A stretch of DNA of 59,736 nucleotides, counting the filler, from Platydemus manokwari (Eukaryota): the NCBI GenBank assembly GCA_037951405.1. It is 6 parts of 6 records of this genome, joined end to end, with 100 filler letters (N's around TTAATTAATTAA, not from the genome) between each part and the next. Parts side by side here need not be neighbours in the genome. Positions count along the whole stretch, not along the records: positions 9,305 to 18,217 come from JBBMOY011330761.1; 5 more parts are not named here. One strand, written 5' to 3'. Each line of letters starts with the position of its first letter. The stretch's first letter is position 1. The position numbers were made by a program, and so were the translations under genes. The notes beneath the pieces were generated by a model. The model was not told the origin of the DNA, did not search any database, and saw nothing but the letters and a program-made list of their open reading frames with translations. Below, one piece after another: positions 1 to 59,736 of the stretch.

Positions 1-663
1 AATATTATTACTAACCACGGGTAATTATAATTTTCTATTATTATAATATTATTTATAATATATAAATTGTTAAAATAATAAAATAATATAATAGCATTGA
101 ATCTTGTTATTTATTTATTGTTACACTAATTTGGCCATTCGAAATATCTAAACATTTAAAATTTATTTCATTCTGTAAAGATTCTGGATATGTGTGTATT
201 TCTGCAGACGTGTGTATTTTTGCTATCCTTTTTAATCGAACTAAATATCCTTTCAAAGATTTGTTTTATACATTGAAGATGAATAGTTTATCATGTGGAA
301 AAATATTGGAAAAATCTTCCTTCATTTTACAAAATGATTATTGGCCTATGATCGAATTTGATCTTACATTAACATTATCAATTCAAATGAAGTTTGGATT
401 TTTATTGAAAATGGCAATGAAATTGTAGATCAGCAAATATCCAAGTGTTCTGCTCCTTTTATAAAAATGTGAGATTCTTATGTATTTTTTGTTGTGAGTT
501 CAGACCTAGTTTTACATTTTTTCTATCCTTTAAGATTTTCTCAGGACACATGTTTGAAGGGAAACGTAATAACAAATTGATTAGTTTATTTATATGGATC
601 AAACGTGCTCATTTCATATTATTAGTATTTGGAAATTTCCAGTGGAAATGACTTTGATTTTCA

Positions 664-1240
664 CACTCTTGAACAAATACCCAAAAATTATGTTAATCCT
701 CCGAAATTCGTAGTGATATATTTGTGGTGTAGTGACATTTAAATTTCAAAGAAAAACGTCACTCCTAATATTAAAATGTGCTGTGAACTAAATACTGGAT
801 GCAAAATCGAAGGTTAACATATAGTCTGGGCTCCTTATATTTGTTGAGAAAAATGTTTCCGATTTTACTAACAATTTTTTTTGTTTCCACACCTTGAGTT
901 CTATTCCTAAAATCTTGCATCTATAGGTGAAGTGAACATAGACGGTCTTTTTAAGGGTTTAGAAGCGTTATCAGCGGGAGTGGAATTCAAATATGTTGCT
1001 TGATTATTGTTGGATATTGATAAGAAAATGTGGTAGGAAATCTAATGTTTCTGCAATGTAATTTAATATTTCTTACATTTTACATATGAATGTATGTAGA
1101 TACATGATATAAATCTCAACCAACTGTCCTCAAAAAGCCCCACACGATAAGAGAATCTAAAACCAGATTTGAACTTAATGTACAGAAAATAGAAAAGAAT
1201 CTTCACTTTCATTCAAGGGACTAAACATTGTTGGTCAGTG
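664..1240 (+). mobile_element. Chapaev3-type (CMC superfamily) DNA transposon, internally deleted and degraded
   Basis: Manual translation gives N-terminal YICGVVTFKFQRK and GCKIEG*HIVWAPYIC*EKC (cf. YICG...GDQDKxWAPHxCC). These are joined to C-terminal KRYQREWNSNMLLDYCWILIR (cf. RYQGxWxxxMLADYCW). Termini are CACTCTTGAACAA...TTGTTGGTCAGTG, flanked by TCA/TAA (TWA-like target duplication). Confidence 0.7.
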
Positions 1241-1761
1241 TAATAGTTAATGAATATTTCATGTAAATGGAGACAGATTTTCGTGAACCACCATGATATT
1301 GAAAGATATTTCTTCATTTTATAATAAATATTTTTTTAAAATTATATAAAAGTATAATATTATTATTTTGCCTTAAGCTCAATAAAGTGAGATTTGGTTC
1401 TATTTATCTGTAACATTTTAATTTCATAGAGTTTGGATATATAAATTGCTTTAATCATAAAATCAGTTGCGCCAAATCTTTCATCAAAATTTTGTTAAAT
1501 TCCATAAAATCAACTTTCTTAGCTTTATCGCATACTTTAATAGGAAATCTTATATGTGGAACAGAACTCGTGTAACTGTGTGTCACTCAATATTAAAATA
1601 TGTACATAAAATATTAGTGTCTCGTTATGATTTTTTCTCATTAATCAAATGCATCGTGTCTTATAAAATTATTACTTTCCTCTATGTTGTGTTTATAACG
1701 GTAATATTTTATTGGTACTATATTATAAAGAGTAAATATTCATTTTCTTCTTGATAAAGAA

Positions 1762-1977
1762 CCATATCTTCCGGACTATAAGGCGCACCCTAACTATGAA
1801 TTGACTGATTAATATATTAAATTAAATTAAAAATGTATAGCAAGATTTAATGTACTTTATAATCTAAAATGTCACATTCGCTTATATTAACATCATCACC
1901 ATCTTTTTAAAAAATCTTCCAGGTTTAATAAATCTTAAAAATCTGTTTTAAGTTGCGTCTTAGTCCGGAAAATACGG
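1762..1977. mobile_element. Tc1/mariner-superfamily MITE (Tc2/Kanga-like TIRs)
   Basis: Left end CCATATCTTCCGGACTATAAGGCGCA matches the reverse complement of the right end, CCGTATTTTCCGGACTAAGACGCA. The right end is followed by TA; the interior is non-coding. Confidence 0.75.
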
Positions 1978-3249
1978 TAAAATCTCAGTTAAGATTTTAA
2001 CTCCTTCGTTCTCGGAAAAATAGTTACGGTAACCAAAATTTACAAAAATTCTAATTACACTTTGTTAAAGCTAAGGAAATTTTAGTCATCTCTAGATTCA
2101 TTTATAACCAGTAGTGGTTTCTGTCACCAGTTGTATTTAGACAAGTTAGATCTGTCACTTGATTATTGACTGCTTTTTGTGAAGTGTTATATATTTTGAA
2201 AATGATAATATCTTTTCTTATCAGTCCAGCCAAAAAAATTTTAATGATATTTGATAGTTTGATTTTAAATAATTTAAATGATGAATGGTTAAAGCTAATA
2301 TCAATCGAATTCTATTGTATTGTTTCGTTATGAAGAAAATTGTCCATATATAGTGCGCTTTTAAGAGTGAGTTTGACAAACATTGATTTCTAGAATTTCA
2401 CATCATCTCCACATGACAGGGTTTTATAAAACGTGGGACCAGTGAACCATGTTGTGATAAAATCAACTACATAAATCAACAACTGATTAAAAACATTTTT
2501 GATATAATTTATCCCGGGATCTGGGTTTCATAGATTTATTCGAATTAAGTTTCTGGAAAAGGTTCTTTGTTTTGAAACTAAAATAATCGATGCAAAAGGT
2601 TTGTTTCTACAAATCTTTTCTTCTGTCCAACATTATTGGACATATTCCGGTATTCATGGACCTATTGTTCTAGTTATTAGCCAACTATTGTCACAAGAAA
2701 ATATCGATTTTATATTGATCTTGTATTGTGATAAGCAATAATGCGATGGGATATATTTCTCTCCATTTATAAATTAATAATAATATATTATCAATTATTC
2801 ATTAATAATTTAAAATTTCCAAAGTATAAAACACAAAAATCGTTTTGTTATTTCGATTTTGGAATGAAAATACTTTATCAATATTTTATAATTCATGTTT
2901 TGATGTTTAATTTCTGATGATTTTGTCATACAACGATCATATGAAGATGAATTTTTGTTATTAGTTATGTATTATAATTATTTATTGAAATGATTATAAG
3001 AGTTTGATGATAAAGCTCACTGATAAAGCACAATATCGTAATATTATCTATATCCATTATTTCATATTTTGCTCGTTATTCGATTCGATTTGACCGTTCC
3101 TGTACATTATTCCATCTTAATAATTTAAAATCTGCGAGTACTCTTGTGTTTTGTGCTCTTTATTACCATATATTTGAAAATAACAAACCCCATGATAATT
3201 CATAAAAGCTCATAAAACAAATCTAACAACACTGTTTCGTTATTATAAG

Positions 3250-4385
3250 GTGCCTTAAATGGATTGAAGAAATCCGACAATTCATATAGTCTCAGAATCA
3301 CTTACAGTCGCATTGATCGAGTGAAGAAAAAAATTCTCTCTCGAAATTCAGTGGGAATTACCAATAATAGCAGCAACAATCAATCGAATTTCATCAGTTC
3401 TAAACCGCCAAATATTTCTCTAAAATCGAAACTCAAACGAAAAAGCGATTTGATTCTAACATCTGAACCCCACAAATATTTCAAAGACCACCACAATCTT
3501 CCCGATACGACAATCGATGAAATCAGAGACGATCAGAAAAAGTCACAATTCGATTCTCAAATCATACAGCGGCGATCATTACGCCAAGCAAATGCCAAAA
3601 ATCTTTCAACGAAAACCATCACGACGAAAACTGAACCCAATATGACTAATATGAATCTTTCATTATCACCGTTGGATGACAATAGGCATGGAAAATTAAC
3701 GATTAAATTACGTAAAACTGCAGACCATCCCAATCAATATGAACATTGTCTATCGACAGTGTCGAAACCGCCACCAATTCAAAAACTGACCATCCAAAGG
3801 AAACCGAAACTCATCCAACTTAACAATTCCCGTGATTCAGATTCGAATATTTTTAGCCGCATGACTCAACTTTATTTATCTCGACCCGACAACATCTCTC
3901 CACCTCCTCTCCAATCAGACACTCCCCCGTTCCTTTCTCCTTGGTTCTGTTCGGAAAAATCCAGCAGCCATTCATCATCACGCAAATCGAAGAGCACATC
4001 GAAAATGAAAATCAAATTGAAAACCAAAACCCCCAAATCATCATCATCATCATCAGCGAACCATTTGAAAATCATTAATCTCAACACGAAACCCGTCATT
4101 CGTGATGAATGTTGTGACAATAATTTTATCGATTTCTCTTCACTCAATCAACCGGAAACATCAAGCAGTGATATACCATCATATTCAGCATCCAGTCCAA
4201 CGATTCCGATTTTGGAAATCGAATCCGAAACGGAATTGGTGCCACCGAAACTGGTCTGTGAAATCCAAGAACCGTCTCCATCGCAACAGACCAGTCATCA
4301 TCATCACCAATCCACAAAAACCAAAGGTATAGTGATGAAATTCTCTCGAATCTGTGGTAACAGATTCATATCACTGTTGTCATAG
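3250..4385 (+). CDS. Probable terminal coding exon of an unknown Ser/Lys/Pro-rich, largely disordered, probably nuclear protein
   Basis: Open frame of more than 370 codons, with GC clearly above background. Candidate acceptor TATAAG|GTG at 3249/3250 is compatible with the frame (phase 1). TAG stop at 4383-4385. The ORF-track start is a TTG; upstream exons were not identified. Confidence 0.7.
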
Positions 4386-4499
4386 AATAATTTTTTCTTT
4401 CTCACATTTTCGAATCCATTTGTTCAAAGAGCAGCGTGCACGGCTTGTAAAATGTGATGTGTACAGATTTTTGAAAAATAGTTTAACTTTTTTACATTT

Positions 4500-4785
4500 T
4501 TTTTCATTTATATACATTATTATTATATATTTTATATATTATTTATTATATTATTTGTTATTTATATCATTTATTTATAAATATTATTTATTTATTATAT
4601 TATATATTTATTATACTTATTGTATTATTGATTTATTATATTTATTATTAATTTATTATTTTTGATATTATTAATTTATTATACTTATTATTGATTTATT
4701 ATTGACTTATATTTTTATTATATTATTGGATTATTATATTTATTATATTATTGATTTATTATATTTATAAGTATTTATTTTATTT
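4500..4785. repeat. Low-complexity TTA/TAT-rich degenerate tandem repeat
   Basis: Reiterated TTATTATATTATTGATTTA-like units just downstream of the 4385 stop. Confidence 0.8.
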
Positions 4786-6204
4786 AGTCAAGGGTAAATT
4801 AAGAAGGCTAAGAAAATCTGCGATGGGAAAGAAAAAAAAATAGCGAAAAAAAACCAAACACCATTTATATGTCGTTATTATTAACACAGCATGAGCATTT
4901 TTCATTATTTAGATTTTCGATGTTGACTCTAGGTGGCTATTTATTGATATTTCTATTTATTTATATACATATAAATATTTTTGTTATTGTTTATTCGTTC
5001 GTTGGGTTGGAAAAATCCAGTGTTTTTGTGGAGAAATATTTTTGTGTGGCAAAAAATGAGTGAAATAGTTCTTGGAACAATAAAACTTTTAAAGATATTA
5101 TTTTTTAGTTGTTTTCGGGTTGTGTTTTCTGTTAAATTTCGCGTCACAGATGTGGAAGAAATGTGATGGACATTTACGATAATGATTGGTACGAGTGGAA
5201 ATAAATTCGGTAACGATTGTCATTGCCATGAGGTGAATGATAGCAATTTCCATGACGAATTAATGACCAGCTGGACTTGATTGTGAAAGTTATTATCTCA
5301 ACGGATTTCCCACATCTTTATTTTATTGATTAATTTTTTTAAAAATAGATTTGGTAGAAATGAAAGGCAATATATTTAATGATATCGTTCAATCAAATCA
5401 AATAGCGAGCCTAAACCGTTGATATGATACTCCCACGTAAAAGGAAATGTTAGATTTTCGTTTTATTCAATATTTTGATTTTACAATACTTAAAAACGAA
5501 TATTGTCGAAGAAATCGAATAACCAATCAAAATGATTCCATTGAATTTCCATGATGGAACAATTTTATTTTTTTGCCCTCATGATGGATTTATATTTCAT
5601 TTTTTAGCAAAACACTTCGATTTCAAACCCATATTTTGATTACCAAATCTTTAATAAATGCTAATATCAACATATGCATTGATAGTTCTGTTTATTATAA
5701 AATTGTATTTATAATTATCGATATAAATTATTCTATTTAATTATTACGGTTGATTTTTATATTGTGTAAATCTGAATTTAATCAATATATTATTTATATT
5801 TCTTGAAGAAATAAATTTTTAAGGAAGTCTAACCCTCAAAATTAAAGAAATCAAACTTCGAAACTTTTTCTCGTGTGACCACATCACGTACAATTTAATA
5901 CAAATGATAATAAGTATAATCATTAATAATAATATTATCAGGTATTGGAATTATCTGAAGACCTATTTTGTAAAATTGGTATTGAGATTAACTTTATATA
6001 TTGATTGTTAATTTCATTTCGATTATTGAGTTGTGTAATTCTTTCATTGTTATATTCGTAACTGTTTTGTCTGAACATTTATTGTTTGTATATCGACTAA
6101 TCCAGATATGTATTTATATTAATAGCAATTTTTGTTGTTTAATTATGGGTTGTATGTTACGTTTGGGCCTTATGTAGTTTATTATCAATATTTATTTTCT
6201 TATA

Positions 6205-7530
6205 CAGTCGGGCCCCGGTTTGGGCAGACGCCGGACATGGGGCACTTTTGGTTTTTGGTAACCCATGTTTTGGGGGCAAAAATTAAAAAAAGTCAATTTT
6301 TCTATTTTAAAGAACCTCACTTTGGGACATTTATTTTAAAAAATGTATGATTATTTTTTGGATTTTTTTTGAATTTGTATTTGTGTAAAACAACGTATTT
6401 TTTTGAATTGTATTATAACCATGGAGAAACTCAATTATGATGACAGGTTACAAATTTAAAAATTTCTCAAGGAACGAAAGTTGTCAGAAAGGAAGCTTTG
6501 TATTAAGTATCAAACTAGTAAAGGAATTATTTCAAGAATTCGAAAAAATATTGTTCCACTTTTAGTAAACAACAGAAAAATTAATATTTCTGATAAAGAA
6601 TGTGAAGTAAATAATAATATCAAACAATTTTAGTGATGGTATACAAATTTTTTTTTAAATTAAAGGATGATACATGTGTAAATGAAACAGTACTTAGAAT
6701 GATTGGAAAAAAGTAGCTTCAAAAATGTCTAATAAAGTTTTTTGTGAGTCTAACGGTTGGTTAGATAGATTTAAATCAAGACATAAGTTGTTCAAAAACA
6801 TCTGGGGTGAAACCATATCTGCAGATAGATCCGGTTTAGATGAATTTTACTCTGCATATGATGAATACGTTTTAGAATGTGGATAACGTAACATATTTAA
6901 TTGTAATGAAACGGCGTTATTTATAAAAAAAATCTTTCATCTAAATGTTTTGTTGAGAAAAGTAAGTTGTAATGGAGCTAAACAAAATTTATGAAAAAAT
7001 TACTTAATTTTTGTGTTGTAGTTTAGAAGGCGAAAAGCTAGAACCATCTATTATTGGAAAACATGAGTGTCACCAATGTATGCAAAACTTTAATCTTAAA
7101 GACTACAGAGTTTTATATTTTTCTTCAAAAAATGCGTGCTGACAACAGAAATATTTCAAACATAACTGACAATGTTAAATACTGAAATGATCAAGCAGTA
7201 ATAGATAAATAGTACTCCTTGATAATGACAGTTGTCATAAATCATTGTATTGTTCAATTGTCAAGTTGTTATTTTTAAATAAAAACACAACTTCATTTAT
7301 TCAACCACTTGATATGGGCATCATAAAAACTATCAAAACTTATTATATAAATACACTCATGAATTATTTTCTTAATGATTGCGAATCATGGAATTTTCTT
7401 TCAAAATTAAATATACGCCAAGCTATTGTTATAATTTCAGAGGCTTGAGAAAGGTTAAAGGTTGAAACTACCTAAAATTGTTGGGATGAAATTAATGAAT
7501 ATCGTAAATCAGACTTTGCTGGCATTGTAA
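6205..7530 (+). mobile_element. pogo/Tigger-family DNA transposon with a pseudogenised CENP-B/DDE transposase (from ATG 6421)
   Basis: TA|CAGTCGGGCCCCG left end. Translated motifs: KLSERKLCIKYQTSKGIISRI (HTH), ESNGWLDRFKSRH, NIFNCNETALF (first catalytic D changed to N), LLDNDSCH, NTTSFIQPLDMGIIKTIKTYY. Many stops and frameshifts; no right TIR found. Confidence 0.9.
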
Positions 7531-9204
7531 AGGATGATATATCATTTGTTGTGTTCATAATTTTACTTAATCCATTTTCAAATATATCAACTCACCGATA
7601 AAATTAGATGATATTTTGGTTATTCAATCCAAATCTATCAGTTGTAATTTTAAAACAACATTTTATTATTGCTATATCTTGACTGTGAATAGATTTATAA
7701 TTAAAAATATAATTCAATTTATTGTTGACATTCTTCAACGATTTGTTTATTGTTTTGCAAATTTAAAATCAAATTTTATCATGAAATGGATATGTTTGCT
7801 GGTAAAAAGAATTTTAGTGAATAAATTCTACTTAAACTATAAATGGTCCCTCAATCAATGTGACGAAAATTTCCAAAATTATCACATAAACAAATAATAT
7901 TTATAATAGAAAAATATCAATTTATCTCATTAATTCATATTCCATCTCGATTTGAAAAGAAAAAAATATCAACTCCAAATGAATAATGATCATCATTAAA
8001 TGCGAACTTTGTTTTAAACATTGTGTTTATATAAAAATAATCAATCAAGACATTAGTAAATGATATATATAAATTTCATAATTTGATAGTAATTAAAAAT
8101 TTACAGATGCATTATTGTGTAGAAACGCATATAGGGGAACCGAGGTATTTACAAAATATTTTTATTATTGTTATATTTATTTTTATCTCAAATTTGGTTC
8201 ATTATCATCTTATTCATATCATACTAAAATTCTTTATATTTTATTGAGAAGAATATTAAAACAAAAAACCAAAAATAACATATCATATTTATTAAAACGA
8301 ATTTATTTATGATATTTGCTGTATATAACAAGATCATATTTTATTTTCACAATATTTCATCGTCAAACATATAAGATAAAAACCCATATCATATTTTACG
8401 AATTTATTATTCGTTGAATAAGAATGTCAATTCTAGTTATTTCAAAATATGTTCGCTCTAATTCTGTATATGTTTATCAATATCTGTCGATTGGATATCC
8501 ATGTTAGATAAGACACAAAATATCTGTTCAATTGTAGATATTTATATATCTTAACTTCACTAAAACAAACTCAATAAACAAAATATCTTTCAACTGCAAA
8601 ATAAAGATTCAATCAATAAACATCGATCTTATTCATATATTTGCGTGTAACCTCAGACAGATATTTATATTTAATATTAAATAATATTTCTTCCATATAT
8701 CGATCCAATTCTACTATTATGCTTTCTACTTGTTCCTGATTTCCAGAAATTTCATAGACTGCTGATGGTGTGTTAGTAATTATTTACATGTGCCTATGTT
8801 TGATCAAAACGTAACATCTAATAAAATCTGAACATTCTAAACGTTTCGATTGGTTATTTGTTTACTTTAAAGCTTTTAAAATTATTTCGAACATTAATAG
8901 CTGTCCTATTAAACCAACTTTTGGAATGTAAACGTTTTTAATCCGTTTTTAAACCGAATTATCTATGTAAATTCAATCATTTAAACAAATTAATATAATT
9001 TTATAAAAAATTAAATTTTATTAAATTTTATTATTTTCAAAGACCATTTATGAACAAATAATAACGGATAAATTTCTATATATCCAATCACTATCCAAAG
9101 AAATCTTAATTGCTCTACATGTAACAAATTATTTAACTAATTAAATCCTAGAAATTCCAAATATTATTTCTTTTCTTGAAATCATTATTGATCATTTTAA
9201 GAAA

Positions 9205-9304
9205 NNNNNNNNNNNNNNNNNNNNNNNNNNNNNNNNNNNNNNNNNNNNTTAATTAATTAANNNNNNNNNNNNNNNNNNNNNNNNNNNNNNNNNNNNNNNN
9301 NNNN
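9205..9304. other. Artificial contig-joining spacer
   Basis: 44 N + TTAATTAATTAA (stops in all six frames) + 44 N. Confidence 0.97.
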
Positions 9305-9439
9305 GATGTATATTGTAGTTCTAAACTTATTTGTAATTTTATTTTATTTTATTGTTTAAATAGCCCTTGTGTATTGGTGTCATTATTAATAAATTTTTGT
9401 AACAACAAAATTTAGTTCTCATTCATACAAGTGATTATT

Positions 9440-9703
9440 TGTAATTGTGGTAATTAACATAGTTAACAGCTTAAAATAGGATTTGTAGTTTGAGACTGAT
9501 AATTAGGATAAGTAAAATATATCACTGCTGCCACACCTATTGCCATAACTCAATAAGGCTGTGCGAGGTGGAGGAACACCAATACAAGGTAAATTAAGCC
9601 TGTGGCCTCAATCAAGAGCTCATAGGGACTGATTAAGACAGTAGTGGAATCAAATAGAATTAATCTTAGTAAAACAAATAAATCTATAAGGCCCAAACGT
9701 AAC
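9440..9703 (+). mobile_element. Solo-LTR-like insertion in the 3' part of the Polinton integrase
   Basis: TGTAA...AATAAA...GGCCCAAACGTAACA. The same terminal motif recurs at 6155-6169 (reverse) and 47602-47616. Left boundary uncertain; no clean TSD. Confidence 0.45.
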
Positions 9704-10260
9704 ATTAAAACTATTCCATTCTTCTAATTTTTCTTTAATTATTTCAGGGTTTTTACTTGCTTCAATAGGACTAACTACAATAATTGAAAATATTTTATTA
9801 TTTTATTTATTAACACTGCAATAAATTATTATCCCATTTATAACTTCCAGCAGCTGTAAAATGCTTCCACATAATGTTTTTCAAAGTTATAATAAATCTT
9901 TCAGCCTTACCTCTATTTTCAGTATGATATACAATAATTTTATTTTCATCACAAAAAATTTACTTTTAATTCCAGATTTTTCATCAAACCATATATATTT
10001 TGTATTTCTATTGTCTTTTGAGAAAAACTTTTCAAAGGCTTCAACTAAAGTTTCCTATTTTTTATCCTTCAAGGGAATACACCAACCATATCAATAACAA
10101 TTAAAATATTTAAAAATCCTTCATTAGATTTTTGGGCATTATAGCAAAATCACTACAATGAACATTGTCTTCAGAAAAGAATTTTAACTTTAAAAATTTC
10201 TTACTTTTTTATATTCATGATGTAATTCTTTATTTAATAAACCTTCATCGTGTAACTTTA
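9704..10260 (-). pseudogene. Polinton-type retroviral-like (rve) integrase, degraded
   Basis: Pieced across frameshifts: KELHHEYKK; YGWCIPLKDKK*ETLVEAFEKFF; YIWFDEKSG; YHTENRGKAER; TLKNIMWKHFT; VVSPIEASKNP. These follow the Polinton integrase pattern ELH...YAWxxPLKxK...ERFNRTLKxxMWKxFT...P. Confidence 0.85.
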
Positions 10261-10299
10261 AATATATTTAATTTCTTCATCCACATCATAGGAATTTCC

Positions 10300-10942
10300 A
10301 TATATTTTCTTAATTGCTAGGTCTTTTGCTAAAAGTGGTTCAGGTGGATAAACCCTGTCCAAGGATAATTTACCCTTTCATAATACTTTTAATTAAAAAT
10401 CTTTCTAATTTTTCTCTGAATTCTGGATTAGGAATATTATCCATTTGAATATTATCATTTTAACATCGGCAACATGTCTATATTGTAAATCTTATGAAAT
10501 ATAATCAACATCATGTTGGAATACTATTGCATCTATTCTAATTATTGGTTGATGATATTCTTTTGGAATTGGAGGTATACCTAATTTTCCATTTTCATTA
10601 TAATTATTAATAATTTCATCATAATTTTGTAAATCAACTTGAGGATTTGTTCATGGACGACCAGTACTAAATTTATTTTAAAAATTATTATTTGTAATTG
10701 CTTCGTGTATATTTCCACCCTTTTTCAGCTCAAACTCTGGTTACCTTTAAGGATTCCCTGAGTCTCCTCCAATGAATTTAAAACTTCTTAATTTATTACT
10801 TTTATTCATACACGTACTATTCGTACCATTCGAATTCGTATTTTTCATATGAGATTTGGTTTTTTCATGTTTTTGCTTTAATAGATTTAGAAATTTCTTT
10901 TTTACGATCCTGACATAAATATCCCGGAGTAAAAGTAGTCAT
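10300..10942 (-). pseudogene. Zinc-finger plus parvovirus-type phospholipase A2-like (PLA2X) gene, degraded
   Basis: ATG at 10942. CQDRKKEISKSIKAK/HEKTKSH resembles a C2H2 finger, with one C to R change and a frameshift. TGRP*T (cf. GPGT), PIIRIDAIVFQHDVDY...DLQYRHVADVKM (cf. PINxxDxxAxxHDxxY...RHxAD), then IMKGKL. Confidence 0.8.
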
Positions 10943-10969
10943 TTTAAAATATTAAAAATAGCTCTTCAA

Positions 10970-11837
10970 ATGGAGACAAAGAAATAAAAATTTATTGAGG
11001 CAAACGGATAAAGATTACCTGAAAAATCAGAAAATTCTGGAAAATGTTTAATATGTATCGAAGATACAATTATACTTACTTTTTGTAAGTATTATATTTG
11101 TAAAGAATGTAATAAAAAATATAAAAATGATAAATGTCCATAATGTCGACAAAATTTACATGAAAGAATTCTTATATTAGATTGCGTAAATCAAGAACTT
11201 TCAGAATCAATTATTAGAGAATTTCAAAATAAAATTGACTGGAAAGCTATTTCAGAATATCAAAAATTATCTGAAGATTTTATTAAAGAATTTCAAGATA
11301 AAGAAGATTGGGACAATAGTTCAGATTTTCACAAATTATCTGAAGATTTTATTAAAGAATTTCAAGATAAAGTGTATTAGACAAGCATTTTGTGCCGGCA
11401 AGTATTATCGGAGTTCTTTATTCGGGAATTTGAAGACAGTTAATTGGGGAGCTATTTCATATAATCAAAATGTATTTAAAGATTTTATCCGAGAATTCCA
11501 AGATATGATGGATTGGGAACAATTTCACACCGTCAAAAATTATCTGGAGATTTTATTCGAGTATTCAAAGATGAAGTGATGTGGTATTTTATTTCAGATT
11601 TACAAAATTTATCATAATCCATAATTAGAGAATTCCAAGATAAAATATATTGGAAACTTAATTCATCTTGTCAAAAATTATCCGAAGATTTCATCTGAGA
11701 ATTCCAAGATAAGTTGGATTGGTATTGCATTTCGAATCAAAGATGAAGTGAAGCGGTATTTTATTTCATATTGTTAAAATTTATCAGAATCTTTTATTAG
11801 AGAATTCCAAAATATGTCAATTTGGACTTTAAATTAA
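10970..11837 (+). pseudogene. RING-finger plus tryptophan-repeat protein (about 9 x 23-aa repeats), degraded
   Basis: CLICIEDTIILTFCKYYICKECNKKYKNDKCP*CR (11045-11149) has C3HC4 RING spacing with H changed to Y. It is followed by 69-nt repeats translating to about QKLSEDFIREFQDKVDWxxISxx. Several stops and frameshifts; the ORF-track entry 11235..11579 is mostly in the wrong frame. Confidence 0.8.
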
Positions 11838-11936
11838 ATCAAATATTATTTGTCTTGATTTTATGGTTTTTTATTTTTTGTAATTTTCTAATTTTTATAA
11901 TTTCTAAATAATGTGTTTTATTCAATATGAAATCAC

Positions 11937-11996
11937 GTAGTAATAAAGACCAGTCTTTTGAGGGTTAGGGCGTCAAAGACTGGTCTATATAACTAC
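11937..11996. repeat. Imperfect 24/25-bp inverted repeat (hairpin) with an 11-nt loop GGGTTAGGGCG
   Basis: GTAGTAATAAAGACCAGTCTTTTGA pairs with TCAAAGACTGGTCTATATAACTAC. Confidence 0.9.
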
Positions 11997-12756
11997 TATG
12001 TCTTCTGAAGTTGTGATGTATAATTGTGATAGTGAAAATAATGGCAGTGTAATAATAGCAATGCTAATTGTGACTTCGACCTTATATAGACAGTGATAAA
12101 TCATTCGCAGATATTCTCGGCGACTAAATCTAATGTCAGTGAATTTATTATTTTATCGATAGAATTTATTCAATGATGAGAAAAATTCTCTCTGAACTTA
12201 TTTATTTCACAGAGAAAATTTAGTCAATTAAATTTAATCGAGTGATTATATTGTTAGTCACTTTTGTTATTGAATAAAAATTTTTGAATGAAACACAGTT
12301 CACAAACAAGAATATCCATGATGCAAGTCATGTGTTATTAAAAAATATTAACTTAGTTTGAAATTTTCGAATATCAACGGTTGTAACGGAAAAGATTGAA
12401 ATGTTAAACAAAGGATTAATCGAGACGTTATTTTACGATTTGAGAGCTATTAACAGTTACAACTGATAGATAAAAACACAGCAAATATGGGAATTACAAA
12501 AATTAATTTGTTAAAATTGAGAATGTACATAAATATTAATGATAAATAATATGTATTCATCTATTTATCATGAATAAAAACGACAAAACAAAACTCAATA
12601 AAGAAATACCAAAGTGAAATTATTAACTGAATAATATTGGATTGCAATGAAATGCTATCTGAGAGAGAATAAAGAAGGGAAAAAGTCATTTATTCAAAAA
12701 CCACAAAAGAAGCTCTAATTGTGTAACTCAGGAAAATAATATTATTACCATCGGAA

Positions 12757-15625
12757 TCACTGCACAGATTCATTAGATTCATCAGAAACATTGGCAAAAG
12801 CTCTGAAAAATAAAGTATCACTACTAGCTTGAATTTGCAATTGCAAATGAGCCGCTACAAAGAAACTGTTTCCACGCTCATATGGCAATTTAAACAATGT
12901 TTTCCCATCACTAACAGCTGAGAAAACACCTTCACCTTGAATTACCAATAAAATCGATGCCACATGATATTCTTCAGCGACAATGATAAACAAAGGACAA
13001 GCAGTAGCCTTGAATATTTGGCAATGATTATTTTATCAATTAAATGAAATGATAACAAAATTACAAATATTCGTTCTACGGCAAAATCGGATATCGGAGG
13101 TGCAAACAAATCGCACGTAATCATATGAGATAATGTTATCATTCTTTTTGGTTTGAATTTCATATTTTCCTCCGAAAATGAAGAATAATTCACCATACTG
13201 ATCAAGGTTTCAATATCCTTATATTTTGGTGTGAGACCTGCTCTGATTACATTGTCAGAACAAGCCATACACTCGATAGCTGTTCCAGAAATGTAAGCAT
13301 GAGGAAGGTTTTCCTGAGAAAATTATTCAATTACCAATCCGCTATTCAAAACTTTACCGATAGAAAAAGTGCTTCGCCTGGTTGTAATACAACTTTATTT
13401 AAAATAAACACCGAAAAAAGCCCAATATCATTGGGATATTGTTGATTCAGACGTAAAAACAACTCAGCTAAGTGAGCATGTTTTTCAGATAAATATTCAA
13501 CAGCTTTACCATTTTGGAAATCCTCAACTAAACTGGTGACAGCTTTTACAATCTGTGAAAATGTAATTTAATTGGATTTTCATTAAAGATGTTCATTATT
13601 ACCATATCAGGACCGGATAACATTAGAGTTTTATAACACACTTTTAATGCTGACACTTTCTGTTCATCACTAATAAGATTCAAATAACCTTTCTTGATAT
13701 CGCCGATTAATTCTCCTAATTGTGGAATTGCTATAATTAATTATTCAATCATTTTAATGTTACAAATCACAATTCATAAACATATGCTAATGATATTCAA
13801 TCAAATAACTCGTGATTTGTTTTTATTAGCCCGAGGATAAAACTAGATATTAGCAATAGAAAAATATAAATAAATATAAACATGGTTTTCCTATTGAAAT
13901 TATTCATCATAAATTAGATAATTGTTAAAAAGACAATCAGCAGAACCTTTCAAAATTATCAATCAACAAACCATTCTATTATATCTTATTAATTTAAAAT
14001 GGAGATTATTTCCATTAAATGTAGAAATTATCAATTGGTTTTCTGAAAACAAAGTATATATTATAATGCAACAGGAATAAATATATTTAAACAAACATTC
14101 TATAAATAAAGATATAAAATCTAGATTAGATTTAATTCATTTTTGTTAAATTTTATAAAATAGATTATTAATAAAATAAAATTGCGAAATATCAATACTA
14201 TAGTGGCAATAATAATTTGGCGATTGACAATTCCAATATGTGGTCCACCATTTCTCCGATTTTACAGTAGTTTTGAATAGGTCATAGAATCGATCATTCT
14301 GGAATATTCTTATTGGTGAATTCGAACTCAATCCAATTTCACTCAACCTAATTATGTCTTACCACTTATGATTAATACCTGTTAAAATTTGATTCAGCAT
14401 TACCAAGCTACTCAAAAACAAAAACTGTTATTAAAATTTCCGAAATTAAAGAAATTCATCAAAATTCCATTGTATATTCTTAAATAATGTCTGGATTCAC
14501 TTACTTTGTATTGCATTAAAAATACAAACAACCAATAAAGTACAGAAATCGAAGTCTATAAATATCCAATCAAATTCGAGGCACACATTCTCAATAATCA
14601 CGACAGTCAATAATGATGACACAATTTACATTTTCTATTAATTATATCTGACTGAGAAAATCATGTCATTTCAATATTTAAAACTTATTCAAAAGAATAT
14701 AAATACATATTATGGACACTTAATAATGACTACGAGTTTGTTATAATCGATTACCTGTGAAATAAATATTTATTGATTATAGACATATGAACATATATTG
14801 ACGACGAAATAAATTTTAAATAAATATGCAATCCCCAAGCCATGAATTACGAAATTATATAAATAACTTACATAATCCAACATCAAAATAAACAAATATT
14901 GATGAAATAAATTAATTTTTTCGATAAGTAAATCGTAAGTCTTTTATAAAAGTAATTTTATGTAAAAGTTTAACTTATTAATAAAATAATATTCCTTTAA
15001 TTTATGATTGATTAATTAAGCTTACAATGAATAAAAAACGTGATTTCATCTAATTTCCGAAAACCAGCCAAGGCTTCAAAATGTGTTAATGCAATTGCAA
15101 GTTCAGGTTTGTGATTGGGATCTTTATAAATATCTGGAGCACATTTGTGTAAAAATTCGGCTTCTTTCTGTTAATTTTTGTTTAAAAGGAATAGTCTCAT
15201 CTTATTAAATCACCTTATTCGGATGAATTTGAATAGATAAAGCAGTGTTTACTGAGAGTACTTTCAACAAAAACGGTAAATCACAGCCAAATTCCGCAAC
15301 AGATGCATCACCCAAAACATCAGGATTTTCAGTAATTAAACTTAATAAATTCTTTTGACTTAATTGTATAATTGAAGGTCCAGAGACATGAGTTCCAAGC
15401 CAAAGCTAAACAAATTTGTCAAATAAAATTGTAGAGACAATTAATATCCACCTCTGCATAAGGTAAGGATTCATTAAAATGTGACTTTTCGTTAGCAACT
15501 AGTAAGTTATAAACTTCACTTTCAGTACCGTATTTTCCCCAAGCGTAGTTCTGGACGGCATACTTTAACTTGTACACTAAAATTTATAACAAATATTGTA
15601 AAAAGTGGATAACCAAAATTTTACT
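12757..15625 (-). CDS. MPI: Mannose-6-phosphate isomerase (type I PMI). Coding exons: 15625, 15576-15452, 15405-15214, 15167-15026, 13730-13603, 13552-13358, 13313-13065, 13008-12757; 427 aa
   Basis: Motifs QNYAWGK, PYAELWLGTH, LPFLLKVLSVNTALSIQIHPNK, YKDPNHKPELAIALTHFEALAGFR, QYPNDIG, LQPGEALFL, PHAYISG, ECMACSDNVIRAGLTPK. All introns are GT-AG and in phase (48, 46, 46, 1295, 50, 44, 56 nt); spliced length 1284 nt. The first exon is less certain. Confidence 0.96.
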
Positions 15626-17549
15626 TTAAACTGGACAATAAGTAAAATAAAAATGCTAATTTTTGATGATACATATAAACAAATATTTATATTTATTAAG
15701 TTTAGATAAAATTAGTTTGATTTTTTTTTTATTTTTAACTAATTATATTAATTAGTTTTGTGATTCACAACTTTGGTATTTTATTCACAGAAATGATATT
15801 TTTATAATTTCAAGAATTTCAAAAATAATAAATCAGCTGTATAATATAATTATTGTATTTTCCCTTTTTACTTAGCTTAAACTTCTTAAAATGTTTACAT
15901 ACTCTTGTATTGAAATCACCTCCTATAACATAATTTTTAATAATGAAATAGGAAATTGAATTTATTTTTGCGAAATTTGAAATTTTTATACTTTGGCTGC
16001 ATATCAGCTATAAATAAATATTGGGGAATTGGTAGGATCCAAGTGGGTTAGATGAATCACTAAAGTTGTGGCGTAGAATAATGCTTCTATAATAATGCAT
16101 TACGGACCTCTTTCACTCAAATCAAACCATTTTTATTTGTATAGACGGAAACATTGGAAGACTATATGCAGATAAGGAAATAATAAAATACTTTAAAATA
16201 AATATCCAGATAATATTTTTCTGATTTATGAGCATACAATTTATAAATTTGTGACGTTTCGTTCAACTAAAATTTATATAATAATTTGTTATAATTTGTG
16301 CCCTGAGTGAAAGGCTTCACTGGTTGATATACCGTGCCAATTTATTTTCTGTGTATTCCATTTGTTGAGTGAGATTAAATTCTGCAAAAAGACAAGATAG
16401 ATTACACCTTGGAACCCTTGTTTTGGCACTTTGAACATTTACATGCCTACACGACCATACAGGCATGGTAATCGGCCAATTACAATGAAGCTAGATAGTA
16501 AATTACAATCGAGAAAAAGGGCATAACTACACAAAACACACATCTAGGGATTGACCAATTCCATTCATGTAAAAACCTAAATACTCAATAAAAATACAGA
16601 AAGACAAATACCAAATCAAATTGTAGTACATCATTACACAGAGAGGTATACACAGATTGCGAGTATAAAAAGCAATGTAAAAATAGACAACTACCAGTTG
16701 GAAGCCAGATTTGGTGAAATCATTGTGCTTGTATTGATTATTGAAGTTTTTCGTTAGTTTTTTAGTTGTATATTGACTAATATATATAAGCTGGAGTCAG
16801 AAGTTTGTTATTTATACTCCAACACATGCGTCATGGCTCTATTTTTTAGAAACATTCAATGCTTATTATTTTGTGTTACTATTTTTAATATCTTTTGTTG
16901 TTATTATATTTTGCACACAACGTGATTTCTATGTTTAGATTTTATTTGAAATTTTTCTTATGACCTTTTAATTTTTAATTTTGGTATGTTTAAAAAAATT
17001 TTAAAGAATTTTAAGTTTTCTAAGCCTGTGTTTGTAATATCTCAAAAGTTTTTTGGTGCTTATTTTTGTAAATTTTAATAATGAATTTTATTATTTTTCA
17101 AGGTGATTTGGACTAAGATGATTCCCCGCAAAGGTATAAAAGTATAATTGGTAAAACAAAAGTAACATTTTTTATTAACCGGAAAATATTATGGTAATTT
17201 TCTTTATGTAACTCATTTTATTTATATAAATATGAATGATATATATGACATGATATAAATAATGTATATAAATGATAAAAATTTACAATGAAATTGAAAA
17301 TACAGTTTTCCAAATAAAATGAATTACAAAATGATAATGACCATAACATTTTTCGTTTATATTTATTTATTTATAAATTTAAAATTTATTTATTAATTTA
17401 AAAATTAACTTCAAAGGGAAACTATGAAATTAATTTAACTATAATAAAAATATTATAAATAATAATAATTACCTGACAATAATTTAAAGATCAAATCAGG
17501 TTCAAATTATATTAAGAAAAAGTTTCTGAATATTTCCTCCTGAATGACT

Positions 17550-17635
17550 CACTCAGTAATTTAGTATAGCTATTAGTTAGACAGTTCGTTATTCAAAAGT
17601 CAAAGGACGTGGTTTTACTTCCCACATTCTCAGCA
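17550..17635 (+). mobile_element. Possible degraded tRNA-derived SINE head
   Basis: A-box-like TAGCTATTAGTTAGA and B-box-like GTGGTTTTACTTCCC at tRNA-like spacing; no intact cloverleaf. Confidence 0.25.
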
Positions 17636-18144
17636 TATGCCCAGTTTTGTTTGACAATCGTGAAGTAATTTCATTTAATAAAAACTTATTTATGAACGTA
17701 TGTTCAATATAAATATTCGAATTACTTGAGGCACGAAATAACTCATACATTGCGAGGAAGCAACTTTATCAGAAGCTTATCTTTGAAGTTGGATGGTAGA
17801 GAAAAATTACAATATTTTCTTTATCATAATTATATATTTATAATATGGGTTTGCCTTTGATTTTGAATTCATTCATTTTTTAAGTAATAGTTAAATAATA
17901 TCATCTCGTTTGGTTCATTTTATTATCATAGTTGCTAACATAATAGTTAAAAATTCATTGGCATTTCACCAACTTTTAGTTTTCATATAAGTTTGATAAT
18001 ATCAAAAAGTCATTTGTCAACGATATCAAAGGCAATGTAATTGAGTAACAATGATGCCAACAAGGATTCACTGAAATTCATAGGATATAGTTTAGTAATT
18101 TGTATAAAATAATTGTCATTAGTTTTTATGAAATAGTTTTAATA

Positions 18145-18217
18145 TTAGGTTGTCCCATATGAAATGTCCGATTTTCATGCACATATTTGAAGAAGCATAA
18201 CTCATAAGAAAATATTT
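18145..18217 (+). mobile_element. Mariner-like terminal inverted repeat truncated by the contig end
   Basis: TA|TTAGGTTGTCCCATATGAAATGTCCG resembles mariner TIR starts (TTAGGTTG...). Confidence 0.55.
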
Positions 18218-18317
18218 NNNNNNNNNNNNNNNNNNNNNNNNNNNNNNNNNNNNNNNNNNNNTTAATTAATTAANNNNNNNNNNNNNNNNNNNNNNNNNNN
18301 NNNNNNNNNNNNNNNNN
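18218..18317. other. Artificial contig-joining spacer
   Basis: 44 N + TTAATTAATTAA + 44 N. Confidence 0.97.
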
Positions 18318-19915
18318 TTTATTCCTGTATATATTGTTGTGTCTAGACCTATCATAAATAATAATAATTACTTTTTATTAAAAAATTTTCAAAATATTTT
18401 AAATGACTAATTTATCTAAAAATAGGGATAGAAATTGTTCCTCCTATAAAGTAGAATAAAGAAAGCACAAATATAAAATGAAATTACTAAACACAGTAAA
18501 AATTAAGATAATAATAGTAAAAATAATACAAAATAAAACACATTACAGATAGCACACGGCTATAAAAATAATATATATTAAAAGAAACAACACAGAATGA
18601 AGGCCCATAAATGCAGCTAAACAATCGATTTTTCAAAGTGATATGATCGTTCAACCAACTTGTTATTACTGTACATTGATACGAATGATTACAGATTAAT
18701 ACACTAAAAATTGATACACTTATGCAACAAAAATTAATACAATTCTACACAGAATTATACAGAAAATAGTTAACGATTTCTGTTAATTGTCTTTTAGTAG
18801 TCAGTGCAAGATCCTAATATCTATATGATTCATTTTCAGTCTCCTGTGCTTGCGCCGCAAGAACCCTGTCGATAATTACTGCCAGTAATCCCAGTTGGAT
18901 GTATTAGATTTAAGAATTAATTAATAGAATAGTTAGATTGTGCCCAATTAATTTAAATTAAGAATGACATAAAAATTTATGGTAAAATTCGTTAAAGCTT
19001 TCATGTGACTTGCAAATAGTTTTCAAATAATAAAATAAAACTAGTGATGTTTTTATGGATAGCATTGAACTAAAGTACGTGTATAGCTTCTCAAATTATT
19101 GTTCTCTACAACACGAGGCAAGATTTTCTTAGAACGTGAAATTAGTAATGGCATTCCAAGTGTTTGGGCTTGAAATATTGATTAAATTATTCCACGTAGT
19201 TCAATCATGTGAATTGTAACAAATTATGACAATTAAGTTTTTGTGGGCCATTAGTAATGCTTTTAGAATTCATATTTAAATAAACCAAATTTATTTAAAG
19301 TTATTTCGTGCAATTATCATTAATTTTAATTCATTATTATTTATTATCTCATTAAATTTCACTTTTTACTTCATTTATTTTAATATGTACATTTATTTTA
19401 TTTATCTCTGGGTTCAACATAATATTAATTACTATTTTTAGCTTTTTCTGTATTGTTATTAATATCTTCAATATTTCTAGTGCAAAGCTAACAAAAAACT
19501 AATATTTTAAATAAAATATGTTGTATAAAAATATTGCTTTTTATAGGCAAATAAATTTTCATTTGTATTAATTTTGCAAGTTTTCTAATGCATTGAAATT
19601 ATGAATATTTTATACGAAGTCTAGTGGAACGTATTTACAGTCCACAAAGAACCTAGTTCATTTAATTTGGATAAATTCGACTTTTTATTGATCATTCATA
19701 CAATTTCAAGTTTTGTTTGAATGGATTTAAATAATTAAAAACTGGTACTCAATAATTCAAATTTTTTGTAATTGTTATTGAATTAAACACAAAAATGAAA
19801 AAGCAATTCATCGATGACGTATGATAATATTTATAAATATATATATATATATCTAATGAATCTAAATATTCTTTAATAAATTTTTATAAATCCTATAAAA
19901 TCATTTTTCCTGATT

Positions 19916-21936
19916 TTATCCACTTTCTGACAATCTTTTCCCGTGAATTACATTGTCGATAGATTCATCAATTGGTATCCAAGGATTACTCATATCAACA
20001 AATGACTGAGATCTACTAGATTTGTTACTGTTTAAGGGTTTATTATCATCCATTAAATTTTTCGACGATGAATTCCAATAATCACAATCACGACAAGCGA
20101 CTTTATCTCTCAAATGTCTTGGATTGTTATTGATTTCCAATTCTATTTTGTCATCATTTTCACTGGGATTGTTTTCCAGAAATTTGTCACAGTTGGTTTC
20201 CCTTCTTAATGATCTATTTTTTTCCGATTCACGATTCGGTAGAATAACCTTTCTCAGAAAAATGACAGTATATAGAAAATCGATTAATTCAATAAAAAAT
20301 GCAAACGTTAAACCGATATATAGTGAACATAAACCACCAATTCTGCTCACTAATGCATTAAATGAAAGAACCAAACGCTCTTCCTTGATAAACGTATTAT
20401 TGGCTTTTCTCTTGACTACCACAAACGTATACCTTTCATTGAATGTCATTTTTTCACTGTCAGACACTGATTCACTAAGATTTTTCTTTGTGAAGAATAA
20501 TTCAATCCGTGCTGTCAGATTTGAATAGAGCAATGACTCATTAACAGACAACTCTTCACTGTGTGTAGTTTGACTTTTGTGTTTTATTATATGGAACTTC
20601 TTCCATGCATCGAGAATTTCTTTCAGCCAATATAGTTGCCAATCGGTTGGTCTCCATTTCGTAACGGAGGTTGTGGTAGAATATTCGATTGATGTACAAC
20701 GATGAATACATTTTTTGTCATCTTTCAAATGACTTTTTATTTCAGTTGCTACCCTGAAGAATCTGGTTATGCAGGTTTTTCTTTTAAGAAAATCTTTATC
20801 CAAGAAACCACAATAAGGTATCTTTGTGTTTGGATACAAATATCTTGGATAATATCCATAGATACATTTGCATCTCGCTATTAATTGCTCTTGTAATTCC
20901 ATGTTAAAACATAGATCAATATCATATTTATAATCGTTATCTAAATCCTTGTACATGGTTTTTGGATTGCTAACGCACGGCTTTCTGTCAGTATCAACTT
21001 TGACATTCAGAACAGGTTGGTAATTCAATTCATTTAATCTGCCTGGTTCAATTTGAATTCCTTCACTTTCTATATTAGGATAAGACCCTGGTTCATGAAT
21101 GACGACTCTCAGTCCATATGCTTGTTCAAATATATCTAGCAGAAACCCTTGTCTGTGTTTGATATTTGTCTGCTCATCGGGCCCTAACCAAATGATCAAA
21201 CCCAACCTTGAAATAACTGATGCGTATTCTGGACTTGGTTCCACGGTGAAACAATTGAAATAAGACGGATGAGATAATTGCTTTACTTGGAGCATATCAT
21301 CAACACATTGATTATCTAAAGCCATCTGTTGGCCGTAGGACCAAATACAGTTTTTAATTATTGATGTGTTGTGACCCAGATCTAAGCTGACGTTAGTTGG
21401 TAAATTCTGATAATACACAGATAATCTGTCATTCATTGTCGTCAGGAATAATGGATAATGAAAGTCGGGTTCTGATGCAGATTTATTTGATTTTAGCATC
21501 TCTTGGAATTGCTTAAAAGCTGATTTTCTCAATCTGAATGTATGATAATTAAAATAATTTTTAAAATTACTAACAATGTAAAAATATAATAATATAAAAA
21601 CATTACAATTCATTAAATTTTGTAGGAGACATGACTGTAGCATCTTCCCAGAGCTCGTAGGCTTTTTCCGAAAATGGTTGATGATTACAGAAAGTTAAAG
21701 CCGGAAATGGTGTTGCATTATCGATTTGGATGTATGTCTGAATATTAACCGAATACTGTTTATAGTCGATTACCAGTTTCAGTATGGAAACGATTAGAAA
21801 GGTAATTGTACTGCTCACATAAAGAATCCAAAGTATTCTCAGAAAAGTGCTCTCTGATTTGACTATTTTACTGAAACCTCGTATCGATGTATTGATAAAA
21901 AATATCCGAATCACTTCCAAATATTCATCTTTTATC
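19916..21936 (-). CDS. DEG/ENaC (amiloride-sensitive sodium channel/ASIC/FaNaC family) subunit. Exons 21936-21607 and 21533-19916; 5' exon not located
   Basis: TM1 ILWILYVSSTITFLIVSILKLV, post-TM1 FPALTFCN, YFNCFT, GLRVVIHEPG, Cys-rich thumb (C...CKC...C...C...CIHRC), TM2 LVSRIGGLCSLYIGLTFAFFIELI. A 73-nt GT-AG phase-2 intron (21534-21606) joins the two ORF-track entries in frame. Acceptor TTCTGCAG ends at 21937. Confidence 0.93.
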
Positions 21937-24900
21937 CTGCAGAACGAAATGTTAATTAAAAATCTTTCTTCTTTATTTTATTCCTATTTTTATTTAAGTG
22001 GTTGATCTAACAACAAATAAGTAATGTACAAAAATTGATTTTTAACTAGAGAGACTGACAAGGAACCAAAATTCAGTCACAGTCAATGGCCAAACCATAA
22101 CTGACAGTATAAGTCAGTGAAGTAAATATATATTAAAATGAATTAGTGAAAGATTTAGATTCTAAATTCTCTCGGACACTAAAATACAGTGATTATTGGA
22201 ATTATAGGTGTTCATCACTAAAATTATCACTAGAAAAATAAATGTAAGTTAATGATAATGAAGGTTACTAATATTTTACATGAAATGTGTCCTACAGCTA
22301 ATCCTCGATTTATACAGAAATTCACTTTTAAATTTTAATTTCAGAATAATCCTCCACCATCATTAACACAAAGTCGAACTCGCTGTTAAACAACTCAAGA
22401 TCATATCATTTTATAAAACCTTCATCAATATCACGGGGTTCTTCGCAAGGTTCTTCTACAAAAAGACCCCAATCAAAAAAATCACGTAGTGTTAACTCGG
22501 GTGATCTCAGAGGCCACTACAGAAGATTTTCTCGACGACCAATCCGTCGGCTTGGAAATCAATGGTTCAAATACATGAGAAGCGATAGTTAAGAATACTG
22601 GTAGGCTCAATTCTACATTAGCACTCATCGGTGCCATACAACGGCTGAATAACGCTTTGAATCAACAAAAATTTGAATTTTTAAAGACAGTAGAATTCAT
22701 TGTGATATAGCAAATGTCTTTTTAAAATATTCAACGAATTCCTGCAAATTAGGTTAGGGAGAATTTTCTATTTTATACACCGTATGTTTTATTAATTAAT
22801 ATTTTAAATAAAATGTCTCGAGTATTCTCAAATTTGACAATAATAAGAATATTTTAATTTTAAATTATTTCTAGTATTAGCAACATTAAATCTGAAAACA
22901 AACATTTTTGACAAATAATTATAAATCTAAAATACCACTCATTCCATTCAGCACAAAGCCAAAATTTCATTGGTAAACAATTAAAAACGTTACTAGAAAA
23001 TTATTAATTCTTTTGGATCAAATCTAACTGTGTCAAGCAAAATGACATTATTACAAACAATAATATTTATTTTGGATCAACATTTCAGTTTTTGGAAAAT
23101 ATTTTCAATTTAAAATTTTATTCTAATATTTGTTTAAATTCAATTGATATAAAAAATTTTGGATTTTTAATAATAACTTTTTTTTGGGTATTCAAATAAT
23201 CTTCCTAAAGGACAAATCACTGTATTGATCGAGATTTTTACAGTTAGTAATTGCTTCATATCACAGTGTCAGTCAATTTACCATGAATCACATCCATTTT
23301 TGCTCAGCTTTCTTTCTTCTTCGATTACAAGCTCAAAGACGTATATGTTATTTTTGACCTTCTCGCTAAGGTCTTATTTGAGATATAATAAGTAATTGAA
23401 TTAATTGAAATTAGAAGAGTTACATGTAAAATTCACAATAAAAAACACTGAAAAATAATGTCGTTTAATCAATCGATAACGTTAATAAACGAAATTAAAA
23501 TCGGTCCAAGTATCAATGTCAAATCATAAAATGGATTCAGCACAAGAAAGAATGAAAGATAGGTAATTGTTGACCGATCACAAAAACTGAAAATTGTTCT
23601 TAAGAGTCGTCTTTTTTATTGGCTATCTTGTGTATGTCAACTTGTTGTTTATTTGATATAACCTTTCCTTCTTTTTCTCACGCAACCTATACATTGTACA
23701 TTTATATGTTCGCTCTCTGTGGATATGAACCAATTTAAACCAAAGTTCAATCGAAGAATCTGGTTACAAATGACTGTTAAGGTGATGTATTTTATTCCCT
23801 GTTATGCTTAACTTTGTAGATTTAATTCTTAGGTTTTTAGATAATATCCTTCACCTCCTAAAATTCATGTCATAGTGTAAGAGAAACTCCGAAATTCTAA
23901 AGTTTTTATAAATTGAAAAAATATAATCAATAATCAAGTCAGTGTAAAGCAATTGAATATCTTGTAACTAGACAAATAATTCAGCTTAAAAATGAAAGAA
24001 TACGGATTAATGGAAACTATCTTTCATAATTTATATGCTTGATAGAAGCATTGAAAGATACTGCTACAATTTGTTGGCGATTGTTAGAATTAATTTTTAC
24101 AAATTTTGTCTGTCATTCAATTTGTCTGATTATCGTAATTTTAAATCACATTGTCGATTATAATTTATTATTAGACAACATAATACGACACGAAAATCTA
24201 AGTCATAATAATTAACTAAACCACTAAAAACAGTAAGATCACAAGTTCAACAATCGAAAGAAGATGAAATATTTACACAGAAGATTACCGACCATGAAAG
24301 ACTCACAATTTCTGCCAAGAGCCAACTCGCTTAATAGGCTGAATGTTTGTGTCAATTAATGCCTGATGCATCGATTTTTATTTCTTAAAAGTTTCTACAT
24401 CTTGCCTAATGATTTTGATTTGAAATTTTCCTTTATTCTTCATCGTCATTGGGTCATTTGATCTTTCGTTCTTTTTTATTGATATGAATGGACAGACATC
24501 TTAAATCCAAACATAAAGCGTCAAGTAGGAGACCTTGAATTGGCTATTGTGATAAAATATACCCTTTGCACGTCCCATCTCAAAGAATTTTTAATTATAA
24601 TTTTGGATCACTTACGACATGCTCCACAAATTAAATAGTTTATAAAACTGAGAAACCAACGAAAAATAAATGAAAATCGGGTTAATCAGCTTGATTTAGC
24701 TAATAATCTCAATGATAATCAGATTATTTTCGATGTTCTGAGCTATGATAACACATGGATCATAAAGTAATCAATGAAATTTTCGATGAAGTGATTCAGT
24801 GACAAAAGAAAAAATTTGATATTAAGTAAGTCAATATTTTCCCATAAATCTTTACTCAATTTCCTCCAGTTTTTTAATTTAATTATTATAAAAGTACTTA

Positions 24901-27554
24901 ATTATCTGTAAAGCAATATAAAGATCGATTATATAATTAGCTACGGGCTTCGATGTACTTATTAATTGAAATTGTGAGCTTGGATATTCTTACTTTATCA
25001 TTATCTGCTTGAGTATCAGTGAAAATTATGACTGGCCCATCATTGAACATATGATTTGATAAAATGTTATGAATTGCTGTTATTCAAATTCTAATCACCA
25101 AATAAAATGTAATGAAAAATATAAAATAAAATACTGCAGAAATAATTTGTTTTCATTTTGTGACGTTTTGTAAGTATTCTATGATCATATTATTTGATAT
25201 TGATCAATTTATTTTAACCATAACATAATACAGTATTTCTATTCAAAATAAAATTTCAAATCAAAACGGTTTTCCTATTTTTTGGATTTTGTTGACTCCA
25301 AGCTAACAAATAGACTAAATTTCTTAACTGGCTTCAAATGTCAACAGACAATGTTTGAAACTTAGTTTATAATTTGTTTGTGCTAGATTTTTACTAGGTT
25401 TTCCAATTATCAAGATTCCAGTTGAATTTATTGATTTTTCGTGGATGGTAGTAGCCAATTTCCGCGAATTTGTCGTTTCGTAGTTATGATTTAAATTAAA
25501 ACCTAGCTACTTATTGCTTTTAATTGGTTGAGCATCGCATCTGCGTGACTATGTAGCGATATATGTGTGTAAAATGTTGAAATCTACCTTACTCAACACA
25601 ATTCTTAAATACCTTTTGGTATACGATTTATCAGCACATAGGAAAATCTTAAATATAATTAAGACGTTACATTAAACGATATCATTTAGAATCTTTTAAA
25701 TATACTTAAAAATGACTATTTCTTGAATACCTTTATAAATGTAATGCGACTTTGATCCTACAATGCAATATGTATAGACTTTTGGAATAGAAAGATCAAA
25801 GTGTTTTCATCAATACAAATAAATACCTCTGATTTCATAATAATGAAGATTGTCTGCAATCCATAAAATCCAATTAACGTCTCAATTTTTGAAAGCATGT
25901 TATTTTAAAATATTATTCCAGTAGTAAATGACTAATACAGTAATCAGTGGAAATATATTGATCTAATTCTGATTAAGATAAAGGTAAAATTCATTTTTAA
26001 AATCGATATTAGATTATAATTTTTATTAGTTAATTAAATACAACAAAATAAACAATATTGATAAATATGAAGCAGCCAATACTGCTAAACAGAGTAATTG
26101 ATTTTCGTATCCTTAATTATAATTATGAATTTCCCTGTGTACACTAAGATAATTGATTTGGTCTAGGGTTTAATTTAGAATGATAATTTAACATGGTGAG
26201 TAAACAAAAATAAATGCTGAATATTAAATTCCATAAATCAATTAATTTAACACATCTTTTTATTTATTGATCATTATTATTTATTATTATTAATATTATC
26301 TCAATCTATTCGTAATATATAAGACTCTGAAATAGTAGCAAAAATCGTATCAATAATATATAAAATTAAAAGTAAAGAAAATAAAATAAGAATAATAAAA
26401 GGCTGTAAAATAGATTCTAGAATGAAACTTTTATTTTAATTTTAAAACAAGAGTTTACAAATGCTTTTAATTTTAAATCACAATAAAACTTTCGGTAATT
26501 TTCTATTTTCATTTAGTAATGACCAAAGTGAAATTTAATTTCAAAAAATTGATTCCTTGCGATAGTTAAAAGCCAATATTAATTCTTTTTTTATTCAAAT
26601 ATAAACAATTACAGTTAGTTTTGAATATCTTCATCTACATATTCAACATTTACAGTGTTTTTCTCCATCTAGTTGATTTAATAAATTGGATTTTTCAGGA
26701 AAAAAAAACTTAAAATATAAAATTACAAATTTCCAATAAATGTCTGATTACTATAATTATAAAAACGCCATTTTATTTTGATATGAATTTTAAAATTTCC
26801 AATATCGATTATTAATTATACAATATATATTCTATGAAATTATTTTAATTTCGTAATTTCTATTTTCAAAATGAACTCAATTTTTCAAATAATCCCCACA
26901 ATGTAATTTAAATCAATTCTTTGAATTAAAATAGATTTGATAAAGCATTTGACAGACTTGGCAACAACTCCAAGCTTTCAATACATCTAATTGTGAATAT
27001 TCTCGAATATTAAAACAAGTCAAACAAAAATCCATTATTTTTCATTGGTCAATTTTCATTTCAGTAATTCTTGTTTCATGTGACAGAGGTTTAATTGCTT
27101 TTTATAATCAATTGAAGTTGGCTATAATAATAGCATTGAGACATTCGATTTATTGGAGCTGGGAACTGGTGAAATTTACTCGAGATAATTTCTGTTTAAC
27201 TGTCAACTTATCAAATCCATAATTTATTTTTACAATTTTATTGTGTTTCCAATCTTTTCCAGTCTTTCGATTTTCAAGAGAAAAGAAAAATTGAATTCAG
27301 TGATTGAAAAAAATTAAACTCGAAAAATAATTACGCATATTTTTTCGTAGACACCAATTTGCAAAATGAACAATAGTAAAGTCTTCGTGACCTTTGTTTG
27401 TCTGAACAGAAATACAAAAAAAATAAGCAGACAAATTTGAAATATCGGTAATTTATTGAAAAATAGACATCAAAAAACCTGTTGTTAACCGCTGCTATTT
27501 CGATTGCATTAGTTTTATTTAATTCAAAAATGTTTAAAAATCACAATAAGGCTC

Positions 27555-27582
27555 ACACATACATACACGCACACACACACGC
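27555..27582. repeat. Imperfect (CA)n microsatellite
   Basis: CACACATACATACACGCACACACACACG-like run. Confidence 0.8.
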
Positions 27583-28717
27583 ATACCAACAGAAGTTATT
27601 TAAAAAATTTTAATTATAAAGACAGTATAATTTTTATGTCATTTTAATAAATATTAAAAAAATTTAATTTTTGTGAAACTATCAATCAATTTTAACAATA
27701 ATTTTATACATTCTATTTTTTAAAACTATTCTTGCATATTTGACAGATATGACGCCATGTTTCAGTTATCACGATAGGTAAAGAACATAATAATGTTTTT
27801 ATTGAGATTTAAATTGTAACTTTTGATTGATTTAAACATTAAGATAATAGACAATGTTTTAACGACTAAAATATTCTAAAACCATTTAACAGACTGATAA
27901 ATCAAAAATTTAATTTAAAATGTCGAATTTTTAAAATTACTGAGTTAAATAAAGCTACATCAGTTTGATTAAAAAAACTGAAAAATACAATACAGAATAT
28001 CGTTATTAAATGAGTTTAACATCACCGATATATATTTCATTGAATGAAATAGTAAACAATTATGGATTCTACAATATGTTGAATATATATAAATATGGGT
28101 GCAAATTATATTTCCTTAAAATTTTAAACTATTGAGCACTTGCTTCCAGATAAACAAAATAAACAATCATTTTCTCTTTTATCGACTTCAACTGGCAACA
28201 GGGCATCTTTGCTTCGGCATTTGCACATGTTTTTGTGTGGTAAACTTTAATCTGATGTTTTACTCAATTTCAACATTGCGTTTGGTTAATCTCAGTGCAT
28301 GTGGTACCGTGCAGCCAATTATTTGCCTAATTGAAATCAGTAATATATGTCGCATTTAATTGGTTGGTTATCATTCATGTATAATTGTGCAGGCTTGACA
28401 GTTAGTTCGTATTGTAAATGTCATAAAGTTCAGTACTGTTAACATTTAGAAATGTTAAAACTAAAGGTTATATAGTGTTATAACATTATTTTAATTAATC
28501 AAATATATTTTATTACTTTGTTCTGTTTCATTTTTTAATTAGCATTTATATTTTAAATATTATTTTATAATATCTGATGATTAAATTTCCGCGACAACCT
28601 TTGTCTATTTTAGTCCAGAAAAGACAAAGATTCAAAATAAATTATGATCACAAAATATATGAAATAACGAACTTCTTTTAGTAATAATTAATTGACTTTT
28701 AAATTACCTTTGGATAA

Positions 28718-28817
28718 NNNNNNNNNNNNNNNNNNNNNNNNNNNNNNNNNNNNNNNNNNNNTTAATTAATTAANNNNNNNNNNNNNNNNNNNNNNNNNNN
28801 NNNNNNNNNNNNNNNNN
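28718..28817. other. Artificial contig-joining spacer
   Basis: 44 N + TTAATTAATTAA + 44 N. Confidence 0.97.
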
Positions 28818-31800
28818 CTGGTTTTACAATAAATATCTCAATGGTATGAATTGTCGATCATCTGGAAACACATTTACCAATTATTTAAATGGTTCTCCAT
28901 TCATAGCAAATAACATGTTGATTCTCGAAGCTGATTTACCGATAAATGATCATTATCGATCTTACATCTCAAAAGTTATTTTATGCTTATCGAACAACAC
29001 AAGCTTAATATTTCTGAAAAGTCTCATTCAACATGGATATTGTATTTGTCATTATTTTAGTGTTGATCCAGTGAAACTGTTGAATATTTCAATGAATATT
29101 GGCATTATAAATTGAAATTACAATTTTTCGATAAATCTAGTTAATATTTTGTGATGTGTTTGTTATTATTGATTACAAATAAAAAGTATTATTAGAACTG
29201 ACAAAATTGTTTACAGATATTGGAATACATATTTTAAGAATGAATATCGTTTATTGTTTATATAAATAATGTCAATATAAAATATTGATTTTATGCAATG
29301 AAACTAGATTTCGTTTTCCGTTGTTTCTGTAGAACAAGTTATTATTATTATGAAACATCAGCATAATAATTATTATGATTATTTTACAAAACAGTTCATT
29401 TTAATATTGATTATCAATTTTATATATTGGGTCTATAAATGTGATAAAATGAAAACAATAGTTTTTAATTGGTTTGCAATAAATGTAAGAATAATATTGA
29501 TTGCTGGCATTTAAAATGAAAACTATTATTGATTATTTTATAAAGTAAAGATTTTAATGCTAATAAAGATAACTAGTCGATATGATTGAGTTATATGTAC
29601 GCTGTTTTTATGAAACTTGGTTTTAATAGGAAAGATCTCAAAAATATTGCTGCTACCCTCATTACAGCTGCTGTTAAGGAATCATTTCACTTATATTTAT
29701 CACGTATTAAGGGAACACCTTTATGATTTGTTGATTTCAGCCGGTTGTTTGAATTGCAATATGACTCAGTCTAACTGATCTTGAATTTACTCGACCTAGC
29801 CATTTGTTCCGAACTATCTATATCTATATCAATATTATAATGATTAACTATACTTGTATACATTTCTAACCGCATCCAGGAAATCAAATTTCTCGGGAGA
29901 AAAAGAAGAGGAAATTACCGAAAATTTCAATAAAACAAATGCAAGCAAGCAGGATACCGATTTAATTTAATGCTCTTAGATCCCCACTAACTCAAGCGAG
30001 AAAAGGAAGCACTTGACCTAGATTTGTAATCGAGATATAATAAATCATCAAGATAATCAAACCTAAAAATACATATCCGGACTATCACCATAGAATCCAG
30101 ATTGATGACATTTCTATTATAATAAATCTTTATAAAAAATTGATTATCTTATAATTATTGATAAATATCAAAAATAATAAAATAAATAAATAGATGATTG
30201 ATAGAAATGGATGAATATTTGAATGGCGAGTTGAGTATTGATTATATTGCAATATATTTTTAGCCATAAATTCTGTGTTCATTGGATTATATTCAAATAT
30301 TTAACGGTCGAAATTGTTTATTTTGTTTTAATGAGTCAACTTCTAAAAAATATTCATGACATTTTTATATTTATAATGCTACCAGATAATCATTGATAGG
30401 ACACGATTGTACATGCATGTAGATAATGATTATTATCGATTTTTCAAGTATTGATTATATTTATTTAAATTTTCATTTATTTGACATTGGAATCAAAAAT
30501 TGAATTAATCGCGAAAATAACCTCTCGACAGTTGTACCTCTTAGTTCGAGAGATGAATTGGAACAATACATCAAGCAGAGTAGTTCAAACTAGTTTGATC
30601 AGAAATCGATTATTTTTATAATTTTATAAATTCTTAAGGTCTTCAGACAAACAAGTGTTTATCAAATAATATCTGTAAATATTGACGAATTTTTGAAAAT
30701 TATTTATGATTCCAGTTCTGATAATCTCCTCATTTGTTTACTGTCTTGCCAATTTGATTGTTTTCTAGTATTTTAAATTGTTTTTCAGTAATGTTTGAAT
30801 CAATATTGTGTTCTTTAAATTAGCCTGCAAGATATGGCACACCAATTTAAAAAGCAAAAATTATTGAAATTTAAAAAACCTAAAGACACACTAATTTATA
30901 AAAGTTGCCGACGACAATGGAAACAATACAAAGGTAAACATTAAAAAATAGATTAAAATATTAAAATGTGTTTGTAATATTAAATTAAAAAAATAAGGAA
31001 ATTTAAACCCACTAAAAAATCAACTAAAATAATACTAAAATTAAATTTACTGTTGCTGCCAATTCTTCAACAATTTCAGCGGTTCCGCGTTAACCATTTA
31101 TTGTTCCTGGTGATACTACTAATAAAGATAAAAACCCACCAGATATTTTATCTTGATAATCTTCTTAATTTCCAATTATTTTGTTTAATTTATTAATAAT
31201 GTGATATTTAAATATATTTTTTTATTGTTATGCTTAAATGATTTTTGCATTCTATTTTTAATAATTGCCATTTCTCAGTCATTTTTAATAAATAAAATAA
31301 TAATATAAAACTGGTAGCTTGTTTAACGTAAGAGATATGTTAGAAGAATTGATTTAGACAATTTTCGTTATTTTTATTAATCTAAACAAGTGAAATATTT
31401 TTAAACAAATTAAACTCTTTTTAGAGCGCTTCTTTTATTGGCATGTTTGATCAAGATTATAAATATTAATATAACTATGAATAAAAATATTTAAAATATT
31501 TGAAAATCACTTCATATTTATTTTTTAAATAATTTACTTCAATTTAAATTTATGAAATTTAATATTTCTTTATTAATATTCTATTTTGAAATTATTTTTA
31601 TATTATTAAAATTATTATTAAAATAGTTATTAAATTATTATTAAATTTGCTCCTTTAAATTTCCTCACAATAATAAAAATATGATATAATTTATTCCAAA
31701 TAATAAAAAGATTAAAATATAGCCCGAATCATAATAATAATTAAACGATATTTTTTATTTTATTTTTATATTTCTTAATTTTCTTGAATTGAATACAGTT

Positions 31801-32599
31801 ATCTTATTTCTCAGATTGTATACATTTTCTTAATAGTAATTCGAATCTTAGCAAACTTATCTTTTAAAACACATATATAATCAATGTTTGCATTTAAAGT
31901 CGCCATGTTTTTCAATTTATATAGATAAATTACAACAATTTTAAATATTTTTGAATTGATGTGTATGTCTAGGGTTCACCTTGTGTATAAATGAACAATA
32001 CCCATTAACTAATTATTCTTACTTCAAAAGACGATATGCTGATCACTAAGTTGTATTTTATATTACAATGTACAAAAAATATCAATGTCTAATTTATAAA
32101 TAGCTCATGGGAGCCAAGACCTTAAATAAGTCTTGTAGAAAGTGAGTATATCAAGTCAGTTCACAAAATTGCAAATACTAGTTAAGAATCTGGTCCTGAC
32201 CTTACCACCACTATCGAAATTACTTTTAAGATACTAATGTCTTTCACACGCGTGTTTTCGCAATAACTATTACGATCGTCTTTTGATATAATACCGAATA
32301 TTTTAATGGTATTCAAAAAATACTATTACGAATACCTTAAAATTTTATTTACTAATTATAAATTTTAATTTAGATAAACAACCTGTATTTTATTAAATAT
32401 TTAATTTTACTTTTATTTTCAATATTTATCTATTTATATATTTCCTTTTAGTAATAATATTTTATTTAAACAATTATTTTTTTCTTTTAGTGTTAATTAT
32501 TTTTAACTAATGTAATATTAAGTTCAATTCTCATGAATTTCTTTTGTTTAATAGTTTTCTATTAATTTATTTTTATTTATTATTATTTGTTAGGTTCTT

Positions 32600-33550
32600 C
32601 GATTTGTTAGGTACATCACAAATTAGTCAAAAGCGAATTGTCAAAAAGCGAAGATACGTGACATCAAGCGGACACACCCGATTATTATTGAGAACTTGAG
32701 TGTGTTATTTTAGTTAATATAGATTTTCAGATTCAAATTGTTATTAATATAATAACAAATTTTGGTGAGCCCGATTTCTGAACAAAAGCAACAAATTCAA
32801 GTAAGAACGACGAACGAGAGAATCCTAATCAAATTCCCGCGAACCCAATACATGGAATTTTTATTCAAGGTGTCCTAGTAAATTTCGCAAGCTGCAAAAA
32901 TTTCCAGTTGATTTCAAAAATCCCGTATATGGATGGGTAGAACGAACAATGTAACAGCGACTACAACTCTATCTAAAGGAGCAACCAGAGAGACATACAA
33001 CAAAATCGACTGTCGAAACTTTACGAAAAACTCATCAGCGCAGACGTAAGCATAATCATTCGACAAAAATTCTTTTCTCGAACTCAAAAAACAAATGAAA
33101 CTGTTGGAGAATTCGCAAAGACCGAATCTTAAAAAGTGTTTACAGCCTCATCAACGCGGCACTTAGTTTGGCCGATTACGCCGACAAAGATGAACTCACT
33201 AAAAAAGCGTTGAGAGTCGAAATAAAATGCACTTCTATGTACAAGCAACCCACATATTTTGCGATAGAAACCGATAATTTAAAACTGGGCAAAATCGAGA
33301 GACCCCATTCAGTTTCTTCTCTAAACAGCGATACCCCCAAATCTCCAAACAAAGGATCCATCAGAACAGTTGCAAATTCTCGAGATCTCCTCTCAGCGTC
33401 TTCTCGAAAAGACAGGAGTCAGTCACTCGCTTCAAATGTTAACAAATTGATCACTTTGCAAATAACTGCAAAAATCAAAGAGTCTTCGATAATTCCCAAA
33501 TAACTAATCATTCGACTGGATAAACTGAGACTACGATTCTTATCCATATC
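32600..33550 (+). mobile_element. Degraded Ty3/gypsy-like LTR retrotransposon 5' region (LTR end, PBS, gag)
   Basis: ...TAACA (32757) followed by PBS-like TGGTGAGCCCG (32763). Gag-like IRQKFFSRTQKTNETVGEFA and DELTKKALRVE; multiple stops. Includes ORF 33168..33503. Confidence 0.55.
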
Positions 33551-34619
33551 AGGTCTTAATCGCAAAACTTATTCAATTACGCAGTAATTATTGTCGAAGA
33601 ATAATTGTCTCATCAGACTCACATTTCAGTCATTCAAGGGCATCTAGCTGGAATCAAAGAAGCACAACAATAATCTTATTTTTTTCAAGAGGGGTACATC
33701 ACTAATCACAATAGTTCATTGAATACAGGTTTAGTGCGATTAAGAGGTTAATTAATTTTCAAAGGCTCTTCTCATTGATTGTCATTACCGTAAATTAGTA
33801 GTTTAATCTAAATTGATTTCAAATTTTCCATTGTCGATAACTAAGTTCCTCTTTTTAAATAATCTCTGCTTTTTGTTCATCAATAATAATTGTTTCGTTT
33901 TGTTTCGCAAATAAATTGTATTTATTGAAATAACTTTGTATCATTCATAAATCAATATTTGCAATAAATTTTATCACTACAGTATATTTATTGAAATAAC
34001 GTTGTATCGTTCATAAATCAATATCAAAGTTTAATTTAAACTGTATTTCATAGACCAATACCTGATCTTAATAAACCAGTGTTAAGGGCATTATGATTGT
34101 GATTGTTATCGCTCACCATAACGTATAAACTCTCAGCTAAACGATTAAGTCTTATTTAGAACCCACGCAGTATCAATTTTTCTGTGAGCAAGATCTTTAG
34201 TGAAACTAAATAATTTTCCAATTATTTGGTCTCCATACCGGTTACTGAAGCCTCTGAAATCAAGAATTAAAAGCTTATAGAAGCAGATTGAATTATTGTT
34301 TAATAAAAGCAAGACTGAACGTATTTTCAAAAGTTACTGATATTCGATGACAGATTCCCGGAGAAAATACTTCACTTTCGTATTTAGGCCACTTGTTAAA
34401 TGATAATGATTATTTAATGAGTTATGGCACCGTTCCAGAAATTGATACTGTTGTAAATATTGAAAACGGTTATTTGGGGAAAAGAGAAACCCTGATGATA
34501 TTTTATTTCGATTGAAAGAAGCTTTATCAGAGAAACCTATTGATTTTAGGAAAATTGTCGAAAAATTAGAGAAAATTAAAGATAATATGACGATGTTTAA
34601 CAATTGGGATTTAGTAGCT

Positions 34620-37200
34620 TTGTTGGTGCCGTATAATTGTAAAATGTATGCCTATATATTTTATTTTCAGTAATCAATTTGCATTAACTAGACAAATTTG
34701 GAGAAGGTAACGGTCAGATCTTTCCCCTTTTGAAATCGTATTATATATTTCAGAAGTAAAAATGAAAAGTTTTCAGGAACATTGGTGTACAAAAGTTAAA
34801 AAAAATCAGTCGACGGGTTTTAGAGAAATTAAAAGGTGAATCTCTTATCACACTCACTTATTGTGAACGAAATTTGGATGACGATGAGTATTTGATTAAT
34901 TATGGAATTCTTGTCGAAAAGGTAATTGAAATTCAAGCTGAAATTTATTATAATCAAAGAAATAATTAGTTGATTAAAAAATTGGAACAAGATGACCCAG
35001 TAGATATAGAAGCGAATGTATTTTATGATTTTGAAAAAAAATTTTTTTCAATATTTACGGATATGATGAGTTACCACTAAATCAATACGACAGTAACACT
35101 TTCGAATTCATAAATTTTATGTACGATTATTATACGTTAAGAGATTGCCGTTATATTTGAAAGGAATGGCAAAACAGGCAATTAAGCAAATCGAAATTTA
35201 AAATATTGATTGTTGGGATGATGCCAAAAATATTCTCTCTTTAAAACTGTGAATAAATGAAGTAAGCCAAACCCTTCGCTCAAATTTCTATTGTAGAATT
35301 CAACAACTTCATGAATCTGTGTGTGAATTCGGCATTCATTTACATTCATTATCAGGAAAGGTGTTTGTCGAAAATTCACAGAAAGCTGAACCTATTAAAA
35401 GTATTTTAATGGATCTATTTTTATCAGGCATTTCAAGTGATATACTAAGACCTTTATCGACAACAGAATTTCAAAATTATGATGATTTAGTTCAAAAAGG
35501 CTCAAAAATTGAATGTCATGTTAAAGAATTTGAAACATCTTAGAAAAATTTCTATTCTGAAACCGGAGGTTTGAATAATCTTGGAATTAAGCCAAAAAAT
35601 ATTGTGAGCAAATTGGAATTCATTGAGTGATGAAATTTCATACTTGATAAATGATATTAAAATGGAACAAGATCAGGAAACTTTTAGTGAACTATGTGAT
35701 ATTCTTATTAAGAATGAAAAAGTTTAAAATGTCGAAGAATTTGAGGAAGTGTTAGAAATCAGTAATAAATAATAATTTTGAAGAATTTAGATTGAATCAG
35801 TTAGAAAATTGTGAGTATTGGATGTTAGAAAAATATAGTTAGAAGTTCTACAATGATTATAAATATGCTTTGGAAGGCTTGTTAGAAGTTAATTTGGAAT
35901 TTGTTATGGAAGATATTGAGAAAATGAATTTGGAGACGATTGATAGCATTTTAATTAAGAAGACGGTTAAATTTCAACTTTTGGAAATTTTTAACGAAAA
36001 TTACCAAGTAGTTGAAGATTATTTATTCGATAGTTGTTATGAAATGGACCAATTTGTAAATTTTAAAAATGGAGAGCAATTATCAGTTATTGGAGTTAAA
36101 ATTAACGAAATCGCAAATATAGAAAAGGAATACTTCGATAAAGTTGAAATCTTGGAATGGTTGATATTAATTATCTATAAGGAACAACAATATACACATT
36201 AAGCTAAAGAGATTAGCTCTATATTGTTTATTTTACACTAGAGATTTTCAGAACGGAAATTCGCTTAAATGGTGGAAATGAGGTATCGTTATGTTTATTT
36301 TATTTTATTTTGTAATATCTGCTGTTTTCTAACTAACCTTATCCCAAGATAAAAATATCAGAGAAATACTGATATGTTTGAATAATAATAGAAAAAAATA
36401 AAGGCCGCAGACTGCAGGAAGATAGACATCGAAATGACCAAATACGGTTCCCTTTTAAAGATAATTTTTTTAGCAAAAATATAATAATAAGAAAAATACA
36501 AAAAAAATTAATAAAAATATATGATTAAGATAAGATTAGTAAAGGAAAAACATAACTTAAGCAAGAAATACATGTTGAAGAACAACTTTGTTTTAGTTAA
36601 TCAAAAAAACGAACCAAAAAGACTATTTAAGGATGAATAAAATTATATCTTATGTTTAAACTTAACGGCAACCAGAATTTAAGATGAAAAATCTGATGAT
36701 GATCTTGGTAATTTTCATGTTCATAAGGCGAGCGGCAGCAAGAACAATATCGAACTTCAAAAGAAATGCTTGGTCTCAAACTAGCAGGAAGCCTATTCCA
36801 GAGGCGTTTGAGTACCATCTATTACGCAAGTTGGAAGCGCTCAAAATATGAGTAGAGATTGCCGAAGAAAAAATCGAGCACTTGACGAAAAAACTACAAG
36901 AAGCAAAACCCCCAAACGTATCAAAATAAATATATTATTGAAGTCATTTTGGTTGGATGTTGGTAATGTAGCTAAGAAAGTGATCTGAAAAATTGATGTA
37001 TTTTATCTGTACAAGGATTAATTGTAAACAAAATATTACTATTTTATGTTGTGTGAATACATAGAATGGATTATGACAAAGATTATCGATACCGGACTTC
37101 AAAAAGGAGAAAGAAATAACGAAGTGACAAAAATATGAGTATAATAATAAAATCTGACTCAACCGCAAAACCATTCCCAGTTAAGGGGGGATTGCTAAAT
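34620..37200 (+). mobile_element. Nested, degraded LTR-retroelement remnants (gag-like and acidic ORF fragments, PPT)
   Basis: PBS-like TGGTGCCGT at about 34624; gag-like DLFLSGISSDILRPL...DDLVQKGSKIE (35319-35543); purine tract AAGGGGGGA followed by TTG at 37183-37194. Boundaries uncertain. Confidence 0.35.
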
Positions 37201-39051
37201 ATTAACATATTAACATAAGTGTACATCATTATTATTATTATTATTGTTATTTTTAACATTAATATTATTATTGTTGATATAATTTATTACTATTGTTATT
37301 GCTTTCATTATTTCTTACAAATCAAAATAAATAAAGATCAAATAAAGAAATACATTAAATATAAAAAACAAAATTAAAACTGTCGTTAAAAATGTCTTCT
37401 TTATAATTGAATCATCTTCTTCGGAATCGGGGCTGTAGTGACAGCAGTTACCAGTGTTTGGAATGGACTCTTCTGGCGTGTGAGGTCCATCATGGAGAGC
37501 TGCGGGATAATCTCTTCTGGGTTGTTACGTGTGGGTTAATGTAAGACTTTTGAAAGGTACCAGACTTGAAAAGTGGATGTCGACGATTGACGTATAGTAT
37601 GGTGACTTCGTTGGGAGTCTGAAGTGATTTGTTTGTCCCTGGTTCTGTCCATATGCCTTTGATAAAAAAGTAATGGCTTAAGTTAAGGAAATGGGTCCTT
37701 TGACCCAATTTTAAAGTAATGACAATTTCTACAACGATATTTAGACCTTCAATTATATTTCTATGACAGGATATTTCTTCATTGGCGAGGAATCTACAAA
37801 TTTTGTTTTATCTCTGTGAGATATTTGAGATGAATTAAATTTCAATTTAATTCGAAACAATTTTAATTTACATCTATTCAAATTTTATTCAGATTTAATT
37901 TAATTTTATAAAAAATTAAGTTAATGTAAAATTGAAAATATTTGTTTAAATATTTGGATTTAAAATAGAATTGATTGTGTCTTGACTTTTTGGGTTTGAT
38001 TTTAGTCTGTGGTTTTTAAAATAGTAGTAGTAGCTAACAATCATTATTATTCTTAATGTTGTTATTATTATTATTAGCATTAATATTATCATTATTATTA
38101 TTGATAATAATATTATTATCATTGAATATATCAAATCTGTAAACGTAAATCTATACTTAAATCTATAATTTATCATATCATGGAAAACTAAAAAAATATT
38201 TTTAATTTTCTTTATTTAAAAATTGATGCAAATGGGAAATTTCAAATTTGCGAAGAATTTTTACAACGATTTTTAACTAATAATTATATCAATGCTCAAA
38301 ACAATTTATTTGTATGATACCAAGATAATTAATCATGATTATTTTAAAACTAGTAAATTTCATTTTGTTCATTACATATCCTTTTTTCTTAAAAAGTTAT
38401 CATTTAGAAGTTTAGTGAAGACTTGTCATTAATTTTTCAAATTTTATTAATATAATTATTTAATCAAAAACTCATAGATATTAAATTATAACTTTATATT
38501 GGAAATATTCTTTTAATTCGTCAATATTGCGGGATTCTAAATAGAACTGAATAATTTCCAAAACTGATAATATTCTTCGTTATATGAAACTAACGAAAAA
38601 CTTTTTGAAATTCTAATAAATTTCCATGTTAATTTTCTTTTTGATAACTTGATTAATTCTTTGCAATTATCCACTGTCGCTGTAGCTTTTTTGTCATTCT
38701 TGTCTCATTAACACGACATATGAGTATGCGTTCTTTTCTAAATTGGTTTTGACTGTTATTACAAGAGAAATTCATAAATTATTGAGATTGTAAAATTAAT
38801 GTTTTGTTCCTTTGATAGGTGAATTAGAAATAGTATATTCATTCATGGCGACTTTATTTCGGTTAATGTTATTCATTTTGTCATGATATTTAACTTGTTT
38901 ATTTTAATTTAAAATGGAGGATATTGATTGAAATTATTCGATTAAAATTTTGAATACTTTTACATGATGAAACTATCCCGATTAACAATAAGAGTTGGTT
39001 AAAAATATTTGATTAGAGTTTAACAACCATGAACTTTTTTCAATCAACATA

Positions 39052-39151
39052 NNNNNNNNNNNNNNNNNNNNNNNNNNNNNNNNNNNNNNNNNNNNTTAAT
39101 TAATTAANNNNNNNNNNNNNNNNNNNNNNNNNNNNNNNNNNNNNNNNNNNN
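39052..39151. other. Artificial contig-joining spacer
   Basis: 44 N + TTAATTAATTAA + 44 N. Confidence 0.97.
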
Positions 39152-42100
39152 AATGTGAGATACTCGTGAGTACTTTATTTTCTTTGAAAATTCATTAATG
39201 TCTCGTATAAAAATAAAGGTTAGTTTCCAATAATTTTCCAGAAACTTAATAAAGTCAAACTACATGCCGTTGCACTCATTTAATTCTTCTGTGTCAAATA
39301 CTTTATGAATGTGTTGAGTTTTTAGATGGACTAAATTCGGGAAGTGTTCACTTACTAAATAATAAATAAATATAACAACAGAATGATTAACAGTCTTACT
39401 AAAATTAATAAAAGGCAACAAGAGATAAAAATAAATTACATTTAATTGAAATGCGCATTGATTTTATAATTCAATAGATAAAATTCAATACTGTAGTTAA
39501 GAGTTTCTATATTTTCAGATGAAAAATTCGGTGCTTTGTACGAATGATATCGTGTACCCTTTCTACAAATAGAAAGGAAAGATGTGCTATTTTAAGGTTC
39601 CTATTGATTTTACAAATAGGATACAAATCTATCAAAGTAAACTTGTTCCCCACAAGATAAACTACGAACGCCACTTATATATATCAGGAAAATATGCTTC
39701 GAAGTAATTGATAGGTTATACAATCTGTTGGGTGTAGTAACAAATAACTAGGATGTTATTTAAGTAATAAATTGATTGATTATTCTGATTTCCATTGTTT
39801 TATATAAATGATTAAGGGTGACTCCTATGCATTTGATCTTAAAGATCTTGTGTCCCGTTGAAGGCGTTATGGATAGTTGGGATTAAATTTCGACCAACCA
39901 CTATATGAGAGTTAGTTTACGATTGAGTTTAGAGATTAATTAATATTTGGTTGGACTTGGTTCAAACGAAATAAATTTCTAAACTTTGAAAAATGAGTAG
40001 GCATGATTGTAATTATTGATGTCAATTCATTTTCAAAACATGAATTAATAAATAAAGAAATAGATTAAATGATTTCTGTTAATTCTCACGAATTTTTAGG
40101 CAGTTGGAAAGAGTTTGTAATTTTCAATCGATTATCTTGGTGAAGAAACAAATTTCTTGTTCTTCTCCATCATTTATACCCATTATTTATATTAACACAC
40201 AATTTCTACCTCTTAATTATAATGAAATTATAATAATTATAATAATTGAAGTATTTTATTATAGTACAGGTCTCATTGAAAAAAATTAATATTATAACAC
40301 TTAAATTTATTGTACTATATATGTTTAATTATGGATCAGTTTCTACATTTATTATCGATCAGGAACAAAAAACTACACAAAAGATCGATAAGAATTACGA
40401 TAATACCAAGATGTCAGATAGATATAGCGCAAATTATTATCATATAATTATACGTGTAAGTTGTTTTCCTGATATGACACTCATCGAAATCGATGATCCA
40501 TTTCTCCATTGCTTCGGCCGTGAGATCCTAGTAAAATCCCAGGCCCCAATCATCAAATCAATGAATTTCGAAAACAATCAACCAGATTGACGAATAACTA
40601 TTTCTGAAAACTTTGAATAAGTTCTTATAATTATTTTTCTCTTCCTCTATGTGCCAATTTTTTAGTGAAATTTAATAACAATTAGGCCAGCTTATATAAT
40701 GAGGGTATTTCCCCCCTGTTTTGTTTTGTATTGCTTTTGTTGCCATTTGCCCTGTGGTATTTTTGAAATCGATGTATTTGTTATATCTCTTACTAATTCT
40801 TTTTATTTTTGTGCTTTATTGAACTTACCAAACCAAGCCCAATTGATTTTATGAAGCTAAGAACTTTGAATTATTTCGAAAAATGTTCATATTAAAATTT
40901 ATAGAAAAATTTAATTTTTATTTATTATCATTTACAATATCCAGTATCGATGATATCTTACTTATGAAATTTGTAGTATTGATTTATGTAATGAGAACTA
41001 CATTAGCTAGACATGAAATATAAAATTGCAAAATTAAAAAATCGAACTTTCAATTAAATTTTAAAATAAATATTTTCAAAATGAAAAATGAAAAATAGTG
41101 GAATTTAAATGAAAAATTTGTTCGACATAATTGTATCTGTATGAATCTATTATTATACTCTATGGTGGAATGATAATAATCCGATGTAATACATTGTAAT
41201 GGAATTACATTGGTAACTTTCGAGTAGATGAAGTATATCAAAAGATAACACTGTCAAACATTTACAGCCTCAATGCATATAAACGCAAGCAAACCACAAG
41301 GAAAGATAAAACAACAGGTGTGTCAATCAATAATGGATTCTTAAATCCTGACGCACATAAAAACTCAAACACATTGCAATAAACCTTTTTGGTAGTTTTT
41401 ATTTAATCTTTCTAATTTATTATTGCCATTTTTATTTTCTGATCTATTTTTAGATTCTTCTTCAATTTTTTGTGTTTATTATTATTTCTATCAAAGGTGG
41501 GGTCTAATACCTAGCAAATCTAATGAAAATCAGATGACTAAAATTAACAAATTATACACTATATAAGAGTTATTGAAGAACTATTGTTTTAATTGTTTTT
41601 TTTTTACTAATTTTGCAACCTATTTTATTAATTATTGGTTTTATACAATCTTAACTAGATTTAAATGATATTACTTTAAACCCATTTGCCAAAAATTACT
41701 AGCAATTTATTTCATTTACTGTCAGTTTGCTTAATATCGATAAAATAATTAAATTTCGGTTTAAAATGTTTTCATGTTACTTTATAAAGTTCGGAAAATT
41801 TTGATTGGATGGATAAACAAAAATGTTACGCAATTTACAAGTTACGAGGAAAGGATTTTGTATTCTAGTTCCAGTAATTGTATTGTAATTGGTGATCAAA
41901 ACCAATCGTATTTATAGACCAATCTAAATAGTATTTTATTATGGTTTTTGGTGTTTCAATGATTTTTATCAGTATTAAAATGTCCTTAATTAGTAAATTT
42001 GATAAACATCAGCATGTTGACAGGAGTCGACAACGTGATTTTAACCCAATTCCACTGTATTAATAATTGGGCTTTCAAAAAACTTTTATTGTGATTGATG

Positions 42101-42734
42101 ATCTTTAATGAAGTAGAGTGGCATACTTTTTATGAAACAATAAAATAAAGTGAAAAATAATTTAGAACAATTTATACCTAAAAACATTTATTATTATTAT
42201 TTTTCATTATTCGAAAATAAGAAAGGAATTCAAAGTAGTTTTGTTTGTTGTAACTTCATTAAAATTAATCTTGAAGTCAACAATTTAAATTATTAAATAA
42301 GTTTATAACAGTAAAAGGCTCAAGTTAAAATAGTTCTTTGACCTACTTTCGTAATGATGAATTTTCCGGGCCTGAGGTAAATTTATAACTTAGTTTTATT
42401 TATAGTTATGATATTTGATTTATTAGTATAACTCAGTTAATACCTCACTTTTTAGGATCTCTAATAGGGACATAACATAGGTTTAAATCAAGCTTCTATT
42501 CTAATCACAACACTTCTATATGATTTTTTGATTTTCTAAATTTAAATTTATTTAATTATAAATAAAATTAGGAAACTCATGACATGTTTAATAGTCTAGT
42601 ATTACTTGTTTTTATCAAATAATTGTAAAAATTTATAGTATGCCTCGATTTGTTTTTAATTTAAAAAAATGAATCCTTGCTAATTTTCAATAAATTGCAA
42701 TTTGACCTAATTTGATCCCTTTTCCAAATAATCG

Positions 42735-42930
42735 AATTATAGGAAACTTTGAAGCTCTGGTGTATTTACTATTTTATTTCAAACAACTAAAATTCTTCTT
42801 AAGTACTTAAATAAAAAATTCAAAATGGTTTTAAAGAATATAATTAAATAAACTATATAGATTTTGCAATACACTCGACATATTAAAAATTTGATTTTAT
42901 GACCCATTTTCTTAAATTTAGCTATCAAGT
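42735..42930 (-). repeat. Interspersed repeat, copy 1 of 3 (possible Transib/CMC-type non-autonomous element)
   Basis: Reverse complement aligns to 50310-50500 and 53790-53990 (shared core GTTTATTTAATTATATTCTTTAAAA...TTTTAGTTGYTTGAAAT). Confidence 0.75.
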
Positions 42931-43899
42931 GTTCATATTGGAAAATTCTTGCTGAACTTAGCTTGTTCATTGACTCTAATCTATTTTAATCTTCCTATTC
43001 CTATTTTCGATGGAACTTATAGGAGTAATGAGTAAATTCAAGAACATTACCGATGTTCTCGATGATCAGAAAATTGGCATAATTGATAATAAATTAGAGA
43101 TTAGTAAAATAAATTTTACAGAAAACTAAACAATGTTGTTGAGATTGATATTATTACCTTCGAACCCAATGAATTATACTAATAGCAACAATAATAATAA
43201 ATTCAATTTCTCACAGAAATTTTCATTCATATTAATTTATTTAATCACCTCGGATAAAAGCGAAATAATAATAAAACCAAAACCATTAATAAAAATTGAT
43301 AATAATCACTGGATATCTTATCTATGGTCTACCAATCATCAATTCTAATGCCATTTATTTCAAGGAACGATTTACGATAAATGATCATAAAATTTTTTGC
43401 CTCTCAGTTGTCAGTAAAATTTAAGATGTGTCGCATTGAAAATTCCGAATTATTATTCTTCACGTTTTGACACACACACGACTTGTAATGGTTTGAACGG
43501 TATAATTAAAATCCATTTTATGATTTGAACACCAAGTATCCATTCGCTTGTTTCATAAAAGGCGATAAACACAATAGATTATTTGCCTCTCATCAATACA
43601 ACTCAGAAAGAGATATCTCTAGCTGGCAGAATTTTTATTTAGATCGCAGCGTTTAAATTTTCATTTTTTTCATGGACAATAAACGTAAATAATTTATTTT
43701 CTAATCGGATTTTGATAATAAAAACCGAGATTGATGAAACATTTATTGATCGATTGTATGCCATGGGCAGATAAAATTAAATTTTTTTTTCGAATTTATC
43801 AATATTTAAAAATCTTGATGTACACAATAAAAGATATGCTGATGTTAATGTATTGATAACAAGCCTCCTTAAATACGAGTTTAAACGAATCGCACAAAT

Positions 43900-44700
43900 A
43901 ATAAAACTTTTTACCTAATTTGGGCTTATTAAATTCGGATTTTTATTATGCCTCCATTATACAATATCGTGATACAATAAGTTTATAACACAGTAACCTA
44001 ACAAGACACAAGCACTCCACAATCCGTTTAAATAAATTCCTCGAGCAATTGATATTAATGGAAACTATAAATGAGGGTCCAACAGCCTCTTCAATTATAT
44101 CAGCTTTACGCTAAGCAATTCGCACAAGCTAATACTCATACAGCTGTACCCAGTCCACACTATATTGGATTAATTCTTATATTGATTCTGACTCTGTTTT
44201 TCACCTCTATTTATCATGGATTAAATTTGGTTTCCAGTTAACCATAATTCTTGAGTTGCATTTATCATTTATAATTTTGATTATTTTAAGGAGGCACTAT
44301 TCGAAACCCATGTTTTATTGGTGATACTTGGATGGGAGGTGAGACTTATTAAATGCTCAGAAAATGCAGTTCTAAATTATATCGAAGTTCGATATTTCCA
44401 GCCACTTCGACACAGTTTTACATCAGATTAAGTAGTTTTTCATCCATCGTCAAACTCATCATTTTGTTTCAGAGATTGGGTTGGATAAGCGTTGGATTGT
44501 CGTTATAATTTTTATATTTTCACTAGGCTTTCCAATATCCCAAGCCCGTGATTGAGGTAATTATTTTTATTATTTTATTTTTGATCGGTCAAGACCTTGG
44601 ATATATTTCAAGTGTTTTTTGACCTTACCGCTATTGTTTTATTGTCTGATCTCTTTTTTTCGGTATTTGTCAATCAAATTGTTGACTTCTTTCTTGAAAT
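43900..44700 (-). mobile_element. Possible highly degraded RLE-type (R2/NeSL-group) non-LTR retrotransposon
   Basis: HGLGIL (cf. GGLGI thumb motif) at about 44530-44550, then LGYC...WRHNK (cf. CCHC zinc knuckle followed by RHN) at about 43945-44000, in the expected order. Confidence 0.35.
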
Positions 44701-47185
44701 GCACGACAAGATTGAGTTTTAATATCCACGAATTTCACTACAATTACTTAATATTAGCCTATTTTTATTATTTCAGAGATTTCCACTTCTTACATCAATA
44801 ATCCTAACAATTCTATTGTCTTCACTAAATCTTTGTCTTTTCAGTATTTTATCTTTTATAATTATCCCGTAATTAGCTTGCACTTTAAAATCAAGTTTAC
44901 TTGTACGACTTTAATTAGTAACTATTTCCTTTTCTTTCTTTAGTATTTACTTATTCATCTATACTCCTCCTGTTTTACCGGGGACTTGTTAAACTATTAG
45001 GAAGATGAAAAATAGGGACTTGCATGCACACCTTCCTTCTTTTGTATTTTCATCAGATACTCTTGACACAGTTTAATTATCACCCAATTTTGCTCGCATG
45101 TATAATCACACGTATTTTTATCTTAAACGCTTGGATACAACGAGAGGAAGTGACCACCCTCTTGATATTTGTAATGCGTATGAATAAATTTCAATAAAAA
45201 AACAAAATATGTGATCGAGGGCAACGAGAGTTGGTTTAATTTATAGCTAAAAATTCAGAACATTAGGAGTAGTAACGAGACATGTAAAATAAAAGATATC
45301 TTTGTGAACTCGGGCTAAGATTTTACAAGTGTACATACATATATAGTGGAACTCTCTTGCTTATAAAAGAAATTTCTCATCTTTGTCAAAAGCAATTGAA
45401 AAGGCAATAAAGAGGGTCTACCACATAGGGTCATCGCATCTCAGTCACGGCAAGGCATACCAAGTCGACATAAAATTAATAATTTTAGAGTTGAATTTTG
45501 ATAGACAATTCTTCGGAAAATTTTTTATGGAGAAGATTGTTTGTGAAAACCAGTCCAGATGAAAAACTCTTTCCAGAATTTCATTTATATCAATAGTTAC
45601 TTTAAACGATAACAATTATTGAATGAATTTTGTGCTTGTATTGAAATAAACTCCTAAAACCAACTAGTATGAGTGCTTATTTTCGAGATGAATGAGATGT
45701 ATAATAATATAGTGAGGCTCTTGTAATTTGGCCGACATCTATATTTCCATCTTGTTCCTCATTGACATTACCTTCAACCATTTATGAATTATGGATCATT
45801 TATGGAGTTGATTTCGAAATTGTAAGTCATTTTCTGATAGAATATTTAGAAAACCAAATAAGTAAGAAGTGGGTTGGATTTGGCAGGGTTATTCGAAAAC
45901 AATGTCTGCATTCAATTCAAAGTGTGAGTAGCTCATTGTGAGTAGACTTAATGAAAGTGATTTATAGCATTTAAGTCAATGCTCCCCGTCAAAACTGTTT
46001 ATTCCATTACATTAAACTTACCGTAATATTCAGTGGTTACTAAGAGACAGTTCATAGACACCAAGTGAGTAATTTTATTTCTGAACTGCAAGCGATAAAA
46101 GTTTTATAAATGCTGTGTATATATTAGCACAAAGAAGTGAACATTTATGTGGACTGCTTTAGTTTCCATTTTTTTAAATATTAAAGTACTGATTGACAAT
46201 TATTTAGATTGCTTCAGTTATATTTATTCAATGTTTTTTGCTGACACGAAACTTTGCACAGGTTATAATTCAATTATAAAAATCGATTATCAATAAAGCC
46301 ACCAATTTCAAACATCAAATGAACATCAGTGCGCACTAAATTATCAATAAAAAATTCTTAAATCTGATTTATTTCTATTAATGCCACTTCCGTCGTAATT
46401 TAAATCGAACATTGAAATTAGGCTAAAATTCGCATAGCATTTCGGGATATTCATTTAGAGTCAATAAAATCGTCTTCATTACAGGGTTCTTATTTGATCA
46501 AAGAGGGATAATTTTTATCAATGTAAACAAACCGTAATTCTCCGAGGTCACATAAAACATATTAATTATGTTTGGGAAATAAATCTTGTCATGATTTATC
46601 ATTTGAAAGAGATATATCATTTTCTTGGCATAAGACAACACCAAAATTCAATGTTCTCTCATAAAAATTTTCTCTTAATTCTTCAATGATAAACTTATGT
46701 TGTACTTTTATATAGCTTATTATTTAGTTACTTCCATTCAGGTGAGTTACAAAAATAAGCCTATTTCACATTATCTCAGAAAAATGTACTAAATCTGCAA
46801 ATATCTTTTCTTAGTATTTATACAACAAAAGTGAAATGAGAGAGACTGGCTTTAATATCATTTCATTAATTACAATAACTACTTTTAAAATTTTCTCTCT
46901 CTCCATATATATATGTGTGTGTGTACTTATGTGTTCGTAGTTTTATAGAGGATATATTTTAAAATATACTCTTAATCGTATAAGCTTATGTATGCATTGA
47001 TTGTACCATTTGTAGTTTTCTGTGTCAAATAAGCAACAACAAATTTATTTAATTATCTGTAATTTTTCAGTAAATGCCTAATAATAGTGAACCAATAAAT
47101 AAGCAGCAATGATTCAGCAAAGGAAAAAAAAATTATTGAAGTAGCTCTTCAATCAGGAAATGCATGCCAAGCCACTCGATAAAAC

Positions 47186-47616
47186 TGTGATTCGACCGTG
47201 CAATTACAGCTAACCGTTAGGTTAAATGTTAATTTTGCACAAAGTGGGAGAATTGACTCATCAATGATTATAAGAATATCAAACAATAAATTCCAAGGAA
47301 TTAATAATTAACTATGAAGAATAAAAGCTTGACCACTCACGAGATACAATTAGAGGAAAAGATCAGTTGTATCTCAAACTTTGGTTCCTAATTAAAGAAG
47401 TAATAATAGTTGGTCATAAAGAAGCCGTTAGTGTCAGAAAATTAAAGGTTTATAAAACTGAGACTGATTATGGGAATATAGGACCACCGTTAGCACAGAT
47501 ATTTATTGCACATGTGACCTTAAAATAAACTCACTGACACTGATAATGAAGACAATAAGATAAAATAATATAATTAAAGAAATAATAATAATAACCAATA
47601 AGGCCCAAACTTAACA
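47186..47616 (+). mobile_element. Candidate solo LTR
   Basis: TG...TATAAAA (47451)...AATAAA (47524)...GGCCCAAACTTAACA. The 3' terminus is shared with the 9703 and 6155 copies; left boundary uncertain. Confidence 0.45.
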
Positions 47617-47625
47617 CACACAAAT

Positions 47626-47631
47626 CCTCTT

Positions 47632-47691
<60 letters not shown>
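47626..47691. repeat. Compound (CT)n(CA)n(TA)n microsatellite
   Basis: Directly visible in the sequence. Confidence 0.95.
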
Positions 47692-48363
47692 TCAATATAT
47701 TGTTGTGTTAGTGAATAAGCATCATCAATCATTCTATAAAATAGGTTTTGTCATTAATTAGTTTTCAGAGATAATCCATAGTCTTTGATAGATTATTATA
47801 ATTCTTTCTTGTTTTGGCCATTTACCAAATTCATACTTTACCAATTAGATAAAATGCTCAGCAAGTAACTTAGAGATAATATCCATAGAAATAAATAGCA
47901 AAAAGTTACTTGCGATTTTGTATTTTAAAACTATCATTAAAAAATAAAAACTTGTAAAAATACGTTTGAGTAATAGTTAAGTAAAATGTATTGAAATATC
48001 TAGAAAAAATTAATTTTTTAGTGAAATCATTCTTATAAACTAGGAAAAGTAAACAGCTGGTTTTACAAACTATTAAATAACTTCTGAAACCAATAAAACT
48101 TTTTTTAAAAACCGTATAGATATGTTGTGCAGGTGAATCAAATAGGTCGTTACCTTGGTTAAGTTTGAAGTGGAACCAAATCCAGAATTTCGTTGAAGTG
48201 AAAACCACTGAAGTGGTTAGCTGGAAGCCGTCAGGCCCGCCCGTTCGGTAAATACAATCGTCACACTTCAGCTAAGCGGTTACTTCATTTCTGATTCATT
48301 GTGCTCTCGGCCATTTCACGCATGACCTGGCGGATAAGTGGAGGATTGAGAGTATACCTGACA

Positions 48364-48463
48364 NNNNNNNNNNNNNNNNNNNNNNNNNNNNNNNNNNNNN
48401 NNNNNNNTTAATTAATTAANNNNNNNNNNNNNNNNNNNNNNNNNNNNNNNNNNNNNNNNNNNN
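48364..48463. other. Artificial contig-joining spacer
   Basis: 44 N + TTAATTAATTAA + 44 N. Confidence 0.97.
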
Positions 48464-50309
48464 GATCCGTAAACACGAGCGTCATAGTTGGGTCACAAAT
48501 GTATGGGTCGTGAATCACTCAGAACGGGGCATATGAATACATGTTGGACAGCGAGGACAACGATTATTTGAATGTTGAATATAATAACGACAATAATATT
48601 GGTACGGTTGTTATTGTGATGAATGAAATTAGTGATATTTCTTCATTCTAAACACATCAAAGATTTTAGTATTTCAAAATCGTCGGTTCATGACATTATC
48701 AAAATGTAATTGAGTTCCAAAACTATCACTTCTCTTTGCTTCAAGAGATTTATGAGGATAAGTATAATTGACGCGACCGAGGTTCTGTGAAGATTTTATG
48801 ACTTTCATACAACAAAATTATTCTATGAGTTGAACTCGAATTCTATCTTAATGGATAAGTCAACTATCATAACTCTGATTATTACAAAAACCAAAATTGT
48901 CTCTATAAGAAATCCATGAATCCATGAAGTGACACTGTTTGTAGCGGTCATTTCAGCGCAAGGAGTTACTGTGCCTATTTCTTCAAAGAAATTGTCGACG
49001 AGGATAATTATCTTTGCATGCTTCAAAACGTTGAGTGTCGCAATCCAAATTGTAGCCTCACGGAATTTCTGTCTATCAGTCACCAGTTATTTGAAACATA
49101 AATTTCGAAGCCGCTGAATTAGTCACCGAGAAAATATGATTTCTTTCTTTGAGGTCATGTAAAAGAAACAGTGTTTCGTCCTCCTGTTGTGTTTATCTTC
49201 ATTAAATTTCGTCAATTAATTCTTCTCTTCGATTTCAAAATTTTCCCTTGATTTGTACTGATGACATTTGTTTATTAATCTTCGTATTTCTGTGAAAAAT
49301 CATCTGAAATAGATTTTATATTTATTTCTTCAGAATTTTAAATCTAAAATAATTGAAAGAGAAATAATATATAATAATAGAAAAGATAATATTAAATAAT
49401 AAAGGTGTAAAATAAAAAAACCAAAAAAGAATAAATATCGGTTTTTCATGGCATTCCTGTTATTTTGGAAAGAGCAAAATTATTCAATATCAAAAAATAT
49501 ACTCACGAAAACATGCGAATAACAAATTGGAACAGAACATTTTCTCTCCATTACATTCGAATTTTTATCCTTAGATACCGTGTGTGATTACTTGTTATTT
49601 GAATATATTCTAGTCATTACAAATAGGTAGGGATATTTAAACCGTTTGGAGCCTTGAAAAGTGAATTTTTAATTAATTTCGTAAAATTATACAGAAAGTT
49701 GTAGGTAATTAAATTGGACATTTTATGCATGCCCAATAACCAATGAAGAAAATGTTTGATTTCCACTACAATTTCAAAACTATTGAAATCATCAATGAAT
49801 TTTTGAAGGGTGTGTATGACCACTAAATACTTGGGATTAGAACCTTTACAACATCCAGATCTTTTTGATGTAATTTGAGGTGATACGAATTGGAATCTTG
49901 TTCATTTGTTAGCCATAATTTTAATTCATATTGACAATTTATTAAATAATTGTTTCTCTTATGTCAGAATCAACAGTATTTTTAACGAGTATTTCTATCC
50001 ATTCTTTTTACATAGTTCTCCCAATATTATTGGCTTCATAGATTTCTTATTAATTCGTTGCCTACAATATTAAGCAAGAATAACATTATTTAACACGATA
50101 ACTTTTTTGGGCATCTTTAATTTTTTCGGCTAGCAAATATTGTTTAATCTGTTTCAAATACGAGTTTGAATACGACATCAATGATGCCTCCCTCTATTAT
50201 GTATGCTACTATTATAATTAAAAAATTAAATAGCTTGACTTTACGATATCAAGAAATTAATAAAAGCCATTTCCAAACTGATGTTTTTGCTAATTTGTAC
50301 TAAAGTCAA

Positions 50310-50500
50310 GAAAGGAGGTCTTAAAATAAAATTTTAAATTTGTTGAATGTATTGCAAACATCTATAAAGTTTATTTAATTATATTCTTTAAAAACATTTT
50401 GAAGTTTTTACTTAAGTTCTTACCTCTTTTAGTTGCTTGAAATCAAATATTAAGCACATTAAAACTCCAAAACCTCGTAAAATTTGTTTTTTTGAAAAAT
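50310..50500 (+). repeat. Interspersed repeat, copy 2 of 3
   Basis: Aligns to 53790-53990 and to the reverse complement of 42735-42930. Confidence 0.75.
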
Positions 50501-51499
50501 GGATCAAAGTAGGTCTAATTTAAATTTATTGAAAATTAGCATAGACACCTTTTTTAAGCATTAGAAGCAAATTGAGAGATATAATCAATTTTTACAATTA
50601 TTTTATAAAAATAAGCAATGGTATTATTAAAAATTTCTGTAATTAACTAGCTCGATCTATAATTATAAAAATTTAAATTTAAAAACTCAAATAATCATTT
50701 AGAATGGGAATTTGGTTTTAAAACTATGTTTTGTCTCTATTTAACATCCTAAAAAATGAGATATTAACTAATTATATGAATAAATCAAACATCGCAATTA
50801 TATATAAAATTAAGTTATAAAATTATCTCGTGCGCGAAAATTCATTATAACGAAAGTAGGTCAAAAAACCCCTTTTCTTAACTCAAGCTTGATTTTTTAA
50901 TATATATCCAAAACAAAACAATTAAAGTTGTGGTACTCGTTGAACACTAGATTTTAGGATATTTAAACATTAACTCATCGTGAATTATCATATTGATTTT
51001 TACTATTTTTATGGTTTGAAAAAAAGTCTATGAACAATAATTTTATTTCCTGTATTTACTAGAGGGTTTCAAGAGAAATAAGAAATCAAAGCAGAGAAAT
51101 TATTTGTTTATTCATTTTTATTCTGATAATCGAAATCTTATTGAGGATAATTATCGATTAGATCAATCTCAATTTTGAAAAATAATTAACAATTTTCGAA
51201 AGTTAGATTGAAAATCAATAACCTGAATTACAAGTAATCGAATATCTTATTTATTATTTTGAATGAAATCACGGATATCGATTATCATACCGATTCTTGT
51301 GGATAACGTCTTGACAGTGACAAGCATTTTATTGAGACAAATTCCCAAAATTCCATATGATAAGAGAAGATTCGTATTAGAATTTTATTTGTTTTTCTTT
51401 TCAATAAATTTATTGTCAAATATTGATTACAAAAATAAAAATAAAAAAAGAATTGATTTTATTATTATTAATCTATGTTTAGTAAGGACCGGTCTTCTT

Positions 51500-52700
51500 T
51501 CCTCTATCATGGTAAATGTCAAAACGTAATTTCATCGTCTTTGGATATAATTTAACATCGTTGGAACTCTGTTCATCAATACTCGTCGTTCCGATAATTA
51601 ATTAATTTCTCTCGCATTCGATTTATTTAAGCATCTTGTAACAGCTTTCATCTCTTTCCACTTTTGATCAACTGAAATGTGCCTATAATTGATTTCATAA
51701 AATATTACCATTATATGAAATACAATAATTTTTTGTTAATTTTTCTTTTTATTATGGATATCATCAATGTGCTGATATGGTTATTGAAGCTTAACACTCA
51801 GAGGTATAATTGTAAAATAACAGCTCGTGCAAATTTAATGAGATAGTCAACACAGAGCACTCAAAGTCGAAAATCAAAATTACTCAGAAAAACAAACGTT
51901 CCAAAAATCAAATACCAATAGGCAATGGAACTTGCACCCAAAGATAAAAACAACAACGGAAACTACCGACCACGAAAGACAGGCTTGTCGTGTGTGTTGA
52001 ACGAGTCTTGCATCTTTATTTTCATGCAGTAGAATTGTCTGAAGATTTTTTCTCTTTCCCATGCCATTTGTGTATCTCGATATTCATTACCTTCCATTGG
52101 TGCGCGATAATTTGACGATAGAACTTTATTTAAGGATTGCTATCAAAAAGGCATCTGATCCTCTCTGTGTGTATCAATCCTTTCGTAATTGTTTCCATTG
52201 GATTCTATAAGTATTTTGATTGTTCTGTCACATACTCTACGATTTTAACTGTGAAAGATAAGGTGATATTAAAACTAGAATACATTTACAAACGTCAATT
52301 AAAGTGGGTGGACACGGTTGGAAGTCAAATTTATAAATAATTTGGTAGAAGATTCGAGACAATTTATGAGAGAACCAATGTAATTGTGGATTCTGTCAGA
52401 AACTGATGAGTAGAAAAACTATGAATCTGGCATTTCAGAGTACTACCTGTTGGAATCTCAGTGGAATTTTCAGTCAATAAACAAGCCCGTTTTAACTTTG
52501 CATTCATTATTATAGTCATATCAGCTGTGTTATCAATCAATAATTCTAGATGTACCATCCTTCTTAATTTATTATTTTATGACCAAATATTTACAATCTC
52601 ACAACACAGACCTCACATTTGTTGACAATTTTCGCAGGTGGATGTAGATCAATGATGGTGCTGTTAAATGACAATGAATGATTGATATAAATAAATTCTA
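51500..52700 (-). mobile_element. Degraded Ty3/gypsy gag-pol remnant
   Basis: In order on the minus strand: C..C...GH knuckle-like; LELLIDNTADMTII (cf. retropepsin LIDTGAxxTII); WSVVSVVV...KFHCLLVFDFWNV (cf. RT WxSPVVVV...RLCVDFRxLN); HIDDI. Heavily disrupted. Confidence 0.45.
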
Positions 52701-53697
52701 ATATTAACCATAATAATGCATTCGTTAATTTTTGCATTGATAATTATTTGCAAGAAACGAGATTTTCTCATTGAAATTTTATCCCCAACAAAATTTATCC
52801 CAAAACTGAAAATTGAGATCTGCCCGGTTTTTTAGGAAATCAATACAAGAAGTGTATTTGATGACAATATTAAAACAAACTATCGTTATTTAATTTGATT
52901 ATATATTATTATTATTATTTCAGAATTACAAATTAAAACTTTTAATTCCTTTCCAAAAATTTATAGCTTCATATTTGGTTTCTTATGCTATCTAGTCCAG
53001 AGGGTTTTTGTGAAAATAAAATATCCATCGGGCTCGATTAATAATCTTTTCCGTGTATAATTACGTTCTAAAATTGTCTTTTCTTTAGTTATTTTATCTT
53101 TCTTCATCATTTGTCGAGATTTTAAAATGTCCATGTTATAGTTATGTAAGTGGAAACCTTTTTATCGACTCCTATCGCGCACTATCATTAAAAAGAACTG
53201 CTATTGTTAATATTAAAAAGTTTTACATGGATTATTCTATTAACCATTAAATATGCCATATTAAAATCGCTTTGTATTTTAATAATACAAATTTCCACAA
53301 GCATTTGTTGTATCTATTTCTCCTCCCTAAGTTTCCTCCTCACATTATTAACCTATTAAATTTATAAATCGATATGAAAAATACTTGAACATAAATTCCA
53401 TTAATTAAAACCCCAATAATGTATTAATAAATGAACACAATGATAAACGAATATAAACAATAAAATAGTTTAAGTATTCCTTATTTTGATTTCCCCATCA
53501 ATCAGAAATTATTTTTCTCGTTTCTCTAGCAACACTAATGATTTAATGCAGATTCATTCGTGTAATATGAAGAAATATCTCAGTAGCCTCGCTTTTTTAC
53601 AGTGGAAACAAACATAACAAAATGTTATATGTTTTCCATCTGAATGTATAAATATATATATAATTATATTTGTAAAAAAATTAATTTAAAATCTATA

Positions 53698-53997
53698 TCC
53701 AGTGGTAAAGATAGATTGATAAACTTAGTTTGACCTAATTGTTGATAGTATTGATTTATTGATATTCAATATTAGAAATCATGGCTAAATTTAAAAATAA
53801 TGGTCCTAAAATGAAATTTTAAATTTGTTGAGTGTACAGCAAAATTCTATATAGTTTATTTAATTATATTCTTTAAAAACATTTTTAATTTTTTGTTTAA
53901 GTACTTAAGAAGAATTTTAGTTGTTTGAAATCAATAATTAAATACATTAGAGCTTCAAAATCACGTAAAATCTGATTATTTGACAAAATGAACTGTG
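53698..53997 (+). repeat. Interspersed repeat, copy 3 of 3; possible Transib-like MITE
   Basis: Core shared with the two other copies. Ends CCAGTGG...ACTGTG loosely resemble Transib CACAGTG/CACTGTG termini. Confidence 0.55.
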
Positions 53998-54595
53998 CAC
54001 GTTTTCAATAAGACATTTAAAAAACCTTGAAAAGCATTTATTAAAATTTTACAGATTTGTTGTCCTCAAAATCCATATTTTGTAAATAATGAATAAACTT
54101 TTTTTTTCTATTTTTTACTGTTACTAAAATCTATATCTTCTCGAATTGAACTTTTATCATTGAAATTTTAATATTCTATCATAATTTGAGCTTTCTAAAA
54201 TCCATTTTTAATACGTTGTAATATAATTAAATAAATTATTTTTGTCTTGCATATTCAACGATATCAGGCTTTCTTTATTACTCCATTTTTTGTAAACGTC
54301 AATCAATCATTCAGTTCAATTTTAAAGGATTTATCGATGAAAATGTCTTGATGTGATGATTTTGAGGTAACCAGCAGAAAAATAGTGAATTTGGAGTTAC
54401 CCCTTTGTTAACTGCTTTACATCATCTGTTACGTCAGCAGAACACGAATAGTCTATTAATCATAATTCTGGATTGAACAAACTACTGTAATGCATATTCT
54501 AATTTTCATTTGACCAATTCTTTATCAATTAACCAAATCATTTGACATTAACACTTGTGGATTATTTCGAATGAATTGTAAGCCGCTACTATTTT

Positions 54596-54948
54596 ATAAT
54601 ATTCTGCTATTGATCTTCTCAGAATTACATCCAAATGCATGGTCGCCATGTGATCTACTACTATTTTATAAACCGAACTGAAAAGTCACGACACCGAATT
54701 ATGTATTTTTCAATATTCTTTTTATCTCTCTTATTTCTTCTCTACATCATCCTTATATCTTCTTTATATCTTCTCAATATCCTTATTCTCTTTATAACTT
54801 CCCTACTTCCTCCTTATATTCTCAATGCCTTCCTCCTTTTCTTCCATAATATTCAGTTATTGATCTTCTCACAATCAAATCCAGATACGTGGTCGCCATG
54901 TGAGCTACTAATAGTTTATAAACCGAACTGAAAAGTCCGAACACCGAA
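54596..54948. repeat. Pair of 103-bp imperfect direct repeats (54596-54698, 54846-54948) around a pyrimidine-rich spacer
   Basis: Shared ATAATATTC..TATTGATCTTCTCA..TGGTCGCCATGTGA.CTACTA..TTTATAAACCGAACTGAAAAGTC...ACACCGAA; period exactly 250 nt. Confidence 0.9.
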
Positions 54949-55073
54949 GTAAAATCAATTAATAATTCTCCCAACAAAAATGAAACTAATTTTTTTCTAA
55001 ATAAACTGGCTGTAATTGTTATATTTTGACAACACATTTCTATCAACAATTAAACCATCCGACATTTATGAAT

Positions 55074-55096
55074 TATATATATATATATATATATAT
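55074..55096. repeat. (TA)n microsatellite
   Basis: Directly visible in the sequence. Confidence 0.9.
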
Positions 55097-56030
55097 GTTT
55101 ATAATCATCACTTAGATGCGTATTGTTCATGAAAATAATTTAATATATTCAGTATTTGTGCCTGATTATAATACACGGTAAGTAAAATCACCAAGCTAAT
55201 TTTGCTGTATAATTCAAAGTCTCTTGCTGTGTTAAGTTAGATAATAGTTATTGTCGGTAAATCCCGATCTAATCTATTTTTATCAAAATCATTTCTAAAG
55301 ATCTTTAGATGATAAAATCTCAAATGAACCAACCTCAACATTCAGTCAGTATTAGATTAGAATAAAGAGCTGATTAACTTAATTATTATCATCTAATTCA
55401 GGCATTGAACTCATATCAATTTTGTTTTTGTTTTACTGAACTGAATAAATCTGATAGCGCAATATCAGACAATTCAATATTAATATGTAATTCTCATCCC
55501 ATATATTATTGATCTCAAACATTATCGTGTGCTTAATGAAGGCTAAATGCATCGAGAAAACACGATGTCTTGGTCCTGGATGCTTGTAGTTATTGTACTT
55601 TTCTTTATCAATTAAAATATCCCTTATATTTACTATTTATGTTTTGGTTTAAATTTTTATCAAAATAAAGTATTTCGGTGTTTAAATTATCGGCTGACTT
55701 TTTTAGTTTTAACCTTTGTTGTATTGTATTTTTTATTATTATTTTATTGTGTTTTATTATTGTTTTCATTTGAAATATTTAGCGAAAACTGAACAATAAA
55801 CTCATCAAAATTATTATTATTATGAATCCATAATTAAAGTAATCTTTATGGTAATTAGTTTTCGACACAAAAGAATAGAAATGATTTCAATATTTTTTTC
55901 TAATATTAATCTTCTTTTAATTAACGCTGAACGGAAATTTTCTAGGACAGTTTCGAAAAACGGATTTAAAATCAATATTTATTTTGCATTGAAAACATGA
56001 AATTCATTTTCGGTTTATTATGACCTACGC

Positions 56031-56709
56031 TAGTGTTCTTCAAAAGGGGGGACGACCCACCAGTGTGTCACGAAATTTTTTGGGGGTCGCAAGAAATTTC
56101 AAAGTTATAGTAACGTAATCATTAGAAAATATTCTTCAAATATGAGAAGTCTAATTTTAAATAATTTTTAATTCAATTTTTCTTTTATTTTATTGATATT
56201 ATTAGACTGCAAAATGATAAATTTTATCTTAATGCTAAAAACAGTCTCAAAAAGAGTATGTTAAAATTATTTAAAAAAACTGAATCTTCTCTCACTCAAA
56301 CATTAAGAAGAGTTTTCAGAACTCCTCAGTAACTTGAGCTTAAAAGTAAATTTTTCCAAAAAAACTTAAGCTCCTTTTGAGCTAGTGTAAAAACAGAATA
56401 TCCACTATTATCGGAACTAGCCATGTTGTTTCTATTTCGTCTTGTCTCCACTCATTTGTGTGAAAAATCATTTTTGACACTGACTTATAATACGACAAAA
56501 TATCGATCGAATTTTTAAGATCTGGAATTAGTACTGAGAGCAGCTATAGACCAGAATATGCAAAAAATAGTGCCAGAATATGCAAAACCTTTGTTATTAG
56601 TAAATATATTTAAATTTTCTGGTTATTATTTTTAATTTAGTTCCTAGGAGTCGTGAAAAAATTTGGACTGGAAAAGTGGGTCGCAACATAAAAAGCGTGA
56701 AGACCACTA
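56031..56709 (+). mobile_element. hAT (Buster/Charlie) non-autonomous deletion derivative
   Basis: TIRs TAGTGTTCTTCA / TGAAGACCACTA; subterminal GGGTCGC motifs; degraded 8-bp TSD ACCTACGC vs ATCTTCAC. Dimerisation-domain remnant EYPLLSELAMLFLFRLVSTHLCEKSFLTLTYNTTKYRS (about 56396-56510). Confidence 0.85.
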
Positions 56710-59119
56710 ATCTTCACTATAGAATAAATCATTATTAAATATTATGGGAAAAATATTTTTATAAAATATCAAAGTAAGTTCGGAGCAATTATGGTAAGAA
56801 ATATCCAGAATAAATATCTCAGCATGAACTTATATCTATTACATTGATTAATTCGATCCTCCAATGAAAGGATTTGAAAGTTAAGTTTGGTTTTTAAACA
56901 AAAACACCATTCAAAGTTTATCAAAATGTTAAAAAACAAAGTAAAAATGAAGAATATAATCAACGAAATATTGCCTTTATAAGACTTATATCAGAGAATC
57001 AACAAAATTTTCTTAGATAAACCTAAAAAGAAAAACAATAGAGTCTGAAAGGAAGTTTGAAAAATTGATGAATTTGAAATTTATGAATGTTTTAGAAACA
57101 AAAGCGATATTAAAACTATTTTCTGCCCTGAAGAATAGAACGAATATACCAACAAGAAATGTCTTATCAGGTTCGAAAATAAAGAAACCATAAATCACAT
57201 TTTAATAAAACCAATTTCAATTGGATAGACTTGATTATAAAAATATCGATCAATCCATCGTGGAAAAATATATTTCTGACTTTTCCTTAAACTTGTGATT
57301 TTCTCAAGTTGTTTAGGAGGTTATTTACAAGGAAAAATACAAATTTTATTCTTTATCTTTATAATAATTCCTCCGTTCTATCAAGCAAGAAGTAAACACC
57401 GATCATCCAAAATTTTGAAACCTTGAAATCCAAATCTATAAAATAAGGAACAAAATATGTCTTTTGCAGATCTATTATAGATCTATATTAGATATGAAAA
57501 CAATCTACAAATCTCTTATAACAATATGAAATCAATTAACTATCAAAACCTGGATAGATACTCATTTCTGGCACACTTGTTCTTGAGTAAAAAATTGATT
57601 TAATCCTTATTGCATTGTGTTGGTTTTTGTTCGGGTATTAGCTAACAATAAAACCTGAAAATTATAATTTAAATTACAATACCACAAGCTCGATTTATGA
57701 ACAGATACAGTTGAAATCTTTTGTGGGATCATGTCACAAGTCAATAACAAATTATCATACAAGACGGGATCAGCACCCGAAAGTCAAACAGAGAATAGAA
57801 AACAATCAAAAAGACTGGCTGCTGAAAATCATGTAAAAGTTAAGAATAGAGAACACGTTACCGACCAAACAAGACTGGCAGTTACTCATGGAATCCAACT
57901 TCTTTTATAGACCTATTGCTTTATGTCACGGATCTTTGGTTTTCATGTGCTGAATTTGTTCGTACATAGATTTTCCTTGTATATCTTGTGCCATTTGCAG
58001 ATATCGGAGTTTGCTGCCAAGTTTTGGTATGCGTCAGTCGATTTTTAATTTCTAAATATGGATTAATATTAGAAAGAATCTAATTGGCTGTTGACAAGTG
58101 CGTTCGTCGGATATGTGTGTGTCAACACTTTTAAGGGTTATTTCCCTGGTTTCTGTAAACATTTTGACTGATTTTGTGACTTACCCAACAGTTTACAATA
58201 CGCATTTCTTAACTATATCCTGGATAAGATTATTGATCCAATTGATATCGACAAAGACCTATTCAGTCTTTAAAGATATTCGCTATTCACCTTATTTACA
58301 AAAGACATACATCCGTCATTCAGAAAAAAGGAAAAGACGATGTTAAAAAAGATTTTTAAATATTTAAAAAGTTAGAAAAATTTTTAAAAAAAGAAAAAAG
58401 AATCTCTTTATTTTAAAATCAATTATCATAAGTTTGAGATCAGGTCTTCAAAGTTATGGAGACGTTTATAAAAGTCGAAGAAATCGTCACCAGGGAAAAA
58501 TTATCAGACCAATGGACAAAGCTTGCATTGGTGAAAAAAATACGTTGATCTGTCGCAGAGTTCATGAAGACAATTTTGTTACAAAAAATCTTTAACAATC
58601 GACTGTCAAAAGTGAAATACCTCATTTGTAATTATATACATCTATGTATGTAAAAAGAAAAACAGAAAAAAACATTGCCTTATTTATCAAAACAGTCATC
58701 ATTTTCACACGATATCTCCTGTATGCTTCGTGGTTATATATTCGTCTTTTGTTCAACCATCTTCAAAATACCGTGATTGTTTTGGTCTACTAAAATTATA
58801 CACGGTAATCTTTTTTGTTGGTTTGAAATTGTTTTCTGTGGTAAATAAAAATTTGATATTACTTCGATAAATTTCATTTATATTTTTCCCATTTTATTTC
58901 GCATATTTATCAGCTATGTGTTGATTGAGATGTCGCTGAAAATATCCATTAGTGGGTTTAATTGTTCCATTTCGCTTTCGTGCGGTGGTCATTATAGGAT
59001 TTTTATGAGTATTTTTATTGTTTATTTATTTTATTGTTTTTCGATTTGCGTACTTTAAATTGAAGAGGAAATCGATATATTTTACCAGCACTTTATTGAA
59101 TATATATATATATATATAT

Positions 59120-59660
59120 CAATGGTTTTCGACCTTTTTGCTGGAGAGATACGCCACGGAAACATTCCTCTTACTCGAGAAACCACTGTGCAATGTTTTA
59201 TGCAAAAAACAGTATTTATTTTTTAAAATGAAATAAAAGTATTTATGTTCAGAGCATTGTACATGTTTGTTGATGAAATGAAAACAAAATTCAACATGTT
59301 TGAATAAACTAAATTTATTCTTACCAAAATTTTAGTGGAAACTTTGAGTCTGGCGTTTCCTGCACAATTATTTAAAATTCGGTCGTGTTTCTCCTGGACA
59401 CACACAACGTTAATCTTCCACAGACACCAATTGTGCTTGTTTCTTTTGTTTGATGGTTGTCAAAGCTGAAAATCCAAATTCGCACAAATATGAGATTGAA
59501 AATTGCACAAGAAGTCGTAGCGCTTTCTGTGCAATTTCAAGATATTCTTTTTCAAGCAGCAACCAAAATATATAAAAGCAAACCTAATAGTGATAGGAAA
59601 AAGTGATCTGTCAAATCTAGGGAGTTTATTTATGTTAAATTTAGTATATTTAAAACACAA
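59120..59660 (-). mobile_element. 3' end of a second hAT-Buster (ZBED5/FAM200-like) transposon
   Basis: Minus-strand FWLLLEKEYLEIAQKALRLLVQFSISYLCEFGFSALTTIKQKK...VED*...LCRKRQTQSFH* (stop at 59332-59334). TIR-like CAATGGTTTTCGACCTTTTT at 59120. Confidence 0.85.
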
Positions 59661-59665
59661 ATAAT

Positions 59666-59703
<38 letters not shown>

Positions 59704-59736
59704 TAATAATAATAACAATAATAATAATAATAATAA
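59661..59736. repeat. (AAT)n microsatellite
   Basis: Directly visible; runs to the window end. Confidence 0.95.

What the first reader, a model, noticed from the sequence alone, without database searches (positions are those of the whole stretch)
10970..11837. Polinton cargo gene: RING E3-ligase domain fused to a tryptophan-repeat array
Seen: a RING-spaced Cys motif followed by about nine 23-aa repeats (LSEDFIREFQDKVDW-like), lying between the PLA2/integrase region and the element terminus. Known: similar repeats define the entomopoxvirus tryptophan-repeat gene family, and neither domain is a core Polinton gene. Inference: a virus-encoded ubiquitin ligase with a repeat substrate-binding module, possibly countering host defence and pointing to gene exchange with large DNA viruses. 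This copy is pseudogenised, and I cannot confirm novelty without a search.
Basis: partly seen in the sequence, partly recalled or inferred. Interest (0 to 1): 0.7.

Follow-up and report, generated by a model that had tools for sequence, protein, structure and literature searches.

The report
Decayed Maverick RING tryptophan-repeat ligase gene
This is a broken copy of a gene carried by a whole family of virus-like mobile elements (Mavericks/Polintons) in an animal genome; it joins a RING zinc finger to a stack of tryptophan repeats known from large viruses and likely worked as a ubiquitin ligase that tagged proteins picked out by those repeats.

Summary
Observation confirmed. 10970-11837 is a decayed gene: a C3HC4 RING, then nine 23-aa tryptophan repeats plus a partial one. 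It is not a one-off capture but a fixed gene of a Maverick family with at least 150 matches in this animal genome. It sits between the divergent PLA2/integrase block and the packaging ATPase; the neighbouring terminus in this copy results from an internal deletion. RING and repeats share one stop-free frame in 10 of 52 copies, and shared variation shows purifying selection as strong as on the ATPase. The repeats fold as a helical solenoid matching entomopoxvirus Trp-repeat proteins, but equally jumbo-phage and giant-virus ones, so the donor is open. Best reading (0.65): a viral E3 ligase with a repeat substrate receptor; activity and targets are untested. RING ligases in Polinton-like viruses and an F-box+Trp-repeat gene are in print, and 4 of 339 database relatives also carry a RING. 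I found no description of this fusion in a Maverick. The scan noted the repeat family before, in phages only. New variant of a known kind; interest 0.5.

The parts
10970..11837 (+). Pseudogenised RING + tryptophan-repeat gene of a Maverick/Polinton family
11045..11149 (+). C3HC4 RING finger (7 of 8 ligand positions kept here; one stop inside)
11198..11837 (+). Array of nine 23-aa (69-nt) Trp repeats plus a partial unit; predicted helical solenoid in the open copy
10390..10942 (-). Decayed zinc-finger + PLA2-like gene (approximate 3' end), head-to-head with the RING gene, ATGs 27 nt apart
   Evidence: family fragment PF08398 E=0.012
9704..10330 (-). Decayed rve integrase, cut at 9704 (approximate 5' end)
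   Evidence: family fragment PF00665 E=8.4e-6
11855..11997 (.). Terminal inverted repeat of the element, ending ACTACT (AGTAGT on the minus strand); joined to the gene by an internal deletion
11937..11997 (.). Fold-back hairpin at the very end of the terminal repeat
   Evidence: z = -7.5, 0 of 200 shuffles fold as well
9305..9704 (.). Unrelated high-copy repeat that truncates the integrase (not part of the Maverick)
   Evidence: 1506 candidates, 40 of 40 scored match; the 39 other places at 84-88%

Best explanation
This is a dead copy of a conserved accessory gene of a Maverick (Polinton/adintovirus-type) family, whose product likely acted as a single-chain viral E3 ubiquitin ligase: the N-terminal C3HC4 RING would bind a host E2-ubiquitin and the predicted helical stack of tryptophan repeats would bind the substrate. 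Shown: fusion in one frame, fixed place at the head of the ATPase-capsid-protease block, purifying selection while the family was active, neutral decay after insertion, and loss of the downstream half in this copy. Predicted: the solenoid fold. Inferred: E2 binding, ubiquitin transfer, and substrate binding by the variable positions flanking the Trp. Targets are unknown; host antiviral or silencing factors are the default guess by analogy to other viral RING ligases.
For: Linkage: of 39 loci fetched around hits, 38 have the repeats, 35 the RING, 34 both, 30 the ATPase, 30 PLA2/integrase, 39 some element gene. L216 holds pPolB N-terminal half, integrase, PLA2, RING-Trp and ATPase; L222 holds RING-Trp, ATPase, major and minor capsid and protease-like pieces. 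Fusion: RING core and first repeat in one stop-free frame in 10 of 52 copies; one full 278-aa frame. Selection over codons 1-121 in 52 copies: variants shared by at least 20% of copies at 7 of 25 four-fold sites versus 23 of 239 zero-fold sites (p=0.013), as in the ATPase (13 of 46 versus 40 of 414, p=0.0008); rare variants are flat across site classes (0.063/0.063/0.068). The RING is the more constrained part (shared zero-fold variants 6 of 112 versus 14 of 91 in repeats, p=0.03). RING: 8 of 8 ligands in the open copy; best PDB sequence matches are RING proteins, mostly E3s (CGRRF1 E=4e-5, RNF141, RNF4). The hydrophobic residue of loop 1, the Pro and the Arg after the last Cys (E2-contact and 'linchpin' roles recalled, not from a call) are kept in 32 of 42, 29 of 38 and 31 of 40 copies. 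Repeats: pLDDT 94-99 over most of the array; Foldseek matches MSV027, AMV029 and other Trp-repeat proteins at E=1e-21 to 1e-23. Recurrent coupling to ubiquitin modules: 4 of 339 fetched relatives carry a RING, three C-terminal and one N-terminal; AMV254 is reported as F-box plus Trp repeats (PMC7728225, passage).
Against: No activity data. The RING was not modelled with confidence (pLDDT about 40-60). Selection on the RING alone is not significant (2 of 9 versus 6 of 112, p=0.11). Ligand retention (76-92% per site) is only slightly above the 76% mean of residues 20-75. No study shows that any Trp-repeat protein binds a protein; 166 of 339 relatives carry a phage-type C-terminal motif, so the repeat also works where there is no ubiquitin. 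The putative binding face is less diverse here (1.9-2.5 bits over 30 units from 19 copies) than in database relatives (2.6-3.9 bits over 1120 units), and pN 0.37 versus pS 0.33 fits relaxed as well as diversifying selection. The F-box-like starts of three relatives rest on my motif pattern; Pfam found nothing in the two that were scanned at E 0.05.
Confidence: 0.65

Rival explanations
1. Non-catalytic scaffold or assembly factor: the RING serves dimerisation or zinc-dependent folding and the repeats bind the element's own packaging or capsid proteins.
For: The gene heads the co-oriented ATPase-capsid-protease block in nearly all copies. The repeat face is fairly uniform within the family. Jumbo phages use the repeat without ubiquitin.
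Against: E2-face residues are retained. No repeat or RING match in eight stretches around other PF03175/PF08398 hits of this genome, including a capsid-bearing element, so it is not a general assembly part. RING and F-box partners recur.
Confidence: 0.15
2. Ligase aimed at a co-infecting large DNA virus (helper or competitor) rather than the host, as in a virophage-like life style; both domains were taken from such a virus.
For: Closest RING relatives are unnamed metagenomic proteins with ankyrin or MORN repeats (E 1.6e-6 to 0.6); Atlas leads under 0.9 point to Nucleocytoviricota and Preplasmiviricota clusters. PLVs are reported in entomopoxvirus occlusion bodies with gene exchange (PMC11296320, passages).
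Against: No large DNA virus is known for this host in my data. The RING relationships are weak. That paper's text and supplement hold no tryptophan-repeat mention.
Confidence: 0.12
3. Neutral passenger or captured host gene piece with no function for the element.
For: All but one of the inspected copies are broken. A simple dN/dS of 0.6 was no lower than one frame-shifted control.
Against: Shared-variant test equals the ATPase. Fixed position, no introns, and no hit outside elements in 39 of 39 loci.
Confidence: 0.05

Closest known systems
Entomopoxvirus tryptophan repeat gene family (MSV027, MSV205, AMV029; AMV254 with F-box)
   Same: 23-residue Trp repeat; structural match E 1e-18 to 1e-23 at 36-41% identity, up to 56% for shorter members. 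AMV254 couples the repeat to a ubiquitin-ligase module (PMC7728225, passage).
   Different: Here the module is a RING (would be a complete ligase) rather than an F-box adaptor; single-copy gene of a small integrating element instead of a multigene family of a large virus.
Jumbo-phage Trp-repeat proteins (phrog_3532; phage G gp558-563, Listeria phage LPJP1, Bacillus phage BpSp)
   Same: Highest sequence identity to the repeats (51-60% in named phages; PHROG E=5.6e-72); the same variable positions.
   Different: No RING in 114 of 114 repeat ORFs from 97 viral-contig loci; different C-terminal domain; 30 or more paralogous places per genome in three phages.
E3 ubiquitin ligase genes of Polinton-like viruses and virophages
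   Same: 61 genomes with a predicted E3 ligase (PMC7805220, passage); same proposed counter-defence role.
   Different: Supplement has no 'tryptophan' or core repeat motif; the RING example seen is a 98-aa protein; hosts are protists.
Poxvirus p28/N1R (KilA-N + RING) and ankyrin/F-box proteins
   Same: Viral RING fused to a targeting domain shared with phages; repeat solenoid as substrate receptor (PMC3185573, passages).
   Different: Different partner domain and order; those are tested ligases, this one is not.
Unnamed metagenomic Trp-repeat + RING proteins P0251, P0273, P0283 (RING last) and P0333 (RING first)
   Same: Same two domains in one chain.
   Different: Three have the opposite order; RINGs differ in type; genomic context could not be seen; all singletons without names.

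Membership tests
C3HC4 RING finger | C-x2-C-x(9-39)-C-x(1-3)-H-x(2-3)-C-x2-C-x(4-48)-C-x2-C spacing (pattern recalled) | tested here: met
   8 of 8 in the open copy, 7 of 8 in the window copy; all eight kept in 9 of 28 fully aligned copies
C3HC4 RING finger | Pfam RING model over curated cut-off | tested here: met
   PF13920 30.6 bits versus cut-off 27 for the open copy; 24.3 for the window copy
RING E3 ligase | Cross-brace fold with E2-binding surface | tested here: inconclusive
   RING pLDDT about 40-60; E2-face residues kept in 76-78% of aligned copies
RING E3 ligase | E2-dependent ubiquitin transfer | not testable with these tools
   needs an assay
Tryptophan repeat gene family | Tandem 23-residue units with a fixed Trp | tested here: met
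   (nine units in the open copy, eight complete)
Tryptophan repeat gene family | Similarity to named members | tested here: met
   Foldseek ranks 3, 5, 7, 8 are entomopoxvirus proteins, three of them named members; the original definition (MSEV genome paper) was not held
Maverick/Polinton | Terminal inverted repeats ending in AGTAGT (motif recalled) | tested here: met
   window end 11997; both ends inverted in L121
Maverick/Polinton | 6-bp target-site duplication | tested here: met
   5 of 6 bases match at L121; not testable for the window copy, whose left end is lost
Maverick/Polinton | rve integrase | tested here: met
   PF00665 E=8.4e-6, 26.4 bits, under cut-off 32.6, in a frameshifted copy
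Maverick/Polinton | Protein-primed family B polymerase | tested here: inconclusive
   N-terminal half recognised from recall, no Pfam hit; PF03175 hit over cut-off about 500 nt downstream of a related fragment on C1831834; YxDTDS motif in L218; no single copy with RING gene and full polymerase seen
Maverick/Polinton | A32-type packaging ATPase and double jelly-roll capsid | tested here: met
   PF04665 26.6 bits (cut-off 22.8) and PF21738 30.3 bits (cut-off 27)
Maverick/Polinton | Adenain-type protease | tested here: inconclusive
   label from recalled motifs; no Pfam hit
Alpha adintovirus virion module | PLA2X gene (PMC8502044, passage) | tested here: inconclusive
   PF08398 E=0.012, under cut-off; pX-like tail not examined

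The most novel reading that the evidence does not exclude
The tryptophan repeat is a general viral substrate receptor that has been wired to the ubiquitin system several times independently (RING first, RING last, F-box). This Maverick family took it from a large DNA virus and used a variable-length repeat array (about 1 to 10 or more units between copies) as a retargetable degrader, possibly against that large virus itself: the first such ligase in an animal Polinton.
Probability: 0.15. Interest if true: 0.8.

Novelty: new variant of a known kind. Interest (0 to 1): 0.5.

Why it matters
The tryptophan repeat family is named in entomopoxviruses, jumbo phages and giant viruses but has no known function. 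A fixed, selected fusion to a RING gives a direct functional handle: if it ubiquitinates, the repeats are substrate receptors and their targets can be trapped. It also adds evidence that animal Mavericks carried host-manipulating accessory genes shared with large DNA viruses, as true viruses do. Limits: the window copy is dead, the family is old (71-84% identity between copies), E3 genes in Polinton-like viruses are already reported, and nothing here shows activity.

Tried and rejected
1) Nei-Gojobori dN/dS of 0.60 for codons 1-100: rejected as evidence, because a frame-shifted control gave 0.62 and the 67 loci included duplicates; replaced by the shared-versus-rare variant test on 52 distinct contigs. 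The codon trees gave no usable omega and are nearly star-shaped (internal branches 9% of length). 2) Single-sequence fold was poor (mean pLDDT 65.5); the alignment-based fold resolved only the repeats. 3) No solved fold match: Foldseek none at E 0.001; VIA-align best Z 6.2, rmsd 6.1 over 209 residues, generic helical repeats; this does not show a new fold. 4) Complex prediction of the RING with a host E2: no verdict, not folded. 5) No RNA holder listed; the one run laid matches the window without differences in its longest pieces but may be the source sample. 6) IMG/VR scan with the RING-junction alignment: 114 pattern matches, none a relative; no context found for P0251 or P0333. 7) A spider protein (P0088) has among the most similar repeats (68.5%); my idea that its N-terminus is a Maverick capsid was not supported; only a weak motif match, E=0.49. 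8) Array length: RING-to-ATPase spacing is 360-994 nt in 22 copies but not in multiples of 69, so array turnover cannot be told from post-insertion deletion. 9) A repeat phylogeny for the donor was not attempted: tandem arrays homogenise and identities to phage, animal-genome and entomopoxvirus relatives overlap. 10) Literature searches that found no RING-Trp-repeat fusion in a Polinton; supplements searched (that of PMC8502044 was cut when stored). Repbase and subscription papers could not be searched.

Full report
Setting. The window is a pack of six stretches; the finding lies in 9305-18217, which is contig C1330761 of a 911-Mb, AT-rich genome in 1.99 million contigs. Host genes in the window and neighbouring loci (amiloride-sensitive channel, rhodopsin-type receptor, phosphomannose isomerase) mark an animal.

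Observation. From ATG 10970 the + strand reads a C3HC4 RING at 11045-11149 and then 23-residue repeats. Pfam gives RING models at E=2.7e-5. A 69-nt repeat family spans about 11190-11835, with nine anchors and one partial unit. The copy has seven internal stops, three frame changes and one substituted ligand position.

Family. A protein search of the own genome scored 150 of 639 candidates and all 150 matched; this is a lower bound. The window copy is 71-84% identical to 45 other copies over its first 290 nt (46 of 52 contigs aligned, itself included), so the family is old. One copy (L012) has an open 278-aa frame with RING and nine repeats. RING core and first repeat lie in one stop-free frame in 10 of 52 copies.

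Context. I fetched 40 stretches (39 contigs, picked from the hits for long flanks) and mapped recurring ORFs. Of 39 loci, 38 have repeats, 35 the RING, 34 both, 30 the ATPase, 30 PLA2 or integrase, and 39 some element gene; the query fragments came from these same loci. The order is: integrase and zinc-finger/PLA2 on one strand, head-to-head with RING-Trp, ATPase, an unknown ORF, major capsid, minor capsid and protease-like gene on the other. L216 adds the polymerase N-terminal half on the same contig. Pfam supports ATPase and capsid over cut-off, integrase and PLA2 under it; polymerase and protease labels rest partly on recalled motifs.

The window copy. Homology to other copies runs from 9704 to about 11856 and then jumps to the terminal inverted repeat, 11855-11997, which ends in ACTACT. 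The ATPase-to-protease half is deleted, and a separate high-copy repeat cuts the integrase at 9704. The same terminus bounds both ends of a 1.2-kb derivative with a 6-bp target duplication matching at 5 of 6 bases (L121). So the gene is central in the element, not terminal.

Selection. Over codons 1-121 in 52 distinct copies, variants shared by at least 20% of copies fall on 7 of 25 four-fold sites but 23 of 239 zero-fold sites (p=0.013). The ATPase gives 13 of 46 and 40 of 414 (p=0.0008). Rare variants are flat across site classes. This is purifying selection in the active lineages followed by neutral decay. For the RING alone the test is not significant (p=0.11). A plain dN/dS was uninformative.

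The repeat. With a 45-sequence alignment the array folds confidently as two short helices per unit; the RING does not. Foldseek matches entomopoxvirus Trp-repeat proteins, phage G proteins, and pithovirus, marseillevirus and Megaviridae proteins (64 matches at E 0.001). No solved fold matches. By sequence the nearest named relatives are jumbo-phage proteins (26 phage records) and a spider gene model. Positions flanking the Trp and the following Ile-Ser vary most, in 30 units from 19 copies and more strongly in 1120 database units; this agrees with an earlier scan note on phage members. Spacing from RING to ATPase is 360-994 nt in 22 copies, about 1 to 10 repeats.

The RING and other fusions. 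The best PDB sequence matches are RING proteins, mostly E3 ligases. Seven longer database proteins matched the RING profile weakly, three with ankyrin or MORN repeats; Atlas leads, all under 0.9, point to large-virus and Preplasmiviricota clusters. Of 339 fetched repeat relatives, four carry a RING: three at the end, one at the start. None of 114 repeat ORFs in 97 viral-contig loci does. Three relatives start with an F-box-like motif by my pattern; Pfam did not confirm the two scanned at E 0.05.

Mechanism. Most likely (0.65) the RING would engage a host E2-ubiquitin while the solenoid's variable face would hold a substrate, giving a single-chain viral ligase. Fusion, position, selection and decay are shown; the fold is predicted; E2 binding, catalysis and targets are inferred. 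Rivals: a non-catalytic assembly factor (0.15), a ligase aimed at a co-infecting large virus (0.12), a neutral passenger (0.05).

Literature (passages only unless stated). PMC7728225: AMV254 is a Trp-repeat protein with an F-box. PMC7805220: 61 PLV or virophage genomes have a predicted E3; its supplement has no Trp-repeat term. PMC8502044: PLA2X marks Alpha adintovirus modules; no tryptophan mention in text or the stored, cut supplement. PMC11296320: PLVs exchange genes with entomopoxviruses; abstract, passages and supplement search show no Trp repeat. PMC3185573: p28 is a KilA-N + RING ligase. PMC6540820: two ant endogenous elements resemble the Trp-repeat gene. PMC12484599, PMC6669658 and PMC11139710 mention the family without a function. 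PMC11131425, 10.64898/2026.10.13.758929, 10.1101/2025.02.07.637071 and 10.64898/2026.06.19.733378 have no tryptophan mention in their main text; their supplements were not seen (bioRxiv ones are closed). The MSEV genome paper was not held. Nine searches found no RING-Trp-repeat gene in a Polinton; Repbase and subscription journals were out of reach. The scan's notes hold the repeat family from phages only.

Verdict. New variant of a known kind; interest 0.5.

Noticed in passing
window 11937-11997; L119, L121: The element's terminal repeat ends in a strong fold-back hairpin with AGTAG-type motifs at both arms (z = -7.5); other copies have a longer spacer. May bear on how Maverick ends prime replication.
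   Followed up: partly
window 10942 and 10970: The PLA2-like gene and the RING-Trp gene start head-to-head only 27 nt apart, leaving almost no room for a shared promoter.
   Followed up: no
window 9305-9704: A separate high-copy repeat (1506 candidates; scored copies 84-88% identical) cuts the integrase.
   Followed up: partly
window about 12757-15300, minus strand: Exons of a host phosphomannose isomerase gene; the element lies downstream of it.
   Followed up: partly
L232:8348-10000 and L233:1-10000 (G000 C444443): An apparently intact Polinton-like element of different composition with a 940-aa PF03175 frame and ATPase-, capsid- and protease-like ORFs (labels by eye); no RING-Trp gene in the 20 kb fetched.
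   Followed up: partly
L034:1438-2985, L055:1301-2941: Two related, intronless 516- and 547-aa host-type RING ORFs lie beside element copies; probably an expanded host family.
   Followed up: no
L181-L190: The genome holds many intronless E2 ubiquitin-conjugating ORFs (111 PF00179 matches, over 20 near full length).
   Followed up: no
L050:3051-4333; L034; L220: Tandem duplication of the zinc-finger/RING/repeat block in one copy and inverted repeat-array fragments in two others.
   Followed up: no
P0088, P0184 (database proteins): Trp-repeat gene models in a spider and a beetle assembly; may be further element-borne copies, context not seen.
   Followed up: partly
L235:798-3548: A 917-aa open frame with a PLA2-like domain, possibly a parvovirus-type capsid gene.
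   Followed up: no
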